Shown piece by piece: positions 1 to 64,000 of a stretch of 64,000 nucleotides of DNA. Both the position numbers and the translations under genes were made by a program. The stretch comes from an uncultured Phycisphaeraceae bacterium (GTDB lineage: Bacteria; Planctomycetota; Phycisphaerae; Phycisphaerales; Zrk34): the NCBI GenBank assembly GCA_942491355.1, contig CALOAZ010000099.1, positions 26,233 to 90,232 of the forward strand. The letters are read 5' to 3'. How positions within the stretch are numbered: the stretch's first letter is position 1; each line of letters opens with the position of its first letter. The notes under the pieces were generated by a model. The model saw only the letters and a list, made by a program, of their open reading frames with translations. It was not told the origin of the DNA and made no database searches.

Positions 1-1615
1 CCCGCCTCTTCTTGCACGAACACGACAGGCAGAAACACCGCGACGGTCGTCAGCGTCGAGGCAATGACGGCCCCCCACACCTCTTGCGTTCCCTTGACGG
101 CCGCCACGAAAGGCGGTTCCCCGAGGCTGTTGCGGCGAAAAATATTCTCCAGTACGACCACGGCGTTGTCGACCAGCATGCCCACGGCGAACGCCAAACC
201 GGCCAGACTGATCACGTTCAAAGAACGACCCAACATGCCGAGCATCAGGAACGTCCCCACGATGCTGGTAGGAATGGCCAGCCCGACGACGAGGGCACCG
301 CGGGCAAACCAGAAACCGCTCCGATGACGATGAGCCAGGCAGGCCACAAAAAACCACGGTGAAACATACGCGGCGGCCACGGCCGTCACGACGATCAAGG
401 GGATGGCGAACAACGTTCGCACGCCCAGATGCAGGAACAACATCAGCACGATCATGGTCAGCGCGCCGCCGATGAAGATGTTCTGCTGCACGAGGTTGAT
501 CGACGAGTAGATGTATTCGGTTTCGTCGTAGACCTGCATCAGCTGCAATCCCCGCCGCTTGAGCAGTCCCTCGTCCAACTCGCGGGTGGCTTGACGCAAC
601 CCCTCCATGACATCGAGCACGTTGCTGCCCGTCTCGCGCAAGCAGTTTAGCGCAATGCTCGATTCACCGAAGCGGCGCACCAAACCATCGGGCTTCTTGT
701 GTCCCAAGCGCACTTCGGCCACATCACGGACGAAAACAGGGGCGCCGTCACGCACGGCCAGCAACTGGTTCTCAACCTGCGCGGGATCGCGAAACTGTCC
801 CAGGGCCCGTACGACCCACCGGCGTTTGCCTTCCCAGAAATCGCCGGCCGACGTGTCTTCGTTCTGTGCGTTGAGCACGCGCCGCACGTCGCTGAGCGTT
901 AAGCCCCGCGCCGCGAGCTTCTCCGGATCGACGATCACCTGCAGTTCGTCCTCCAGACCACCGATCACGTTGGACTGGGAGACGCCGGGCACGCGTTCGA
1001 AACGGGCTTCGATTTCGTCTTCGGCGAAGCGCCGCAGCTTGGTGACGTCCAGATCCGGCGGCAGCAGTTCGTCGAACTCGGGATGCTCCTTGGCGAGCAA
1101 CCGCAACCGGAGCATGGCCAGGCCCACATTGTGCGACTCGCGAACCGTTTCGCGATTGTTCGGCCAGTTCGGGATGGCGCGGCGAACTCGTCCAGTTCTG
1201 CCGGGCGTGGGTCGCGAGCGCTGAGGATGAACCAGGCAATCGGACGGTCCGACGCATTGGAGGTGCTGATGACCGGCTGATCCGCGTCCTCGGGGTATTC
1301 GCGAACCTGCTGCAAACGGCTGTTGACCTTCAGCAGCGCCTCTTCCATGTTGGTGCCGACGAGGAACTCGAGCGTGATCGTGCCGCGGGAATCGGCGCTT
1401 TCCGAGGTCATCTTCGTGATGCCCTCGACGCTCTTGAGCTGCTCCTCCTGCTCGATCATGATCTCCTGCTCAACTTCCTGAGGGCTCGCGCCGGGCCACC
1501 GTGTTTCGACCGTGATGGTGGGCGTCTGGACTTCGGGTGTCAGCTGCATCGGCATAGAGAGCACGCCGACGGTGACCTTCACGGGATTCCGCACAAAGGC
1601 GTCAACCAGTTGCAT
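1..1615 (-). pseudogene. RND (AcrB/HAE1-type) efflux permease, N-terminal part, runs off the window at position 1. The reading frame changes near 1180-1190.
   Basis: ORF 965..1615 begins 'MQLVDAFVRNPVKVTVG...TITVETRWPGASPQEVEQE', a typical RND N-terminus, and degenerates after '...PAELDEFAA'. My translation of the neighbouring minus frame from about 1178 to 1 is open. It reads '...KLRRFAEDEIEARFERVPGVSQSNVIGGLEDELQVIVDPEKLAARGLTLSDV...LAGLAFAVGMLVDNAVVVLENI', so the same protein continues in another frame. Confidence 0.8.
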
Positions 1616-1806
1616 ACGGCTCAGGGGTTCGTGGTTAGGTGTCTCGGGGATGGCAGCGGCCGTGGAGGACGCCCCACGGGGGGCGTGCCATGGAGGAGGG
1701 ATTGGCCCCTCGCAAAAGCTCGCGGCGTCCTACCCAAGTGCAATTCAAGACCGGGTGGTGGCCCGCGGTGACCGCGGTTTCCCCGCTCAGGTGAACATCT
1801 CGTGAT

Positions 1807-3220
1807 TCACGGTGCCTGTCCCCCCGGCGATTTGAAGTCAGAGTCCAGAAGTTGTGCAACGGTGACTTCCTGTCCGGGACGCAGTCGTTCATTGCCCATG
1901 ACGACCAACAGCTGTCCTTCTTCAATCCCTCCCTCGACGGCAATCAGCTTCTGATCAGCGACGCCCAGCTTAACGGGGATCGGTTGGACGATCCCCGTCG
2001 CGTTATTATCTGCGTTCGGTTGAATCACGAAAACCGCAGGTTGTGGCCCTCCCATGACCAGGGCATCCTTCGGCACCAGCAACGCTTGCTGAGCTGGACC
2101 TCTCGGCAGGTGAACGCGCGCTAACCTGCCGGATTTGAGGAGCGGAGTGTCATCCTCGATGATGTTTCTTACCCGGACGATCACGGGAAACGTGCGGGCA
2201 CGTTCATCAGCCTGGGGCACGACATTGGCCACTCGTTCCCAGCCCGGAAAAATCACGGTTTGCCAACGCGGGAATTTCCACAGCAACTTCCGCGCCGATC
2301 GTCACAAAGGCAATACTCTGTTCGACGACGTATGTGATCACTTCAACCTCGTCCAGCGCCGCCACCTCCACCAGGGGATCACCCTGTTTGACCCGCCGCC
2401 GATTTCCGTAAACTCCGCCGTGGACGAAGCCTCCGAGAACGCGAGATCAGCGCGTGTGTTCCAAGAGTCGATCCCCTGCAGCAGCTGCACGACTGCCTGC
2501 TGCATGGCCACGCGAAGGGCATGCCATTCAATTTGCTCTCGTCAGGGCCCGGCGAGGGCCAGTCTGGTGTCCGCAAACGGATTTTCCGTAAGCCTGCTCA
2601 GCTGCCACCGCGGCACGAGATGGCCCCTCCTCCAGGGCGTCCCTCGGCCGATGTGGCCTGGCCCCGTAGCGGTAAGCCCCGGCGCAGAGACTCTCCGAGA
2701 CTGGTATTCGGCGTGCGCTTTCAGTCGAGCATCTCTGCCTTGGCACGTGCCTTCTCCTCAGGACGCGTGCCGTTTTCCAGCTCACATGCCAATTCAGATT
2801 GCTTCAGTTCAATTCCTGATTCCGCCCTGAGCAGTTCGAGTTCGATCGTCTCGGTCAAAAGCCGCGCCCCAGCGGCTGCCCTGCTCGACGTTCGCCCAGC
2901 CCGTTGACGTGAAACTCCGCCACGCGGCCGTCGGCCGACCGCGCTGCCGAATCGTCGCGGTTTTCAGCGACCGCACCGTTCTTGGCGATACGGATCGCGA
3001 GGCTGTACCATGTTGACCACGCGGGTAGCCACTACGGGCGCTGGCGGCATGTTGGGGCGGTTGTGCAGGAAGCTCCCGCGAGCCCTCTACCGAGGAAAAC
3101 GCGAAGGCCTTCCCGCACGTGACGACGGGGGCGTGACGTGTCAGCCTCCCCCGCGTTGCGGACGCCGGCGGTTCGGACCGCCCTCGCGAACGATGCCGCC
3201 TCGCCGACTGACATGGCCAC
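1807..3220 (-). pseudogene. RND periplasmic adaptor (HlyD/MFP family) with several frame breaks and an in-frame stop. The 5' limit is uncertain.
   Basis: Intact C-terminal ORF 1807..2286 ('...ANVVPQADERARTFPVIVRV...VPKDALV...VKLGV'). Upstream pieces of the same protein sit in other minus frames: 'GRVKQGDPLVEVAALDEVEVITYVVEQSIAFVTIGAEVAVEIP' (about 2270-2400) and the coiled-coil piece 'LLTETIELELLRAESGIELKQSELACELENGTRPEEKARAKAEMLD' (about 2724-2862). A TGA lies at 2447-2449 inside 'LEHTR*SRVLGGFVHGG'. Confidence 0.6.
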
Positions 3221-3658
3221 CTCCGGGAGTCAGCCTTCTCAAGAGATGTATCTGGGGAATCGTGACATGCGGGAAATTCTGGTTGTCGAGGCACGGACAG
3301 CCCCGGCCCTGCTGACGCCTGAAGTCTCGCATTATAGTCCACGTGGTTCCGCACGCGTCTCGTAATTTTCAGCCCCGTCGGCTTTTGATGTTGCGCACTT
3401 GCGTAGGACGAATTGGCCAGGTCGTTCAACGCTTTCCATTTTGCGGCCGATTGCCAACGACATGGTGAATCGTCGCATCGCCAGGACGGATTACCCCATC
3501 CGTGGGAAATTTCCTGGGCGAACCACGAGCTTTTGGGGAGGGGGCCAATCCGTCCTTCGCATCGATCGAAGAAGCTGCAACTTCAGAAGTCTGGGTGGAA
3601 GGTCGTGAAATCCGCTCATTCCGTCACGATCCGGCGGAAAACGGAGCCAAAACGGGCA

Positions 3659-4794
3659 CTATAGGGCCAGGGATGAGTCGGTGCTGGCCAGACTGCACAT
3701 GGCCGATGTTTTCAGCCCGGTGACCAACAGCAGCACCGCCAGTGCCCGCCACCTACGGCGAAGCGACATTGCGTCGGCGGCGGGCACAAGTGCCACTAAC
3801 CACAAGAGGATCAACCAGAACATCCAGCGAAATCCGCAGGTCATTCCCCCGGTAAGGGCGATCGCCGAGCGGCCCGAAGCCAATGAAGAATACGAAGCAC
3901 CGATCGTCAGCCCCGCGATCGGTGATGCCGCCGCCGCGCACCACTGCCGCCGCGTCCCCCGAAGCTGTGTCCCGCTGCGGCACGGGAGCAACCAGATCGG
4001 CGTCAGAAAGACCTCACAGATGCCCGGCGATCATTACGTGGATCCCCCCAGATCAGCTTGAGGGCTCCCCGCGATCCACGCCGCGACGATTTTCAGGTAG
4101 CCAGTAGCTGTTATCGTACACGTACCAGTTGTCACCGCGCCAATCCTCACCCTCGGCCCGGTGGGCGTACGGCAGTCGCCAGCTGTCGTGTGCCAGGTGG
4201 TTGGTGAAAAAGAACGCTGCAGCGACCAGGAGGACAGGTAGCAAAAACCACCGGAGCGTCCGGGAAGCGCGCTTACCATAACAGGCCCCCTCCCCGACGC
4301 CGCGAGAAACGCCGCGCCGCGGAGGTTCATTCGCTGTCGCGGCTGCGGCCGGCTAGTCCCGCCACCGCGAACAGACCGCCCCCGCGGGCCCGTCGTACCA
4401 AATCCGTGCGCTTGCGTCATGGGCCACCATTGCCGCAGCGGCTGCGGGCAGATGATTATTGATGACCATGCCAAAGGTGGGCTGAAAGGGTGCTCCCGTG
4501 CTGCACGCCATGACCTCCGTCTGACCTCAGGAGTTAGCCGAACCCCAGCGGCGGACACTCAGCCACGGCAATCCAGAGCAATGCCAACAGGGTTCCGTTC
4601 GTCAACAGCATCAACCGTCCGACGCGAAACGGGTACTCGGTGCCAGTGTCCAGCCCCGTGAGCTGTTTGATGACCCAGTAAACGCCGTGGCAACACGGCA
4701 GTGCGATAGAGGGGCGGTTACTGGAATAAAGTGCTGTGACCGTCTCGTCCTCGTGAGAACACCTTGTCAATCGAATTCCAGCTCTTGTCCGCAA
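3659..4794 (-). other. Fragmented membrane-protein coding remnants, possibly an ArnT/PMT-like (GT39/GT83) glycosyltransferase
   Basis: Short minus-strand ORFs in different frames have protein-like hydrophobic stretches. Examples are 4534..4794 ('HGVYWVIKQLTGLDTGTEYPFRVGRLMLLTNGTLLALLWIAVAE', like the first loop and TM region of ArnT-type enzymes), 4053..4244 ('LPVLLVAAAFFFTNHLAHDSW...') and 3659..3991 ('FRWMFWLILLWLVALVPAA'). No continuous ORF exists. Confidence 0.3.
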
Positions 4795-4802
4795 TCACGT
4801 TA

Positions 4803-5379
4803 TCAATTTCGTAGGTGCCTTCGTCCACGAGTACTCGAGACGTACACCAGCGACTGCGATCGTCTGGCTCCCAGGAAGGGCAGGTCACCGCGGGCGTTCG
4901 TCACTTCCAACAGGATGCGGACGGCCAGCATGATAAAGGCAAACGTTACCAGTGCCGAAACAACGCGCCCGTTGCCAAGGCGATTGCACCGTGTTGGTCC
5001 GTCATGACAGTTCCGCCGGTCGCGGCTTTCAGGTAGCGGTTCGAAAGCCGTCACGTTGGCGGCCTGGGAGACGCTTCCTGGAGTTGAACGCGAGCGGCGC
5101 ACCGTGGATCCGCCGCCGCCATCCATGCGTGCAGATCCCCGCCCGCTCGAGGATGGAGTACGGCGCCCGGACGGTGCGGCCGTTACCGTGATCAGCTCCG
5201 CCAGAAAACCCACCGCCATGAACTGTGAGCCTAACAGCAACGCGGCCAGGGAGAGTAGAAGAACAAGGCCCGCTGGTGCAAGTGGACCGGCTCCCAGCCG
5301 AGCAAGGCGCGGACAAAAAGGCCACCACCCCGGTGTCAACGTGGTAATTCCCACCGGAACCTGCCACGAAGCCGATCAA
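4803..5379 (-). pseudogene. C-terminal remnant of a GT2 (ArnC/GtrB-like) polyprenyl-phosphate glycosyltransferase, 5'-truncated and frame-shifted
   Basis: One minus frame reads 'TPGWW...LVLLLSLAALLLGSQFMAVGFLAELIT' and another continues 'GRTVRAPYSILER'. Together these resemble the PGW...G.Q...G..GEY..R....RP.Y tail of GT2 enzymes. No catalytic domain lies upstream because the Fic remnant abuts at about 5380-5395. Confidence 0.35.
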
Positions 5380-6066
5380 CCCGATCGACGAGCGGTTCGC
5401 CCGTTGCCATCTGGATATTTATGAATCCATGCCAGATACAAGTGAGCAATAACGGCTTTTATGATTCCAACGCCAACACTATTTAATCCCTCTTGATGAA
5501 TACCGAGATCATCATTAAGCCAATCGATTAATCGGCCAACCAGGTAATTACAATCCTCTCTTGGCACAGCCCTGTATCCACCAACAGTCAGCGGTCGGCT
5601 AGAAACACAACCCGCCATCTCTCCCTCAAGCGGAATTCCATCAAGCACCAATTCATTGAATATGTCGAATTGTCGATCTGGTATTTGAAATACAGAAGCG
5701 GCGTCATTAAAAACCTGCTTCACAATTTTGCCGCAGGCCGCCGTTATATTTTGTACTTCTTTTTCTAGATACTTTTGGGGAGTCCGGAAGCTCTAGCTGG
5801 TTCTGTATACTCTTTTCTACGTCGTCTTCGCTTAACGTATTTCCCTCAATCGCAGTTGTCGCCCTCACCCCCTTGGCCAGATAAAGATAATGCATCTTTC
5901 TGGCATGCTTAGGCTTCAACGGGACCCCAGACAAATGCTCAACTTTTGATTGGCACTCGCCCAGCATTATCCAGAATTTATGAGAGGCCAATGTTAAATC
6001 CAGTCGAAAATCAACATGCGGATGCGTCCTCTCATATGGCCTTATAAGTGTCCCTGATGCTGTCAT
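5376..6066 (-). pseudogene. Fic/DOC-family (AMPylase-type) gene with one frameshift and a truncated 3' end
   Basis: ORF 5707..6066 carries the N-terminal inhibitory-helix-like motif 'TTAIEGNTLSE'. ORF 5376..5723 carries the Fic core 'HKYPDGNGRTAR'. The two join in different frames at the short A/T run 5773-5776 ('...ELPDSPK' then 'KYLEKEVQNITAACGKIVKQVFND'). The ORF stops 4 codons after the Fic motif, where composition switches from AT-rich to GC-rich. Confidence 0.75.
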
Positions 6067-6171
6067 TGCAACCCCTTTATATAAAACATATTGCAGATAT
6101 CAACCTGCTTTATGATCGCCATCTGTGTCCACAATTATACCACATATCCATGGTTTTTCTGATCTTTTTTA

Positions 6172-6199
6172 TTGACACTGATGTTGCGTCATGTATAAT
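6172..6199 (+). promoter_or_regulatory. Consensus sigma-70-like promoter upstream of the transposase
   Basis: TTGACA (6172-6177), a 16-nt spacer, then TATAAT (6194-6199), 21 nt upstream of the ATG at 6220. Confidence 0.45.
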
Positions 6200-6219
6200 G
6201 ATCGTGTCAGGAGCGAAGC

Positions 6220-7185
6220 ATGGCCAAAGAACAAGCAAAAGTAGCCGAGAACAAAAGCGACATAGTGCGTGAAATACCAATGGCTTGCGCCGATGAATCC
6301 GCAGCCGTTGAGTTCATGGAAAAACAGCGGTGGGGCGATACGCCGTGCTGCCCGCACTGTGGCGACACCGACGTTTACCAGATGAAGGACCAGCGAACCG
6401 GCGAGCGGAACAAGCGGCACCTGTGGCGCTGCAAGGGCTGCAACAAGCAGTACACCGTTCGGATCGGCACCGTTCTGGAAGACAGCCGCATCCCGCTCCG
6501 GCACTGGTGCTACGCCTTCTGGCGTGCCTGCACATCCAAGAAGGGTGTCTCGGCTCTGGAGATCCAGCGCCAGACCGGCCTGAGCTATAAGTCGGCCTTG
6601 TTCCTGATGCACCGCATCCGCTTTGCGATGTCCGAAATGGCCGGACCCGCAGACCGCTTCGACGGGACGGTTGAGGTCGATGAGACTTTCGTCGGCGGCA
6701 AGCCCCGCTACGTGGGGCGGGGCAACCGCGAAAGCTGGACCCGCAAGACGCCGGTCGTTGCCGTGGTTCAGCGTGAGGGAAAATGCCGCGTCCGCGTGTG
6801 CCCTGATGTCACGGCCAAGAACGTGCGTCGCATCATCCGCGATCATGTGGCCCATTCCGCCCGTGTGATGACCGACGAATCATCGATCTACAACGACTTG
6901 GGTTATCCCTTCGAGGGCGGGCACCACACCGTGAATCACCGACGCCGCGAGTACGTTCGTGGTGAGGTCACGACGAACACGGTCGAAGGGTTTTTCAGTC
7001 TGATCAAGCGCGGCATCTACGGCGTTTATCACAACGTCAGCAAGATCCACCTGCACCGATACATGTCGGAATTCGAGTTCCGCTACAACACACGCAAAAT
7101 GGAGGACGGCGCACGGACGGTCGAAGCCATCAAGGGCGCTATCGGAAAGCGATTGATGTACCGGCGTCCACCAGCAACGGCGTGA
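6220..7185 (+). CDS. IS1595-family transposase (N-terminal zinc ribbon plus DDE domain)
   Basis: 'CCPHCG...WRCKGCNKQYTV' zinc ribbon, 'VEVDETFVGGK', '...TDESSIYNDL...HHTVNH...TNTVEGFFSLIKRGIYGVYHNVSKIHLHRYMSEFEFRYNTR'. These are the characteristic ISXO2-like/IS1595 blocks. Confidence 0.88.
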   Translation: MAKEQAKVAENKSDIVREIPMACADESAAVEFMEKQRWGDTPCCPHCGDTDVYQMKDQRTGERNKRHLWRCKGCNKQYTVRIGTVLEDSRIPLRHWCYAFWRACTSKKGVSALEIQRQTGLSYKSALFLMHRIRFAMSEMAGPADRFDGTVEVDETFVGGKPRYVGRGNRESWTRKTPVVAVVQREGKCRVRVCPDVTAKNVRRIIRDHVAHSARVMTDESSIYNDLGYPFEGGHHTVNHRRREYVRGEVTTNTVEGFFSLIKRGIYGVYHNVSKIHLHRYMSEFEFRYNTRKMEDGARTVEAIKGAIGKRLMYRRPPATA

Positions 7186-7269
7186 GCGATCACGCCCGTC
7201 TGTATAATCAGTTCGATACCCTGCTGCATCCGCGCGAGCCGGAGCAGCTATTATTGTTTGAGACCAGCT

Positions 7270-7452
7270 ATGAGCGAAAACAAGCCAAAAAAAGATGGCA
7301 AAGACAAAAAGCCCGGGCCAGACGAAGAAAGGCTCAAGCTTGATGGTGTCGATTGGGAAGATGCGATTGGCCACGCGCTCAAAAAGAAGCGCCCGGCTGA
7401 TGGCTGGCCAAAGAAAAGCGAAGAATCAGAAGACGAGAAGGACGGCGATTAA
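7270..7452 (+). CDS. Small highly charged (Lys/Asp/Glu-rich) hypothetical protein
   Basis: ATG at 7270 ('MSENKPKKDGKDKKPGPDEERLKLDGVDWEDAIGHALKKKRPADGWPKKSEESEDEKDGD'). No clear RBS and no recognised domain. Confidence 0.3.
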   Translation: MSENKPKKDGKDKKPGPDEERLKLDGVDWEDAIGHALKKKRPADGWPKKSEESEDEKDGD

Positions 7453-7616
7453 CCCACCTTTTCCCGCATGGTCCCACAAAATCCCACTTCTTGCGTTAGG
7501 TACATACTTCCGAGACGTCGCGGAAATGCGTGAGGTGCGTCACATCAGAACGTTATGCAGACAAATGCCGTTGTTAAAGTGGTTCCTGCTCACAAGGCTT
7601 TTCATAGGAGTATGCC

Positions 7617-8042
7617 GTGGACAAAATCACATTGATAAACAATCTCAACAAAGATCTGGCTGGTGAATTGGGGGCCATTGTTCAATACATCACGTATGCC
7701 GCCAAAGTCACTGGTCCCTATCGTCCTCAATTGACACAGTTCTTTCTCGCTGAAGTTGCAGACGAACAACTGCACGCTCAATATTTGGCTAACAAAATCG
7801 TGGCATTGGGCGGAGAACCCACGACGACACCGCGCCCCGTACCTGTGGCAAAATCAAACCTTGAAATGCTTAAAGCGGTTCTGACTGCGGAAAAACAGGC
7901 AACCGAAGATTATTCTCGGCGCGCAAAAGAAGCCGACGCGTTTGGCGACAAGGGTCTATGTGTTCAATTGGAAGATATGGTCCGAGATGAGAGTGGGCAC
8001 GCCGATGAAACCGAGCGAATATTGCGAGATTGGCCTCTCTGA
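7617..8042 (+). CDS. Ferritin-like / bacterioferritin-like (DPS-like) di-iron protein
   Basis: 'INNLNKDLAGELGAIVQY', 'EVADEQLHAQYLANKIVALGGEP' and 'DESGHADETERIL' parallel the bacterioferritin helices and the E..H metal ligands. GTG start with the 'AGGAG' RBS upstream. Confidence 0.7.
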   Translation: MDKITLINNLNKDLAGELGAIVQYITYAAKVTGPYRPQLTQFFLAEVADEQLHAQYLANKIVALGGEPTTTPRPVPVAKSNLEMLKAVLTAEKQATEDYSRRAKEADAFGDKGLCVQLEDMVRDESGHADETERILRDWPL

Positions 8043-8153
8043 GTGTTCGGCATAACTAGGTCCTGCTACGGACGCGCCTGGCCAGCTTCATCTCCATCGG
8101 TGCGCTGCATGCCGCAAAGCTGAAAGATGTTAGAACGTTAGAAGGATAGTAGA

Positions 8154-8732
8154 TCAGTAGATCAGCGAAACAGCCTGCTCGACTGTTTCGACGACTTGGC
8201 GCGCCGTGACCGGCTTGCGGAGACATGCCGAAAAACCGAAGCGCCCAAGCTGCTTGGCTTGTCCGTCGGTGAGCCGGGCGCTGAGGGTGATGATCTGAGT
8301 GCCCTGAAGTTCATCCGAAGCCTGCACATGACCGAGCATCCGCTGTGGATCGACATCGGCCAGATCCACATCCAGAAGCATGGCATGCGGACGGAATCGC
8401 TCGCACTCGATGCCGGCGGCAAAGCCCGAATCCACACGGCGCACCTCGTAGCCAGCTCCATGACTCAGTTCCTGTTCGAGTGCAGCAGCAAAGGCGGGAT
8501 CACCTTCCACGATCAGCACGCGTGTCCGGCCTGATTTCAGACCATCCATCGGAATCTCGTGCTGCTTCATGAATTGAATCAGGGCATTGAGCGGGATGCG
8601 CCGGTCTTTCGAGCCGGGAATGCGATATCCCTTGAGCTTGCCCGAATCAAACCACTTGCTCACGGTGCGAGGCGCCACATTGCAGAGCTCGGCGACCTCA
8701 CCTGTTGTCATTACGTCTTTGCGTCGAGCCAT
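8154..8732 (-). CDS. Response regulator with an N-terminal excisionase/MerR-type HTH and a C-terminal receiver domain
   Basis: 'MTTGEVAELCNVAPRTVSKWFDSGKLKGYRIPGSKDRRI' (HTH_17-like). The receiver has 'RVLIVEGD', the phospho-acceptor context 'MLLDVDL', 'IITLSA' and 'LRKP'. Confidence 0.8.
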   Translation of the reverse strand: MARRKDVMTTGEVAELCNVAPRTVSKWFDSGKLKGYRIPGSKDRRIPLNALIQFMKQHEIPMDGLKSGRTRVLIVEGDPAFAAALEQELSHGAGYEVRRVDSGFAAGIECERFRPHAMLLDVDLADVDPQRMLGHVQASDELQGTQIITLSARLTDGQAKQLGRFGFSACLRKPVTARQVVETVEQAVSLIY

Positions 8733-8941
8733 ACGCGTGTATCCCGAAAAAATTCGAACCGGTGGTTTAACCGGCCAAGGTTGATATCGGCTGGCCGCAG
8801 GGGGGGGTTAACCACGTCGCGAGAAATTTGAAAAAAATATCGGACTCCCGCTCTCTCGACGGGCGCACGGCAATCAGGGCTTTTCGAATCACAGGTTATC
8901 GGTCGCAAGATCATTACAATGGCCGCGATAAGGAGCTTTGC

Positions 8942-9247
8942 ATGCGTGTGATCGCTGATTTCTGTCTGGTGCCTCTTGGCGTGGGGGTTTCAGTCTCGCC
9001 CTACGTGGCCGCCTGCCAGAAAATCCTGCGCGAAGCGGGGCTGGATCACACGCTGCATGCGTACGGCACCAACATCGAAGGCGAATGGAATGCGGTCTTC
9101 GACGCCATTCGCCGATGCCATGACACGGTGCATGCCATGGGGGCCCCGCGCATCACCAGCACGCTGAAATTCGGCACACGCACGGATCGAGCGCAGACCA
9201 TGGACGACAAAATCAGCAGCGTGGTCGAAAAACAGGATCCGGCATGA
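8942..9247 (+). CDS. MTH1187/YkoF-family (DUF77, thiamine-binding-like) protein
   Basis: 'MRVIADFCLVPLGVGVSVSPYVAACQKILREAGLDHTLHAYGTNIEGEW..V...I..CH' is the typical family N-terminus. RBS 'AAGGAG' lies upstream of the ATG at 8942. Confidence 0.7.
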   Translation: MRVIADFCLVPLGVGVSVSPYVAACQKILREAGLDHTLHAYGTNIEGEWNAVFDAIRRCHDTVHAMGAPRITSTLKFGTRTDRAQTMDDKISSVVEKQDPA

Positions 9248-9825
9248 CGGCCTCTGCGGCACAACCCGGTGGCATCGGCGGCGGCCTGCACGAACAGCCC
9301 GAAGAATTTTCGGTGGATGAATTGCTCGATGCTGATCCCGAAGGCGTTGGCGATGTGCTTTATCTGTTGATCGAGAAACGCCATCGCTCCACCGCCGAAG
9401 TAGCGACCGAACTTGCGACAGCACTGGGCCTGCCGCACGACGCGGTGCGCTACGCCGAACCCCTTGAAATCCAGGCCACCGCACGACAGTGGTTCAGCGT
9501 GATCGGCGCCAGCATGTCTGATAGTGAATCGATCACACTCGCGCAGGCCCTCATCCTTGCCCGGGATCAGCACGATGTGCCGATTGCCGAAGCCTCGCCC
9601 GGCAGCAAGCGATACGTCGTGCGCGTGCGACAAGTCCGCGCGACCGATGCGATCCGCGCCAAAATGATTTTGGATCAACAATCCGAACTGCTCGAAGCCT
9701 CTGCCAGTGGCGGCGGCGACGAACGCGGTCCTTATGTGGAATTGCGATTCGAGTTGCCCAGAGGCGGCGACTGCGGCGCCGTGCTGCGCGCGATCATGGG
9801 AACGGATGTGACACTCGATGTCTGA
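9244..9825 (+). CDS. Truncated TruD-like (tRNA pseudouridine synthase D family) protein lacking the central insertion domain
   Basis: 'PEEFSVDELLDADPEGVGDVLYLLIEKRHRSTAEVATELATALGL' and 'YAEPLEIQATARQWFSV' align to E. coli TruD '[20 protein letters not shown]..' and 'FAGQKDKHAVTEQWL'. The C-terminal 'VELRFELPRGGDCGAVLRAIM' aligns to '[21 protein letters not shown]'. Only 193 aa. ATGA overlap with the upstream gene and an 8-nt overlap with recJ. Confidence 0.6.
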   Translation: MTASAAQPGGIGGGLHEQPEEFSVDELLDADPEGVGDVLYLLIEKRHRSTAEVATELATALGLPHDAVRYAEPLEIQATARQWFSVIGASMSDSESITLAQALILARDQHDVPIAEASPGSKRYVVRVRQVRATDAIRAKMILDQQSELLEASASGGGDERGPYVELRFELPRGGDCGAVLRAIMGTDVTLDV

Positions 9826-11566
9826 CCTGATGCGCGGCCATCTCAAGCGTTGGTGCCTGGCACCGGCGCGTCCCGAAGCCGAGGCGCTCAGTCGCTCGCT
9901 ACACACCAGCCGGTTGATGGGCCAGTTGCTTGCCGCTCGCGATTTGGTCGATGCGCCCAGCGCACACCATCATCTGGACCCCAAACTCACGGATCTACAT
10001 GATCCAGCATTGCTGCCCGGAACGGAGCGCGCGGCGCAGCGCCTGGTCGATGCCGTGCGCGCCGGCGAAAAGATCGTCATCTACGGCGATTACGACGTCG
10101 ACGGCGTATGCGCCACCGCGATTCTCTATCACGCCATCAAAACCGCAGAGCCTGCGGCCAACATCTGCACCTATGTGCCGCATCGTCTGGATGAAGGCTA
10201 CGGCCTGAATGACCAGGCCATCGAACAACTTTGCGACGAGGGCGCGCAGGTCATCGTATCGGTCGATTGCGGCGTGACGGCCGTCGCGCCCGCCGCCATC
10301 GCCAAAGCGCGCGGTGTGGATCTGATCATCACCGATCACCACGAATGGTCTGACGAAAAACCCGATGCGTATGCCATCGTTCATCCGCGTCTGGAATCCG
10401 GCTATCCCTTCGGTGAACTCTGTGGTGCGGGCGTGGCTTACAAAATCGCCTGGCAGATCGCGCGTACCTGGTGCGGTTCGGATCGCGTCTCCGATACTTT
10501 CCGCACATTGCTGATCGATCTGCTGCCATTCGCCGCGCTGGCTACGATTGCCGACGTGGTGCCGCTGGTGGATGAAAATCGCGCGATCGTGGTGCATGGC
10601 TTGAAGCGCATCAAGCAGACACCTTTCGAAGGTTTGTCGGCGCTGATCAGCGCCTCGAATTTGGATGGCGAACAAATCGATGCCTATCACGTGGGATTCG
10701 TGCTCGGCCCGCGCCTCAATGCCTGCGGGCGCATGGGCCACGCCGAACGCGCCGTTCAACTGCTGACGGTGGCTCGCGGCGACGAAGCTCAGGCCTCCGC
10801 CCGCTTTCTGAATACTGAAAATGAAAAGCGACGACGCGCCAGCCAACAGATCTTCGAAGAAGCGCATGCCATGATTCAGGCCACCGGCGGCCTTGATCCC
10901 GCCGTGCGCGCCTACGTTTTGGCGCACGACGACTGGCATCCGGGTGTGGTGGGCATCGTGTGTTCGCGCCTGGTCGAAGCCACCGGTCGGCCCACCATTC
11001 TGCTCGGCGACAACAACGGCGAACTCAAGGGCTCGGGCCGATCCATCGACGGCTTCAATCTGCATGAAGCGCTGCATGCCTGCGCCGCGCCGCTGCTGAG
11101 CTTCGGCGGCCACGCCATGGCCGCAGGCTTGTCGCTCGAGCGCGATCAACTCGAAGCCTTTCGCGCTGCGCTGACTTCGTATGCAGCAAAGCGCATCAGC
11201 GCCGACGATCTGATTCCCGCACTCGATATTGATGCACAGGCCGACATCGCCGAACTCACGACGCAGGCCGTTGTGGATATTCAGCGCCTCGGGCCTTTCG
11301 GTCGATCCAATCCCGCGCCGCGCCTGCTGCTGCGCGACGTGCGCCTCGATCGCGCCGCCACCACCATGGGGCAGAATGCCAAACATCTGAGCTTCATGAT
11401 TCGACGCGATCAAAACGCCATGCGCTGCGTAGCGTGGGGACTGGGTGAACTGGCTTCGAAATTGCCCGGCGGCACCGAACTCGATGTGGTGGGCGAAGCC
11501 AAGCTCAATACGTTTCGCGGCAACACCACGGTGGAACTGATCGTCGACGACCTGCGCTGGCGATGA
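9818..11566 (+). CDS. recJ: Single-stranded-DNA-specific exonuclease RecJ
   Basis: DHH-family motifs 'GDYDVDGV', 'VSVDCG' and 'ITDHHEW', then the DHHA1 region 'GGHAMAAG' and a C-terminal OB-like domain. 582 aa. Confidence 0.92.
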   Translation: MSDLMRGHLKRWCLAPARPEAEALSRSLHTSRLMGQLLAARDLVDAPSAHHHLDPKLTDLHDPALLPGTERAAQRLVDAVRAGEKIVIYGDYDVDGVCATAILYHAIKTAEPAANICTYVPHRLDEGYGLNDQAIEQLCDEGAQVIVSVDCGVTAVAPAAIAKARGVDLIITDHHEWSDEKPDAYAIVHPRLESGYPFGELCGAGVAYKIAWQIARTWCGSDRVSDTFRTLLIDLLPFAALATIADVVPLVDENRAIVVHGLKRIKQTPFEGLSALISASNLDGEQIDAYHVGFVLGPRLNACGRMGHAERAVQLLTVARGDEAQASARFLNTENEKRRRASQQIFEEAHAMIQATGGLDPAVRAYVLAHDDWHPGVVGIVCSRLVEATGRPTILLGDNNGELKGSGRSIDGFNLHEALHACAAPLLSFGGHAMAAGLSLERDQLEAFRAALTSYAAKRISADDLIPALDIDAQADIAELTTQAVVDIQRLGPFGRSNPAPRLLLRDVRLDRAATTMGQNAKHLSFMIRRDQNAMRCVAWGLGELASKLPGGTELDVVGEAKLNTFRGNTTVELIVDDLRWR

Positions 11567-11570
11567 GCTT

Positions 11571-12848
11571 TTAAATCGGCAAGGCGCGCGCCATGCGCGC
11601 GACACCTTCGTGAATATCTTCGATCGATGGCGTGCCGAAACTCAGGCGGATGCAATTCGTCGGTGCCGTGCGATTCGGATCGGCCGGATAACAGAACACA
11701 CCCGGCACGTAGATCACACCCTCGGCCAGACATTGCTTGAAATACGTCGCATCCGGGCCCGTATCAATCGCCTCGGGCAGCGTGAGCCAAACATAAAGAC
11801 CGCCTTGCGGGCGCGTCCACGTAGCGCCACGATCCGAAAAATGCTGATCGAGCGCCGCCAACATGGCGTCGCGCTTTTGCGCATAGCGTTCGCACAAACG
11901 CTTCACATGTTGTGCGTAAGCGCCGCTGATCATCGCTTCGTGCAGAATCGACTGGCAGAAATTCGGCGAGCCGAAATCCTGCGAGCCTTTTTGCAGTAGC
12001 ACCGGCTCGATCAAATCATCCGGCAACAAGCCGTAGCCTGTTTTCAATCCGGGTGAAAACGGCTTTGAAAACGTCATGGCCAAGGCCACCGTTGAATTGT
12101 CTTTGTCGAGCGATTTGATCGTGGGCGGCGCCACGCCGTCGTAAGTCAGTTCGCGATATGCCGCATCTTCGAGCAACAGAATGCGATGCTTTTTGGAGTA
12201 GCGCTGCACGGCTTCGAGCACGCGCGGCCGGCGCGATGCATGCAGCGTGCGCCCCGTCGGGTTTTTGTGATACGTCACGGTGTAAACGATTTTAACGCGA
12301 TCGAGTCGGCCTTCGGCTTCGATGGCCGCGAGCATCGCTTCGAGCGATTCGGGAATCAGGCCGTCGTCGTCAGAGTCGACCGTGCGCACTTCGGCGCCGA
12401 ACGTGCGCAGCGCGCCGGTGTACACGAAATAACTCGGCCATGCCGTGATCACGATGTCACCCGGATTCACCAGCACTTCGGTCAGCAGATAAAGCAGTTG
12501 TTGCGACCCGGTGGTGACGACGACATTTTTCGCCGTGGCGCCGTAATGATCGACCGGCACGCCATCGAGTTGCGCCAAGTGCGCCAACAGCGCCGAGCGC
12601 AAACCGGCGTGACCTGCGGTGGTGCCGTACTGCAGGGGTGGTTTTGCGGCGGGCGACTCCGGGGTGAGCAGCCGCGCACTCAATTCGGCCACTTCGCGCG
12701 AAGGCAGCGTCGGGTAATCGACCAAACCGGCCGCCAGTGAGATCAGCCCGGGGTTTTCCACCGCCTGAGCCATCAGATAGCCGATGGGCTGCTGTACGGT
12801 GCGCTTCTGGCGGTCCGATAATTCAAATGGGGGCGGCGCCTCACTCAT
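11571..12848 (-). CDS. PLP-dependent aminotransferase, class I/II (LysN/2-aminoadipate-type)
   Basis: 'TTGSQQLLYLL', 'LLEDAAYREL' and the PLP-lysine context 'TFSKPFSPGLKTGYG'. Start placed at the internal ATG ('MSEAPPPFEL'). The longer ORF extends to 12920. Confidence 0.8.
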   Translation of the reverse strand: MSEAPPPFELSDRQKRTVQQPIGYLMAQAVENPGLISLAAGLVDYPTLPSREVAELSARLLTPESPAAKPPLQYGTTAGHAGLRSALLAHLAQLDGVPVDHYGATAKNVVVTTGSQQLLYLLTEVLVNPGDIVITAWPSYFVYTGALRTFGAEVRTVDSDDDGLIPESLEAMLAAIEAEGRLDRVKIVYTVTYHKNPTGRTLHASRRPRVLEAVQRYSKKHRILLLEDAAYRELTYDGVAPPTIKSLDKDNSTVALAMTFSKPFSPGLKTGYGLLPDDLIEPVLLQKGSQDFGSPNFCQSILHEAMISGAYAQHVKRLCERYAQKRDAMLAALDQHFSDRGATWTRPQGGLYVWLTLPEAIDTGPDATYFKQCLAEGVIYVPGVFCYPADPNRTAPTNCIRLSFGTPSIEDIHEGVARMARALPI

Positions 12849-13042
12849 CGCCCGGACGATAGCAATGAAACCGCCTTCGGGCCAACATCGGAATCCGTGA
12901 TCCAGGCATGATTTACGCATTCTCGGCGTTGGGTCGTGTCTAGATCCGCCCTAGGGAAGGGACATTCTGATGGATACAGGGCCGTTGCCTGTGTTCTGCG
13001 TCGCGGGCCTTTGCCCAATGCCTACGATGCCGATGAGTTGGG

Positions 13043-15793
13043 GTGGCTGAGGTGCAGGGAGCCCCCGTGTCGAATGCATGGCTGTATCGCAAGGACGGGC
13101 GACGAGGTGATGTGGTCACCCTGGAGCGCCTGCGCCAAATGGTTTCCAGCGGCATGCTGGGGGCCGATGACGAAATTTTCGTGACCCAGCGCGATGCCTG
13201 GGTGCGCGTCGCGAAAATCCGCGATCTCGCCGCTTTGCTGCCCGAGCGCGTCAACGCTGAACCCGCTGCCGAATCACCGGCTCCCGTGCCTGCACCACCC
13301 AAACCTGCCAAAGCAAAATCGCCCGCACCTGTTGCTGCTGCGCCAGCGCCGCGCCAAGCCGCGCCAAAAACCAAAACACGATCTGCCGCCAAACCGCGCA
13401 AACTCATGTGGGTCGGCGGGGCTGCAGCGGCTCTGTTGATACTCGGCGTGCTGCTCGGCCCGAGTTTGTTTCGTCAGGATGAAGGTGAAGGCGGACTGCT
13501 GGCATTCATCGGCGTGAAGTCCGAACCCGATGCCGCGCTCTACAAACAGCAGATCCAACCACTGCTCACCAAATACTGCGAAGGTTGCCACGGCACTGAA
13601 AAACAAAAAGCCGATCTGGATTTCACGCAGTTTGCCTCGCGCGCCGATGTGCAGAAAGATCGCAAACTTTGGCGCACCGCGCTCGACATGGTCGCCAACG
13701 GCGAGATGCCGCCGGAAAAAGCGAAACTCAAACCCACCACCGAAGAAATCGATCTGCTCACCGCATGGATCGATCGCACGATCAAGGATTTCGATTGCTC
13801 GGGTGATATCGATCCGGGCCGCGTGACGCTGCGTCGCCTCAACCGCACCGAGTACAACCACACCATCCGTGATCTGGTGGGTGTGGATTTTCAACCCGCC
13901 AAGGACTTTCCTTCAGACGACGTCGACGGCGAAGGTTTCGACAACAACGGTGACGTACTGTCGATGCCGCCGATCCTGATGGAGAAATATCTCAGCGCTG
14001 CCGAAGATGTCATGGCCAAAGCCATCGTGGTGAACACAAAGGCCGTGGTAGAGACGCATTTGCTCGATGCCACGCAGTTCAAAGGCTATGGCGGCGTGAA
14101 CGGAAGCGATCTGGCGATGGGTTCCTCCGGCGAAGCCTTTGCCGAAATCAACATCGATCGACCGGGGCGTTATCAGATCCGCACATGGGCATGGGCGCAG
14201 CAAGCCGGCCCTGAAAAAGCCAAGATCGGCGTGAGCCTGGCCGGCAAGCGCCTCAAAGACTTCGACATTCACGGCGAACACGGCAAGCCCGGCAAAGTCG
14301 AGTTCGAACACGCACTGGGCAAAGGCACAAACAAGATCGGCATCGCCTTTCTCAACGATTTTTATCAGCCCGAAGCCAAGGATCCTGCGCAGCGCGACCG
14401 CAATCTCTTCTTGCGCTCCGTTGAACTGATCGGCCCGCTCGACGCGAAGCCGCCGTCACTGCCCGACAGTCACATCCGCCTTTTTGTGGATCATCCGGAT
14501 CGCGGCACGCCCAAGCGCGATGCGGCTCGCAAGATCATCGAGGCCTTCGCCACACAAGCTTTCCGTCGTCCTGTGGAGAGTCAGGAAGTCGACAAACTGC
14601 TGACGATGTTCGATCTGGCTGATCGCAACAAGGAAACTTTCGAGCGCTCCGTCCAACTCGCACTGACCGGCGCGTTGATCAATCCATACTTTCTCTTCCG
14701 CGTCGAACAGGATCGTCCCGGTAAAGGCGAACATCAGGCTTATGCGCTGAACGACTGGGAAATCGCCAGTCGTTTGTCGTACTTTCTCTGGTCATCCATG
14801 CCGGATGACGCATTATTCGCTGCCGCACGCGAAGGCAAGCTCGGCGACCCGGTCGAACTCGAACGGCAGGTCAAGCGCATGCTGGCCGACCCGAAAAGCC
14901 GTGCGCTGGTCGACAACTTCGCGGCGCAGTGGCTGCAGTTGCGTGACCTCTACACCATCAAGCCCGACGAAAAGATCTTCCCCGAATTCAAAGACGACCT
15001 GCGCCGCGCCATGTATGAAGAAGTGGCGGCCCACTTCGAACACGTGATGCGCGCCGATCGTCCGATCCTCGAACTGCTCGATGCCGACTACACGTTTGTG
15101 AACGAACGCCTTGCGAAGCATTACGGCATGTCGGGCGTCAGCGGCGAGGCCTTTCAAAAGGTCTCGGTCGATCGCACCCAGCGCGGCGGCCTTCTGACCG
15201 CCGCCGGCGTGCTGACGCTCACCAGTGATCCGACGCGCTCCAGTCCGGTCAAACGCGGCAAGTGGGTTCTGATGAATGTCCTGGGCACGCCGCCGCCACC
15301 ACCGCCACCGGTGGTGCCCGATCTGGAAGAAGCCGAAAAACACGCCGGCGGCAAGAAGTTGTCGATGCGCGAAAAAATGGCCCTGCACAGCACCGATCCG
15401 ATCTGCGCCTCTTGCCACAAACGCATGGATCCACTCGGCTTCGGTCTGGAAAACTTCGACGCCTTGGGCCGCTGGCGCTCTGAACACGATGGCACCAAAA
15501 TCGATGCCTCAGGCGTGCTGCCCGATGGCTCGACGTTTAACGGACCTGCCGAACTGCGCACGGTGCTGGCAGGCAAGAAAGACCAATTTGTTCATTGCAT
15601 CACCGAAAAAATGCTGATTTACGCCCTGGGCCGCGGCCTCGAATACACCGACGCCTGCAGCATCAAAGGGATTACTGACGCACTGGCCAAAGACGAATAC
15701 CGCTTTTCCTCCCTTGTCCTGGCCATCACGCGAAGCGTACCGTTCGGTTATCGCCGTCCCATGAAAACCGTCGAGGTCACACTCAATGACTAA
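13043..15793 (+). CDS. GYF_2 + planctomycete cytochrome c (PSCyt) + DUF1587/1592/1595/1588/1585 multidomain protein
   Basis: N-terminal 'WLYRKDGRRGDVVTLERLRQMVSSGMLGADDEIFVTQRDAWVRVAKIRDL' (GYF_2-like), a TM segment and heme motif 'CEGCHG'. Later 'CASCHKRMDPLGFGLENFDALGRWR', typical of the DUF1588/DUF1585 end of this family. Confidence 0.85.
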   Translation: MAEVQGAPVSNAWLYRKDGRRGDVVTLERLRQMVSSGMLGADDEIFVTQRDAWVRVAKIRDLAALLPERVNAEPAAESPAPVPAPPKPAKAKSPAPVAAAPAPRQAAPKTKTRSAAKPRKLMWVGGAAAALLILGVLLGPSLFRQDEGEGGLLAFIGVKSEPDAALYKQQIQPLLTKYCEGCHGTEKQKADLDFTQFASRADVQKDRKLWRTALDMVANGEMPPEKAKLKPTTEEIDLLTAWIDRTIKDFDCSGDIDPGRVTLRRLNRTEYNHTIRDLVGVDFQPAKDFPSDDVDGEGFDNNGDVLSMPPILMEKYLSAAEDVMAKAIVVNTKAVVETHLLDATQFKGYGGVNGSDLAMGSSGEAFAEINIDRPGRYQIRTWAWAQQAGPEKAKIGVSLAGKRLKDFDIHGEHGKPGKVEFEHALGKGTNKIGIAFLNDFYQPEAKDPAQRDRNLFLRSVELIGPLDAKPPSLPDSHIRLFVDHPDRGTPKRDAARKIIEAFATQAFRRPVESQEVDKLLTMFDLADRNKETFERSVQLALTGALINPYFLFRVEQDRPGKGEHQAYALNDWEIASRLSYFLWSSMPDDALFAAAREGKLGDPVELERQVKRMLADPKSRALVDNFAAQWLQLRDLYTIKPDEKIFPEFKDDLRRAMYEEVAAHFEHVMRADRPILELLDADYTFVNERLAKHYGMSGVSGEAFQKVSVDRTQRGGLLTAAGVLTLTSDPTRSSPVKRGKWVLMNVLGTPPPPPPPVVPDLEEAEKHAGGKKLSMREKMALHSTDPICASCHKRMDPLGFGLENFDALGRWRSEHDGTKIDASGVLPDGSTFNGPAELRTVLAGKKDQFVHCITEKMLIYALGRGLEYTDACSIKGITDALAKDEYRFSSLVLAITRSVPFGYRRPMKTVEVTLND

Positions 15794-17132
15794 GCCCTGG
15801 ATGATTGATCGTCGAACCATGCTTCGCGGCACAGGTGTGGCACTGAGCCTACCGATGCTCGACGCCATGGTGACCCCGCAAGCCCGCGCGGCTTCGAGTG
15901 AAAAACCGCCGGTGCGTATGGGTTTCATCTTTGCTCCCAACGGCAAGCACATGCAGGACTGGACGCCCGGCGAGACCGGCGAGCAGTTCAAACTGCCGCA
16001 CCTGCTCGAACCCTTCCAACATGTGAAGCACAACCTGACCGTGTTCACCGGTCTCACGCACGATAAGGCGCGGGCCAACGGCGACGGCGGTGGCGACCAC
16101 GCTCGCAATGCCGGCACCTATCTCACCGGCATGCAGTGCCGCAAGACCGCCGGCAAAGACATCAGCACCGGCGTATCGGTCGATCAGATCGCCGCCAATA
16201 AATTCGCGGGCAAAACGCCGCTGGCCAGTCTCGAATTGGGCACCGAAGCCGGCCGCCAGGCCGGCAATTGCGACTCGGGTTATTCGTGCGCTTATTCGTC
16301 GAATATTTCGTGGCGTTCGCCCAGCACGCCGATGGCGAAAGAGATCAATCCGCGCCTCGTTTTTGAACGGCTGTTCGGAGATGCCAACGCGTTGGCCAAC
16401 AAGAAAGAAGCCGCCAAGCAGGCAAGCTATCGCAAGAGCCTGCTGGATCTGGTACGCGAGGATGCTCAATCACTCAGCGGTCGCATCAGCGGTGCCGACA
16501 AACACAAGCTCGATGAATATCTCGACACGGTGCGCTCCATCGAACAGCGCATTCAAGCCTCCGAAGGACAAAGTGCCAATCGCGTACCCGATGGTATCGA
16601 AACCCCCGCTGGTATTCCCCGCGAGTATGCAGATCACCTCAAGCTGATGTACGAACTGATGGCGCTCGCGTTCCAGACTGATACCACACGCGTGGCCACA
16701 TTCATGGTCGCGAATGCCGGCTCGAACCGTACGTACCCCGATCTGGGTGTGAGCGAAGGCCATCACTCGCTTTCACACCATCAGAACGATGCCCAGAAGC
16801 AGGAACACATCAAGAAGATCAACCGCTTCCACACCGAAGTGGCTGCCAGCTTCCTGGAGCGACTCGAAAAAACCAAGGAAGGCGACAAGTCATTGCTCGA
16901 CAGTTGCATGATCCTGTACGGCAGCGGCATCGCCGACGGCAACCGCCACAACCATGACAATTTGCCCATCGTCGTGGCAGGTAATGCCGGCGGTCGCCTC
17001 AAAGCTGGTCGCCACCTCAAGTACGACAAAAACACACCGTTGTGCAATCTGTTCCTGTCGATGCTCGATCGCGTGGATGTCTCAATCGATCGATTCGGCG
17101 ACAGCACCGGACGATTGCCCGGCCTTTCCTGA
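15786..17132 (+). CDS. DUF1552-domain protein with a Tat-like signal
   Basis: 'MIDRRTMLRGTGVALSLPMLDAM' twin-arginine leader and the family-typical 'EGHHSLSHH'. 8-nt overlap with the upstream DUF1592 gene. Confidence 0.85.
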   Translation: MTKPWMIDRRTMLRGTGVALSLPMLDAMVTPQARAASSEKPPVRMGFIFAPNGKHMQDWTPGETGEQFKLPHLLEPFQHVKHNLTVFTGLTHDKARANGDGGGDHARNAGTYLTGMQCRKTAGKDISTGVSVDQIAANKFAGKTPLASLELGTEAGRQAGNCDSGYSCAYSSNISWRSPSTPMAKEINPRLVFERLFGDANALANKKEAAKQASYRKSLLDLVREDAQSLSGRISGADKHKLDEYLDTVRSIEQRIQASEGQSANRVPDGIETPAGIPREYADHLKLMYELMALAFQTDTTRVATFMVANAGSNRTYPDLGVSEGHHSLSHHQNDAQKQEHIKKINRFHTEVAASFLERLEKTKEGDKSLLDSCMILYGSGIADGNRHNHDNLPIVVAGNAGGRLKAGRHLKYDKNTPLCNLFLSMLDRVDVSIDRFGDSTGRLPGLS

Positions 17133-17172
17133 ACCTCCCGGTTCAGGCACCCTCAGACTCTGATCCAACCCC

Positions 17173-17216
17173 GACCACCGCGGCCGCAACTCCTTCGGCC
17201 GCGGTGGTCATTTTGT
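17173..17216 (+). terminator. Rho-independent terminator after the DUF1552 gene
   Basis: Perfect 14-bp stem GACCACCGCGGCCG / CGGCCGCGGTGGTC (17173-17186 / 17196-17209), a 9-nt loop, then ATTTTGT. Confidence 0.8.
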
Positions 17217-17287
17217 GCGCGCATTATTTTTGAATGGGTTTCAGAGAAGACCTCACACGGCCTCTCTCGATGCAACGGACGAACGGC

Positions 17288-18082
17288 TTACATCAAGACC
17301 AAGCCATGCAGCAAAGCGCCCACGCCATAAGCCAAGCTGGCGGCAATGCCACCCATCGCCAGTGTTTCAAATCCGGCGCGCCACGGCTGATTGGTGGTCA
17401 CATATCCCTTGAGGGTACCCACACCGAAAAAAGCCAGGCCCGTCAGCACCGCGCTGATTTGAAACGGATTCGATAAATGCCAGGCCTCAGGCGTGGCAAG
17501 CTGCCAGATGAAGGTCAGCAAGGGCAATGTGCCTACCGCCAGAAAGGCCGCGAAAGTAACCCATGCGGCGCGCAGCGCGCTGGGCCCATCGAGCGCCATG
17601 CCCAACTCTTCAATGAGCATCGTATCGATCCATCGCTTCCGATCGGCAGTAATGCGATCCACCGCATGTTCAAGGTCTTCGCCCGTAAATCCTTTCGCCG
17701 CGAAGATCTGACGAATTTCTTCGCGTTCTCCCTCGGGATAGCGATCGATGTGATCGGCCTCCATCCGGCGCAAACGCTCGCGCAACTGTTCTTCTGCCCG
17801 TGTGCCCAGATAATTGCTCACCGCCATCGAAAAGCCGTCACCAATCAGATTGGCCAGCCCGAGTACGACCACGATGCCTGCAGACAACTGAGCTCCGGCC
17901 ACACCAGCCACCACGGCAAAGGTGGTCACGGTGCCGTCGACCGCTCCGAACACAAAGTCCCGCAGATAGCTGTGCTGCGTGGCCGCTTCGAGACGATCGG
18001 CAATCGCACGGGGCGTATGATCTGCCTTAAGCTGGTCAAGGTTTTGATGATGATCGGCCATGCCTCGATGATATCCCGACAT
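17288..18082 (-). CDS. VIT1/CCC1-family iron/manganese transporter
   Basis: 'YLRDFVFGAVDGTVTTFAVVAGVAGA', a central metal-binding-type acidic helix region 'EEQLRERLRRMEADHIDRYPEGEREEI', and C-terminal TM helices. Confidence 0.85.
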   Translation of the reverse strand: MSGYHRGMADHHQNLDQLKADHTPRAIADRLEAATQHSYLRDFVFGAVDGTVTTFAVVAGVAGAQLSAGIVVVLGLANLIGDGFSMAVSNYLGTRAEEQLRERLRRMEADHIDRYPEGEREEIRQIFAAKGFTGEDLEHAVDRITADRKRWIDTMLIEELGMALDGPSALRAAWVTFAAFLAVGTLPLLTFIWQLATPEAWHLSNPFQISAVLTGLAFFGVGTLKGYVTTNQPWRAGFETLAMGGIAASLAYGVGALLHGLVLM

Positions 18083-18120
18083 CCCCTGAATGTGTTGCCT
18101 CTGCTTGCAGGAGTCTTGTG

Positions 18121-19047
18121 ATGTCTGAAATCCGACTGCGTCCCATGACCGCGCAAGATGTGCATGCCGTGGCGGAACTAATCCACCTCTCTACCAATGT
18201 CTGGTATCAGACCCACGGCCGACCGCCTATTTTCGCCGCAGGCCCCGAATCATGCGGTGTGTTCGCAGAAATTTACGAAGACCTCGATCCGGGGCGGTGC
18301 CTGCTGGCTGAAGATATCGCGACGGGGCGACTCGCCGGATCCTGTTTTGTGCATCCACGATCCACACATGTTGCGCTGGGCATCATGAATGTGCATCCGA
18401 GTTACTTCGGCCGCCGTGTGGCTCGCCGTCTGCTTGAGCACGTGATTGATGAAGCCGAAAAACGCGGCGTGCCTGCACGACTGGTTTCGAGCTGTCTGAA
18501 TCTCGATTCGTATTCACTCTATACGCGAGCGGGCTTCGTGCCGGTCATGACGTATCAAGACGTCTGCGTGAACGTGCCAGCAAATGGATTGGCTCAAACA
18601 CCTCAAGGTGCGGAGCATGTGCGCCAAGCCACGCTTGAAGATCTGTCGGCCATGGTCGCGCTCGAAAGAGAACTCGCAGGCATCGAGCGCGAGGCCGATC
18701 ATCGGTATTTCATCGAGAACCGGCGGGGCGTCTGGCACACAAGCGTGTTCGAACGCGGCGGCCAGATCGAAGGCTTCTTAAGCTCGATTGCGCATCCCGG
18801 TTCGAACATGCTCGGCCCGGGCGTGGGGCGCGATCAAGCCATCGCCGCGGCTTTGATTCATGCCGAGTTGAATGTGAACGCCGGTCGATCCCCCATCATG
18901 CTGGTGCCGGCGCACTGCGGCGATTTGGTGAAACAGCTTTATGCCTGGGGCGGGCGCAACACCGAAATGCACGTGCATCAGGTGCATGGCGCTTGTCCTG
19001 AATTTAAAGGTGTGAATATTCCGACGTTCATGCCGGAGACGGGGTGA
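18121..19047 (+). CDS. GNAT-family N-acetyltransferase (two-lobed)
   Basis: 'IRLRPMTAQDVHAVAEL', 'LGIMNVHPSYFGRRVARRLLEHVIDEAEKRG' (acetyl-CoA Q/RxxGxG/A-like region) and 'YTRAGF'. ATG at 18121 follows an AGGAG RBS. Confidence 0.7.
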   Translation: MSEIRLRPMTAQDVHAVAELIHLSTNVWYQTHGRPPIFAAGPESCGVFAEIYEDLDPGRCLLAEDIATGRLAGSCFVHPRSTHVALGIMNVHPSYFGRRVARRLLEHVIDEAEKRGVPARLVSSCLNLDSYSLYTRAGFVPVMTYQDVCVNVPANGLAQTPQGAEHVRQATLEDLSAMVALERELAGIEREADHRYFIENRRGVWHTSVFERGGQIEGFLSSIAHPGSNMLGPGVGRDQAIAAALIHAELNVNAGRSPIMLVPAHCGDLVKQLYAWGGRNTEMHVHQVHGACPEFKGVNIPTFMPETG

Positions 19048-19065
19048 GGATCAACCACTTCATCT

Positions 19066-20304
19066 TCACTTCTTCGCTTCAATCCGCTTAATCGCTTCGT
19101 CAAAGGGACGACGATCCACCGGCACGCCGGCGGGAATATCGGTTTTGAGCTTTTTGATCTTCTCGATCGCTTCGTTCAGCTTGCCTTCTTCTTCGAGAGC
19201 GATGGCTTCATCGAAGCGGCGCGTGAGCGATTCGAGCAGCGGCTGATATTTTTTCTGTTGTTCGAGTGTGGCGAGGGTGTTCTTGAGGCGCTGTGGCTGC
19301 GCGGCTTCAGGGAGCTTCTTTTTGAGGACATTCAACTGCTCGAGGGCTTCGTCGATTTTGCCTTCGGCGGCCAGGGCTTCGGCGGCATCGATCGCCTTGT
19401 GCGTGACGCCCATTTCGGGCTGCGCCTTGAGTTTGGTTTCCACGCGACCGATTGCCTCTTCGAGACCCGGCGCATCGGCGCCCATCGGCAACGTGGATTT
19501 GGCTTTTTGAAGTTTGGTCAGAGCGCCGGCAAAATCGCCATCGTTTTCATCGCGCGTGGCCGCGGCGAGCAGGCGGTTCACTTCGGCCACGGCTTGATTC
19601 GAATCCTTCTGCTGGGCCTTCATCTTTTCGAGATGCGTGATGGATGTTTCGAGACCTGCGGCGCTGAATCCGTTCGGCAGATCCTTCTTGAGTTGATGCA
19701 GCTTGCTTAGCGCCGCATCGAAGCGCCCGGCGGCGGCATCGGTGCCTGCTGACGAAGCTCGCGTGCGCAATTCGGCGAGTACCTTCGGGTCGGCTCCCGG
19801 CGCGCCTTCGATCTTCACACCGAAAAAGGATGTTCCTGAACCGCCGCCTGACTTCGCACCGGATTTCGGATCATCGGGCGTGAGTGTGGCCTGGGGTTCT
19901 TCGTCAGCCGGTGCCAGCGCCGGTGCCGCGGTGGTCGAGAGACGACCGCCGCCGGTGTGTACCACGGTCACGCGGATTTTCTGACCCACTTCGAGTTTCT
20001 GCAGCGCGTCGAAAAAATCTTTGTTGGGACGACCACGCTCAAACACATCGCAGGCGAGAATCAGATCCATTGCGTGCTTGGGATCTTTGGCCTTGCTCTG
20101 GTCTTCCACTGCTTTCACATCCTGCACCAGGATGAAAAAAATCGGCCCCTTAAGATACATCAGCCGACCATCGAGCGTGGCGCGCAAGCCTTTGAGTTCG
20201 GGCGGCAGGGGATGGGGTGAAACGCGGTCGACGGCCTGAGCAGACATCGCCATCGTGAGCAATGCGATCAGGAATCCACACAGCGGGGCACGCAAAACAG
20301 GCAT
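19066..20304 (-). CDS. Secreted hypothetical protein with four C-terminal helical repeats of about 43 aa
   Basis: Signal peptide 'MPVLRAPLCGFLIALLTMAMSAQA' (start at the internal ATG 20304). The repeats are listed in the next feature. Confidence 0.7.
   Translation of the reverse strand: MPVLRAPLCGFLIALLTMAMSAQAVDRVSPHPLPPELKGLRATLDGRLMYLKGPIFFILVQDVKAVEDQSKAKDPKHAMDLILACDVFERGRPNKDFFDALQKLEVGQKIRVTVVHTGGGRLSTTAAPALAPADEEPQATLTPDDPKSGAKSGGGSGTSFFGVKIEGAPGADPKVLAELRTRASSAGTDAAAGRFDAALSKLHQLKKDLPNGFSAAGLETSITHLEKMKAQQKDSNQAVAEVNRLLAAATRDENDGDFAGALTKLQKAKSTLPMGADAPGLEEAIGRVETKLKAQPEMGVTHKAIDAAEALAAEGKIDEALEQLNVLKKKLPEAAQPQRLKNTLATLEQQKKYQPLLESLTRRFDEAIALEEEGKLNEAIEKIKKLKTDIPAGVPVDRRPFDEAIKRIEAKK
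19069..19737 (-). repeat. Protein-level tandem repeats (4 units, period about 60 aa including linkers)
   Basis: 'GRFDAALSKLHQLKKDLPNGFSAAGLETSITHLEKMKAQQK', 'GDFAGALTKLQKAKSTLPMGADAPGLEEAIGRVETKLKAQ', 'GKIDEALEQLNVLKKKLPEAAQPQRLKNTLATLEQQKKY', 'GKLNEAIEKIKKLKTDIPAGVPVDRRPFDEAIKRIEAKK'. Confidence 0.75.
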
Positions 20305-20442
20305 GTTCAATTCCGGGAAGACTGCGGCGAAGGCGTGGCAGTATAGACAAACCAAGCCATTTCATTGAGACGCCGCCATGGGGTCCGGGTTCCAGTGAGC
20401 CTACAATTTCTTCATTCGCAGCCACTTCGGAGTACCGATGCC

Positions 20443-20808
20443 ATGGATCTTTTTTATCACGCCAGCGATCCCGACAACAGCTTTGCCAACACGGCCGCCG
20501 GCATCGATGCGGCCGCGGCGCGCAATGCTGCACGGGAGGCAGCCACCGATACGGCTTTTCTGCGGCAGGAAGTCGATCGTCTGGCCCTCATCAGTGAAGC
20601 CCTGTGGCGATTGCTCAAAGAGCGCATGGGGTATCGGGACGATGAACTGATGGCCGAAATCGCCAGTCTGGATCTCGAGGATGGCGTGGCCGACGGTCGC
20701 AAAACCCGCGGGCCACGCACCTGCAAAGGCTGCAACAAAAAAAATGCGCGCCGGCACAACTGGTGCATCTATTGTGGCGCCACGTTGCGCACCACACCCT
20801 TTGATTGA
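20443..20808 (+). CDS. Small hypothetical protein with a C-terminal zinc ribbon
   Basis: 'MDLFYHASDP...' with 'CKGCNKKNARRHNWCIYCG' (CxxC-x10-CxxC). No other domain recognised. Confidence 0.55.
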   Translation: MDLFYHASDPDNSFANTAAGIDAAAARNAAREAATDTAFLRQEVDRLALISEALWRLLKERMGYRDDELMAEIASLDLEDGVADGRKTRGPRTCKGCNKKNARRHNWCIYCGATLRTTPFD

Positions 20809-20817
20809 GACCCGCCG

Positions 20818-21144
20818 ATGCATGCGGCCTTCTGGATCGGAATCTGCAATCTGTTGACCGCGATGGTGGTCCTTCTGCTGTCCATCCCGTTGTGGCGCGG
20901 CTGGATCGGGCCCAACCGCTGGTACGGTGTGCGCACACGAGCCAGCTTCGCCTCGCATTCGGCATGGGATCGGCTCAACCGGCTCGGTGGACGACTTCTG
21001 GCCCTCTGGTCGGTGCCTGTGGCCGTGACCGGCCTGATCGGCATGTGCCTGCTGCCACCCGAAAACACGCTCCTGCTCATGGTCCTGGCGCTCGCACCAG
21101 GGCTTTACACCATTCCGGCATTGCGTCTGTGGCGGTCTCAATAG
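20818..21144 (+). CDS. SdpI/YhfL-family small membrane protein
   Basis: 'IGPNRWYGVRTRASFASHSAWDRLNRLGG' matches the N..GxRT....S...W signature between TM helices. Confidence 0.65.
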   Translation: MHAAFWIGICNLLTAMVVLLLSIPLWRGWIGPNRWYGVRTRASFASHSAWDRLNRLGGRLLALWSVPVAVTGLIGMCLLPPENTLLLMVLALAPGLYTIPALRLWRSQ

Positions 21145-21282
21145 CTGGATTTCAGCCTATCCAATTGATACAAAAAGACTTAGAGCCGCAATCGAAAGGT
21201 TTGCCTCGATACGCCCGCAAGAGTATGATCTTGCCCTTTGTCGATCAGGGCAGCAGACGCAGCCCTCAGGTGAGGAATAATT

Positions 21283-21546
21283 ATGAAGGCTGACATCCAT
21301 CCCAAGTATCAATCGGTTGTCTTTGAAGACGCCAGCGCTGAATTCCGCTTCCTCACGAAGTCGACCATGACTTCCAAGGAAAAAACCAAGTGGGAAGACG
21401 GCAAGGAATATCCGCTGATCAAAGTGGACATCTCCGCCGCATCTCACCCGTACTACACCGGCAAGCAGAAGTTTGTCGATACCGCAGGTCGCGTGGAGAA
21501 ATTCACCAAGCGATTCGGCGGCAACTACTTCAACAAAGCCAAGTAG
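21283..21546 (+). CDS. rpmE2: 50S ribosomal protein L31, type B (no zinc-binding cysteines)
   Basis: '[16 protein letters not shown]...[24 protein letters not shown]'. No Cys residues, and the length of 87 aa is typical of type B. Confidence 0.9.
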
Positions 21547-21561
21547 CTTTTCGCACACCAC

Positions 21562-21593
21562 ACCGCGCGCTGTTTTGCAGCGCGCGGTTTTTT
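21562..21593 (+). terminator. Rho-independent terminator after rpmE2
   Basis: Perfect 11-bp stem ACCGCGCGCTG / CAGCGCGCGGT with a 5-nt loop, followed by a T-run (21588-21593). Confidence 0.85.
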
Positions 21594-21641
21594 CTTGCGC
21601 GCACGAATTTCTCTTTTGATCCCCGATTCCGAGTTCGGCCA

Positions 21642-22716
21642 GTGAGTGATGCCGCATTGCTTGGGCGCCTTGAGATCATGGCTGGTCAGTTCAGTGAACT
21701 GACCGCCGCGCTGTCTGATCCGCAGGTGCTGACCAACCATCAGAAAGTCACCGAGCTGTCGCGCAAACGAGCGGCCATCGAATCCATCTGCACCCGATAT
21801 CAGGATTATCAGCGCACGCGCGGGGAGATCGATGATGCCCACCAGATGCTGCGTGACGAGACCGATGTCGACATGCGCGCCATGGCCGAAGCCGAATTGC
21901 CTGAACTTGAAGACCGCGCCAGAAACCTGCTCGACACCATCAAGTCTGAACTGGTGACGTCGGATGATCGATCCATCGGATCGGTCATCCTCGAACTCCG
22001 TGCCGGCGTGGGGGGCGATGAAGCGGGGATCTGGGCCAATGATCTGCTGACCATGTACCAGCACTACGCGCAGGCCCAGGGCTGGAAGTGGGAACCCATG
22101 GATTTCAGCGGGGCTGAAATGGGGGGGCTACGCCAAGCCGTGGTGCGCCTTGAGGGTGAAGGCGTCTGGCAACGCCTGGGCTACGAGGGGGGTACCCATT
22201 GCGTGAAGCGCGTGCCGGTCACCGAATCGCAGGGACGCGTGCATACTTCCACGGCCACCGTGGCCGTGCTGCCCGAACCTGAATCGGTGGACATTCAAAT
22301 CGACGAATCGGATGTCAAAATTGATGTCACCACCGCGCGCGGCCCCGGAGGCCAGAATGTGAACAAGGTGGCCACAGCGGTCAAAATGTTTCACATCCCC
22401 ACGGGCATCGAAGTCCGCATGCAAGACACCAAAAGCCAGCATCAGAACCGCCAACTTGCCTGGCAATTGCTGCGCCCGCGTGTGGGAACATCACCAGAAG
22501 CAAGTGGAAGCCGAACGGGCTGAAAAAAGATCGAAGATGATCGGTTCGGCCGAACGCGGTGAACGCATCCGCACGTATCGTTATAAAGAGAATCTGGCGG
22601 TCGATCATCGCGTGGGGCAGTCATTCAACCTGCAGGAAATTCTTGCCGGTCATCTGGATGACTTGGTCAACGCCCTGATTGAACGCGACACCGCTGAACG
22701 ACTCGCTTCACTGTAA
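21642..22716 (+). CDS. prfA: Peptide chain release factor 1, with a reading-frame break near 22470-22479
   Basis: 'VTESQGRVHTSTATVAVLPE' (RF1 PxT-type tripeptide region) and 'GPGGQNVNKV' (GGQ). Frame 1 ends in nonsense after 'NRQLAWQLLR'. ORF 22456..22716 in the next frame continues 'ARVWEHHQKQVEAERAEKRSKMIGSAERGERIRTYRYKENLAVDHRVGQSF...'. GTG start at 21642. Confidence 0.88.
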
Positions 22717-22721
22717 ACGTC

Positions 22722-24005
22722 ATGCACACGCGCTCCGTCATTCCGAATCTGCTTATCACGGCGATCGTCTTCGCCGTATCCCACAATGCGGTGCGCGCCC
22801 AGACACCTGAACAACTCATCGCCGGTTATGTGAATCACGAACCGGCGATTTTTTATCAACACCGTCTGGCGCGCCTCGCCGAAGCCATCAAAAAGCAGCC
22901 CGAAGATATTCCGCTGCATCTGGATGCCGCCGAAACCTGCGATCGACTTGCCGATCATGACAAGGCCATCGCCTATGCCCAGCGCGCCTGGAAGCTGCTG
23001 TCGCGTCAGAAGGAAGAAGCCGCGAAGATCGCGCCGCTGCAACATCGTGCCTACGAACGACTCGGCACATCGCACGTGCGCCGATGGCTGGCGCAGGGCG
23101 CCGATCGCCAGAAACTTCAGGATCTGAAACTCGCGCACAACTATTTTGAAAAAGCCGCCGAAGTCCATGGTGATGCGCCGTCCACACCGTACATGCTCGC
23201 ATGGGTCGACTGGTTGATCACGCCGCCAAGCTGGAAGCCCAAAGACAAACATTCGCCTTTCAGTCTGGCCACGCGCGTACCGACCTTTTTGAAACTGGAT
23301 CCGGCGCAGGTTGATCTCTCGAAGCTCGATACGGGCGCTTCGCTTGCCGAACTGGGGCATGCCGAAGCACTGACCGCAATTGCGGCCATGATCGAATCCG
23401 GCCTTCTGCCTGAAGTGGATGGCTTTCATGTGCTGAGTCTGCTGCTGCATATCGAAGGCCGATACAACCTGGCCTACGATGCGCGACTGCGCGCGATCGA
23501 ACGCATCGACGCCGGACAATTCTCACAGCATCCGGCCGCGCCGCGTGACAAAACATTACTCGACCATCTGGGCACCACGTTGCAGCCATCGGCGCAAACG
23601 GCGCATCTGGCCAAGGCTTATCCTCTGATTCGACAGGCCGCCGACACATGGCGCACCGACCGGCACACTTATGTGGAACACGCGGTGAAAGCCGGATTAC
23701 ATCCAGACACCGATTCCGGTTTCTGGGTGCCGTTCTGGTTCGATCGCGAAGATCGTGCCGGAGATTATGCCGCCGTCATCCGCCACGTGCGCCGGGATGA
23801 AAAACGCAAAAACAGCAAAGCCACCGAAGCCGAACTGCGACAAGCCGCACTGGCGCGGCTCATCGACATGACGCGCCGACCCAGCCGCGCGCCGGATGTG
23901 CCGCCCGGTGATCCGGCCGAGCCGATCGATCGGATCGATGCGCCGGCCCTCATCCGCGCCGCCGAAGAAACCGCCAAAAAGAGCGCGGCCCCGAACGGAA
24001 ACTGA
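22722..24005 (+). CDS. Secreted hypothetical protein (helical, TPR-like N-terminal part)
   Basis: Signal peptide 'MHTRSVIPNLLITAIVFAVSHNAVRAQ'. Long uninterrupted ORF starting 6 nt after prfA. No specific domain recognised. Confidence 0.6.
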   Translation: MHTRSVIPNLLITAIVFAVSHNAVRAQTPEQLIAGYVNHEPAIFYQHRLARLAEAIKKQPEDIPLHLDAAETCDRLADHDKAIAYAQRAWKLLSRQKEEAAKIAPLQHRAYERLGTSHVRRWLAQGADRQKLQDLKLAHNYFEKAAEVHGDAPSTPYMLAWVDWLITPPSWKPKDKHSPFSLATRVPTFLKLDPAQVDLSKLDTGASLAELGHAEALTAIAAMIESGLLPEVDGFHVLSLLLHIEGRYNLAYDARLRAIERIDAGQFSQHPAAPRDKTLLDHLGTTLQPSAQTAHLAKAYPLIRQAADTWRTDRHTYVEHAVKAGLHPDTDSGFWVPFWFDREDRAGDYAAVIRHVRRDEKRKNSKATEAELRQAALARLIDMTRRPSRAPDVPPGDPAEPIDRIDAPALIRAAEETAKKSAAPNGN

Positions 24006-24179
24006 TCCGTCTCGCGCATAAATCCTTCAAAACAGCCCACCACAGACTGCTGCAGTGCCAGATGATTGTCACCGGCGGGGCCTTTCGAGCCGTCGCCGAA
24101 CAGTACACTTGGCTTCTTCGCTCGAATCCATGAAAAACGTGGATGTCGATTTCACTGCACGCCATCTGGAGTCGCTTTC

Positions 24180-24659
24180 ATGGATCTCAACGCCATCCCA
24201 AAAACATTCTGGCATTCCATCAGTCTGGCGATTCTCGTCACAACCTTCGGACTGGTGCTGATCGCATATCGATCGGGCGAAGTCTCCATCGATTTTGCCA
24301 GCAAAACAGTTCAAATCTCCAATGCGCAAGCTGATTTGTACAACACTTTGGATAAAGTCAAAGTGGCTGCGGCCGAATTGCAAACCCGGAACGATCTGCT
24401 CGAACAGCAGAAAGAGGAACTCGAAAAGCGCGTGAGTGAATTGGAATCACAAGCCAAGGCACTGGCCAGTCGTCCGAATTCATCACGTGATACGGCTGAA
24501 TTCAACAAGGCTCTTGCCGATCTCCGACATCAGACACGCGTGCAAAAGACGCCGGCAACATCCTCGCGACCACCGCTGGATGACACATTGAAAGATGCCC
24601 AGCTATCTCTGGATCGCGTGCGCCTGCAGGTTCAGCAGATTCAACCCGTAACGCGCTGA
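24180..24659 (+). CDS. Membrane-anchored coiled-coil hypothetical protein
   Basis: 'FWHSISLAILVTTFGLVLIAY' TM segment, then heptad-like 'LDKVKVAAAELQTRNDLLEQQKEELEKRVSELESQAKAL'. Confidence 0.5.
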   Translation: MDLNAIPKTFWHSISLAILVTTFGLVLIAYRSGEVSIDFASKTVQISNAQADLYNTLDKVKVAAAELQTRNDLLEQQKEELEKRVSELESQAKALASRPNSSRDTAEFNKALADLRHQTRVQKTPATSSRPPLDDTLKDAQLSLDRVRLQVQQIQPVTR

Positions 24660-24699
24660 CAGAAACAAGACCGGGTCAGTCTCATTCGGGGCAGACCCT

Positions 24700-25746
24700 T
24701 TACGCGCCTTGCGTCACGGCCACGAGTGTTTTGAGTACTTGCGCAGCCTGACCTGAATCAATGGCGTTGCCGGCCTGGATCAATCCTGTTTTCAGATCGG
24801 GCGCCTGACCTGCCACCACGAGTGCCGCCGCAGCGTTGAGACATGCGATATCGCGCGCGGGGCCTGTGGCACCTTGCAGCACTTGTTGAATCAAAGCGGC
24901 CGAGGCTTCAACGCCATCGACACGCAGCGTATCGATCGAGGCTCGCTGCAAACCCAGAGATTCGGGATCGACCTGCGTGGTGACGGTCTTGCCGTCGTGC
25001 CACGTGGTGATGCGTGTCGGTCCGGTGATGGTGATCTCATCGAGACCACCGCCGTCAAAAGTGCCGTGTACCACCATGGCGTGTTCGGCACCGAGCGAGC
25101 CGAGTACGCGGGCCATGGGTTCGGTGAGATCAGGATCGTAAACCCCCATCACCTGACGCCGCGCGCCGGCAGGATTCGTCAATGGACCGAGCAGATTGAA
25201 GATCGTGCGGAAACCCAGTTCGCGGCGCGGTCCGATCGCATGTTTCATCGCCGGGTGATGCGTCGGTGCAAAACAAAAACACAGACCCGCCTGCTCGAGG
25301 CATCGCACCAGCGTGGTGCCGTCCACATTCAATTGCACGCCCAGTGATTCGAGTACCTGGGATGATCCTGAATTCGAAGTCACCGAACGATTACCATGCT
25401 TGGCCACTTTCGCGCCGGCGCCTGCGGCGATCAGCGCCGCCACCGTCGACACGTTGAACGTGCCCGAGGCATCGCCCCCGGTGCCGCAGGTATCGATGAC
25501 CGTCATGCCGGCGGGCACCGGCACCGCCGTAGCATGGCGACGCATCGCGCGGGCCGCGCCGACAATCTCATCCACCGTGGGGCCACCGGGGCGCACGCGC
25601 AGCGCTGTAAGCAATGCGCCCACCTGCGCCGGCGTGGCTTTGCCGGCCATCACGATTTCAAAGGCGTGATCGGCCTGCGCTTCATCCAGGATTTCACCCC
25701 GGGCGAGCGATGCGAGTGTCGGTTGCAATGCGGCGAAGTCATCCAT
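24700..25746 (-). CDS. trpD: Anthranilate phosphoribosyltransferase
   Basis: 'GKATPAQVGALLTALRVRP', 'IDTCGTGGD', 'KHGNRSVTSNSGSSQVLE'. Start at the internal ATG 25746 ('MDDFAALQ'). Confidence 0.9.
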   Translation of the reverse strand: MDDFAALQPTLASLARGEILDEAQADHAFEIVMAGKATPAQVGALLTALRVRPGGPTVDEIVGAARAMRRHATAVPVPAGMTVIDTCGTGGDASGTFNVSTVAALIAAGAGAKVAKHGNRSVTSNSGSSQVLESLGVQLNVDGTTLVRCLEQAGLCFCFAPTHHPAMKHAIGPRRELGFRTIFNLLGPLTNPAGARRQVMGVYDPDLTEPMARVLGSLGAEHAMVVHGTFDGGGLDEITITGPTRITTWHDGKTVTTQVDPESLGLQRASIDTLRVDGVEASAALIQQVLQGATGPARDIACLNAAAALVVAGQAPDLKTGLIQAGNAIDSGQAAQVLKTLVAVTQGA

Positions 25747-25950
25747 CGGCGGCCAAGTGTACCGCAAGTGCATGGTGGTTAGAGGGTGTGATGGATTTGA
25801 GCCGCCGTGAAGCGCAGGATATCCGGCTTCTGCCATCGTGTCGGGAGGCGGAGGCGGCCCCACAGTGGGCCGCTGAGTACTCACGACCAAGGCAGAAGCC
25901 CGATATCGCCGCTGTCACAAGAGCGAAAGTTCATAACACCCTCTAGAATC

Positions 25951-27250
25951 ATGGCCATCATGCCGTACGATTTTGCGGATCTTCCTTTTTTTGCCGTGTT
26001 GCCGGTACTGCTTGTGGGTTCGGGTTTTTTCAGCGGTTCTGAAACCGCGCATCTTCGGCCTGGGCACACAACAGCGTCTGAGATTGCAGCATGCCGGCGG
26101 CATGACCGCCCGGGCGGTCGATGCGCTGCTGGCCGACCAGAGTTCGCTGCTGGTCACGCTGATGCTCGGCAACATGATGATGAACGTCGGCTATTTCGTC
26201 GTCACCTCGGCGCTGCTGCTGCAACTGGATCCAAAAACCGTACATCCGGCGTGGATCATCGGTGTCACGTTTGTGCCGCTGCTGATCATCATCCTTTTCG
26301 GTGAAGTGCTGCCCAAACTCGTCGCCAATACGGCGCCGGTCGGCTGGGTGCGCGTGGCCATCGTGCCGTTGTACGCCGCACACCGCGTGGTGGCTCCGAT
26401 GGGTCTGTTCATGAGCCGATGGTTCGTCAGCCCGATGGTGCGTCTGCTGGCACCACGTCGCTCGCATGGTGCATTGTCCACCGATGAATTGCAGGCCCTG
26501 GTCGAAATGAGTCAGCATCACGGTGTGATCGCCGCCGAAGAACATGAGTTGCTCGAAGAAATCATCGCGCTGGGCGATCTGAAAGTGCGCGATGTCATGG
26601 TGCCGCGCGTCGACATCGAATCATTCGATCTGGCGCAACCGGCGGCGGCGCTGCGCACACTCATCGAGAAAACCGGTCGCCCGAAAATACTCGCCTGCCA
26701 TCGCGACATCGACCATGTGGCCGGCGTGATCCAAGCCCGGCAATTTCTGCTTGAATTCCGCCTGAATCCGACCGTCATGCCGCACACGACGGTCTTGCCG
26801 GTGCGCTTCGTGCCCGAGCTGCAGCGCGTCGACGCGCTTCTTGAAGATTTCCGAAACACCGGCACGCACATGGCAGTGGTCGTGGATGAATACGGCGGCA
26901 CCGCCGGCCTGGTCACGCTCAAGGATGTGGTTGAACAGATGCTCGGTGATCTCGATATGGATGGCGCGCCCGGTGAAACACCCGAAACCACCACGCAGCG
27001 CATCAGCACCGGCGTGTGGCGCGTCAGCGGCCGCTTGAGCGTACACGACTGGGCCGATGCCTTCGGCGCGGAACGCTTGCCGCCGCGCATCTCCACTGTC
27101 GGCGGCCTGGTCATGACGCTGCTGGGCCATGTGCCCAAAACAGGCGATCGCGCCCAACTGGCCAACCTGGAACTCGAAGTTGAACACGCCGAAGCCGGCC
27201 GTGTTGAATCGGTGATCCTACGGCTCCTTCACGAGGAGTCTGCACCATGA
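25951..27250 (+). CDS. CNNM/CorC-HlyC-family transporter (DUF21 + CBS pair + CorC_HlyC), frame break near 26047-26051
   Basis: ATG at 25951 gives 'MAIMPYDFADLPFFAVLPVLLVGSGFFSGSETA' (DUF21 start). The protein continues in the next frame as 'IFGLGTQQRLRLQ...LVTLMLGNMMMNV...LFGEVLPK'. C-terminal 'VVDEYGGTAGLVTLKDVVEQMLGD'. Confidence 0.8.
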
Positions 27251-28245
27251 CCGGTTTTGAAGTTTTCATCTGGTACTTCATCGCGGCATGCGGCCTGATC
27301 GGCCTCGGCGCGTTCAGCGGTATCGAAACCGGCATCTACACTTTGAACCGCGTGCGTCTGCATGTGCTGGCGCATGATCCGCGTTCGAATGCCGCCATCA
27401 TGCAGCGCCTGATTGCACGCCCCAACCGCCTGCTCGGCACACTGCTGGTGGGCAACAACATCGCCAATTATGCGGCATCGCTCGCCATTGGTGCCTTGCT
27501 ACAGGATGCCGGCTTCATCAACTGGCAACAGATCGCCATCAGCGCCACGGTCCTCACGCCGCTGCTTTTCGTTTTCGGTGAAGTGCTGCCCAAGGATTTG
27601 TTTCGCAACCACGCCGACGGCTTGACCATTCCCCTCGCGCGGCCGATTGCCGTACTCTCGCGTCTGCTGACCTGGTGCGGCGTGTTGCCGATGATCGGCT
27701 GGGTCTCGGCCACGTTGCGTCGCCTGCTTGGGGCCGGTGAAATCCAATCGGCCATGCTGCATCCGCGCCGCATCATGTCGCATCTGCTGCGCGAAGGTGC
27801 CGGCCACGGCGTGATCAGCTCATCCCAATCGGACATCATCGAACGCGCGCTGCGCGTGAACCGTCAGACCGTGCAGGAAGTCATGGTGCCATGGCGCCAA
27901 GCCGTCGTGGCTCGCACCTCTCAACCACTCGAAGCCCTCTGGGCACTGGCCGGGCGGGTGACTTTCTCGCGTGTGCCATTGGTCGATGCGGCAGGCCAAC
28001 CCGTGGGCGTACTGGAACTGTTCGATATTCTGCGGCGCGATCCGGCCACGCTCGGCTCAGTCGAACAATCCGCACATCCGATGATCGAGCTGCCGCCGAC
28101 CACCCGTCTGCCCGAAGCACTGCGCCGCCTGCAGGCCTACCGCCAGTCGATGGCGCTGATCCGCACACCCGGTGGCGAGCCCATGGGGCTGGTCACCATC
28201 AAAAATCTGGTGGAGCCGATCGTCGGCCAATTGGGCGATTGGTAA
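27247..28245 (+). CDS. Second CNNM-family protein (DUF21 + CBS pair, no CorC_HlyC tail)
   Basis: 'GAFSGIETGIYTLNRVRL', 'LLGTLLVGNNIANY', 'VFGEVLPKDLF', CBS-like 'VQEVMVPW'. ATGA overlap with the upstream paralog. Confidence 0.8.
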   Translation: MTGFEVFIWYFIAACGLIGLGAFSGIETGIYTLNRVRLHVLAHDPRSNAAIMQRLIARPNRLLGTLLVGNNIANYAASLAIGALLQDAGFINWQQIAISATVLTPLLFVFGEVLPKDLFRNHADGLTIPLARPIAVLSRLLTWCGVLPMIGWVSATLRRLLGAGEIQSAMLHPRRIMSHLLREGAGHGVISSSQSDIIERALRVNRQTVQEVMVPWRQAVVARTSQPLEALWALAGRVTFSRVPLVDAAGQPVGVLELFDILRRDPATLGSVEQSAHPMIELPPTTRLPEALRRLQAYRQSMALIRTPGGEPMGLVTIKNLVEPIVGQLGDW

Positions 28246-28310
28246 GACCTCCGCATGTCATTACTTCCGGGGATTGGCCCTCCTGATGCGGGGCGCTTAT
28301 TCTTTGAGCC

Positions 28311-28952
28311 ATGAATACCGATCTGTTGCAACAGCGCATCGCCCAATGGGAAAACATGACCCAGCAGGATCCGGAAAATGCCATGGGCTGGTTCAGCCTG
28401 GGCAATGCTTATCGCGAAGCCGATCGCGATGAGGAAGCCGGCCGATGCTTTCGCAAAGCCATCGAGCTCGACACCGGCCTTTCGCGCGCCTACCAGCTGC
28501 TGGGCCAGATTCTGGTCAAGTCGGGTGCAAACGATCAGGCGGCAGAAGTCATGACCAAGGGATACGTCATCGCCGCCGAACGGGGTGATGTTATGCCCAT
28601 GCGCGCGATGGGCTCGCTGCTCGAAAAAATCGGCAAACCGGTTCCTGAAACGAAACAGGCTGCCATCCCCGAACCCGAAGCCGGTGGCGATCAGATGATT
28701 TGTCGCCGCACCAATGAACCGGGACCGCGACTGACCAGCCCGCCGCTCAAGGGACCGATGGGCGAATTCATCGTGGCCCATTATTCAGCCACCACCTGGC
28801 GCCAGTGGATTGCCCAAGGCACCAAGGTGATCAACGAACTGCGCCTGGATTTTTCGAATCCGGAACATCGCGCGACTTACGACCTGCAGATGATGGAGTG
28901 GCTGGGTTTCACGCGCGAAGACGTCGAGGATTTTTCCGCGTCGCAGTCGTGA
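28311..28952 (+). CDS. TPR-like N-terminal domain fused to a YggX-like (Fe2+-trafficking / oxidative damage protection) domain
   Basis: The C-terminal 'MICRRTNEPGPRLTSPPLKGPMGEFIVAHYSATTWRQWIAQGTKVINELRLDFSNPEHRATYDLQMMEWLGF' aligns to E. coli YggX '[71 protein letters not shown]'. The N-terminus 'GWFSLGNAYREADRDEEAGRCFRKAIELD' is TPR-like. Confidence 0.7.
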   Translation: MNTDLLQQRIAQWENMTQQDPENAMGWFSLGNAYREADRDEEAGRCFRKAIELDTGLSRAYQLLGQILVKSGANDQAAEVMTKGYVIAAERGDVMPMRAMGSLLEKIGKPVPETKQAAIPEPEAGGDQMICRRTNEPGPRLTSPPLKGPMGEFIVAHYSATTWRQWIAQGTKVINELRLDFSNPEHRATYDLQMMEWLGFTREDVEDFSASQS

Positions 28953-29169
28953 GCCCGCGTCGATCAAGGGCGTCGGCACGATTGGATCAAAGCCCGAAAC
29001 CCGCGTGACACCGCCGCCTGAATCTTCGAACGCCTTTTTGTGTTATCGCTTGTGCCACAGGCAGTTGCTGTGTTTCTAGCGACCGAATATCAAGCCATAT
29101 GTCCAATCCGCGGGGCTTTCCCGGGATACGCTATTGTGGCGGGTTGTCCGGGCAGGGAGAGGGTGCGAC

Positions 29170-30846
29170 ATGAAAGGTCTGACCGTGCCGCTCTGGGTCG
29201 TGCTGCTGTTGCTCACTGGAGCACACGCCGCCACGCCGAATCCTGATTCTGCCGTCGCAGACAAAATTATCGACGATCTGTTCGGTGAACGTGTGCGCGT
29301 GGTGCGCGGCACGCGCGAGGCCGACGACGATCTCGCTCTCGCCGAAGAAATCCTTGAAGCCGCACGCAAAGCCACCGACCAACCGATGCTCGTTCGCCGG
29401 TTGTGCGCGATGGCCCACGATCTGAGCGTCACACAACGCGACGGCCTGACGATCGCGATCGCCGCACTGCGACTGAGTCTGGAATTCGGCGCCGACCCGG
29501 ACACCACTGCCGACACAATCCTGGATCTGCTTCGAAAACGCTTCACGGCATCGCGGGGTGAAGCCAAGACGGATGCAGGCGAAGACCTGCTGTCCGAACT
29601 GCTTGACCGAGCCGAGACGCTGCGATCGGCTGACAATCACGCCGCATCCATCGACGTCTACCAACGGGCTCGCGCTCTGGCTCGCTCCGCACAATCCGAT
29701 CGTCTCAATGATGTCGAAGCGGATCTCGCCGCCACGCAGGCCGAACAGCGTGGCCTGCAAACCATGGCCACGCTTATCGCTCAGCTCAAGCAAAATCCGG
29801 ATGATGCGGAAACCAGCGCCCGCCTCATTGATTTACTGGTGATTGAGATGGATGCGCCCGAACGCGCTCGACGGTATTCATTTCTTGCCGGCGATAACGA
29901 TCAATCCATGATCAAAATCGCCGCCAAAAATGAGGAAGACATCACACCCGAAGAATCGTTCGCACTCGGCCGCTGGTATCAGGATCTCACAAAGCGAGCC
30001 AAACCCGAATACCGTCCGGCCATGCTGCGCAGGACCGCCGACCACTTCGAACGCTATCTTGCCTCGGAGCCCCCCGAAGGACTCGAACGCACCGGTGTCG
30101 AACTCGCGTCAGCACAAGTCACGCGCGAACTCGAAACCCTTGCGGCGGCCACCGACGCTTCCACACGCGATGTCACCTACGGTCTGATCGCTCGCTGGGG
30201 TTTTGATAATTCCAAACGCCTCGGTCTCGACGACGGACGCAAGACACACGGCAAGCCCACAGGCCCCGGTGTGAAGTGGGCGAAAGATGCCCGGCGCGGC
30301 GGCGTGCTGGCCTTTGATGGAACGGGCGATCACCTGATCCTCCCGCATAATCCGCAAGCAGGACACCGCGCCGGAAGCTGGACATTCTGGGTGCGCACGC
30401 CGACCGCGCCTGCGACCGGCCAGGTTTACATCCAAGAACGAAGTGTCTGGATCGCACAGTCGGGCGGGGGTTACGGCATCGATCTCCACGACGGCGAGGG
30501 GTGGTTCGATACGCTGGGCGGCCAATCCCACGGTGCGATCATCGGCAAAGGCCAAATCGAACCCGAAACATGGAACCACATCGCCTTCACTTGGGATGGC
30601 CGCATCCTCCGCGGCTACCTCAATGGGCGCCAGGCTTTCGAGATCGCCACGATCAAGCCCAAGATACCCTCACAAAAACCGGTGCAAAAACTAGGCCCCG
30701 GCGGGGCGCCTCTGGCCATCGGATCTCGCGGCACCGCAGCCACGGCTTTCCGTGGCGAAATGGATGACCTGCGTCTCTACGCGCGGCCACTTTCCTCAAA
30801 AGAAATCATCAAGATCGTGAAAGCCACGGCACCGCGACGTCGTTGA
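29170..30846 (+). CDS. Secreted protein with a C-terminal LamG/concanavalin-A-like (Laminin_G_3) domain
   Basis: Signal 'MKGLTVPLWVVLLLLTGAHAA'. C-terminal 'WTFWVRT...WNHIAFTWDGRILRGYLNGRQ...FRGEMDDLRLYARPLSSKEI' is typical of LamG_3 domains. Confidence 0.7.
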   Translation: MKGLTVPLWVVLLLLTGAHAATPNPDSAVADKIIDDLFGERVRVVRGTREADDDLALAEEILEAARKATDQPMLVRRLCAMAHDLSVTQRDGLTIAIAALRLSLEFGADPDTTADTILDLLRKRFTASRGEAKTDAGEDLLSELLDRAETLRSADNHAASIDVYQRARALARSAQSDRLNDVEADLAATQAEQRGLQTMATLIAQLKQNPDDAETSARLIDLLVIEMDAPERARRYSFLAGDNDQSMIKIAAKNEEDITPEESFALGRWYQDLTKRAKPEYRPAMLRRTADHFERYLASEPPEGLERTGVELASAQVTRELETLAAATDASTRDVTYGLIARWGFDNSKRLGLDDGRKTHGKPTGPGVKWAKDARRGGVLAFDGTGDHLILPHNPQAGHRAGSWTFWVRTPTAPATGQVYIQERSVWIAQSGGGYGIDLHDGEGWFDTLGGQSHGAIIGKGQIEPETWNHIAFTWDGRILRGYLNGRQAFEIATIKPKIPSQKPVQKLGPGGAPLAIGSRGTAATAFRGEMDDLRLYARPLSSKEIIKIVKATAPRRR

Positions 30847-30852
30847 AATTCG

Positions 30853-31353
30853 TCATTTCTCGATCGGGTGTTCGAGCCACCACTTCATCGCTTCGCCGCG
30901 ACAGTCGATGTGCGCGTGGAAGAACGATCCGTGGAAGCGGCGCACCAGCGGATAAATCACATGCCGGTCGGTCTCGGGAATGTTCAGGTCCATGGCCTGA
31001 TCCCAGGCATGCCATTCCAGCGTGCCTTCTCTGAAACTCATGCGCTTGATTTCGACCGGGTGCGTGACTTCGTAGAGAAACAGCAGCCAGTGGTTTTCGC
31101 CCTGATAGGCGGTCTCCGACACCATGCCCGTCAGATGAATCTCCGAAAGATCCAGTTTCAATTCGACTTCTTCGTGAATCTCCCGCAGCGCGCAGGCCGC
31201 CGGTGATTCACCTTCGTGCATGTGCAGCTTGCCACCGATGGGCGAATACAGCCCCTTGTTCGGATGTTGCGATCGGTGGAGCAAAAGCAGACGTCCTTGC
31301 GCGTCATACAGATAACACAGCACACCGATCTTGTAAGGCAGGGCGTCTTGCAT
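30853..31353 (-). CDS. NUDIX hydrolase
   Basis: Nudix box 'GGKLHMHEGESPAACALREIHEEVEL' (with a 2-residue insertion relative to the strict consensus). Confidence 0.8.
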   Translation of the reverse strand: MQDALPYKIGVLCYLYDAQGRLLLLHRSQHPNKGLYSPIGGKLHMHEGESPAACALREIHEEVELKLDLSEIHLTGMVSETAYQGENHWLLFLYEVTHPVEIKRMSFREGTLEWHAWDQAMDLNIPETDRHVIYPLVRRFHGSFFHAHIDCRGEAMKWWLEHPIEK

Positions 31354-33154
31354 GTCGGAGGTATCATACGGGCCCCTGACGGAGTCACCAACCGTGCATC
31401 AGCATCTCACCAGCTTTCTGATTTTGTGTCTGCTCACTTCTTTTGCTTACGGCCAATCCGCCAATGAGCGTCTGCATGCTTTATTCGATCGCGCCTGGGA
31501 TCGCACGATGCGCGAAAGCCCGACGTGGGCTTCATCGCTCGGCGATCATCGCTTCGATGATCAATGGCCGGATCTTTCCGACGCCGCGCACGCGGCTTCA
31601 CTGGCTGCGGACCAGGCGCTGCTCAAGGCATTGGAGGAGGTCCCACGTGCGGAATTGAGTGATGCGGATCAGCTTCACCGTGATCTGTTCGAACTGAATC
31701 TGACACGCTCGATCGAAGGCTCGACCTACCCCGGCCGATTGTTGCCCATCACGCACATGGGCGGCATTCAGACCGCCTTCGAAACCGGCCAGCGTATTCG
31801 CTTCGAGCAGGAAGCCGACTACGAAAACTGGATCCGACGACTGAAGTCTTTCGGGGTCTACATGGATCAGACTCTCGCGCTGCTCCGAAAAGGCGTCGAC
31901 GCGAAAGTGGTTCACCCAAAGATCGTGATCGAACGAGCGCTGTCGCAAGTCCAGAAACAGATCGTGGACGACCCGAAGCAAAGTCCGTTTCTGTCGCCTT
32001 TCAGAAAATGGCCGAATCACATTTCCGAGGCGCGTCGAATCGAACTGGCGCAGCAAGCCGAAGCCGTCGTCGCGCAAACCGTCGTGCCGGCTTTCAAGCG
32101 GCTGAAAGAGTTGCTTGAAAAAACGGTACTTCCCGCAGCGCCGGAAGATCCGGGATTATGGCAATACGCACAGGGCGCCGCGTGGTATGCGCATCGCGCC
32201 GCTGCTTCGACCACCACCACGCTGAGTCCGGATGCAATCCATCAGATCGGCCTCGATGAAGTGACGCGCCTCCGCGCCGAGATGCAGGCCATCATGCGCA
32301 AACTGAAATTCGAAGGCGGCTATCGGGCTTTCCTCGATCATCTGAAGCAGGATCCGGCGCGTCATTTCGATTCTGCCGAAACCCTGTTGCGTGACTATCG
32401 CGCCCTGGGCAAGCGCGTCGACCCGCTGATGACGCGTCTTTTCGGCGTGTTGCCGCGGGCGCCGTACGGTATCGAACCCATTCCGGCGCAGACCGCGCCC
32501 GATGCGCCTGCGGCGTACTACCTGCAGCCGGCACCTGACGGTACACGACCCGGCACGTTTTTCGTCAACACACATGCGCCGCAAACACGACCGCGCTTCA
32601 CCGCAACCGCGCTGCTGCTGCACGAAGCCGTGCCCGGCCACCATTTACAGATCGCGCTGACGCAGGAACTCGATGAACTGCCGCGATTTCGTCGACACGG
32701 CGGCTACACCGCTTACATCGAAGGGTGGGGCCTCTACAGCGAATGGCTCGGTGTGGAGTTGGGGCTGTATGAAAACCCGTATGACGATTTCGGCCGACTG
32801 ACCTTTGAACTGTGGCGCGCGGTGCGCCTCGTGGTCGACACCGGCATCCATCACAAACACTGGACGCGCCAACAGAGCATCGATTTCATGCTTTCACTGC
32901 TGGCACAGTCCGAAGACGAAATCGCCAATGAAGTGGATCGCTATTCGGTCTGGCCCGGCCAGGCCCTCGCGTACAAAATCGGTCAGCTCAAACTGCTGGA
33001 ACTGCGCCGACAGGCCGAGAAAAAACTGGGCAAGCACTTCGACGTGCGCCGGTTTCACGACAAGGTACTCGAAGCCGGCCCCTTGCCGCTGAACCTGCTC
33101 GAACAGCGCGTTCATACCTGGGTGAACGAGCAGCAGGCCCGCAGCCAACCATGA
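31352..33154 (+). CDS. DUF885-family protein (secreted)
   Basis: 'HEAVPGHHLQ' signature, 'YIEGWGLYSE' and 'DTGIHHKHWTRQQSIDFM'. The true start may be the GTG at 31394, just before the hydrophobic leader 'LTSFLILCLLTSFAYGQ'. Confidence 0.8.
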   Translation: MSEVSYGPLTESPTVHQHLTSFLILCLLTSFAYGQSANERLHALFDRAWDRTMRESPTWASSLGDHRFDDQWPDLSDAAHAASLAADQALLKALEEVPRAELSDADQLHRDLFELNLTRSIEGSTYPGRLLPITHMGGIQTAFETGQRIRFEQEADYENWIRRLKSFGVYMDQTLALLRKGVDAKVVHPKIVIERALSQVQKQIVDDPKQSPFLSPFRKWPNHISEARRIELAQQAEAVVAQTVVPAFKRLKELLEKTVLPAAPEDPGLWQYAQGAAWYAHRAAASTTTTLSPDAIHQIGLDEVTRLRAEMQAIMRKLKFEGGYRAFLDHLKQDPARHFDSAETLLRDYRALGKRVDPLMTRLFGVLPRAPYGIEPIPAQTAPDAPAAYYLQPAPDGTRPGTFFVNTHAPQTRPRFTATALLLHEAVPGHHLQIALTQELDELPRFRRHGGYTAYIEGWGLYSEWLGVELGLYENPYDDFGRLTFELWRAVRLVVDTGIHHKHWTRQQSIDFMLSLLAQSEDEIANEVDRYSVWPGQALAYKIGQLKLLELRRQAEKKLGKHFDVRRFHDKVLEAGPLPLNLLEQRVHTWVNEQQARSQP

Positions 33155-33157
33155 CCC

Positions 33158-33289
33158 TCACGCGTTATCGTCGTCGCCCTTGTTGGCTGCAGCGATCGCC
33201 CAACCGATGACGATCAGCAGACCCGGGAAAATAATCGGGATCAGCAACGGAAATACGATTGGAATAATCAGACTTAACGTGGGCATCAT
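33158..33289 (-). CDS. 43-aa hydrophobic Pro/Ile-rich peptide (hypothetical)
   Basis: 'MMPTLSLIIPIVFPLLIPIIFPGLLIVIGWAIAAANKGDDDNA'. GGAGAGAGA RBS 1 nt upstream of the first of two adjacent ATGs (33289, 33286). Confidence 0.4.
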   Translation of the reverse strand: MMPTLSLIIPIVFPLLIPIIFPGLLIVIGWAIAAANKGDDDNA

Positions 33290-33299
33290 GTCTCTCTCC

Positions 33300-33336
33300 A
33301 AAAACAAACGGCCCGCCATGCACAGGCGAGCCGTTT
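33300..33336 (-). terminator. Rho-independent terminator directly after atpA
   Basis: On the minus strand: AAACGGCTCGCC-TGTGCAT-GGCGGGCCGTTT (12-bp stem, one mismatch) followed by GTTTTT. Confidence 0.75.
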
Positions 33337-33363
33337 GAATCATTCATCGTAAAAACCGGCTCA

Positions 33364-34905
33364 TCAGGCCGGCGCCTTCCAGCCGGCCTTGAAGGCCTCG
33401 ATGGCCTTCGTGAGCTTGGCGGTCAGTTCATCATTGAGCGCCTTCTTCGCAACCAGTTCGTCGCGCACATCCTTGGCTGCCGAACGGAAGTGTTCGAGCA
33501 GGCCTTTCTCGAAGGCATCGACGTGACGTGTGTTCACATCGTCGAGGAATCCTTTGGTGCCGGCGTAAATCGAGATCACTTCGTCGATCACATCCATCGG
33601 CACGTACTGCGGCTGCTTGAGCAATTCGACCATGCGGGCACCGCGATCGAGCTGGCGCTGCGTGGCTTTGTCGAGTTCGGTACCGAGCTGGGCGAACGCT
33701 TCGAGTTCGCGATAAGCCGCGAGATCGAGTCGCAGTGAACCGGCGATCTGCTTCATCGCTTTGATCTGAGCATTGCCACCCACGCGGCTCACTGAAATAC
33801 CGACGTTCACCGCCGGACGCACACCCGCGAAGAACAGTTCGGGTTCGAGATAAATCTGACCATCGGTGATCGAGATCACGTTGGTTGGAATGTAGGCCGA
33901 CACGTCGCCTTCCTGCGTTTCGATGACCGGCAGGGCGGTCAGCGAACCGCCGCCCAGTTCATCCGACAACTTGGTGGCGCGTTCGAGCAGACGCGAGTGC
34001 AGATAGAACACGTCGCCGGGATACGCTTCGCGACCCGGCGGGCGACGCAACAACAGCGAGAGCTGACGGTAAGCCACCGCCTGCTTGGAAAGATCGTCAT
34101 ACACGCACAACACGTGCTTGCCCTTCCACATGAAATACTCGCCCATGGCGCAGCCGCCGTAAGGACCGATGTACTGCATGGGGGCCGGATCAGCGGCTGA
34201 TGCGTTGACCACGATGGTGTAATCCATCGCGCCCTGTTCGCGCAGCTTGTCGACCACGGCCGCGACGGTGGATTCTTTCTGACCGACCGCCACGTAGATG
34301 CAGTAGACCGGTTGATCGGTCTGATGCGTGCCCTTTTGATTGATGATCGCGTCGATCGCCACGGCGGTCTTGCCGGTCTTGCGATCGCCGATGATCAGTT
34401 CGCGCTGACCGCGACCGATCGGAATCATCGCATCAATGGCCTTGATGCCGGTCTGCAGCGGCTGGGTCACCGGCTGACGATCGGCGATGCCCGGCGCAAT
34501 GATGTCGAGCATGCGGCGTTCGGTGGTTTCGATCGGGCCCTTGCCGTCGATCGGTTCACCCAGCGGGTTCACCACGCGGCCGAGCAGAGCTTCACCCACC
34601 GGCACTGACAGCAGACGACCGGTCGTCTTGACCGTGGATCCTTCGGTGACTTTCAGGTAATCGCCAAAAAGCACCGCGCCGACACTGTCTTCTTCGAGGT
34701 TGAAGACCTGGCCGATGATCGAGCCGCCATCAGAGGTTTCAAACTCAAGCATTTCGCCGGCGCGGGCGCCGGTCAGACCGTACACGCGGGCGATACCGTC
34801 GCCGATCTCGAGCACGCGGCCGACTTCGGAGACTTCCAGCTCGCTCTCGTACTGAGCGATCTCCTGCTTGATGACACTGGTGATTTCGTCGGTATTGATT
34901 TTCAT
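33364..34905 (-). CDS. atpA: F1 ATP synthase subunit alpha
   Basis: Walker A '[13 protein letters not shown]', '[12 protein letters not shown]', '[40 protein letters not shown]'. Confidence 0.97.
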
Positions 34906-34935
34906 AGTCGAAAAGTCCTTCTGGTTCTCCGCCCC

Positions 34936-35520
34936 TCAGGATGCATCGGCGGTGCGTGCCGCTTCGCGGCCGCGCTCGGCTAGCTGTCGGCCCATGCGGC
35001 GCAGACGCGCCGCCACCGAAGCATCAATCAATCGGTCACCCACACGCAGCGTCATGCCGCCAATCAGCGCTGCTTCGGTTCGTGTCTGCAAGACGGCCTT
35101 GCGTCCCAGCGCGGCCGAGACGCGCTCGGTCACGGTCGCGAGTTGCGCGGCATCGAGCTCTTGTGCGGTGGTCAGCACGACATCCACTTCGCCGCGAGCC
35201 GCTTTGGCCAGACTGTCGTAGGCTTGGCGAATCGCCGACAAGTGTTCCAAACGACCTTTGTCGTTGAGCACGCGCAGAAAGCGATGCGTCAGGCCGCTGA
35301 CACGCCCCTTGAAAATGCGATCGAGACTCTGAGCGCGGCGTTCCGCCGCAATCGTCCGATGCGCCAGCATCGCGCTGAACTTCGGATCGGTCTCGATCAG
35401 GTCGACCAATCCGGAAAGCTCTTGGGCAATCGCATCGGTCTGACCGGCTTCCTGCGCCAGTTCGAACAACGAACGGGCGTAGGTCTGAGCCAGAGCATCG
35501 GTGCCATTGTCTTGAGCCAT
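34936..35520 (-). CDS. atpH: F1 ATP synthase subunit delta (OSCP)
   Basis: Position between atpF and atpA. 'YARSLFELAQEAG' N-terminus and 'LIGGMTLRVGDRLIDASV' C-terminus are typical of delta. Confidence 0.85.
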   Translation of the reverse strand: MAQDNGTDALAQTYARSLFELAQEAGQTDAIAQELSGLVDLIETDPKFSAMLAHRTIAAERRAQSLDRIFKGRVSGLTHRFLRVLNDKGRLEHLSAIRQAYDSLAKAARGEVDVVLTTAQELDAAQLATVTERVSAALGRKAVLQTRTEAALIGGMTLRVGDRLIDASVAARLRRMGRQLAERGREAARTADAS

Positions 35521-35535
35521 TGTTGATCACCGGCC

Positions 35536-36123
35536 TCAGCCGGCGTCCTCCAGTTTGCCCAACTCACCCAGTGACTGCTCGACCAGACGCTGCGTATCCG
35601 CCGCGTTGATCTCACGACTCAGAATCTTGCCGGCCACCGCCACCGCCAGTTCGCCAGCATGAGCGTAAAGCTCCTGCACGGCGGCCTGCTTGGCGTTGTG
35701 GATTTCCTGCGTGGCCCGATCGCGTTGTTTGGCGATGTCGACTTCGGCCTCGCCTTCGAGTCGCTTGCGGAACGCATCGGCATCCGACCGGGCCTTGTCG
35801 ACAAGCGTGCGGGCTTCGGCATGAGCGTCGGCGAGCTTCTTCTCGTATTCGGCCAGTGTCGTTTGCGCTGTGGTGTTGGCGGCGTGAGCCTGTTCGATAT
35901 CGCTCTTGATCTTGGCTTCACGATCCTGCAACCCTTTGAGGATTGGGCCCCAGGCCATCTTTTTCAAAATGACCAGCAGCAGGAGAAAGCACGTGATCGC
36001 GGCAATGGCCTGATACAGCGTGCCATTGAAGAGATTGGGCTCATCGCCGGCTGCCCGCACGACAGCAGGCGCAGCCGCAAGGATCAGCGCAGCGGAAAGA
36101 ACATGGCGCGTGGTACCACGCAT
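35536..36123 (-). CDS. atpF: Fo ATP synthase subunit b with an N-terminal signal-like extension
   Basis: TM 'IAAITCFLLLLVILKKMAWGPILKGLQDREAKI' followed by a long charged helix. Preceded by 'MRGTTRHVLSAALILAAAPAVVRAAG'. Confidence 0.85.
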   Translation of the reverse strand: MRGTTRHVLSAALILAAAPAVVRAAGDEPNLFNGTLYQAIAAITCFLLLLVILKKMAWGPILKGLQDREAKIKSDIEQAHAANTTAQTTLAEYEKKLADAHAEARTLVDKARSDADAFRKRLEGEAEVDIAKQRDRATQEIHNAKQAAVQELYAHAGELAVAVAGKILSREINAADTQRLVEQSLGELGKLEDAG

Positions 36124-36172
36124 GAGATCGCCTCCTGTTCGGAGGCCTCGCCCGTCAGTGACGGGCGCGGCA

Positions 36173-36523
36173 TCACTTCAGAACAACAAGCAGAGCCACG
36201 ACGACGGCGAAGAGGGTTGCACCCTCGATCAGAGCCGCCGAGATGATCATCGTCTGGAAGATCTGACCACCGGCTTCGGGCTGACGGGCCACGGCTTCAA
36301 CCGCGCCGCCACCGATCTTGCCGATGCCCAGACCACCACCGATCAGAGCCAGGCCGGCACCGATCGCCGCGAGGCCATAGCCCCAGGGCATATCCGGCGC
36401 CTGAGCGATTTGAATCGCCTCAGCATGCGCTTCGGCTTCATCACCTGCGGCCTGAGCCTGAACGCTGGTGGTGAAGCCGAGCATCGCAAGGACCACCAAT
36501 GCAAAAAGAGCAGAACGGATCAT
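36173..36523 (-). CDS. atpE: Fo ATP synthase subunit c with an N-terminal signal-peptide-like extension of about 40 aa
   Basis: Core 'GLAAIGAGLALIGGGLGIGKIGGGAVEAVARQPEAGGQIFQTMIISAALIEGATLFAVVVALLV' (GxGxGxG helix 1, RQPE loop, carboxylate E in helix 2). Preceded by 'MIRSALFALVVLAMLGFTTSVQAQAAGDEAEAHAEAIQ'. GGAG RBS before the ATG at 36523. Confidence 0.9.
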   Translation of the reverse strand: MIRSALFALVVLAMLGFTTSVQAQAAGDEAEAHAEAIQIAQAPDMPWGYGLAAIGAGLALIGGGLGIGKIGGGAVEAVARQPEAGGQIFQTMIISAALIEGATLFAVVVALLVVLK

Positions 36524-36662
36524 GGGAAGACTCCTGACTTTTCCAGTGTCACGATGAGGTCGTGACTTGCCGAGGGCCGCCGAACCTGGCGACCCGAATG
36601 TCTGTCTCAAAGTCGCGATCGCCTCATTCCGATCGCGAACTCACTTCAAATTTTTCGACGCG

Positions 36663-37535
36663 TCAATGTGCCGCGCCGTGTGCTTCATCGTGATCGTGGT
36701 CACCATGCACAATGAGCTGACCCAGGAACATCCCGGTCAGGAACGTGAAGATGAACGCCTGAATAAAAGCCACGAGCACTTCGAGCATGTAAATCGCTGT
36801 CGCACCGGCGATCGGAATCAGCGCCAGGCCGTAACCGGCCGGCCCCAGAGCTTTGATCAGTGACGGCACGAAACTGAAAAGCACAGCCAGCATGATGTGG
36901 CCACCGCTCATGTTCGCAAACAAACGCAGGGCAAGCGCCACGGGCTTGACGAACACACCCGCAAACTCGACTGGAATAATGATGGGCCACATGTACCACG
37001 GCGCGCCGCCGGTCATGTGCTTGAAGTAGCCGACCGGATCCTTCGCCAGCGCTACGCCATTGATCAGCAGAAAGGCGAGAAAGGCCAGAGCGCCGGTCAC
37101 CCAGATCGACTGGGTGGCGGTGCCGCCGAAACCGTGATGGTGGTTCAGGCCGAAGATGCCGCCGGTCAGATCGCCAAAAGGCATCAGACCCAGCACATTG
37201 CAGACCAGAATGAACCAGAAAAAGGTCCAGAGAATCGGGATATAGCGATCGGTTTCGTGGCGGAGAATCGGGCGAAACACTTCTTCGCGCAGATACAGGC
37301 AAACCACCTCGACAAAATTCGCCATCGCGCCTTGGGCACGAAAATCATCAAGTGTGCGGGCTTCGCCAGTGGCGATTTTTTTGGCGGCGGGAATCACAAT
37401 CAGCATCGTCACGATTGAGGCGACGATCAGCATCAACGTGACGTTCGAAAACATCATCTGATGGTTGATCGCATGATCGGTGATGTGATCCACCGGATTG
37501 GACGCTGCCAGAATGGAAGCCACCGCCGTCATCAT
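36663..37535 (-). CDS. atpB: Fo ATP synthase subunit a
   Basis: 'LALRLFANMSGGH' (conserved Arg helix) and 'AFIQAFIFTFLT'. Operon position. Confidence 0.92.
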   Translation of the reverse strand: MMTAVASILAASNPVDHITDHAINHQMMFSNVTLMLIVASIVTMLIVIPAAKKIATGEARTLDDFRAQGAMANFVEVVCLYLREEVFRPILRHETDRYIPILWTFFWFILVCNVLGLMPFGDLTGGIFGLNHHHGFGGTATQSIWVTGALAFLAFLLINGVALAKDPVGYFKHMTGGAPWYMWPIIIPVEFAGVFVKPVALALRLFANMSGGHIMLAVLFSFVPSLIKALGPAGYGLALIPIAGATAIYMLEVLVAFIQAFIFTFLTGMFLGQLIVHGDHDHDEAHGAAH

Positions 37536-37963
37536 GACGAAGCAATCTCCGGCGCGATCGGTCCGATGCCGCGCCCTGCATAACGATTCAAAAACAGAAT
37601 CTCGACCGCCATCGTCGGTAGATACACCGCCACAACGGTCATCAATACCATCACCGCATCGAAGGCCAACAGCGCGAGTGAAACCGCGGCGACCACCATG
37701 CCGAACATGCGAAAAGCCATCGCCGCCATCGCCGCCGTCGGCAGACTGCGTGGATCATCGCGCGTCATCCACCAGAACACGCCCAAACTTGCCAGCGCGA
37801 TCAGCCACACCAGAAGTGCGGTCACCGCCACAGGCAACAATGCGTCTTCACCGCGAAATTCAAAAACACCTGCCGTCAGGGCCGCAGCCATACCCGCGGT
37901 CAACGTCATCCAGACGGCGGCCGTGGTGGGGTTGGGCACAGATTGGAGCATGTCGTGATTCAT
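37532..37963 (-). CDS. atpI: ATP synthase protein I-like small membrane protein
   Basis: A 4-TM hydrophobic protein immediately upstream of atpB with an ATGA overlap. Assignment rests on position and topology only. Confidence 0.55.
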   Translation of the reverse strand: MNHDMLQSVPNPTTAAVWMTLTAGMAAALTAGVFEFRGEDALLPVAVTALLVWLIALASLGVFWWMTRDDPRSLPTAAMAAMAFRMFGMVVAAVSLALLAFDAVMVLMTVVAVYLPTMAVEILFLNRYAGRGIGPIAPEIASS

Positions 37964-38027
37964 CGAACTAAAGGCTTTTCGGGTAACGCAGGTCAGAAGA
38001 CTAAGACCTTGTGATTTCTTTCACAAC

Positions 38028-38288
38028 CTATGGGCCGCGATTCTGCTCTCGAAAGGCCATCCGAACCAAGCGGTAGAGCCCTCCGACAATGCCGATCCCG
38101 GCTCCGACGATCAGAGCCCACGGCTTGGTGCCCAACCGGCCATCGAGCCAGTAGCCGCACCAGGCCAGCAAAGCCACGACGCCCACCAGTTCCAGGCCTG
38201 CCGATGCCAATTGCCATCGCTGCGGATCAGGTGTCGATGGCAAAAAGGCCTCCATCCTCCGGGACCGTCTCCGACCGACCGCCGCCAT
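38028..38288 (-). CDS. AtpZ/ATPase_gene1-family small membrane protein
   Basis: 'LASAGLELVGVVALLAWCGYWLDGRLGTKPWALIVGAGIGIVGGLYRL' matches the 2-TM AtpZ pattern at the head of atp operons. The start may be the internal ATG at 38255. Confidence 0.65.
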   Translation of the reverse strand: MAAVGRRRSRRMEAFLPSTPDPQRWQLASAGLELVGVVALLAWCGYWLDGRLGTKPWALIVGAGIGIVGGLYRLVRMAFREQNRGP

Positions 38289-38430
38289 AACCTATTGAAA
38301 ACACATACTTAACGCATTAAAGCCCGATGGGTTTTTCGCAAACCAAGGCGCGGCAGGCCGATAGAATAGAGACGCCCCCTAGGGGTGTCAACTCACGCCC
38401 AGACCTTATCTGGCAACGAGTTATGTAAAT

Positions 38431-39099
38431 TCAGGCTATGGCGATCAGGCGAATTTCCAGACATGGCCGCAGACGATTCGCCAGCCAGATCCCGGCCTCA
38501 TAAAGAGGACGGCCGAAACGAGCCAACGGGGCCAGTCGCTGCTCATAGCCATAAGCACCGATCCCGCTTTCGTTCACACTGAAACCGGCTTCGGTCACCA
38601 GATTGCCCAGCGTCAGCGCGTTCCAGGCAAACAAGTGTCGATTGGGCTCACCCGGCCACCAGCGCCGATACCGGCGATTGAATTCGTAGGGCACCACGAG
38701 CACCAGGCATCCGCCGGGTTTGAGGTGCGGGCGCATCTGACGCAGCACTGCCATCGGATCGGTCACGTGTTCCAGCACATGATGACACAGCACCACATCG
38801 AACTGTCGGCCACTCAGGGCTTCGAGATCAGCCACAAATTCGATATCAAATTCGGCACAGCGCTGCGCTGCCGCAGGACCGGGGTCGCAGCCGGCTCGCG
38901 CCGCGCACTTGAGCGCGCGAAGATTCAGCGCCGTGCCCACGCCAAATTCGAACACGTTGTCGGTCGGCCGAATCCAGCGCGCCAACTTGCGTGCTCGGCG
39001 CTCGGCCAGCACAGAAGAGACAAACGGGTCATCATCGAAAACCGCGGCGTGATAACTGCCGTCGCGGTAGGCCTCGGATTGTGAGCCATCACTTGTCAT
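38431..39099 (-). CDS. Class I SAM-dependent methyltransferase
   Basis: Motif I-like 'VFEFGVGTALN', 'FDVVLCHHVLEHV', 'LKPGGCLVLVVP'. ATGA overlap with the upstream antiporter gene. Confidence 0.75.
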   Translation of the reverse strand: MTSDGSQSEAYRDGSYHAAVFDDDPFVSSVLAERRARKLARWIRPTDNVFEFGVGTALNLRALKCAARAGCDPGPAAAQRCAEFDIEFVADLEALSGRQFDVVLCHHVLEHVTDPMAVLRQMRPHLKPGGCLVLVVPYEFNRRYRRWWPGEPNRHLFAWNALTLGNLVTEAGFSVNESGIGAYGYEQRLAPLARFGRPLYEAGIWLANRLRPCLEIRLIAIA

Positions 39100-40826
39100 T
39101 CGCCTGTGTTCACTTTACCGGCAATAAGATTTTCTGTTCTATCCTGTTGTTCGGTATCTGTCGCATTTTCGCTTTCGCGTCCCAGTAGGCGACCGACAGT
39201 CAACCCCAGACGCAGGCCGATCTGCTGCTCTTCATCAACCACGATGGTCGCGCCCGCCGCTTCGATCTCGCCTGCAAAGCGATGATAGCGGGCCCGCGCC
39301 ACGATCGGCACCGATGGTGCCTGAGCGCGCACCTGATGAATCACATTGGTCACCGTGAGATGATCCGGCAGCGCAACCACCACCGCTCGCGCACCGGCCA
39401 CATGCAGCCGTTCGAGCAATTCCGGATTGCGCGCGTCACCCACCATCGCAGCCAAGCCGAGATCGATCGCCAGCGCCACATTCGCCGGTTGAAAATCCAC
39501 CACCGTCACCGGCACGCCGTGGCGCACCAGGGGTTCGACCAGGCGCTGGCCCGCCACGCCGAAACCCACCACGATCACACCCGATTCGGCTCGTGAGATC
39601 GCCAGTCCTTCCCGCTTCGAAGAGGCATTTCGATCGAGGCATTGCCCGACAAAATGTCCCAGCTTCGGCGCCATCATGACCAGATAGGGCGTCAGCAGCA
39701 GCGACACCAGCATGACCGAGATGAACAGTTTGAACAGATACTGATCGTCCGGATGATGCGATCCGAGAAAGGCCAGCTCCGCGATCAGAAAAGAAAACTC
39801 ACCCACTTGCGCCAGACAAACAGCGGTGGCCACCGATTCAGGCCACGGATGACGAAAAAAGCGCACGATCGCCGTCACGATCAGAATCTTGCCGCCGATG
39901 AGTGCCGTGCCGGTCAGAAACACATGCCAAGCGTTATCGATCACCCAGAACACATCGCCCAACATGCCGATCGAGACGAAGAACAACGTGACGAACAGCG
40001 TGCGCAACGGCGCCACATCGGCGCGAGCCTGCAAGGCGTAGGGCGATTCGGCCATCACCATGCCGGCGATGAAAGCGCCCAGCGCCGGCGAGAGTCCCAG
40101 CGCGTGCGCGGCCCATGCCGATCCCAAGGACAGCACCGCAGCCAAAAGAATCAACAATTCCCGATTGGCCACCAGCGCCGATGTGCGCAGCACGCGCGGT
40201 AGAATATAGTTCGCCACCAGCCAGAATCCGAAAGCCATCGCCAGAAACAGACCGATCGAGTGCCCCATCGCCAGCACAAGACTGGTGGCATCCACGGCTT
40301 CGGCATTGAGCATGCTGACGATCAGGACGAGCGGAATCACCGCCATGTCCTGCAGCAGCAGAATGCCCAAGGCATTGCGCCCATGCACACTGTCGATCTG
40401 CGCTCGATCAGCCAACACGCGCAACACGCACGCGGTCGAACTGAATGCGGCGATGGCGCCCACCGCCACCGCAGAGGCCGTCGACAGACCGAAACCCCAT
40501 GCCGCGCCACCCGCCATGATCACCGTCAGGATCACCTGAGCGCTGCCGCCGATCACACCCACGGGCCCCATGCGCCAGAGCCGCTTGAGTGAAAACTCCA
40601 AACCGATCGCAAATAGCAGCAGCGAAACGCCCAATTCAGCCAGACCCCGAACCACTTCGCTTTGTTCGGACACCACGCCCAGCGCATGCGGGCCCAGCAG
40701 CAGGCCTGCAAGCAGATAACCCAGCACGGCGCTCTGGCCCAGGCGCTCAAACACCACGCCCGCCGCAAAAGCCGCGGACAGCAGCACCAGCATGCCGGAT
40801 AAAACCGTCCAGAAATCCATCGTCAA
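39096..40826 (-). CDS. Kef-type monovalent cation:proton antiporter (CPA2) with a C-terminal RCK/TrkA-N domain
   Basis: Na_H_Exchanger TM core ('LGYLLAGLLLGPHALG', 'ELGVSLLLFAIGLEFS') and a Rossmann motif 'VIVVGFGVAGQRLV'. Confidence 0.88.
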   Translation of the reverse strand: MTMDFWTVLSGMLVLLSAAFAAGVVFERLGQSAVLGYLLAGLLLGPHALGVVSEQSEVVRGLAELGVSLLLFAIGLEFSLKRLWRMGPVGVIGGSAQVILTVIMAGGAAWGFGLSTASAVAVGAIAAFSSTACVLRVLADRAQIDSVHGRNALGILLLQDMAVIPLVLIVSMLNAEAVDATSLVLAMGHSIGLFLAMAFGFWLVANYILPRVLRTSALVANRELLILLAAVLSLGSAWAAHALGLSPALGAFIAGMVMAESPYALQARADVAPLRTLFVTLFFVSIGMLGDVFWVIDNAWHVFLTGTALIGGKILIVTAIVRFFRHPWPESVATAVCLAQVGEFSFLIAELAFLGSHHPDDQYLFKLFISVMLVSLLLTPYLVMMAPKLGHFVGQCLDRNASSKREGLAISRAESGVIVVGFGVAGQRLVEPLVRHGVPVTVVDFQPANVALAIDLGLAAMVGDARNPELLERLHVAGARAVVVALPDHLTVTNVIHQVRAQAPSVPIVARARYHRFAGEIEAAGATIVVDEEQQIGLRLGLTVGRLLGRESENATDTEQQDRTENLIAGKVNTGE

Positions 40827-40949
40827 AACCTCTTACCGAACGGCCCATCTTATCCGCCCGCTCATTCAGCAGCGCCAGACAGACACCATGCCAAACCACG
40901 TTATAATCCGCGGCCCCGGAAACTCCCGGAATCATTTGAGGATTCATCG

Positions 40950-42173
40950 ATGGCCAATACCGCTGCACCTAAAAAGATCGTGCTTGCCTACTCCGGCGGG
41001 CTGGATACTTCGGTCATTCTCCCGTGGCTCAAAAACCGTTATCCCGGCGTGAAACTTGTCGCCTTCGCCGCCGAACTCGGCCAGGGCGATGAACTCAAAG
41101 GCATCGAAAAAAAAGCGTATGCCAGCGGCGCCGATGAAGTGATCATCAAGGATCTGCGGCGCGAATTCGCCGAAGAATACTGCTACCCGATGATTCGCGC
41201 GCATGCGGTTTACGAAAACGACTACCTGCTGGGTACGTCGATCGCGCGGCCGCTGATCGCCAAGCACCAGGTGCTCGCCGCGAACCAGGTTGGCGCCGAC
41301 GCCGTCGCCCACGGCGCCACCGGCAAGGGCAACGATCAGGTGCGCTTCGAACTGACGTATCAGGCGCTGAATCCGAAACTCAAGATCATCTGGCCGTGGA
41401 AGGATCCGGCGTTCGAACTGACCGATCGCGAAACCGCCATCGATTACGCCAAACAGCACAACATCCCGATCGACCAATCCAAGAAGAAGATCTACAGCCG
41501 TGATCGCAATCTCTGGCACATCTCACACGAAGGCGCCGAGATCGAAGATCCGATCAACGAGCCGAAAGACGCCTGCCTGGTGATGTCGGTCCCGGTGGAA
41601 AAGGCCCCCAACAAGCCCGCGTATGTCACGATCGATTTCAAAGCCGGCGTACCGACGGCCGTCGACGGCAAGGCCCTGCGCGGCGAAGAACTGATTGCCG
41701 CGCTGAATACCCTCGGCGGCAAGCACGCCATCGGCCAAACCGTGCTGGTCGAAAACCGCCTGGTCGGCATGAAGAGCCGCGGAGTATACGAAACCCCCGG
41801 CGGCACCATTCTGTACGAAGCGCACAAGGCGATGCAGCAACTGTGCCTCGAGCGCGAAACGTATCACATGGCGCAGCAGCTTTCGCTGCGTTATGCCGAA
41901 CTGGTGTATTACGGCCAGTGGTTCCATCCGTTGCGCGAAAGTCTGCAGGCTTTCTTTGATTCGGCCAGCACCAAACTCACCGGCAAGGTCAAGGTCAAGC
42001 TGTACAAAGGCCGCGCGCTCGCGGTCAGCAGTGAATCACCGAACAGTCTGTACGACACCAAGCTCGCCAGCTTCGCGATGGACGGCTACGACATCACCGC
42101 CGCACGGGGATTCATCGATCTGTTCGGTCTGCCGAACATGGTGCGATCCATGAAGCACAAGCCCAAGTTCTGA
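40950..42173 (+). CDS. argG: Argininosuccinate synthase
   Basis: 'KIVLAYSGGLDTSV', 'AHGATGKGNDQVRFE', 'SRDRNLWHISHEG'. Confidence 0.96.
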   Translation: MANTAAPKKIVLAYSGGLDTSVILPWLKNRYPGVKLVAFAAELGQGDELKGIEKKAYASGADEVIIKDLRREFAEEYCYPMIRAHAVYENDYLLGTSIARPLIAKHQVLAANQVGADAVAHGATGKGNDQVRFELTYQALNPKLKIIWPWKDPAFELTDRETAIDYAKQHNIPIDQSKKKIYSRDRNLWHISHEGAEIEDPINEPKDACLVMSVPVEKAPNKPAYVTIDFKAGVPTAVDGKALRGEELIAALNTLGGKHAIGQTVLVENRLVGMKSRGVYETPGGTILYEAHKAMQQLCLERETYHMAQQLSLRYAELVYYGQWFHPLRESLQAFFDSASTKLTGKVKVKLYKGRALAVSSESPNSLYDTKLASFAMDGYDITAARGFIDLFGLPNMVRSMKHKPKF

Positions 42174-42196
42174 AATTTCGCCTTCAGGAGTCCGCC

Positions 42197-43895
42197 ATGG
42201 CATTCGTTCCGCACGATTTTGATCCCGCCAGCCGCGATCAAGTCGTGGCGATGTGCCAGGCGCTACTCGACCGCGCCATCGATTCGCCCGCAACGCTCGA
42301 TGCGTGGTTCGCCGATCTGTGTGAACTGTTCGAAACGATCGACGAACACGAAAGCCGCACGTCGATCGAAAACGCCTGCCATACCGATGACGAAGCCATC
42401 GAAAAAGCCTATCTCCATGTCGTCCAGGTGATCCGGCCCGCATACGAACCGCTGTATTTCGAATTGCAAAAAAAATGGCTCGACAGTCCGCATCGCGACC
42501 GCACCACTCTCGAAGGCCGTGACGTGATGGCACGGTCCTGGAAGGCCGACGTCGAATTGTTTCGGCCCGAAAACATCGCCCTGCAAACTCAACTTGCCGA
42601 ACTGAGCAAGGATTACGGCAAAGCCTGCGGCGCGATGATGGTCGATTTCAAAGGCAAGACGCGCACGCTGCAGCAAATGGCGGCCTTTCTCGAAGAAACC
42701 GACCGGCCCACGCGCGAAACCGCGTGGCGGCTGGTGTCGGATCGGCGCCTGCAGGATCGCGCCGCTTTCGACGCGATTTTTGATCAGCAACTCAAGCTCC
42801 GTCAGCAGGTCGCCGAAAACGCCGGCCATGCCGACTTTCGCGATTACATGTGGGTGGCCAAAAAACGTTTTGATTACACGCCTGAAGACTGCCATGCCTT
42901 CGGTGATGCGGTGGCCGAACATGCACTGCCGCTGCTGCGCCGCTTGGATGACAAGCAGCGCGATGCGCTCGGCGTCGACACGCTGCGCCCGTGGGATGGG
43001 GCGGTCGATCCGAAAGGCCGACCGCCGCTGCGCCCCTTTGCCGAAGAAGATATCGATGGCTTCGTCGAGAAAACGCGTCTCACTTTCGAACGCTACTGCC
43101 CGACTTTTGCCGAACAGTTCGCCACGCTGCGCACCAACGGCAATCTCGATCTCGGCAGTCGACCCGGCAAGCCGCCCCGGCGGCTTTCAGGCCTCGCTCG
43201 AAAAATCGCGCCAGCCGTTCATCTTCATGAATGCTGCCGGCATGCAGCGCGATGTCGAAACATTGTTGCACGAAGGCGGCCACGCGTTTCACTACATCGA
43301 CAGTTCCAGCATCGCGAACCTTTTTGCCCGTCACGCACCGCTCGAATTCTGCGAAGTGGCGAGCATGAGCCAGGAACTGCTGGCGACGGATCACTACGAC
43401 ATTTTTCACGACGATCCCGCCAATGCCGCGCGGGCCAAGCGCGTGCAACTGGAAGGCGCGATTCGCGTGTTGCCCTGGGTCGCCACGATCGACGGCTTTC
43501 AGCACTGGCTCTACACGCATCCGGGCCACGACGTGGCGACGCGCACCGCCGCCTGGATGGAGATCGTTACGCGCTTCTCCACCGGCGCGACCGATTGGTC
43601 GGGGCTTGAAGACGCTCGCGCCGCCATGTGGCAGCGCCAGGTGCATCTGTATCAAGTGCCGTTTTATTACATCGAATATGGCATCGCGCAACTCGGTGCG
43701 CTGCGCGTGTGGCTCAATCATCGGCGCGATGCCGCAAGTGCCATGGCCAAATTGCGAAGCGCCTTCGCGCTGGGCGGCACACGACCACTGCCGGAACTGT
43801 TCGAAGCGGCCGGCATTCCGTTCGATTTTTCGCCGGCGGCCGTCAAAGAACTGATCGAAGCCGTGGGGCGCGAATTGGAACAATTGCCGGACTGA
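42197..43895 (+). CDS. pepF: M3-family oligoendopeptidase (PepF-like), frame break near 43170-43180
   Basis: ORF 42197.. is protein-like to '...NLDLGSRPGK' and then becomes nonsense. ORF 42780..43895 in another frame continues '..PGGFQASLEKSRQPFIFMNAAGMQRDVETLLHEGGHAFH' (HExxH) through to the C-terminus. Confidence 0.85.
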
Positions 43896-44034
43896 TGCGG
43901 CCATGACTGCGATCAGGCCGAATGCTCCACACGACGGTTGCCCGAACCGACAATCTTCGCGCCTTCCGATTTACGGTGCTGCGGGCGTATGCTCTTCGGG
44001 AATCCTGACTTCATCCGTTGAGTGCTTCTGAGCA

Positions 44035-45435
44035 ATGAGCAAATCCACCGATATCCGCGTTGTGGGCGCTGCCGTTTACTTTTTGCCGGTCGAAACGCGC
44101 GTGCCTCTGAAATTCGGTACCGAAGCGCTGACATCTGTGACCTGTGTGCGCGTTCGACTCACGGTCGAAGGTGCCGATGGCCGTCGCGCCGACGGCTGGG
44201 GTGAAACCCCATTGAGCGTGCAATGGGTGTGGCCGTCGACCGACCCCTATGCGCCGCGCCATGACGCCTTGAAAGCTTTCTGTCTTTATCTCGCGAAAGC
44301 TTGGGCGCATTGCGAAGTGACAGGCCACCCGATGGAAATCGGCGATCCATTCAATCGACTCGAACTTGATGCCCGACTCGAATCGTTCAACGCCGCACTG
44401 AAAACACCAACACCCATGCCGCATCTGGCAGCGCTGGTGTGCAATTCGGCTTTCGACATTGCGCTGCACGATGCTTACGGCGTCCTTCACAACGTCGACA
44501 TCTACGACACCTACAACGCACAATGGATGACACGCGATCTGGCTGGTTTTCTGGAACCCGCTGAAGATTCAGCCGTGAATTTCGGCGGCCTGTTTCCAGA
44601 TCATTATCTCGCGAAGGACCGCCCCGCGCGACTGGATGCCTGGCATCTGGTGGGGGGGCTCGATGCCCTGGATGAATCGGATTGCACCGGCGACGAACCG
44701 AAAGACGGCTATCCCGTGCAGCTCAGAGATTGGATTCACACCGATGGTCTGACCTGCCTGAAAATCAAACTGCGCGGCAACGACGCGGCGTGGGATTACG
44801 ATCGGCTGGTGCGCATCGGGAATATCGGCGCCGAAACCGGCGTGAAACATCTCACCGCCGACTTCAATTGCACCGTCACCGATCCGGCTTATGTCGTGGC
44901 GATTCTGCATCGCCTCGCGGATGAACATCCTGCGCTGTATGACGCGATCGATTACGTCGAGCAACCGTTTCCTTACGATCTGGAAGCGCATCGCATCGAC
45001 GTGCATGCGGTCTCCGAACTCAAGCCGTTGTTTCTCGACGAAAGCGCGCACGATTGGCGCTTCGTAAAACTCGGTCGGGCGCTGGGATGGACGGGCGTCG
45101 CTCTCAAAACCTGCAAAACGCAGACCGGCGCGATTCTTTCGGCCTGCTGGGCCAAGGCTCACGGCATGCCGCTCATGGTGCAGGATCTGACCAATCCGAT
45201 GCTCGCGCAGATTCCGCACGTGCGCCTGGCTTCAGCAGTGGGCACGATTCGCGGCGTGGAAACCAACGGCATGCAGTTTTATCCCGAAGCCTCTGCGCCC
45301 GAAGCCGCAGTGCATCCGGGTCTATATCGGCGGCGCCAAGGCACGGTCGATCTGTCGACACTGCGCGGCTCGGGCTTCGGTTATCGACTGGATAAAATCA
45401 CGCGCCCACTGCCGGAACCCGCCTGCAGCCTTTGA
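44035..45435 (+). CDS. Enolase-superfamily (mandelate racemase / muconate lactonizing enzyme-like) protein
   Basis: Barrel-domain metal-ligand contexts 'LTADFNC', 'YVEQPFP' and 'FLDES', plus 'LKIKL'. The size of 466 aa is larger than typical MR/MLE members. Confidence 0.7.
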   Translation: MSKSTDIRVVGAAVYFLPVETRVPLKFGTEALTSVTCVRVRLTVEGADGRRADGWGETPLSVQWVWPSTDPYAPRHDALKAFCLYLAKAWAHCEVTGHPMEIGDPFNRLELDARLESFNAALKTPTPMPHLAALVCNSAFDIALHDAYGVLHNVDIYDTYNAQWMTRDLAGFLEPAEDSAVNFGGLFPDHYLAKDRPARLDAWHLVGGLDALDESDCTGDEPKDGYPVQLRDWIHTDGLTCLKIKLRGNDAAWDYDRLVRIGNIGAETGVKHLTADFNCTVTDPAYVVAILHRLADEHPALYDAIDYVEQPFPYDLEAHRIDVHAVSELKPLFLDESAHDWRFVKLGRALGWTGVALKTCKTQTGAILSACWAKAHGMPLMVQDLTNPMLAQIPHVRLASAVGTIRGVETNGMQFYPEASAPEAAVHPGLYRRRQGTVDLSTLRGSGFGYRLDKITRPLPEPACSL

Positions 45436-45437
45436 GG

Positions 45438-46736
45438 TTATTCGTCCTCTTCCGATTTGGCTTTGAGATGGCGCTCGATGTCGAGCAGGGATTGATACAC
45501 CTGCTGCGCGGTCTGATATTCGGGATGATTCGGATCCTTCGGCTTGAGCACGCGCGCCGCCAGCGCATTCACCAACAGCGACGACTCGCCGGCGGGATCG
45601 AATTGAACCAAACCTTTGAAATCGGGGTTCGACAGCGGCTTGGTCATCTGCAACATCAGGAAGAACAGATCCACCGCCTTGTCGACCTTGCGGTAACCAT
45701 TGCGAATGTAACGGCTGGTCACCAGACCGCTGTCACACATTTGGCCGAGCACTTTCTGAATGCCCGAAGAGATCATGACCTGCTCGAACATCTTCATCAG
45801 CATCTTCGAGCGACTCAGATCCTCACCCACGCGCACCGACGAACCTAGATCGATGAAGCCCACACCGCGCTCGGTGATCACCATGTTGTCCGGCCGCAGA
45901 TCCAGATGGATCACATTAACGGTGTCGTGCAGGTCGCGCAGTAAATGACAGGCCTGCTTGCAGAATTCGACCTGCGTGATGGGCTTGCCGCCTGACCCGT
46001 TACGCAGCCAGGTCATCGAGAAATTGCTGACATAGCCGCGCTCGTTCTTTTTCAGGTCGATCACGCGCGGAAAACTGCCGCGCAAATCTTCGGGCAGATA
46101 TTTCTCGACGACTTTGAGGATGCCGACCTCGCGCGTGAGAAACATCGGAAAGATCTTGTTGGTGAATGACATCGCGCGTTTGCGGATATCGTCCATGTCG
46201 AGATTGGGGTGGCGCAGATTCAAACGGCGCTCCATCATCTCGACCGTGGGCACGCGTTTGCGCACGACGTAGTCGCCTTCGGCGATGGGATGCGGTTCGA
46301 GTCTCACGTCGTACGTGAAGCGATTTGAAAACTCACCCACATGAATCAAGTGCGTTTTGCGCGCAATGAAATACCAGTAATCCTTACGCAAGCCGGGAAT
46401 CGGCGGTCCATCGGTGAAATGCGTCGGTTCGCATTCCACGATGAATTCCTGGCGCGCATGAAACGGCTTGGCCGTGAAATTCACATCGTCCGGATCGGTA
46501 GACACAAAAACGAACTGCCCGCCCCAGCGAAGTCGATCGAAGACCTGATCGGGCATGCGCAAATCGCCGGGGCCGGCAAAATGATAATCCACCGGGCCGT
46601 CATCGATGCGCAGCGAAGTGCTGTGCGCAAAACGCTGCCACTCGCTCTCGTGCGTCAGAACGCGAGCGATCACGGCTCGAAAGAGCTTGGCATGCGGGCC
46701 AGTTTCCCACCGCTGCTTCATCACACCCTCTGGCAC
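45438..46736 (-). CDS. Atypical protein-kinase-like (PKL) protein, paralog B
   Basis: 'VIHLDLRPDNMVITERGVGFIDLGSS' (HxDxxxxN catalytic loop plus a DxG metal-binding Asp). High similarity to the adjacent gene. The start could be the ATG at 46721. Confidence 0.6.
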   Translation of the reverse strand: MPEGVMKQRWETGPHAKLFRAVIARVLTHESEWQRFAHSTSLRIDDGPVDYHFAGPGDLRMPDQVFDRLRWGGQFVFVSTDPDDVNFTAKPFHARQEFIVECEPTHFTDGPPIPGLRKDYWYFIARKTHLIHVGEFSNRFTYDVRLEPHPIAEGDYVVRKRVPTVEMMERRLNLRHPNLDMDDIRKRAMSFTNKIFPMFLTREVGILKVVEKYLPEDLRGSFPRVIDLKKNERGYVSNFSMTWLRNGSGGKPITQVEFCKQACHLLRDLHDTVNVIHLDLRPDNMVITERGVGFIDLGSSVRVGEDLSRSKMLMKMFEQVMISSGIQKVLGQMCDSGLVTSRYIRNGYRKVDKAVDLFFLMLQMTKPLSNPDFKGLVQFDPAGESSLLVNALAARVLKPKDPNHPEYQTAQQVYQSLLDIERHLKAKSEEDE

Positions 46737-46781
46737 ATCTGATGCATTTGAACCGCAGTGAAGCGGCGGACATCACTTCGT

Positions 46782-48095
46782 TTAAGGCCGCGCGTCGATC
46801 TGTTCCACGCGATCGCGCTGCGCCGCATCCACCTTGCGCAATTCCGGCAGATGCGATTCGATCTGCAGAATACCGCGATACACATCGGCCGCCGTCTGAT
46901 ACAGCGGATTTTCCGCTTCTCGCGGCTTGAGGATCAGGCCCGTCAACTGACTCAGCGCCTTGGCTTCGGTGCTGTCGGGCGTGAAGTCGATCAATCCCTT
47001 GAAGTCGGGATTGGCCAACGGCTGATTCATCTGAAGCGTCATGAAGAACAAATCCACGGCCTTGTCGACCTTGCGATAACCGTCGCGAATCACACGACTG
47101 GTCACCACGCCGCTCTGCGACATCTGCCCGAGCGTACGCTGAATCTGCGAGGTGATCATGACCTGCTCGAACATCTTCATGAGTACTTTCGACTTCGAGA
47201 GATCTTCGCCGATGCGCACCGACGAACCGAAATCGATGAAACCCACGCCATGTCGTGTGATCACCAGGTTGTCCGGGCGCAAATCCAGATGAATCACTCG
47301 GGCGGTATCGTGCAAAGCCCGCAGCATGTCCGACATCTGCTTGGCGAATTCAAGCTGTTTGATCGGGGGCTCACCGCCCGTCGAGTTGCGCAGCCAAGAC
47401 ATGGCAAACTTGGTCACGTAGCCCGATTCGTTTTTCTCATGGCTGATCACGCGCGGCACGCGATGCTTGTATTGCTCGGGCAGATATTTTTCGAGCACTT
47501 TGAGGATGCCGGTTTCGCGCGTGAGGAATAACGGGAACACGTTGTGCGTGAACGTGCGGGCTCGCTCGGCCACGTCTTCACGGTCCAGATCCGGAAAGCG
47601 CATTGCGAGGCGCTGTTCCATCTGCTTCTGCTCCGGCACCACTTTCAGTACCGCGTAGCCGTTTTCCTCATTGGCATCCGGGATCAGTTCCACGTGATTG
47701 GTGAAGCGATCCGAAAACTCACCCGGGCGCACGATGAACACCTTGCGCGCCGTGAAGTAGTAGAAATTCTTTTTGAAGCCCGGCACCAGGCCGACAGAGA
47801 TCGGCGTGGGCGTGCGCTCGATGCGATACTCACGTCGCTCGGCAAAGACTTCATGCAGCTTGCGCACTTCGGACTGATCGTGCGAGACCACGATCACCAC
47901 GCCGCCCCAGCGCATGCGCTCGAAAGCCTGATCTGGAATCTGCAGATCACCCGGGCCGCAAAGCAGAAAATCCGCCATGCCTTCGGTACCGAAGACCACG
48001 GTGTTATGACCAAAAAGGCGGTACTCGGGATCCGCCGCGAGAACCTTTTCGCGGATCAGTTCGAAAAGTCGTGTTTTAGCGCCCGGGTCAGCCAT
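46782..48095 (-). CDS. Atypical protein-kinase-like (PKL) protein, paralog A
   Basis: 'VIHLDLRPDNLVITRHGVGFIDFGSS'. Shares blocks 'FLTRE.GILKV.EKYLPE', 'KMFEQVMI' and 'YRKVDKAVDLFF' with paralog B. Start at the ATG 48095 ('MADPGAKTRLF'). Confidence 0.6.
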   Translation of the reverse strand: MADPGAKTRLFELIREKVLAADPEYRLFGHNTVVFGTEGMADFLLCGPGDLQIPDQAFERMRWGGVVIVVSHDQSEVRKLHEVFAERREYRIERTPTPISVGLVPGFKKNFYYFTARKVFIVRPGEFSDRFTNHVELIPDANEENGYAVLKVVPEQKQMEQRLAMRFPDLDREDVAERARTFTHNVFPLFLTRETGILKVLEKYLPEQYKHRVPRVISHEKNESGYVTKFAMSWLRNSTGGEPPIKQLEFAKQMSDMLRALHDTARVIHLDLRPDNLVITRHGVGFIDFGSSVRIGEDLSKSKVLMKMFEQVMITSQIQRTLGQMSQSGVVTSRVIRDGYRKVDKAVDLFFMTLQMNQPLANPDFKGLIDFTPDSTEAKALSQLTGLILKPREAENPLYQTAADVYRGILQIESHLPELRKVDAAQRDRVEQIDARP

Positions 48096-48264
48096 CAATC
48101 TGCCGACACCCTCCGCATGGCAGAGGATCGAGCCTCCTCCACAAGTGCTTCCGCGGGGGAGATATCCGCTCCAACCCGCACCAACGACGGACATTATAGC
48201 CCGACCGTCCCTTTGAGCCTGCGCCTCGTTTTCCCCGGTGGATTATCGGGCATCACGCAATGGT

Positions 48265-49479
48265 TCATCGGCCGGTTCGCAGGAAATATTCCATCAGCTC
48301 ATGCCCGTAGGCGATGTGCTGACCGGCCTCTGACGCATTGCGTTCGGTGAACGGTCCGGGGCGCGTCGACCGGGGCACACCCGTACCCGCCATGCAAAAC
48401 GGGGGTGGCGTGGCATCGTGCTTGCGCGTGGCGACACACGTGTAATGATCGGGCAGGCACAAAGTGCGCCACGCATCGAATGATTTGAGGCGATCGAGCA
48501 CCGGTCCGACCACCTTTTCATCCATGGCTTCAAGACTCGCGACCTTGGTGGCGGCATCGGCCTGATGCGATGCTTCATCCGGTGCTTCGACATGCACGCA
48601 GACCAGATCGTAATGGTCCAGCGCTTCAATCGCGTGACGTCCCTTCGCCGCATAATCGGTATCGTGATAGCCGGTGATGCCCGGAACTTTCAGACGCTCC
48701 CAGCCGATCAACGCGGCAATACCCGCCAGCAGATCCACCGCGGTAATCATCGCGCCGCGCAAGCCGAAACGAGACTCGAATGTGGCGATGTCCGGGCGCA
48801 TGCCTTGGCCCCAGAGCCAGACATGCGTGGCCGGCGATTCGCCCATTTCACGCCGCGTGCGATTAACTTCATGATCGGCAAAGCATTCGGCGCTGAGCGC
48901 GATCAGATCTTGAATCCGCTTTGCATCAGGCCCCCCACTGGGCAAATATCGGTCATAAGGCTCGCCCGGCACATCGTGCGGCGGCGTGGTCTTGAGTTTG
49001 CGGTAGTCGGCGCCGCTCGCATCGATCATGAGATTGCGATAGCTCACGCCCGGCTGAAAGCGAAGCCCTTCGGCCAAGCCGCGCGATTGCGCCAGAGCCG
49101 CGAAGTCTGCCAACAGACGATGGCTTTCGGCGCTGGAGATGTGCCCCGCAGAGTGATCGGCCATCCGGCCATCAGTCACCGTGATCAGATTGCACCGGAA
49201 GATCCATTCGCCGGGTGCCGGATCAATCCCCATCGCGGCCGCTTCAAGTGGCGCCCGACCGGGGTGAAACTTCACCGGGTCATAGCCGAGCAGCGACATG
49301 CAACACACATCGGAACCCGCCGCCCAACCTTCGGGCGTGGTCGCCACGGTGCCCTGGCGCCCACCCAGCGCGATCGAATCCATGTTCGGGATATGCGCCG
49401 CTTCAAAAGCGGTCTTACCGCCCAGGTCTTCCAGCGGCATGTCCGCCGCTCCATCCGGAATGAATATGACGTACTTCAT
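48265..49479 (-). CDS. apgM: Cofactor-independent phosphoglycerate mutase, archaeal-type (ApgM family)
   Basis: 'MKYVIFIPDGAADMPLEDLGGKTAFEAAHIPNMDSIA', 'GSDVCCMSLLGYDP', 'FRCNLITV..GRMADHSAGHI', 'VHVEAPDEASH'. Confidence 0.85.
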   Translation of the reverse strand: MKYVIFIPDGAADMPLEDLGGKTAFEAAHIPNMDSIALGGRQGTVATTPEGWAAGSDVCCMSLLGYDPVKFHPGRAPLEAAAMGIDPAPGEWIFRCNLITVTDGRMADHSAGHISSAESHRLLADFAALAQSRGLAEGLRFQPGVSYRNLMIDASGADYRKLKTTPPHDVPGEPYDRYLPSGGPDAKRIQDLIALSAECFADHEVNRTRREMGESPATHVWLWGQGMRPDIATFESRFGLRGAMITAVDLLAGIAALIGWERLKVPGITGYHDTDYAAKGRHAIEALDHYDLVCVHVEAPDEASHQADAATKVASLEAMDEKVVGPVLDRLKSFDAWRTLCLPDHYTCVATRKHDATPPPFCMAGTGVPRSTRPGPFTERNASEAGQHIAYGHELMEYFLRTGR

Positions 49480-49568
49480 GCGAGAATATACCGTGTGTGC
49501 CGCACGAAAGGGGTGAATCCGCCGCACACCCTCTAAGATGGTGCCACATCACTGCCGGAGGACCGACC

Positions 49569-50693
49569 ATGATCATGCCGCTGTTTCGACGCACCCTGAT
49601 GATATTGACGTCAGGCATACTGCTGAGCGCCTGCGCACCGGCAGGCACGATCGTCTCTGAATCCTGGGGCGAAACCGACGGGCAGCCGATTTTTCTGTAC
49701 ACGATGACCAATGGCAGCGGCCTGACGGCAAAGGTCACCAACTACGGCACGCTCCTGACCGAAATGCACGCGCCGGATCGCCACGGCCAGACCGCCGATG
49801 TGGTGCTGGGCTTTGATCATCTGGCTCGATATCTGCAGGGCCATCCCGCATTCGGCAGCAACGTGGGGCGCGTGGCCAACCGCATCGCCGGTGGCGTGTT
49901 TGCGCTGGATGACAAAACCATCACGCTCGAAAAAAATGCCGGCGCTCATCACATTCACGGTGGGCGAAACGGATTTCACAAACGCGTGTGGAACGTTGAG
50001 ATGAAGCGCACGCCCGACGGGCCAGCCATACGATTCAGTCGGCGCAGCCCAAGCGGCGAAGAAGGCTACCCGGGCAATCTCGATGTCGCGATCACTTACA
50101 GCCTCAGCATGCGCAATGAGTTGATCATCGATTTTGAGGCGACCACGGATCAACCCACGCTCGTGAATCTCGCGCATCACAGCTATTGGAATCTGGCCGG
50201 TCACGGTGCTGGATCGGTGCTCGATCACGAACTGAAGATCGAAGCAGATCGATACATGCCGCATGACGGCGCGGGCTTACCCACCGGTGCCATTTTGCCG
50301 GTCGACGGTACGCCGCTGGATTTCCGGCACTCGAAAAAAATCGGCGCCGACATGGCGCGGCTCGCGCCGCTCGATGGATATGACCACAATTTTGTGGTGC
50401 GCGGTGCCACCGACACTTTGCGCCCCGTGGCTGAAGTTTATGAACCCACTTCCGGGCGCGTGATGACGATCCAGTCCACGCAACCCGGCGTGCAGCTCTA
50501 TACCGCCAACGGCTTGAATGCCAAGCAGAGCGGCAAGGGTGCAACCTACGGGCCCCACGGCGCTTTATGCCTGGAAACCCAGCACTTTCCGGATGCGATT
50601 CACCATGAAGGCGATCCGAACTGGCCCTCGGTCATTCTGCGACCGGGTGCGATTTACAAGCACCGCATGGTCATGCGATTTTCGACCCGTTGA
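49569..50693 (+). CDS. galM: Aldose 1-epimerase (galactose mutarotase), lipoprotein form, copy 1
   Basis: Lipobox 'LLSAC'. 'VGRVANRIAGGVF', 'HHIHGG', 'NLAHHSYWNL', 'GALCLETQHFPDA'. Confidence 0.88.
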   Translation: MIMPLFRRTLMILTSGILLSACAPAGTIVSESWGETDGQPIFLYTMTNGSGLTAKVTNYGTLLTEMHAPDRHGQTADVVLGFDHLARYLQGHPAFGSNVGRVANRIAGGVFALDDKTITLEKNAGAHHIHGGRNGFHKRVWNVEMKRTPDGPAIRFSRRSPSGEEGYPGNLDVAITYSLSMRNELIIDFEATTDQPTLVNLAHHSYWNLAGHGAGSVLDHELKIEADRYMPHDGAGLPTGAILPVDGTPLDFRHSKKIGADMARLAPLDGYDHNFVVRGATDTLRPVAEVYEPTSGRVMTIQSTQPGVQLYTANGLNAKQSGKGATYGPHGALCLETQHFPDAIHHEGDPNWPSVILRPGAIYKHRMVMRFSTR

Positions 50694-50769
50694 GAGACCC
50701 GCACGCTTGGTTGCCCCGGATCGGTTGTGGTAGGATTACGGCCCCAAACCGGGTTCTATATGACAACTG

Positions 50770-51954
50770 ATGGAGGATTCCCCAATGCCCACCTTTTGTT
50801 TTCGCACCGCCCTTCGTGGCGCCGGACTTCTGACGCTCACCGCCGCACTCAGCGCCTGCCTCGGTTCAAAGGATGCTGCCATGACCACTGCACCCGCTGC
50901 TGCAAACAGCGCCATCACCGAAGCGCCCTTCGGCGAAACCGATGGCAAAGCCGTCAAGCTTTTCACGCTCACCAATGCCAACGGCCTGGTTGCCAAGATC
51001 ACCAATTACGGCGGCATCGTCACCGAACTGCATGTGCCGGATAAAAGCGGCAAGTCTGCCGATATCGTTCACGGCTTTGCCAAACTCGATGATTATCTCA
51101 AAGGCCATCCTTATTTCGGCGCGATGGTCGGTCGCGTGGGCAACCGCATCAAGAACGCCACGTTTACGCTCGACGGCAAAACCTACAAACTCGCGGCCAA
51201 CAACGGCGCGCATCATTTGCACGGCGGCCAAAAAGGCTGGGACAAAGTGGTGTGGGATGCCAAAGCGCAGAAATCCGCTGACGGCCCGACATTGATCCTC
51301 ACCTACACCTCTGCCGATGGCGAAGAAGGCTACCCCGGCACCGTGCAAGCACGCGTGGTTTACACGCTCACGAACAACAACGAGCTGCGCATCGAAACCA
51401 CCGCAACTGCCGACAAAGCCACGCCGGTGAATGTGGTGCATCACACCTATTGGAACCTCGGCGGCACCGGCTCGGGATCCATCAAGAATCACGTGCTCAA
51501 ACTGCATGCCACCAAATACACACCCGGCGATGAAACACTGGTGCCCACAGGAAAAATCGCGCCGGTCTCCGGCACGCCCTTTGATTTTTCGACGGGCAAA
51601 GCCATCGGCAAAGATCTGACGGCTGCCGGTGGCGATCCGGTCGGCTACGACCTGAACTTCGTGGTGGATGGCGACGCCGCCAAACTGCGTCCTGTCGCCC
51701 GCGTGAAAGATCCTGCCAGCGGACGCGTGATGGAACTTTTTGCCGATCAACCCGGCGTGCAGTTCTACACCGGCAACTTCATGGATGGCACCACCACCGG
51801 CAAAGGCGCCAAGCACGCGCAGCATTCGGCATTCTGCCTTGAGACGCAGCAGTTTCCGGATTCGATCAACAAACCCGCCTGGCGCGATCGCGTCGTCCTC
51901 AAGCCCGGCAAAACCTACACGCACACGATGATTCATCGCTTCACGGCGGAGTAA
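50770..51954 (+). CDS. galM: Aldose 1-epimerase (galactose mutarotase), lipoprotein form, copy 2
   Basis: Lipobox 'ALSAC'. 'VGRVGNRIKNATF', 'HHLHGG', 'NVVHHTYWNL', 'SAFCLETQQFPDS'. Confidence 0.88.
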   Translation: MEDSPMPTFCFRTALRGAGLLTLTAALSACLGSKDAAMTTAPAAANSAITEAPFGETDGKAVKLFTLTNANGLVAKITNYGGIVTELHVPDKSGKSADIVHGFAKLDDYLKGHPYFGAMVGRVGNRIKNATFTLDGKTYKLAANNGAHHLHGGQKGWDKVVWDAKAQKSADGPTLILTYTSADGEEGYPGTVQARVVYTLTNNNELRIETTATADKATPVNVVHHTYWNLGGTGSGSIKNHVLKLHATKYTPGDETLVPTGKIAPVSGTPFDFSTGKAIGKDLTAAGGDPVGYDLNFVVDGDAAKLRPVARVKDPASGRVMELFADQPGVQFYTGNFMDGTTTGKGAKHAQHSAFCLETQQFPDSINKPAWRDRVVLKPGKTYTHTMIHRFTAE

Positions 51955-52027
51955 GCGTCGCCGCAACGACAACGACCACCACTGGATCGGATTTTCAGCC
52001 AGCGCGATCAAAGAGGTGGGTGAGTGT

Positions 52028-52050
52028 TGTGGCAATGCAAGACCTGATCC
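52028..52050. repeat. Left arm of an inverted repeat flanking the AT-rich orphan ORF
   Basis: TGTGGCAATGCAAGAC (52028-52043) is the exact reverse complement of 52705-52720. The imperfect extension CTGATCC versus TTGACCC matches 5 of 7. Confidence 0.85.
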
Positions 52051-52080
52051 TTAATCTCCTGCTATGGCGGGGCTCTAATT

Positions 52081-52665
52081 ATGCTGATTAGTGAGCTTAA
52101 TTTTAACAATCTTTGTGATTTTCTCCGCCCAATATTACGCAAGCAAAGCCGCGAAGATATCCACGATGCTGGAGCGTCAATATTAAATTTCTCGCCTTGC
52201 CTTGAGGGCGAAGTGCGTCGGCATTGCGAAATCAAGCCAACACTGCGCTATCGCAATTATGATATTACAGTCTGCTTGTTGTGCTACTACGAGGGATACG
52301 GGATAGCGGCGCACTTAACATTTAGGGCTAAACCTAAAATCTGGAACTTATTTCCAAACGCTGGTTTAGTGTCGGACTTAAAGCGAGCCTGTATCTTGTC
52401 TATGGGTCATCTGAAATTTGAAAAATGTGACCATGATAATAAGTACGGCAAGGTTACTGCCTACTGCGATCGCCGCGCGATTAATCCGGAATGGGATCGC
52501 TCATTAGACATGTCGCCGCTAGCAATTTGCCCGAGTGAAAACGATCGCTATTGTTATGTTGAATTGTTTTTTTGGGGTGGAGCTTACAAATTGCTTGATG
52601 GCGAAGTGGTTCCCCGGTCAGATTGGAAGCAATTTTGTGATTACAATAAACTGCTTCGAGTATAA
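52081..52665 (+). CDS. Cys-rich orphan protein (194 aa) in an AT-rich cassette
   Basis: Uninterrupted ORF whose composition differs sharply from its neighbours ('MLISELNFNNLCDFLRPILRK...CEIKPTLRYRNYDITVCLLCYYEG...FEKCDHDNKYGKVTAYCDRR...'). No domain recognised and the RBS is weak. Confidence 0.5.
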   Translation: MLISELNFNNLCDFLRPILRKQSREDIHDAGASILNFSPCLEGEVRRHCEIKPTLRYRNYDITVCLLCYYEGYGIAAHLTFRAKPKIWNLFPNAGLVSDLKRACILSMGHLKFEKCDHDNKYGKVTAYCDRRAINPEWDRSLDMSPLAICPSENDRYCYVELFFWGGAYKLLDGEVVPRSDWKQFCDYNKLLRV

Positions 52666-52697
52666 GCGGCGAAGTGTTTCTAGGTCCCAGCGGAAAG

Positions 52698-52720
52698 GGG
52701 TCAAGTCTTGCATTGCCACA
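52698..52720. repeat. Right arm of the inverted repeat flanking the AT-rich orphan ORF
   Basis: GGGGTCAAGTCTTGCATTGCCACA. The core 52705-52720 is the reverse complement of 52028-52043. Confidence 0.85.
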
Positions 52721-52757
52721 TTCTGGCGCATGACAATTCGACGCCTACGAAATCACA

Positions 52758-54077
52758 TCAATCGCGTGGCATGTCCACAATCGGAATGCAAACCGGATCA
52801 TCCTGAATCGCTTCGAGCCCCGCGATCTGTTCGGCGGCCGCAGCAATCGCGCCGCCGCTGGCGGCATGCGTGGTAATCACGATGGGCACAAAGCCCGGTG
52901 CGTCGCCGGCCGGTTCATGCTGCAGAATCGCAGAGATTGAAATCTCTTCCTGGCCGAGAATCGAAGTCAGCGCAGCCATCACGCCCGGCTGATCCTTGGC
53001 AACCATACGGATGTAATGGCGCGACATGATTTCTGCCGGGCGCAACAGCTTGGCGGGCTCTTGTTGATCCGGCCAGAGATTCATCGTCTGAAAAGCGTGG
53101 GGATACCAGCCGCCGGCCACATTGATCAGATCACCGACGACCGAACTGGCGGTGGGCATTTGCCCGGCCCCGTGACCCACGAACAGATTCTGATACGCGG
53201 CATGGCCGACGACGCTCACGGCGTTGAGCGCTTCGCGCACCTGAGCGATCGGCTCCTGCTCATCCACGAAACACGGCGAGACGCGCAGCGAAATCGATTC
53301 GCCCTCGCGGCGCGCCACGGCAATCAGCTTGAGGGCATAACCCAGTTCGGCACCGAAATCGACATCGACACCTTCCAGGCCCTGGATGCCGCGACACGAC
53401 ACATCTGCATCGCGCACGCTCATGCCGAAGGCGAGCGATGCAATGATCGCCAGCTTCTGCGCCGCATCGGCACCCGACACATCCAGCGTCGGATCGGCTT
53501 CGGCAAAGCCCATGCGTTTTGCACCGGCCAGGGCATCCTCATATGACATGCCGTCATCGACCATGCGCGTGAGAATGTAATTGCACGTGCCGTTGAGAAT
53601 ACCGTACACCGCATCGATGCGATTGGCGGCCAGACCGAATTTGATCGCGGCCAGCACGGGAATGCCGCCGCAACAAGAAGCCTCGAATGCCAAGCTCACA
53701 CCGTGCTTGCGCGCGAGCGCAAATAATTCGGAGCCTTTGGCCGCAAGCAGACTTTTGTTGGCGGTCACCACATGACGGCCGCTTTCAAGCGCGCGCCGCA
53801 CATAGCCGCCCACCGGATCGATGCCGCCGGCCACTTCCACCACGATCTTGATTTTGGGGTCGGCGAAAAAAGCTTCGACATCATTCGTCAGCACGCCCGG
53901 CGGCAGCGTGGTGTGTCGTTTCGCACTGACATCACGCACCAGCACACGGCGCAAATCGATCGACCGCCCCAGACGCTGCGCGTAAAAACGACCGCGCTCG
54001 CCCGACAGAAGCTTGATCACGCCCTGTCCGACGGTTCCGCAACCAATCAGGCCCACGCCTATCGATTCGTTGTTCAC
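52758..54077 (-). CDS. hom: Homoserine dehydrogenase with a C-terminal ACT domain
   Basis: 'IGVGLIGCGTVGQGV', 'VVTANKSLLA', 'LAFEASCCGGIPV', 'GILNGTCNYILT'. GTG start with a GGAG RBS. Confidence 0.93.
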   Translation of the reverse strand: MNNESIGVGLIGCGTVGQGVIKLLSGERGRFYAQRLGRSIDLRRVLVRDVSAKRHTTLPPGVLTNDVEAFFADPKIKIVVEVAGGIDPVGGYVRRALESGRHVVTANKSLLAAKGSELFALARKHGVSLAFEASCCGGIPVLAAIKFGLAANRIDAVYGILNGTCNYILTRMVDDGMSYEDALAGAKRMGFAEADPTLDVSGADAAQKLAIIASLAFGMSVRDADVSCRGIQGLEGVDVDFGAELGYALKLIAVARREGESISLRVSPCFVDEQEPIAQVREALNAVSVVGHAAYQNLFVGHGAGQMPTASSVVGDLINVAGGWYPHAFQTMNLWPDQQEPAKLLRPAEIMSRHYIRMVAKDQPGVMAALTSILGQEEISISAILQHEPAGDAPGFVPIVITTHAASGGAIAAAAEQIAGLEAIQDDPVCIPIVDMPRD

Positions 54078-54091
54078 GGTCGTCTCCGATC

Positions 54092-54118
54092 AAAAAACCC
54101 CGACGCCGGGCGCCGGGG
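54092..54118 (-). terminator. Rho-independent terminator after gltA, abutting the hom RBS
   Basis: On the minus strand: CCCCGGCG / CGTCGGGG stem (8 bp, one mismatch) followed by TTTTTT (54092-54097). Confidence 0.55.
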
Positions 54119-54154
54119 TGAAGGAAGCATTCAAACAGTTTCCTCGCCGGCGAT

Positions 54155-55443
54155 TCAGCGCTTTGTCATCGGGGTGTAATCCCGAAGATTTGCGCCGGTG
54201 TAAATCTGACGCGGTCGGCTGATGCGGGCTTTGGGGTCGCGATGCGCTTCGTACCAGTGCGCGATCCAGCCGGGCATGCGGCCGATCGCGAACATGACCG
54301 TGAACATGTTCACGGGAATCCCCATCGCACGCATGATGATGCCCGAATAAAAATCCACGTTCGGATAAAGCTTGCGCGAAATGAAGTAGTCGTCATTCAG
54401 TGCGACTTCTTCGAGCTGCTTGGCGATATCGAGCAGCGGATCGTCCACACCCGAGTCTTCGACAGCACGGTGTCGGCCGACTGCTTGAGAATCTTCGCCC
54501 GCGGATCGAAGTTCTTGTACACGCGATGGCCGAAGCCCATCAGGCGCACGCCTTCGACCTTGTTCTTGACCTTGTCCATATGGCCTTTGACGTCGCCGCC
54601 CGAGGCCAACAATTCTTCGAGCATGTCCAGCACTGCGGCATTCGCACCGCCGTGCAGCGGTCCCCACAGAGCGCACACACCCGAAGCCACCGACGCGAAC
54701 AGGTTCGCCTTGGACGATCCGACCATGCGCACCGTCGACGTCGAGCAGTTCTGCTCGTGATCGGCGTGCAGAATCAGAATTTTGTTGAGAGCCGAGACCA
54801 CTTCCGGATCGGCTTCGTAACGAGCATTGGGCAGCGAGAACATCATGTGAAGGAAGTTCGCGCAATATTTGAGCTTCGGGTCCGGCTGCTGCTGCGGCTG
54901 ACCGATCGAATGCTTGTAGGTGTACGCGGCGATGGTGCGCACCTTCGAGATCAGCTTTGCGGCCGCGGCCGCAAAATGCGTCTCGTCGGTCATTTCGAGC
55001 AGATCAGGGTGATAGCAACTGCACGCGTTGATCATCGACGACAGCATCGCCATGGGATGCCCATACGGCGGAAAGCCGTCGAAGCAGCGGCTCAAGCCGT
55101 CGTGCAGCATTTCGTGATCGGTCAGGGCACGTGAAAACTTCGCGAGCTGTTCTTCGTTGGGCAATTCGCCCCAGATCAGCAGGTAGGCGGTTTCCACAAA
55201 GGTGCTGTGTTCGGCCAGCTGTTCGATGGGATAGCCGCGATAGCGCAGAATGCCTTTTTCGCCATCGATGTAGCAGATCGAACTCTGGCAGGAGCCGGTG
55301 TTGCCATAGCCACTGTCGAGCGTGATATAGCCTGTCTGAGCACGGAGTGGTGAGATATCAACCGCGCGTTCGTCTTCGGTACCGGCGATCACAGGCAGAT
55401 CGATGGTCTGATTCGACAACTTAAGCTGGGCAGTTTCGCTCAT
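54155..55443 (-). CDS. gltA: Citrate synthase (type II), frame break near 54450-54462
   Basis: ORF 54397..55443 has '[16 protein letters not shown]' and '[26 protein letters not shown]', and turns to nonsense after '[10 protein letters not shown]'. ORF 54155.. in another frame continues '[64 protein letters not shown]'. Confidence 0.9.
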
Positions 55444-55558
55444 CTGGGCCCTCCCTCAAGGAACCACCGGGCTGGATCAGCCGCACCCTCCAGACCGGTC
55501 GGGACGGACAGACTAGCAAGAAGGTCGGGGGATTGCCAAGCCAGCCGGAATACGGGTC

Positions 55559-57022
55559 TTAGCGCGGGAGCGTCAACACAAGGAACCGATTCTGACCATC
55601 CTGGCGCACACGCAAGCGAATCGAATCACCCGGCCCCATCGTGGCCAGAACCTTGTTCAGATCTTCCAGGCGTTCGAGTGTGATCTCGCCCGCCCGCGTG
55701 ATCAACGTGCCTGGCGCGAGACCCGCTTCATCCACCGCGCTGCCCGGACGCACCGCCGTCACCAGCACGCCCGGAGCCTGCGGCAGACGAAAACGCTGCG
55801 CAACCTGAGGGTTCATCGTCTCCAAGCCGATCAGGCCCAGGCGATCGGCAGCCTGATCGATCGAGACCGATGATTCCGGCTCATCGCGCGGCACAGCCTG
55901 AGCCACAGGGCCTTCGGGCAGTCGCGCCAATCGAACGGTCTTTTGAAGTGTTTCACCAGCACGGAATACGGTGACACTCACATCCTGATCCGGTGACAGC
56001 GATGCCACCACTCGACGCAAATCCGCCGCCGAGCGAATCACCTGACCTTCGAGATGTGTGATGATGTCGCCCGACTGGATCCCGGCCTGTTCTGCCGGAC
56101 CCGCCTGACCCACCAGATCCTCGACGAGTACGCCGTCGCCTTCAAAGGCAAAACTGCGCGCCAGCGCCGGATCCAAGTCCTTGATCCAAACCCCCAGATA
56201 GCCGCGCCGCACTTCACCGCGCTCGATGAGCTGATCGGCGACATTCCGAATCATCTCGACGGGAATGGTGAACGCCATGCCATTGAAGCCGCCAGTCGTG
56301 GTGGGGATCGCCGTATTCATGCCCACGATCTGTCCGCGAATGTTGGTCAGCGGGCCACCGGAGTTTCCGGGGTTCACCGAGGCATCGGTCTGAATGAAAT
56401 TCTCGTAGCCACGCCGACGGGCAAGAATGCCGATGCGTCGCCCTTTGCCCATCACGATGCCCTGGCTCATCGAAAACTCGAACTGAAACGGCGAACCGAA
56501 GGCAAATACGATTTCGCCTTTCTCCACCGGTTGCGGCGCGAGTACGGAAGGGTGCAGCGGACCACCATCGCTCCGCAAGACTGCGATATCGGTTTTCGGG
56601 TCGGCACCGAGCAACACGGCGGCTCGCGTGCTGCGATCGTAAAACTTCAACCGAATGGTCTTCGCATTTTCAACCACATGGTGGTTGGTGATGACATACA
56701 GGCGCCCGCTCTCATGCGCATACACCCAGCCGCTGCCATTGCCTTCGGCCTCGTTGGGCATGAAACCGCCGGGATCGACCGTGCCGGTCGAGCGCACCAC
56801 TTCGATATGCACCACGCTGGGTTCCACCACGCGTGCCACATCACGAAAGGCTGCATTCAATTCATCGAGGTGGCCGGTGTTCAATTCGGCGCGCACGCGC
56901 TGGATGCGCGCATCGGCCTCGACCCAAGCCAGGCGCCGCATCACCGAAGGGCCGCCCAACAACACCGCCAGTGCGGTCACCGCGAGAATGATCGAAGGTC
57001 CGTAAGCGCGGGACACCGGCAT
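55559..57022 (-). CDS. htrA: HtrA/DegP-family periplasmic serine protease with two PDZ domains
   Basis: Catalytic triad contexts 'VITNHHVV', 'DIAVLR' and 'GNSGGPL'. Two PDZ-like segments ('GYLGVWIKDL..', 'GVLVTAVRPGSAVDEAGL'). Confidence 0.92.
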   Translation of the reverse strand: MPVSRAYGPSIILAVTALAVLLGGPSVMRRLAWVEADARIQRVRAELNTGHLDELNAAFRDVARVVEPSVVHIEVVRSTGTVDPGGFMPNEAEGNGSGWVYAHESGRLYVITNHHVVENAKTIRLKFYDRSTRAAVLLGADPKTDIAVLRSDGGPLHPSVLAPQPVEKGEIVFAFGSPFQFEFSMSQGIVMGKGRRIGILARRRGYENFIQTDASVNPGNSGGPLTNIRGQIVGMNTAIPTTTGGFNGMAFTIPVEMIRNVADQLIERGEVRRGYLGVWIKDLDPALARSFAFEGDGVLVEDLVGQAGPAEQAGIQSGDIITHLEGQVIRSAADLRRVVASLSPDQDVSVTVFRAGETLQKTVRLARLPEGPVAQAVPRDEPESSVSIDQAADRLGLIGLETMNPQVAQRFRLPQAPGVLVTAVRPGSAVDEAGLAPGTLITRAGEITLERLEDLNKVLATMGPGDSIRLRVRQDGQNRFLVLTLPR

Positions 57023-57047
57023 CGAAAACTCTGTAAAAAAAGGAAAA

Positions 57048-57887
57048 TCAGCGTTTCAAACGCTGCTGTTCGGATTCATTCATGCGATAGACCTGATCCC
57101 CGCAGGGATAGCGACCGTCCTGCACGCGCGCTGCCCAATCCGAGGCTGCGCCCTGAATTGCGGCGCCGATTGACGCCAGCGGTGGGGCAAACGGCGGCTG
57201 CCAGTCGGTCATGCCGAGCAGATCGTGCGTGACCACCACATGGCCATGGCAGGCGGGGCCTGCGCCGCAACCGAAGACCGGCAGAGCGGTGCGCTCCACC
57301 ACTTCGCGCGCCACTTGTTCGGTGGTGGCTTCGAGCAACAACATGACGGCGCCGCGTTGTTCCATCTCGATCGCGGCATTCACAATCGCTTGCGCATCAT
57401 CGGCGGTGCGACCGGCGGCTTTGTATCCGCCCACGCGCCGCGCCTGCTGCGGCCGCGCGCCAAGATGCGCGACCACCGGTATGCCGGCATGCGCCAATTT
57501 GCCCACCAGCGCCGCATCTTCGAGATCCACTTCGAGCTTCACGGCATCGGCGAGACCGTCGGTCAGAAATCGTCCGGCATTGCGAATCGCTTCGGCGTGG
57601 TCTGCCTGGTAACTCATGAAAGGCATGTCGCCCATCACGAAACAGCGCGGTACGGCGCGTTTCACTGCCGCAGTGATGAGGATCATGTAATCGAGCGGCG
57701 CGAAGATCGTCTGCGCATGCCCCAGCATCATTTCGGCTGCGGTATCACCCACCAGCAAAACATCGACGCCACCGCGCTCCAGCCAGCTCGCCATGGTGGC
57801 GTCGTAGCAGGTGAGCATGGGGATCTTCTGACCGTCGCGCACACGGCGTTTCAACGTGGTCAATGTGATGGATTTGGCTTCGGACAT
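57048..57887 (-). CDS. panB: 3-methyl-2-oxobutanoate hydroxymethyltransferase
   Basis: 'IPMLTCYDATMASWLERGGVDVLLVGDTAAEMMLGH', 'GDMPFMSYQ', 'VKLEV', 'IPVVAHLGARPQ'. Start at the ATG 57887 ('MSEAKSITL'). Confidence 0.92.
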   Translation of the reverse strand: MSEAKSITLTTLKRRVRDGQKIPMLTCYDATMASWLERGGVDVLLVGDTAAEMMLGHAQTIFAPLDYMILITAAVKRAVPRCFVMGDMPFMSYQADHAEAIRNAGRFLTDGLADAVKLEVDLEDAALVGKLAHAGIPVVAHLGARPQQARRVGGYKAAGRTADDAQAIVNAAIEMEQRGAVMLLLEATTEQVAREVVERTALPVFGCGAGPACHGHVVVTHDLLGMTDWQPPFAPPLASIGAAIQGAASDWAARVQDGRYPCGDQVYRMNESEQQRLKR

Positions 57888-58129
57888 CGCGCCGCATTGT
57901 AGCGGGGGTGTCGGGGTCGCCCATCCGGCCACCCGCTCGCGCAAAAAGTGCGCGGCGCAATCACTCCAAACACTACAGACCGAACACCAACTCACATTCG
58001 TCGGCACAGACCTCCGAAAAACATCAAAAAACATTGAAGAAAATGGGGCATCATGTTGACCGGTGGGGAAAAGTGGGATAAATTCCCACAACGTTACTCA
58101 GGAGCAAGGAGGCTCAGGGGATCCATGCC

Positions 58130-58594
58130 TTGCTGTTCGTCGGAACATACGAGCACACCATCGACGCCAAACAGCGTCTGGCCATCCCGTCCGATATCCG
58201 GGACCGGCTCGCATCTTCAGACGAAGGGGACGCGCTTTACGCCGTCCTGCAAGAAGGCGCCACACTCTGCCTCTACACCGAACGCGGTTTCGAGAAGCGG
58301 GCAGAGCAACTGGATGACTCCGAACGCGATGCCGAAGAACTGCTGCTCTACGAACAAATGTTCTACTCGCTGGCACAGCGCGTAGAGATCGACAAACAAG
58401 GCCGCGTGCGTCTGCCCGAAAGGGTGGTGGAGATGGCCGGCCTCGGGAAGGAAGTGGTCGTACTCGGTGTGAAGGATCACCTCGAAGTCCACGACCGAAC
58501 CACCTGGCGGGAGAAAATGGATCGATTTCTGGCTGAACGCAAAGACCTGCTGCAGAACCCGCGGCGGATCATGAAAGCCGGCAAGACATCCTGA
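58130..58594 (+). CDS. mraZ: Transcriptional regulator MraZ
   Basis: 'MLFVGTYEHTIDAKQRLAIPSDIR' and a second SpoVT/AbrB-like half 'VEIDKQGRVRLPERVVEMAGL'. Confidence 0.9.
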   Translation: MLFVGTYEHTIDAKQRLAIPSDIRDRLASSDEGDALYAVLQEGATLCLYTERGFEKRAEQLDDSERDAEELLLYEQMFYSLAQRVEIDKQGRVRLPERVVEMAGLGKEVVVLGVKDHLEVHDRTTWREKMDRFLAERKDLLQNPRRIMKAGKTS

Positions 58595-58598
58595 GCGA

Positions 58599-58895
58599 GT
58601 GATGGTGAGAAACATTCAGAAAAATGACGGCGCAGTGGCGAAGGCAGCAGGGATGCGCCAGCCGTCCGAGAGCATCGATGCACGCATACAGCCTGACGTA
58701 CCGCTCATGGATGAGCAGACCAAAGGCTGGCAGCCAGGCCGGATCAGCGATCGGAAGCTCATTGAGCTTGCGAACCGGTTGGAAGCGATTCGAACTCTCG
58801 GCGGCGCCTTCGCCCATGTCGCCCTGTCGGATGAGGCCCAACAGCGCCTCGTTCAAATCGAGGAGAACACGTTCAGAGAGGGGCGCACGCCATAA
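58599..58895 (+). CDS. Hypothetical protein downstream of mraZ (not RsmH)
   Basis: 98-codon ORF starting 5 nt after the mraZ stop, followed by a terminator. No recognised domain. Confidence 0.45.
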   Translation: MMVRNIQKNDGAVAKAAGMRQPSESIDARIQPDVPLMDEQTKGWQPGRISDRKLIELANRLEAIRTLGGAFAHVALSDEAQQRLVQIEENTFREGRTP

Positions 58896-58953
58896 CCGAA
58901 CTTCGCCGGTTGCCTTCGGGTGATCGGCACGCCGCTCTCATTCTCCTCCTCCG

Positions 58954-58991
58954 CCCTGTTTCAGAAACCCTCCTCTGGAACAGGGTTTTTT
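58954..58991 (+). terminator. Rho-independent terminator after the mraZ unit
   Basis: Stem CCCTGTTTCAG / CTGGAACAGGG (11 bp including one G-U), a 10-nt loop and a T6 run (58986-58991). Confidence 0.8.
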
Positions 58992-59013
58992 CGTGAACTT
59001 GTCGATCAGGCTT

Positions 59014-59180
59014 CTAGGTTCTGTCTGACGGCTCTCGCGTCGGCCTAAGATCGTCGTGGTTTTGGCGTGGCAAGGCCGATCGAAGCAGCCATATTCACAG
59101 CGATATGGCGATGCAGATCGACGCCGTCACGGCAAATCCACGACGATCGACGCTAGCGAGAGCCGTCAGACAGAACTTAG
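59014..59180. repeat. Long imperfect inverted repeat (about 167-nt hairpin) in a convergent intergenic region, overlapping the gluQ stop
   Basis: Outer arms CTAGGTTCTGTCTGACGGCTCTCGC (59014-59038) and GCGAGAGCCGTCAGACAGAACTTAG (59156-59180) match 24 of 25. Inner arms GATCGTCGTGG (59049-59059) and CCACGACGATC (59138-59148) are perfect. Confidence 0.85.
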
Positions 59181-60158
59181 CCAATTCGTGTCTTCGGCCG
59201 TCACCGTGATGGGATGACGCGGCAATCGCTCCAGATCGAACTGTTTCAGAAATTGCGCTGCGGTCATCGCCGTGCGCTGCGCGGTCAAGCCGCAACTGTG
59301 CGCCACCCATCCGATGACGCGCTGCGCCGTCACGCCTTGATCGCGGTAAGACGACACGCGCGTATCACCGTGACGTTTGGCGAGGCGTTTTCCATCGGCG
59401 CCGAGCACCAGCGGTAGATGCCAATAGCGTGGCGGCGTTCCCAAATTCAACAGGCGATACAAAAGCAGTTGGCGCGCCGTCGCATCGCAAAGATCATCGC
59501 CGCGCACCACATCGGTGATGCCCTGACGCGCATCATCGATCACCACCGCCAGTTGATACGCGGGAAGTCCCGCTTTGGTCGCCACCACGAAATCCCCCAC
59601 GGTTTGCTGCACATTCACGGCGCGAGCGCCGAGAAGTTGATCATGGAACGAGACGGGTTCATCGGGCGCGCGCACGCGCCATGCATGCGAAATCGGCTCG
59701 CCGATCAATGACAGCGGCGCGTCAATCTGCGCGCCTTCCTCCGGAAGGCAAGTGCCGGGGTAACGCGTTTCATGATCGTCGGCATGCGGCGCAGAAAGCG
59801 CCTGTTCAATTTCACGGCGCGTGCAATGGCAAGGGTAAATCTGTTGGCTTGTGCGCAGTTGTTCGAGCGCAGCACAATACGGCGCGAGGTCGGCAAGCTG
59901 CGTCACCGGACCTTCATCCCAATCGAGACCAAGCCATGTGAGATCTTCGAGGGCGGCGCGATCCGCGCCGGCTTTTACGCGCGGTGTATCCAGATCTTCG
60001 ATACGCAGGATGATGCGCCAACCGTTCTGCCGAGCCATCGCCCAGTTGATCAGGAATGTGCGCGCATTGCCCAGATGCAGCGCTCCGGTGGGTGAAGGCG
60101 CCAGCCGGGTGATCCGCTTTTGGGCGTCAAATCGGTTTTCTAGCGAATGGGGACACAT
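59166..60158 (-). CDS. gluQ: Glutamyl-Q tRNA(Asp) synthetase (truncated GluRS paralog)
   Basis: 'TRLAPSPTGALHLGNARTFLINW' (HIGH region) and 'RIEDLDTPR', with no anticodon-binding domain. Start at the internal ATG 60158. Confidence 0.85.
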   Translation of the reverse strand: MCPHSLENRFDAQKRITRLAPSPTGALHLGNARTFLINWAMARQNGWRIILRIEDLDTPRVKAGADRAALEDLTWLGLDWDEGPVTQLADLAPYCAALEQLRTSQQIYPCHCTRREIEQALSAPHADDHETRYPGTCLPEEGAQIDAPLSLIGEPISHAWRVRAPDEPVSFHDQLLGARAVNVQQTVGDFVVATKAGLPAYQLAVVIDDARQGITDVVRGDDLCDATARQLLLYRLLNLGTPPRYWHLPLVLGADGKRLAKRHGDTRVSSYRDQGVTAQRVIGWVAHSCGLTAQRTAMTAAQFLKQFDLERLPRHPITVTAEDTNWLSSV

Positions 60159-60262
60159 TGTGGATAACGGGCCGCCGGGTTGCAGATGACATCGTAAACC
60201 GTATGGGCGTAGAGAGCTGCGCGCCAAAGCTATCGGACCTTATCCGCCGGCGACCCGGTATA

Positions 60263-60979
60263 TCACGGTTTTCGCGACGCTTCGATCAAGGCGGCAACCA
60301 CGCCATCGCCCAGGTTGGGGTCGGAGGTGTGTTCCGGATGCCATTGCACGCCAAGCCAAAAACGCGGGCCGGGCCGGTCGACCGCTTCGATCACCGAGCC
60401 GCTGGCGGGGTCGCTTCGGGCAATCACACGCAGCGCCCCGGCGTCGGCCACGGCTTGATGATGTCGCGAATGCACGACACCACCAGCACTTAGAACCGGA
60501 TGAGACTCAACCATGCGCACGATGGCATGCGCGCCACTGCAGTGATGCTCTGCGCAATCAGGCCCGATTGATTCGGCCACCGGCAGATGTTGATCCAAAC
60601 GACCGCCGGCATGCAGCGCCAACCACTGCATGCCCAGACACACGCCCAAAACTGGGTGATCGGTGGATTCAAGCGCCGCCAGCAAAGCGAGTTCGTAGTT
60701 CTGACGTTCGGGGCGCACGAGCTTCGCTTCAGAATGAACCGGTGCGCCGAAAGCCGTGGTGTCCGGATCATTGCCGCCTGAAATCAGAATGCCGTCGCAG
60801 ACGCGCAAATGATCCGCGATCCGATCGATGGCATAAGGCAGCAGCAGGGGGGTCCCGCCCACGCGATCGACCGTGCTCGCGTATTCGGCGGGGGATTCGT
60901 ACCGAAAATCGCGGCGGCGCTGATCCGATTCATTCGGCGCAGCCGTATCGCAGGTGATCCCGATGACAGGCCGCGTCAT
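60263..60979 (-). CDS. Class I glutamine amidotransferase, peptidase C26 / PuuD-like gamma-glutamyl hydrolase
   Basis: 'ISGGNDPD', nucleophile 'GVCLGMQWL' and 'GVQWHPE'. ATGA overlap with lipA. Confidence 0.8.
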
Positions 60980-62019
60980 GATCCGGTCTCATTGGCCTTC
61001 AGATGGTCGTGTGCCAGAGCCGCCTGTTGATCGGCGTGATAGGAGCTGCGCACCATCGGGCCCGACTCCACATGCAGCAGTCCGAGAGATTCGCCGGTGA
61101 TTTTGTACTGCGCAAAGACATCCGGATGGACAAACCGTTGCACCGGCAGATGATCCGGCGACGGCTGCAGATACTGGCCGATCGAAAGGATGTCGCACGG
61201 TCCGTGTTCCGTCGCGGTCTTCTCAACCAGATCGCGCATCAGCGTCGTGATTTCGTCATCGGTTTCGCCGATACCGACCATGATTCCGGTTTTCGCCACA
61301 CGACCCTGCGCTTTGACGCGGCGCAGCAGTTCCAAGCTGCGCTCGTACTTGGCCTGCGGGCGCACCGCTGAATACATCCGACGCACCGTCTCCATGTTGT
61401 GAGCAATCACGTCTGGCTTCGCGTCGATGACCTGCTGCAAGGCCTCGGCATCACCCAGAAAATCCGGAATCAACACCTCGATCTGCGTTTTCGGGATCGC
61501 TTCGCGGATCTGGCGGATCGTCTGAGCCCAAACCGAAGCGCCGCCATCAGACAATTCGTCGCGATTCACGGAAGTGATCACCACATAATTCAGATCCATC
61601 AGACGCACGGCCTCGGCCACACGACGCGGTTCGTCCAGATCCAGCTCCGGCGGGCGCCCTGTCGCGATGTGGCAGAAGCCGCATGATCGCGTACAGACAT
61701 CGCCCAGAATCATGACCGTCGCCACGCCTGCCGACCAACATTCGCCCATATTCGGGCAGGACGCCTCCTGGCAGACCGTGTGTAACTGGTGATCATCAAT
61801 CAATTTGCGCAGCTTGAAGTACTTGTCGCCCTGGGGCAGACGCATGCGCAGCCAGCGCGGCTTGCCTCGGCGCACAAAGGCCTCGCCGCTCACGCGGTTG
61901 TTGAGAATCTGGTCGGTGAGCCGAATTCGAGACATGGGTGGAAGACCGTCCAAAGTCGCCCGGATCATAGCGACTGATGATTTTTGGTGCGTTGATGAGG
62001 ATTCTATTTCAGTACTCAT
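60976..62019 (-). CDS. lipA: Lipoyl synthase
   Basis: '[13 protein letters not shown]' auxiliary cluster and the radical-SAM motif '[10 protein letters not shown]'. The true start is possibly an internal ATG (61968). Confidence 0.93.
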
Positions 62020-62270
62020 GCCGCAACGACCGATAAGTGGCCAATCGGCATATTCGTTTTAGTCCCTCAAGTGGGTGATCTGGTGTGCCGATGGGAAACA
62101 TTGCCCCCCGTTCTCAGTCACGGGAGGGATATCCCGAACAGGGATGACCCCAATGGCCTGCGGGCCGGCAGGGGCCCTTGAATCCGGCGTCGAAGAATCG
62201 ACGGCACAGGACGGCTGGAATCGATGGGAAGAGGGACATCGTGTCGAAAACGCAACGCGAGTCACGAAAT

Positions 62271-63806
62271 ATGATCAAAACAGCGCGCTGGAGCAAAGCG
62301 TTTCACGCCACCGCACTCGGCATGCTGCTGGTGATCGGCTCAGGTTGTGAACTCATGTCCGTCCACCATCGCGATGTGGATTCATTCCTGGATCCGTCGA
62401 TGATCGGCCGGTGGGAAAACACGCCCATCCAGTTGCCCGTGCTGGAAAACCTGGATGTGGTTGAAGATCCCATCGAGGATATTGCCGGCTTGGATACCGT
62501 GCGCAGTGCCGACCTGATCCCCGCGCCCAAGGCCTACCAAATGGCACCGGGCGACCTGATCAGCGTCTCCATTTTTGAACTCATCCGTCCCGGCGCCGAA
62601 ACCAATACCACGCGACGCATCGATGACACCGGCAACATCCGTCTGCCGGTGATCGGTCAGATCCGCGCCGGCGGCCTGACAGACATTGAATTTGAACAGA
62701 AGATTACTGAGGTGCTTCACCCGAACATTCTGCGCGATCCGGTGATCACGGTCACCGTCCTCGAAGGACGCCAGCGCACGTTCAGCGTGATTCTCGGCAA
62801 TTCCTTCAACACCGGTCGCGGCACCGGCACCTATCAGCTGGTGGGCAACATGCGGTTGATCGACGCCCTCGCCATGGCCGGCATCTCGCCGGAAACCGAG
62901 GACGGCACACGCATCCGTGAAAAACTCCACTTGGTTTATGTCATCCGACAGAAGACCCTGCAGGATCTCTCGCAGTTCAGCCCGCAGCCCGCCGCTGAAC
63001 CGGCACGGGCACCCCGTCCCGCCACAGATGGACAACCCGGCACCGGTTCACTGCAAGACCCGGCGCGTCTGATTGAAGATCTGGCCGGAGGCGCACCCGC
63101 AGCGAATCCCAATGCACCGGTCAATCCGCGTGCACTGAATCCTGCCCAGAAGGGCGAAGGTCGCTTTATCAATCTCAACGGCAAGTGGGTCTGGGTCGAA
63201 GGTCCGGGCGCCCAAGGGCAAGTACCCACCGTCGCCGCTGATGCTCCCCGGCCGAACTGGCCGAGCATTCCCGGCACGGAAAACGGCCTTCCCCAGGCTG
63301 AAAAACTTGTCACACAACGCGTGATCGCCATCGAGGGCGAGAAGCTCGCCCAAGGCGATGCCCGCTACAACATTTACATTCGCCCTGGCGACGTGATCCG
63401 CATTCCGCTCACCAAAACAGGCGTGGTATACATCGGTGGGCATATCGCTCGACCCGGCACGTATTCACTGCCGGGCGAAAACAAGATCACGCTCAGCCAA
63501 ATCATCATGAGTGCCGGTGGCCTCGGTCCCGAAGCCATTCCGGAACGCGTGGATCTGCGCCGACGCATTGGTGGAAACCGCGAAGTCGTGCTGCGACTGA
63601 ACATGCGTGCGATTGCCGAAGGTGTTCAGCCGGATATCTATCTCAAGCCGGACGACACCATCAACATCGGCACGAACTTCTGGGCGTCACACATCGCCAC
63701 GTTGAGGCGGTCCTTCCGGTCCTCCTACGGATTCGGCTTCCTGCTCGACAAGAATTTTGCGGACATTGCGTCGAAGACGGGGATATCCCCTGGCAATGGC
63801 AAATAA
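62271..63806 (+). CDS. Polysaccharide export protein (Wza-like: Poly_export + SLBB domains), lipoprotein
   Basis: Lipobox 'VIGSGC'. 'YQMAPGDLISVSIFE...DDTGNIRLPVIGQIRAGGLTDIEFEQKI' (Poly_export) and later 'YIRPGDVIRIP' / 'YLKPDDTINI' (SLBB-type). Confidence 0.85.
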   Translation: MIKTARWSKAFHATALGMLLVIGSGCELMSVHHRDVDSFLDPSMIGRWENTPIQLPVLENLDVVEDPIEDIAGLDTVRSADLIPAPKAYQMAPGDLISVSIFELIRPGAETNTTRRIDDTGNIRLPVIGQIRAGGLTDIEFEQKITEVLHPNILRDPVITVTVLEGRQRTFSVILGNSFNTGRGTGTYQLVGNMRLIDALAMAGISPETEDGTRIREKLHLVYVIRQKTLQDLSQFSPQPAAEPARAPRPATDGQPGTGSLQDPARLIEDLAGGAPAANPNAPVNPRALNPAQKGEGRFINLNGKWVWVEGPGAQGQVPTVAADAPRPNWPSIPGTENGLPQAEKLVTQRVIAIEGEKLAQGDARYNIYIRPGDVIRIPLTKTGVVYIGGHIARPGTYSLPGENKITLSQIIMSAGGLGPEAIPERVDLRRRIGGNREVVLRLNMRAIAEGVQPDIYLKPDDTINIGTNFWASHIATLRRSFRSSYGFGFLLDKNFADIASKTGISPGNGK

Positions 63807-64000
63807 AAAATGCCAGTGTGAATAGGATTGCTAACAAAATCATGATGTTAAACAAATTTTTCATTACATCATTCTCCCGGGACATACTCTTTCAATACCG
63901 CTGTAATGCTTCCCGAACAGGCACTTGGACTTTCATTTTTAAAGGGAATTCGTCTTGCGTCTAAGCCAAAGCCATCCCGTGATTTTGCTTTACAAAAAAT

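Follow-up and report, generated by a model that had tools for sequence, protein, structure and literature searches.

Within the window (the whole stretch of 64,000 nucleotides analyzed here, from an uncultured Phycisphaeraceae bacterium), two adjacent genes, K1 and K2, encode similar proteins with kinase-like motifs in their C-terminal halves. The locus raises the questions of what kind of kinase, if any, these proteins represent, what their N-terminal parts are, and whether the genes form a module with their neighbors. The reading we favor, and consider reasonably probable, is that K1 and K2 are divergent Hanks-type kinases, predicted to be catalytically competent, which have a pseudo-methyltransferase N-terminal domain and probably act on proteins.

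The gene pair and its family

The two genes and those flanking them are:

46782..48095 (-), K2, a 437-aa two-domain kinase-like protein (ORF and database form P0001)
45438..46736 (-), K1, paralog of K2, 432 aa from the GTG at 46736 (ORF and BLASTP)
48265..49527 (-), apgM-like gene, directly upstream of K2 on the same strand
44035..45435 (+), enolase-superfamily gene, convergent with K1, their stops 2 nt apart

A first reading of this DNA, made without database searches (the sequence-only reading), had described K1 and K2 as tandem same-strand paralogs 45 nt apart with long identical blocks, placed between an apgM gene upstream and a convergent enolase-superfamily gene with 2 nt between the stop codons. 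The ORF coordinates agree with this arrangement, as does the BLASTP alignment of K1 and K2, in which long blocks are identical (54% identity over 413 aa, E 2e-162). The distance between the two genes is given as 45–60 nt, with 45 nt separating the K2 stop from the K1 GTG. For K1, the ATG at 46721 (427 aa) is the probable start in preference to this GTG; a GAGGG is situated just 5' of the ATG and the database form P0004 is also 427 aa. The K2 ORF could begin at an ATG at 48194, producing a protein of 470 aa [46782..48194 (-)] with an extension that is not conserved, while initiation at the internal ATG (48095) yields the 437-aa protein recorded as P0001, and the same Met starts P0002, a homolog with 83% identity. 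No signal peptide or membrane segment is evident in the sequence of either protein.

Homologs of K1 and K2 numbered 226, nearly all of them full length, and those that are named come from MAGs of Phycisphaerae or Planctomycetota. Across GTDB species genomes the family has 269 loci, and among the 80 of these that were listed all those with a class label are from Phycisphaerae, save one MAG labelled Gammaproteobacteria. The family profile matched 360 of 1.84 billion representative proteins at E≤1e-3, with full-length matches always covering both domains. A Pfam scan of ten odd-length representatives for other N-domain architectures found nothing convincing, and such representatives are probably fragments or frameshifts. 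The family is small and lacks annotation, and in all named genome matches but one it is confined to the class Phycisphaerae (Planctomycetota). Full-text literature searches returned no description of the family, of a fusion between a kinase and a methyltransferase relic, or of Phycisphaerae kinases.

Most of the listed genomes have one locus, and just one other genome has two copies, which lie on different contigs. In our tree K1, K2 together with P0002, and P0003/P0005 make up one clade, indicating that the duplication is old yet confined to this lineage.

Fold and catalytic residues of the kinase domain

The kinase domains were delimited as follows:

46785..47729 (-), K2 kinase domain, residues 123-437 (model, alignment and motifs)
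45441..46343 (-), K1 kinase domain, residues 132-432 (alignment to K2 and motifs)

The kinase fold is among the best-mapped enzyme folds; nonetheless the K1/K2 family escapes both Pfam and NCBIfam, neither of which has a model covering these proteins. Matches in Pfam, NCBIfam, PADLOC and PDB sequences span only ~50 residues around the catalytic loop and are mostly under curated cut-offs, in keeping with the earlier statement that neither domain could be assigned to a characterized family. The best Pfam match was APH (PF01636), which K2 matched with 30.2 bits (E 4.8e-7, cut-off 23.2) over 49 residues, corresponding to profile positions 145-197 of 239 from the catalytic loop to the DFG motif; the 18.5 bits of K1 are under that cut-off. 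Pkinase (PF00069) scored 25.0 bits with K2 and 15.5 bits with K1 versus a gathering cut-off of 31.7, at residues ~249-300 only. Over the same stretch all 54 of the family members matched Pkinase and 52 matched APH. RIO1 scores were 19.6 and 13.7 bits (cut-off 22), and Bud32 models reached at most 19.6 bits relative to cut-offs of 125-246. A benefit for annotation arises from the fact that the labels currently given to homologs, "Bud32," "phosphotransferase," and "hypothetical," are unsupported.

We also considered, and rejected, an anti-phage defense kinase (PADLOC PD-T4-6, MADS mad6), based on the fact that those matches were ≤25 bits over ~50 residues of generic catalytic loop. A defense-island setting was likewise rejected, as the neighbors of K1 and K2 are housekeeping and metabolic genes.

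The AF2 model of full-length K2 (pLDDT 92.8, pTM 0.89) has a kinase domain with a beta3 Lys, a long alphaC, a catalytic loop, a DFG motif, a short activation segment into which helices are inserted, and a C-lobe of ePK type whose helical part extends for about 150 residues after the DFG. Foldseek identified 367 PDB matches to this model with E≤0.001, the best 50 of which were all eukaryotic-type protein kinases with a probability of 1.00, including BIKE, AAK1, PknB, IRAK4, PknG, CK2, and DYRK1A; there were no APH or ChoK structures among those 50. E-values were as low as 3e-7, with target-normalized TM of about 0.5 and RMSD of 7-10 Å. In a PDB profile search the catalytic loop and DFG of the family aligned with DYRK1A (E 6e-5), and in HMM alignments HLDLRPDN and IDFGSS fall on HCDLKPEN and IDFGSS of DYRK1A/2. 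These results bear out the kinase-like catalytic core proposed previously, and show it to be more like eukaryotic-type protein kinases than like the families of small-molecule kinases listed in the sequence-only reading.

The catalytic and related elements are:

47643..47645 (-), K2 Lys151, candidate beta3 ATP-anchoring Lys, invariant in 54/54, in strand E147-152 of the model
46257-46259 (-), K1 Lys160, equivalent of K2 Lys151
47514..47516 (-), K2 Glu194, candidate alphaC Glu in LTRE, invariant in 54/54, in helix H172-204
46128-46130 (-), K1 Glu203, equivalent of K2 Glu194
47268..47291 (-), K2 catalytic loop HLDLRPDN, residues 269-276, with H, D, R, D, and N invariant
45885-45908 (-), K1 catalytic loop HLDLRPDN
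47220..47240 (-), K2 FIDFGSS with DFG Asp288, metal-binding by alignment; D288, G290, and S291 invariant
45837-45857 (-), K1 FIDLGSS
47700..47750 (-), K2 ARK...SDRFT, residues 116-132, in place of beta1/Gly-rich loop
46314-46364 (-), K1 equivalent of the K2 ARK...SDRFT segment

All of the motifs quoted in the sequence-only reading are present at verified coordinates in both proteins, and V(L/R)K(V/R)VP, LTRE, and RWGG were also confirmed. Eleven positions (K151, E194, H269, D271, R273, D275, N276, D288, G290, E297, and D348) are invariant in 54 sequences with about 40-50% identity, among them the residues that had been suggested as the beta3 Lys and alphaC Glu, whose structural places were assigned from the secondary structure of the model. 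Both K1 and K2 carry the full invariant catalytic set, and a pseudokinase reading of either was rejected for this reason.

That a glycine-rich loop is lacking, as had been noted, was supported by a motif scan of the 54 members: no GxGxxG aligned upstream of the beta3 Lys, and the four members with a match had it at unaligned positions, by chance. The region instead holds ARK...(S/T)(D/E)RFT, in which R117, R130, and F131 are found in 54/54 sequences and K118 and T132 in 53/54. This segment may have a role in phosphate binding, and would then substitute for the Gly-rich loop in an otherwise full catalytic set. The family is an example of a complete catalytic core that has persisted after loss of this loop.

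The similarities to Hanks-type Ser/Thr kinases (PknB, PknG, DYRK1A/2, BIKE, and AAK1), which provide the best structural matches, comprise the bilobal fold, the beta3 Lys, the alphaC Glu, and the HxDL(K/R)xxN loop. In addition, the (I/V)DFGS motif is identical to that of DYRK, the invariant D348, within a helix, is a candidate alphaF Asp with C-terminal helices also present, and there is a subdomain-XI-like "P..P...TA.D(I/V)L.G." In NAK kinases, as in K2, the activation segment carries inserted helical structure (PMC2194165). The family differs from Hanks-type kinases, however, in its Pkinase scores below cut-off, in the absence of GxGxxG, in about 24 extra residues between beta3 and alphaC, and in its N-terminal fused domain, which is unique to it. 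It also differs in its catalytic loop, which reads HLD rather than HRD ("non-RD"), and in the absence of a canonical APE motif and of a P+1 loop, with nine residues between the DFG and the invariant E297. Given the absence of APE and P+1 loop, together with the TM and RMSD values above, elements for binding a peptide substrate are unrecognizable. An atlas of bacterial STKs describes 42 families and was built on PF00069 homologs (10.1101/2025.01.12.632604); the K1/K2 family is absent from its text, and for that reason of construction the atlas very likely misses it.

The N-terminal methyltransferase-like half-domain

The N-terminal features are:

47730..48095 (-), K2 N-terminal domain, residues 1-122, a truncated class-I methyltransferase-like alpha/beta half-domain (AF2, Foldseek)
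46344..46736 (-), K1 N-terminal methyltransferase-like half-domain, residues 1-131 (aligned to the K2 domain)
46518-46529 (-), K1 RWGG
46356-46364 (-), K1 ARK

The sequence-only reading had likened this part to a portion of a class-I methyltransferase fold without motif I, and AF2, Foldseek, and a motif scan of 54 sequences all concur. Modelled alone, the N-terminal ~120 aa (pLDDT 90.8) form two N-terminal helices followed by five strands and two helices of the fold, that is, its distal part only. Nearly all of the Foldseek matches listed for this domain are class-I SAM methyltransferases, and all of those with E≤0.001 contain that fold; the best match was CbiT (3e05; E 3.8e-5, TMq about 0.5). 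The alignments included 86-105 columns of targets that are 170-260 aa in length, and the domain superposes on the beta4-alphaD-beta5-alphaE-beta6-beta7 half of CbiT, TrmI (3mb5), and TehB (2xva). The family motifs here are PDxxFxRLRWGG and ARK, with a motif-III-like "LRWGG + hydrophobic strand" retained from class-I methyltransferases.

About half of the fold is present, and the differences from class-I methyltransferases include the absence of SAM motif I (GxGxG) from the first ~125 residues of all 54 sequences and of the post-I acidic residue from the domain. At the sequence level, searches of Pfam, NCBIfam, and PDB profiles produced no methyltransferase match to it; the sole match in the PDB profile search was a de novo designed protein (E 0.063). 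Based on the half fold, the missing motif I and post-I acid, and the lack of a sequence-level match, SAM binding by this domain is not expected. It would appear to be a pseudo-methyltransferase that lost its SAM-binding half, a fragment taken on as a permanent N-terminal partner. It leads straight into what we interpret as the divergent Hanks-type kinase domain, and its probable role is to brace the structure or to provide a docking surface.

Gene neighborhood and candidate functions

Neighborhood conservation was examined using the contigs of five homologs, tblastn of seven window neighbors against 85 related loci, and all-against-all clustering of neighbor ORFs over 82 loci. A tandem pair, an apgM homolog, and an enolase-like homolog were each found in 0 of the 85 loci, and no neighbor family was common to >12 of the 82. 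The conservation of the pair with the apgM and enolase genes which the sequence-only reading had put forward for checking is hence not seen, and of the kinase "module" it envisaged the two kinase-like genes stand for this genome, while the association of the pair with these neighbors does not extend to other loci. What the loci show is a stand-alone gene that was duplicated in this lineage, not a module. K1 and K2, as tandem duplicates, would be soluble two-domain enzymes of about 430 aa, whose most likely activity is ATP-dependent phosphotransfer, more probably to Ser/Thr of a protein than to a small molecule; activation-loop phosphorylation is probably not needed.

The alternative that survives best, and which we regard as possible although distinctly less probable, is that K1 and K2 are APH/choline-kinase-type small-molecule kinases acting on a sugar, antibiotic, or amino-acid derivative, possibly tied to the metabolism genes nearby. 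Consistent with this, APH is the top Pfam match by E-value, is above its gathering score for K2, and is matched by nearly all members, and some sources label homologs "phosphotransferase." The shared HxDxxxxN and downstream Asp, the very short, APE-less activation segment, and the missing Gly-rich loop also fit, as do the metabolic neighbors, which include the enolase-superfamily gene, aldose epimerases, and the apgM-type gene, which matches TIGR02535 ("proposed homoserine kinase"). However, the APH match is confined to the universal region from catalytic loop to DFG, where every member also matches Pkinase, the best 50 structural neighbors are protein kinases, and the metabolic neighbors adjoin none of the 85 homologous loci. 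Furthermore, the catalytic loop has the protein-kinase form DL(K/R)xxN. Two residues beyond the catalytic Asp the family has a basic residue (DLRxDN, compared with DLKPEN); this is typical of Ser/Thr protein kinases, and to our knowledge is absent from the loops of APH, ChoK, RIO, and Bud32. RIO and Bud32 resemble K1/K2 in their compact core and reduced activation segment, and several homologs are named "Bud32" by JGI, but the profile scores are far under the cut-offs, no Kae1 or KEOPS genes were seen in the homolog neighborhoods examined, and K2 has a full helical C-lobe, whereas the established structures of Bud32 and RIO do not.

An extension of the divergent protein kinase reading is that the relic Rossmann methyltransferase half on the N-lobe and ARK...RFT, serving as a phosphate clamp, constitute a new ATP-binding mode, maybe within a Phycisphaerae-specific pathway with a novel class of substrate; we consider this doubtful.

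An obligate K1-K2 heterodimer, in which one paralog regulates the other in the style of a kinase and pseudokinase and the tandem is the functional unit, is unlikely. The adjacency of the genes on one strand is compatible with such a unit, as is the retention of both copies after an old duplication (about 53% identity). No terminator was predicted between K1 and K2, or toward apgM, in a promoter/terminator scan whose counts were no higher than for shuffled sequence. Against it, neither protein is a pseudokinase by its catalytic residues, and pairing is not a property of the family, based on the absence of tandems from the related loci and the separate contigs in the other two-copy genome.

Less likely still is a kinase fold that carries out other chemistry (AMPylation, glutamylation, or nucleotidyl transfer), or one that is a pseudokinase or just a scaffold for nucleotide binding. 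The atypical N-lobe, with ARK/RFT for the Gly-rich loop, could reorient the nucleotide, and SelO and SidJ are precedents for kinase folds with intact-looking sites yet other chemistry. Where kinase folds have turned to other reactions, however, the Lys/Glu/HxD/N/DFG motifs are usually altered in diagnostic ways, and in K1/K2 this constellation is strictly invariant. Finally, a conserved metabolic operon of K1/K2 with the apgM-like and convergent enolase-superfamily genes, as might be suggested by their tight packing, the shared strand of the pair and apgM without a predicted terminator, and an MR_MLE_C protein near the distant homolog P0050, is largely refuted and most improbable, since the window's enolase-like and apgM proteins are unmatched in the related loci, no neighbor family recurs widely, and the P0050 neighbor has no significant similarity to the window enolase-like protein by BLASTP (best E 0.22).

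Phycisphaerae are a poorly understood bacterial group, and the widespread occurrence of this family within them, usually in single copy, means that it could mark a lineage-specific regulatory function. This possibility is testable, as there are cultured hosts which carry a homolog: Poriferisphaera sp. WC338 and strains ZRK32 and ZRK34.

Tandem kinase-like genes and their catalytic core

The pair under study consists of two adjoining genes, K1 and K2, whose products are kinase-like proteins with a fused N-terminal domain:

45438..46736, minus strand: K1 ORF, 432 aa counted from a GTG
46782..48194, minus strand: K2 ORF, with an internal ATG at 48095 giving a 437-aa protein

The sequence-only reading had described two same-strand genes about 45 nt apart sharing long identical blocks. 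This agrees with the ORFs (spacer of 45-60 nt) and with BLASTP, in which K1 and K2 are 54% identical over 413 residues (E 2e-162), long identical blocks included. The motifs it quoted were all located at checked coordinates in the two genes, and its length of 437 aa for K2 matches the internal ATG, the form in the public protein collection (P0001) and the start Met of the closest homologue, P0002 (83% identity). The true start of K1 is probably the ATG at 46721, five codons inside the GTG ORF, based on a GAGGG just upstream and the match to the 427-aa database form of K1 (P0004). A perfect TATAAT hexamer lies at ~48195-48210 on the minus strand, ~100 nt 5' of the K2 ATG and within the 470-aa ORF extension; a consensus promoter scan did not call it, owing to its poor -35 element. 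K2 could be transcribed from a promoter of its own.

No curated Pfam or NCBIfam model covers K1 or K2, and the Pfam matches are confined to ~50 residues around the catalytic loop. The APH threshold (23.2 bits) was passed by only one paralogue, K2, through a 49-residue match (30.2 bits; K1, 18.5 bits). Neither protein reaches the Pkinase cut-off of 31.7 bits (K2, 25.0; K1, 15.5), a family from which they also differ in the Gly-rich loop, and both fall below the cut-off for RIO1. Bud32 and the other NCBIfam kinase models scored ~20 bits or less against cut-offs >100, and PADLOC gave the same short generic match, consistent with the proposal that the kinase domain fits no characterised family.

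PDB sequence searches, with a single protein or with a profile of the 54-sequence family alignment, matched exclusively eukaryotic-type protein kinases, the best being DYRK1A and DYRK2 (E 6e-5), in which HLDLRPDN aligns with HCDLKPEN and IDFGSS with IDFGSS. An AlphaFold2 model of K2 built from the same alignment (mean pLDDT 92.8, pTM 0.89) had 367 Foldseek matches in the PDB at E<=0.001, and the top 50 were all eukaryotic-type protein kinases, among them BIKE, AAK1, PknB, IRAK4, PknG, CK2, CaMKK2, Aurora and DYRK1A (probability 1.00, E down to 3e-7). The modelled K2 core, as the sequence-only reading had anticipated, is clearly that of a kinase, and appears strongly diverged, given target-normalised TM-scores of only ~0.5.

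Across the 54 sequences, whose pairwise identity is only ~40-50%, the catalytic residues proposed from sequence are invariant: the beta3 Lys (K151, in a strand; K2 numbering), the alphaC Glu (E194, in a long helix, 172-204), H269, D271, R273, D275 and N276 of the catalytic loop, and the DFG-equivalent D288, along with G290, S291, E297 and D348. These residues, all present in both K1 and K2, appear to make up the full phosphotransfer constellation, and neither protein therefore looks like a pseudokinase. The noted lack of a GxGxxG loop also extends to the family, as no such motif is aligned before the beta3 Lys in the 54 sequences; four have an unaligned, chance GxGxx[GAS]. The stretch where the loop would lie holds A-R117-K118 and (S/T)(D/E)-R130-F131-T132, whose residues are invariant or almost invariant. 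Further differences from canonical kinases are HLD in place of HRD, an insertion of ~24 residues between beta3 and alphaC that contributes an additional helix, a spacing of only nine residues from the DFG Asp to the invariant Glu297, and helices where the APE/P+1 loop would stand.

The N-terminal domain and proposed activity

Residues 8-122 of K2 were modelled separately with AlphaFold2 from a 33-sequence alignment (pLDDT 90.8). Almost all the listed Foldseek matches in the PDB were class-I SAM-dependent methyltransferases, the best being CbiT (3e05, E 3.8e-5), with TrmI, TehB, catechol O-methyltransferases and NNMT also matched; the alignments span ~90-100 columns of targets of 170-260 residues, with a query-normalised TM of ~0.5. 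Based on the order of its secondary structure (two N-terminal helices, then strand-helix-strand-helix-strand-strand) and on the family motif PDxVFxRLRWGG followed by a hydrophobic strand, the modelled domain corresponds to the beta4-to-beta7 half of the methyltransferase fold. The motif I (GxGxG) of class-I methyltransferases is absent from all 54 family sequences, and neither Pfam nor a PDB profile search found a methyltransferase match at the sequence level. The earlier suggestion of a distal half-fold without SAM motif I is thus upheld, and the domain is best viewed as a putative pseudo-methyltransferase relic. It may be packed rigidly on the kinase, as the high pTM of the K2 model over its full length suggests.

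Our functional proposals are inferred from sequence and predicted structure. K1 and K2 are predicted to be active ATP-dependent phosphotransferases. We tentatively favor a protein Ser/Thr substrate over a small molecule, which seems unlikely, based on the fact that protein kinases account for all of the closest structures and sequences, that the catalytic loop reads D-L-(K/R)-x-x-N, with a basic residue two after the catalytic Asp, and that both a subdomain-XI-like segment and a candidate alphaF Asp persist in the C-lobe. This basic residue marks Ser/Thr protein kinases and, to our knowledge, is absent from the loops of APH, ChoK, RIO and Bud32. Activation-loop phosphorylation probably does not control activity, since the catalytic loop is non-RD and the activation segment is short. 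The ARK and RFT residues are good candidates to replace the Gly-rich loop in binding the ATP phosphates, and the pseudo-methyltransferase domain could serve as an N-lobe brace or a substrate-docking surface.

Distribution and duplication of the family

Among 5.8 billion protein clusters, 226 homologues were detected, almost all of full length (420-530 aa) and labeled "hypothetical protein", "phosphotransferase", "serine/threonine protein kinase" or "Bud32"; those with named sources originate from Phycisphaera, Phycisphaeraceae, Tepidisphaeraceae or Planctomycetota MAGs. When the family profile was run exhaustively with HMMER against 1.84 billion representatives, only 360 proteins matched at E<=1e-3, of which 162 reached E<=1e-10 and 98 reached E<=1e-30. 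Both domains are covered in every full-length match, and the shorter matches resemble fragments. Based on these counts and on the constant presence of both domains, the family appears to be a small one, sharply separated from other proteins in sequence and unvarying in its domain architecture.

In GTDB, scanned at one genome per species, there are 269 loci. Among the 80 listed, all those with a class label are from Phycisphaerae (Phycisphaerales, Tepidisphaerales, Poriferisphaera and Humisphaera, including complete genomes of cultured strains), apart from one. The exception, a typical family member (44% identity) on a 134-kb contig (JAJFKG010000057.1), is from the MAG "Gammaproteobacteria bacterium OFTM122". 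This MAG is probably misbinned or mislabeled, rather than a case of horizontal transfer, as the same study yielded several Phycisphaeraceae bins.

Each of 85 related loci has exactly one kinase match, and hence no second tandem pair was found among them; Phycisphaera sp. RI_212 has two paralogues on separate contigs. In a neighbor-joining tree, one clade holds K1, K2 together with P0002, and the homologues P0003/P0005, the last two not in tandem on their own contigs. This single clade, together with the ~53% identity of the pair, indicates a duplication that is old, yet specific to this lineage.

Uncharacterised kinase-like families are not rare. We found no description of this one in the searchable literature, and the text of a recent atlas that sorts ~300,000 bacterial Ser/Thr kinases into 42 families, built on PF00069 homologues, mentions neither Planctomycetes nor a methyltransferase fusion (10.1101/2025.01.12.632604). 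K1 and K2 represent a so far unannotated PKL family, whose fused, putative relic domain is unusual and whose nucleotide loop is predicted to be of a non-glycine type. The family is real, unusual and accessible to test in cultured Poriferisphaera.

Neighboring genes

The genes flanking the pair are as follows:

42197-43895, plus strand: M3-family (oligoendopeptidase F-like) gene, in two reading frames
44035..45435, plus strand: enolase-superfamily gene (466 aa), ending 2 nt from the K1 stop codon
48265..49527, minus strand: apgM-type gene, upstream of K2
49497-50693 and 50770-51954, plus strand: tandem aldose 1-epimerase paralogues with hydrophobic N-terminal leaders, immediately upstream of the apgM-like gene
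52081-52665, plus strand: 194-aa Cys-rich ORF with no Pfam match
52758-54077, minus strand: homoserine dehydrogenase gene, ~3 kb further upstream of the apgM-type gene

The ORFs place the apgM-type gene and the convergent enolase-superfamily gene where the sequence-only reading had them. Its suggestion of a kinase module gains no support from the contigs of five homologues and all 85 related loci, in which neither the pair nor its neighbors are conserved: tblastn with the enolase-like, apgM, argG, homoserine-dehydrogenase, CPA2 and both aldose-epimerase proteins gave zero matches in the 85 loci. When all ORFs within 5 kb were clustered for 82 loci, no neighbor family occurred in more than 12, and the few that recur reflect local synteny inside sub-clades. 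An MR_MLE_C gene lies near the distant homologue P0050, but its product has no significant BLASTP similarity to the enolase-superfamily protein (best E 0.22). The two kinase-like genes do not form a conserved module, and their apgM and enolase neighbors are incidental.

For the enolase-superfamily protein, the MR_MLE C-terminal domain (E 1.2e-10) is the sole match, with no NCBIfam equivalog. The apgM-type gene scores above cut-off for TIGR02535 ("proposed homoserine kinase") and for cofactor-independent phosphoglycerate mutase; two aldose-epimerase genes and an unannotated ORF separate it from the homoserine dehydrogenase gene. The TIGR02535 match and the proximity of homoserine dehydrogenase suggest a role in amino-acid biosynthesis unrelated to the kinases, and the gene may act in threonine biosynthesis rather than glycolysis.

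The aldose 1-epimerase pair is a second tandem duplication beside K1 and K2. In 12 of 82 loci, all of one Phycisphaeraceae sub-clade (e.g., L085:9312-9686), the kinase gene is followed after ~220 nt by a same-strand ORF of ~124 aa that has a PilZ-like RRxxxR...D(L)SxSG pattern and no NCBIfam match; this recurrence is local synteny only. The M3-family gene is broken near 43170-43185, at the GC-rich run agccgccccggcggc, into an N-part matching Peptidase_M3 profile positions 2-110 and an HEGGH-bearing C-part matching 217-448, and appears to be a frameshifted pseudogene or an assembly error. The Cys-rich ORF, in a stretch with a GC content of 0.553 compared to ~0.59-0.61 in most neighboring windows, may be foreign DNA or not a gene.

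Follow-up and report, generated by a model that had tools for sequence, protein, structure and literature searches.

The segment at 52028-52720 of the window, as we call the whole 64-kb stretch of DNA analyzed here, is probably a horizontally acquired, transposase-less passenger cassette whose ends are terminal inverted repeats (TIRs) of the TIRYT type. The cassette would have been inserted, or its cargo captured, through TIRYT acting on these repeats, a reading to which we assign a probability of roughly 55%. TIRYTs, or TIR-associated tyrosine transposases, are RAYT-like HUH/Y1 single-strand-DNA transposases. Long terminal inverted repeats with the shared motif GGGGWSAS flank their genes, and TIR repeats are also dispersed singly, as dimers or in groups (Di Nocera 2013, PMC3733652). 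They form subclass 2.1 of TnpAREP, with C-terminal HTH domains (Quentin 2018, PMC6006769). TIRtrons, in which the repeats bracket the transposase gene, and scattered TIR repeats are already known; what is new is a foreign passenger gene bracketed by TIRYT TIRs.

Inverted repeat and composition of the cassette

The cassette lies between a galactose mutarotase-like gene (galM-like), which ends 73 nt before the left arm, and the homoserine dehydrogenase gene hom, whose stop codon is found 37 nt past the right arm (Table 1). An earlier note on this DNA had described at this place an inverted repeat (16 bp perfect, 23 nt imperfect), a sharp drop in composition and no obvious target-site duplication, and all three are borne out. 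The 16 nt at 52028-52043, TGTGGCAATGCAAGAC, return as their exact reverse complement at 52705-52720, and in the longer repeat formed by 52028-52050 and 52698-52720, 21/23 nt (91%) are paired, with 647 nt separating the arms. Both arms carry their TGTGG ends outward and their GGGG ends inward: the left arm directs its TGTGG end toward galM and a mutated GGGG/CCCC end toward the cargo, and the right arm directs its GGGG end toward the cargo and its CCACA end toward hom.

Table 1 Features of the cassette and its neighbors, with positions in the window
Feature	Position	Strand	Description
Galactose mutarotase-like gene (galM-like), left neighbor	50770-51954	+	NCBIfam; second of two tandem paralogues
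Left arm	52028..52051	+	TGTGGCAATGCAAGACCTGATCCT, 22/24 against the consensus TGTGGCAATGCAAGACCTGACCCC
18-codon mini-ORF	52035..52091	+	MQDLILNLLLWRGSNYAD; ATG within the left arm; overlaps the main ORF start out of frame
Low-GC cargo	52052..52696		GC about 0.45, against 0.59-0.60 in the flanks
194-aa ORF	52081-52665	+	Sole substantial ORF between the arms
Right arm	52697..52720	-	GGGGTCAAGTCTTGCATTGCCACA, 23/24 against the consensus
Homoserine dehydrogenase (hom), right neighbor	52758-54077	-	NCBIfam

The drop in GC, from the genome value of 0.60 to 0.45, coincides exactly with the interval between the arms. The 200-nt windows starting at 52000-52500 have a GC of 0.435-0.465 against about 0.58-0.62 in the surroundings, the value is again 0.58 by 52700, and the 1-kb bin 52001-53000 has the lowest GC of the whole window (0.495). 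Judged by its composition, the DNA between the arms is foreign. No target-site duplication was found at the window element on comparison of its flanks, nor any longer flanking direct repeat or flanking homology. The 64-kb window holds no third copy of the arm when up to three mismatches are allowed, and a relaxed scan for the core was likewise empty.

Chance was assessed with first-order Markov simulations of the window (n=100), in which perfect 16-bp inverted repeats within 1 kb occurred at 0.06 per window and were present in 6/100 windows. The real window has two, the second of which is unrelated and lies near 59.0-59.2 kb. The membership of the arm in a cross-genome repeat family, described below, is a stronger argument against chance than these simulations.

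The passenger gene and its homologues

The cassette contains one 194-aa ORF and, as the earlier note had also stated, no recognizable domain and no transposase: Pfam, NCBIfam and PADLOC give no match for the ORF, and tblastn detects no TIRYT gene in the 64-kb window. A word-indexed search of 5.8 billion proteins found the ORF itself only, with no close homologue and no second copy of the cassette. By phmmer against 1.84 billion representatives, 23 proteins were retrieved at E<1e-3 counting the ORF itself, leaving 22 remote homologues, the best of which is 38% identical over the full length. The family is rare and consists of proteins of roughly 195-215 aa, a few of them fused to TPR/Sel1 repeats; its alignment displays the conserved blocks MIxNxLxFxEL, KWWH, DLKxIC and SPLLIxPD...FVEFxFN. 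The AF2 model calculated with a 17-sequence alignment reaches a pLDDT of 84 and a pTM of 0.84. Because the pLDDT is 84 with the homologues and 34 from the single sequence, the ORF is, as judged by the model, a real gene encoding a foldable protein. The structure prediction that the earlier note had proposed yields this model, for which Foldseek against the PDB gave no significant fold match.

The homologues are found in varied surroundings. One adjoins a membrane-anchored Mrr-type nuclease, another is downstream of a PIN_8 gene, and a third lies between a DUF4145 and a TIR_2 gene, close to YoeB/Phd and an IS. The homologue P0126 (locus L131) is carried inside an array of unidirectional small ORFs in whose spacers a palindromic repeat of roughly 234 nt occurs eight times, its ends, ...GCTAAC / GTTAGC... 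(AAC...GTT), being complementary; this array is integron attC-like. The TIRYT repeat is absent from all examined loci of the remote homologues. The ORF belongs to a floating accessory gene pool, and its link with the repeat is peculiar to the window.

The galM-hom spacer in related genomes

The cassette sits in a Phycisphaerae-like planctomycete, whose nearest relatives, ranked by Hom, are 61-70% identical in this protein. Two metagenomic relatives, L121 and L122, have retained the order gltA-hom-[slot]-galM-apgM; ZRK34, which is also among the closest by Hom, is not syntenic. In L122 only 79 nt separate hom from galM and there is no insert, and in L121 the slot is occupied by an unrelated 173-aa ORF of normal GC, devoid of repeats. 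The spacer of the window measures 803 nt. From this comparison of sequences, the window spacer appears to hold an insert relative to L122, with precise borders unreadable at 61-70% Hom identity. The comparison of relatives suggested by the earlier note thus provides a genome without the insert, and the relatives are too distant, at this level of Hom identity, for L122 to serve as a precise empty site. The note had named two outcomes as arguing against a mobile element: relatives with the ORF in a conserved syntenic position but without the repeats, or a repeat occurring nowhere else together with no detectable empty site. Neither applies, as the repeat is widespread and L122 lacks the insert.

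A repeat family spread across phyla

A scan for the 16-mer in one genome per species (596 Gb) found at least 119 loci, a number that chance could produce for a sequence of this length in that much DNA. Of the 129 matches listed, roughly 55 are extended by the same eight bases, CTGACCCC, across phyla and usually with A or AA first, and the family consensus is (AA)ATGTGGCAATGCAAGACCTGACCCC. Scans with the 24-mer added at least 120 loci from metagenomes and two more from viral sequences. Once pooled, the set comprises at least 178 loci counting the window, 177 of them elsewhere, and at least 362 copies, so that the search for further copies of the arms, as proposed earlier, reveals a repeat widespread in other genomes of many phyla. 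The carriers, both MAGs and isolates, are labelled as Actinomycetes, Solirubrobacterales, Gaiellaceae, alpha-, beta-, gamma- and 'delta'-proteobacteria, Rokubacteria, Aminicenantes and Dehalococcoidia. Plasmid carriage was considered as the cause of this spread and rejected, as none of 72,556 plasmids contains the repeat and TIRYT is rare in them. The exact 24-mer was found neither in a full-text literature search nor in the supplements of Di Nocera 2013.

The commonest arrangement is an inverted doublet, GGGGTCAGGTCTTGCATTGCCACA, 0-100 nt and TGTGGCAATGCAAGACCTGACCCC, with the GGGG ends outward ('- +', signs as in Table 1); 99 such doublets with a spacer of at most 150 nt are present among the loci listed. 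In two genomes the GGGG-outward doublet is clearly the replicating unit, the loop and a few bases beyond GGGG being copied too. At the GGGG ends, moreover, TGACCCC is often repeated in tandem together with 5-12 nt of flank, as a 'stutter'.

The repeat brackets TIRYT transposase genes

Clustering of the ORFs adjoining the repeat produced one recurrent family, of about 280 aa, that combines Pfam Y1_Tnp (IS200-like) with C-terminal HTH_23/HTH_28/HTH_38. The protein of locus L024 matches NCBIfam REP_Tyr_transpos (REP-associated tyrosine transposase) with 90 bits, for a cut-off of 80, and the sole sequence match of the family in the PDB is 4ER8, the E. coli TnpArep. NHYHL, the HUH motif, and RYVVLNP, the tyrosine motif, are invariant, and WSS and a G.HYSTVSR helix-turn-helix are present as well. 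A TIRYT gene is found near the repeat in 28/177 loci listed; among these loci 13 elements are complete, and in all of them the same 24-mer brackets the transposase gene. The complete copies are bracketed as '- gene +' at a very uniform 856-938 nt. The repeat is nearly constant base for base from Actinomycetota to Pseudomonadota and Planctomycetota, with TIRYT proteins that are about 50-57% identical. A CRISPR repeat, an integron attC, Tn3-type or Tn7-type ends and a DNA uptake sequence had been considered for the repeat, and all were set aside in view of the Y1 gene adjoining it.

The repeat family starts with GGGGTCAG, an exact fit to the published GGGGWSAS motif. The motif is present but decayed in the window arms, where it reads GGGGTCAA (7/8) and AGGATCAG (6/8), and the substitutions relative to the consensus are mostly at the GGGG end. 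Since the arms match the repeat that brackets TIRYT genes at 22/24 and 23/24 positions, they are, on sequence grounds, members of the TIRYT TIR family. No passenger-carrying TIRYT derivative is described in the TIRYT literature that we found (Di Nocera 2013, Quentin 2018).

These data bear on the alternative raised by the earlier note, namely that the arms pair in the transcript and enclose the ORF in a long-range stem. Such a stem might control how stable the transcript is or how it is translated, and the arms would then have no part in DNA mobility. In both the MFE and the centroid fold of 52020-52730 the arms are indeed paired (z = -3.3), and the ATG in the left arm opens an 18-codon ORF that overlaps the main start codon. 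The pairing is, however, trivial given a complementarity of 21/23, and a long-range stem in the mRNA leaves unexplained the link to a transposase and the cross-phylum family, in which the same 24-mer surrounds unrelated cargo and a transposase gene. Neither 12 repeat loci nor the window as a whole gave an Rfam match, and no promoter or terminator logic is evident. We consider a purely RNA-level function highly improbable.

Polarity of the arms

The polarity of the window arms is opposite to that of 11/13 complete TIRtrons and of the 99 doublets among the loci listed. The loci listed contain five tight pairs of the arrangement '+ 18-20 nt -', all of them at TIRtron ends: in L162 and L241 both ends carry such a pair, in L108 one end does. 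The layout of L162 and L241 is [+19 nt-] TIRYT [+19 nt-], with the TGTGG ends outermost and, in the spacer of the pair, a conserved palindrome ATCTGGAA...TTCCAGAT. The polarity in the window is that of the outermost arms of L162, L241 and L108. As single-stranded DNA, the window cassette would form the same stem as the end hairpin of L162 and L241, with the cargo as its loop. At L248, a BrnT/BrnA pair has a '+' copy on one side and the '- -' end of a TIRtron on the other, an arrangement that looks like an end hairpin of the L162/L241 type with cargo in the loop.

Similar cassettes in other genomes

Among the loci listed, 19 '+ ... -' pairs have their arms 151-3000 nt apart. In the pairs whose arms both belong to full doublets, the DNA between them has the GC of the host and carries ordinary genes, for a VOC-type protein, an EamA transporter, a hydrolase or, in the phage contig L254, Mu gpT and gp36. 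Where both arms are single, the enclosed DNA is low in GC and carries small accessory genes. Besides the window cassette (cargo GC 0.45, flank 0.60; 194-aa ORF), this group contains L023 (0.39 and 0.59), with a Pput_2613-type deaminase-toxin fragment, whose ATG lies within the repeat, and Imm10; L098 (0.53 and 0.61), with a SepA-family protein; and L182, which is one locus with L187 (0.41 and 0.65), with a 174-aa ORFan. In these three loci, from three genomes, the single copies point their TGTGG ends away from the low-GC cargo and their GGGG ends toward it, and the cargo itself is unrelated, so the layout of bracket and cargo recurs outside the window. No conserved backbone extends beyond the arms, and the cassettes have only the 24-28-nt arms in common. 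A further locus, L017, has one repeat copy bordering a 1.45-kb AT-rich island.

The gene may have come otherwise, for instance by illegitimate recombination or as an integron-type cassette at a secondary site, and resident TIRs may have been inserted later and separately; alternatively, two flanking doublets may each have lost their outer half, in which case the bracket would be coincidental and would never have moved as a unit. Doublets do occupy intergenic spacers around ordinary genes (L016, L185/L203, L199, L206, L181 and the phage contig L254), L023 keeps degenerate outer partner arms on both sides, and homologues of the ORF occur without the repeat elsewhere, one of them in the integron-like array. 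Because of L023 and of the doublets that flank host-GC genes, repeats beside a gene are not proof of mobility. The two copies in the window are nevertheless the only ones in 64 kb and both stand at composition boundaries, the arms face inward here and in the three other single-copy cassettes, and no relic outer partner arms are detectable in the window, L187 or L098. The asymmetry in GC also argues against a separate origin of gene and repeats. For isolated single copies at loci without a TIRYT gene, with 300 nt compared on each side, the GGGG side is the lower by at least 0.10 in GC for 10 arms from 5 loci and the opposite is seen for none, with L082 as a possible exception to the rule at one border. 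We therefore regard independent colonization of the spacer as possible but unlikely.

Direct repeats of host gene-end DNA lie outside the arms at two loci, 26-187 nt beyond them: 65 nt (86%) at L187 and 56 nt (82%) at L023. The inserted block is larger than arm-to-arm in both, as the direct repeats of host DNA are outside the arms. Such repeats suggest recombination-type integration of a larger block, which would suit a hitch-hiking fragment: a donor gene between two TIR doublets would have been freed by breakage at both palindrome centers, for instance through hairpin or cruciform cleavage, and the piece integrated by host recombination, leaving the arms as inert scars with no TIRYT action in this genome. 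Arrangements of doublet, cargo and doublet exist (L011, L016, L023), the arms and the cargo would then both be foreign, and the window is devoid of TIRYT. This explanation nonetheless needs exact breaks at both palindrome centers in at least three independent cases; moreover, the cargo between full doublets has host-like GC, no obvious donors of low-GC cargo were seen, and the flanks of the window element show neither homology nor a duplication. It appears improbable to us.

A model for acquisition of the cassette

In the reading that we favor, acquisition through TIRYT, the repeats rather than the gene would be the conserved part, recognized by a protein acting in trans. In single-stranded DNA the arms would pair into a stem of roughly 23 bp like that of the doublet, leaving the 647-nt cargo as the loop. 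TIRYT supplied in trans would bind the stem and would cut and rejoin at the repeat ends, and the cargo, with the arms or between them, would enter the galM-hom spacer without target duplication. The cassette is now probably fixed in place, as both arms carry substitutions in the GGGGWSAS end motif.

Two versions of the model may be envisaged. In the first, '+ cargo -' would move as a single hairpin-like substrate; in the second, copies already resident would have DNA joined to their GGGG ends. The second version would fit the one-armed island of L017, the GC asymmetry and the 'stutter' at the GGGG ends, and a simple arm-to-arm unit is disfavored by the direct repeats outside the arms of L187 and L023 and by the outer partners of L023. 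We infer the role of TIRYT, the position of the cut and the choice between arms travelling with the cargo and resident capture sites; we only infer movement of the cassette as a unit, because the polarity is opposite, the window has no transposase or extra repeat and there is no second cassette.

Comparison with known systems

Mobile insertion cassettes (MICs), such as MIC231 of Bacillus cereus, and MITEs consist of transposon-end inverted repeats around passenger DNA, have no transposase and are presumed to be mobilized in trans. The inverted repeats of MICs are those of DDE transposases, with the polarity of the parent IS, and they are accompanied by target duplications. Like MICs and MITEs, the window structure has the terminal repeats of an autonomous element around passenger DNA and lacks a transposase; it differs from MICs in its HUH/Y1 parent enzyme, in having no duplication and in its polarity, which is that of a minority of autonomous copies (L162, L241). 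By analogy, its closest functional counterpart would be a mobile insertion cassette, but one with an HUH/Y1 parent in place of a DDE parent and with a polarity inverted relative to most parents. The proposal of the earlier note that this is a mobile insertion cassette is thus upheld in part: its arms are transposon-end repeats (13 complete elements), its cargo is foreign, it has no transposase and L122 is insert-free, whereas the polarity opposite to 11/13, the window without TIRYT or an extra repeat and the lack of a second copy count against movement as a unit.

The IS200/IS605 elements and their miniature PATE derivatives rely on Y1 HUH chemistry, with single-strand substrates, end hairpins and no target duplication; their ends are not terminal inverted repeats, and a tetranucleotide guides insertion. 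The layout of the TIRtrons L162 and L241, with a predicted hairpin at each end, resembles theirs.

Integron cassettes carry at their 3' end an attC site with complementary R''/R' (RYYYAAC ... GTTRRRY) and are handled by a tyrosine recombinase. Like them, the window structure has one small gene, often of orphan or conflict type, delimited by a site folded from a single strand. It is not an integron cassette: reading of the sequence found no attC-like R''/R' site in 52028-52720, the half-sites are at both ends instead of one whole site at the 3' end, and the linked enzyme is an HUH/Y1 nuclease.

REPINs are short repeats arranged as inverted hairpin doublets, linked to a Y1 transposase and replicating as units (Bertels & Rainey 2011, PMC3116915). 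TIR doublets likewise form hairpins, have a linked Y1 transposase and are copied as units inside a genome. Classical REPs differ from the TIR repeat: they are self-palindromic, carry a GTAG tag, are specific to a lineage and pass on vertically, whereas the TIR repeat is not self-palindromic, has no GTAG tag and is nearly identical across phyla, with proteins only 51-57% identical. A REPIN has a short spacer and many copies per genome; the window structure is not one, having a spacer of 647 nt with a gene, the opposite arm polarity and only these copies in 64 kb. Nor is it a TIRtron (PMC3733652; PMC6006769). Its arms are the repeat that brackets the genes of about 280 aa for Y1/HUH proteins with a C-terminal HTH_23/HTH_28-type domain, but a TIRtron has the transposase inside and GGGG outward, and the window structure a foreign passenger gene and GGGG inward.

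Significance for TIRYT elements

TIRYTs are the second-largest subclass of RAYT-like Y1 nucleases, yet they are little studied. A bolder extension of the model, which we consider doubtful, is that the TIRYT repeat is also a single-strand recombination site, at whose GGGG end the HUH/Y1 enzyme captures and exchanges foreign cassettes. If true, this would be an integron-like cassette system based on a wholly different class of enzyme and present in many phyla; its products would be the window cassette, L023, L098, L187, the L017 island and the BrnTA insert of L248. The present data give a hint that foreign genes of the conflict type (toxin/immunity, toxin-antitoxin, effector-like, orphan) can be bracketed, and possibly moved, by TIR repeats. 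If confirmed, the finding would add an HUH/Y1-based route of gene-cassette acquisition, and the polarity of the arms and the GGGG versus TGTGG ends would provide defined substrates for the first TIRYT biochemistry.

Conservation and end architecture of the TIRYT repeat

TIRYT proteins, HUH/Y1 transposases with a C-terminal HTH, show 51–57% identity from different loci to the first sequence of alignment A2, and the copies of the 24-nt TIRYT repeat that serve as TIRs at those loci are still identical at 22 or more of 24 positions; the TIRYT genes have a host-like GC content (0.44–0.71). Judging from these sequences, the DNA site of TIRYT is under unusually strong constraint across phyla. Read as ATTGCCACA, the inner end (TGTGG) of the consensus repeat fits the DnaA-box consensus TT[AT]TNCACA, as quoted in Quentin 2018 (PMC6006769), at 7 of 9 positions, and both arms of the window cassette carry such an end. 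The conclusion of Quentin 2018 (PMC6006769) that TIRYT TIRs are unlike DnaA boxes considered the GGGGWSAS end alone. The C-terminal HTH of TIRYT might be what binds the inner (TGTGG) part of the repeat.

In some TIRtrons (TIRYT genes bracketed by TIRs), each end is a 67-nt hairpin made up of a '+' copy, a palindromic spacer, ATCTGGAA..TTCCAGAT, and a '-' copy, a layout that resembles IS200/IS605 and leaves TGTGG at the outermost ends; the remaining 11 complete TIRtrons have simple TIRs. Outside the GGGG end, about 7 terminal bases of the repeat (TGACCCC/GGGGTCA) together with 5–12 nt of flank often stand in two to four tandem copies, as in the analogous cassette L098, where AGCCACTGGGGTCA occurs twice next to the right arm, on the side that faces the cargo. 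These duplications look like traces left by successive rounds of cutting and rejoining at this end.

Repeat copies in a phage and surroundings of the cassettes

L254, a 7381-nt IMG/VR contig, belongs to a Mu-like phage (gpT major head, gp36) and carries about 12 TIRYT-repeat copies. They lie in every intergenic spacer as tight doublets, in which the 7-nt loop is conserved and the flanking sequence is CCCCGGAGT. Beyond the arms of two analogous cassettes, L187 and L023, lie direct repeats of 65 nt (86%) and 56 nt (82%), respectively, placed 26–187 nt outside the arms, derived from the 3' end of the adjoining host gene and nearly equal in start-to-start spacing (990 and 983 nt). No such host-gene direct repeats were found outside the arms of the window cassette and L098.

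Beside the window cassette stand two tandem galM-like (aldose 1-epimerase) paralogues, both with a signal- or lipoprotein-like N-terminal leader, versus a single galM-like gene in each of the syntenic relatives L121 and L122. The window holds a second perfect inverted repeat, of 21 bp and about 30 bp when extended, which forms a palindromic MITE-like element of about 165 nt. A terminator-like hairpin directly precedes this element, whose sequence shows no relation to the TIRYT repeat. A homologue of the window ORF is one of nine small unidirectional ORFs in an integron-like array (L131). Between these ORFs stands a palindromic repeat, present in eight copies, that is unusually long (~234 nt) and ends in GCTAAC...GTTAGC. 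The array is interrupted by an IS30-type gene, and the contig carries no integrase.

Positions of repeat-associated and neighboring features
Feature	Locus	Position (nt)
67-nt end hairpins	L162	689-755, 1634-1700
67-nt end hairpins	L241	2570-2637, 3542-3608
67-nt end hairpin	L108	659-724
Tandem-duplicated GGGG end	L011	1700-1790
Tandem-duplicated GGGG end	L079	3585-3625, 3700-3740
Tandem-duplicated GGGG end	L098	4837-4867
Tandem-duplicated GGGG end	L009, L077, L059	
DnaA-box-like inner ends	window	52028-52036, 52712-52720
Phage repeat copies	L254	1871-7279
Direct repeats	L187	8359-8423, 9349-9413
Direct repeats	L023	5472-5527, 6455-6510
galM-like paralogues	window	49497-50693, 50770-51954
Terminator-like hairpin	window	~58960-58990
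MITE-like element	window	59012-59176
Inverted-repeat arms	window	59018-59038, 59156-59176
Integron-like array	L131	1131-8651
ORF start in repeat	window	52035-52091
ORF start in repeat	L023	6166-6366
ORF start in repeat	L181	7218
ORF start in repeat	L185, L199, L254	

Open reading frames starting inside the repeat

The TIRYT repeat contains in-frame ATGs, ATGTGGCAATGCAAGACC (MWQCKT) and ATGCAAGACCTGACCCC (MQDLTP), and many predicted ORFs start inside it, including the deaminase fragment of L023 and, in the window, an 18-codon ORF that overlaps the start of the window ORF. Over-extension of genes by gene callers is to be expected at TIRYT repeats.
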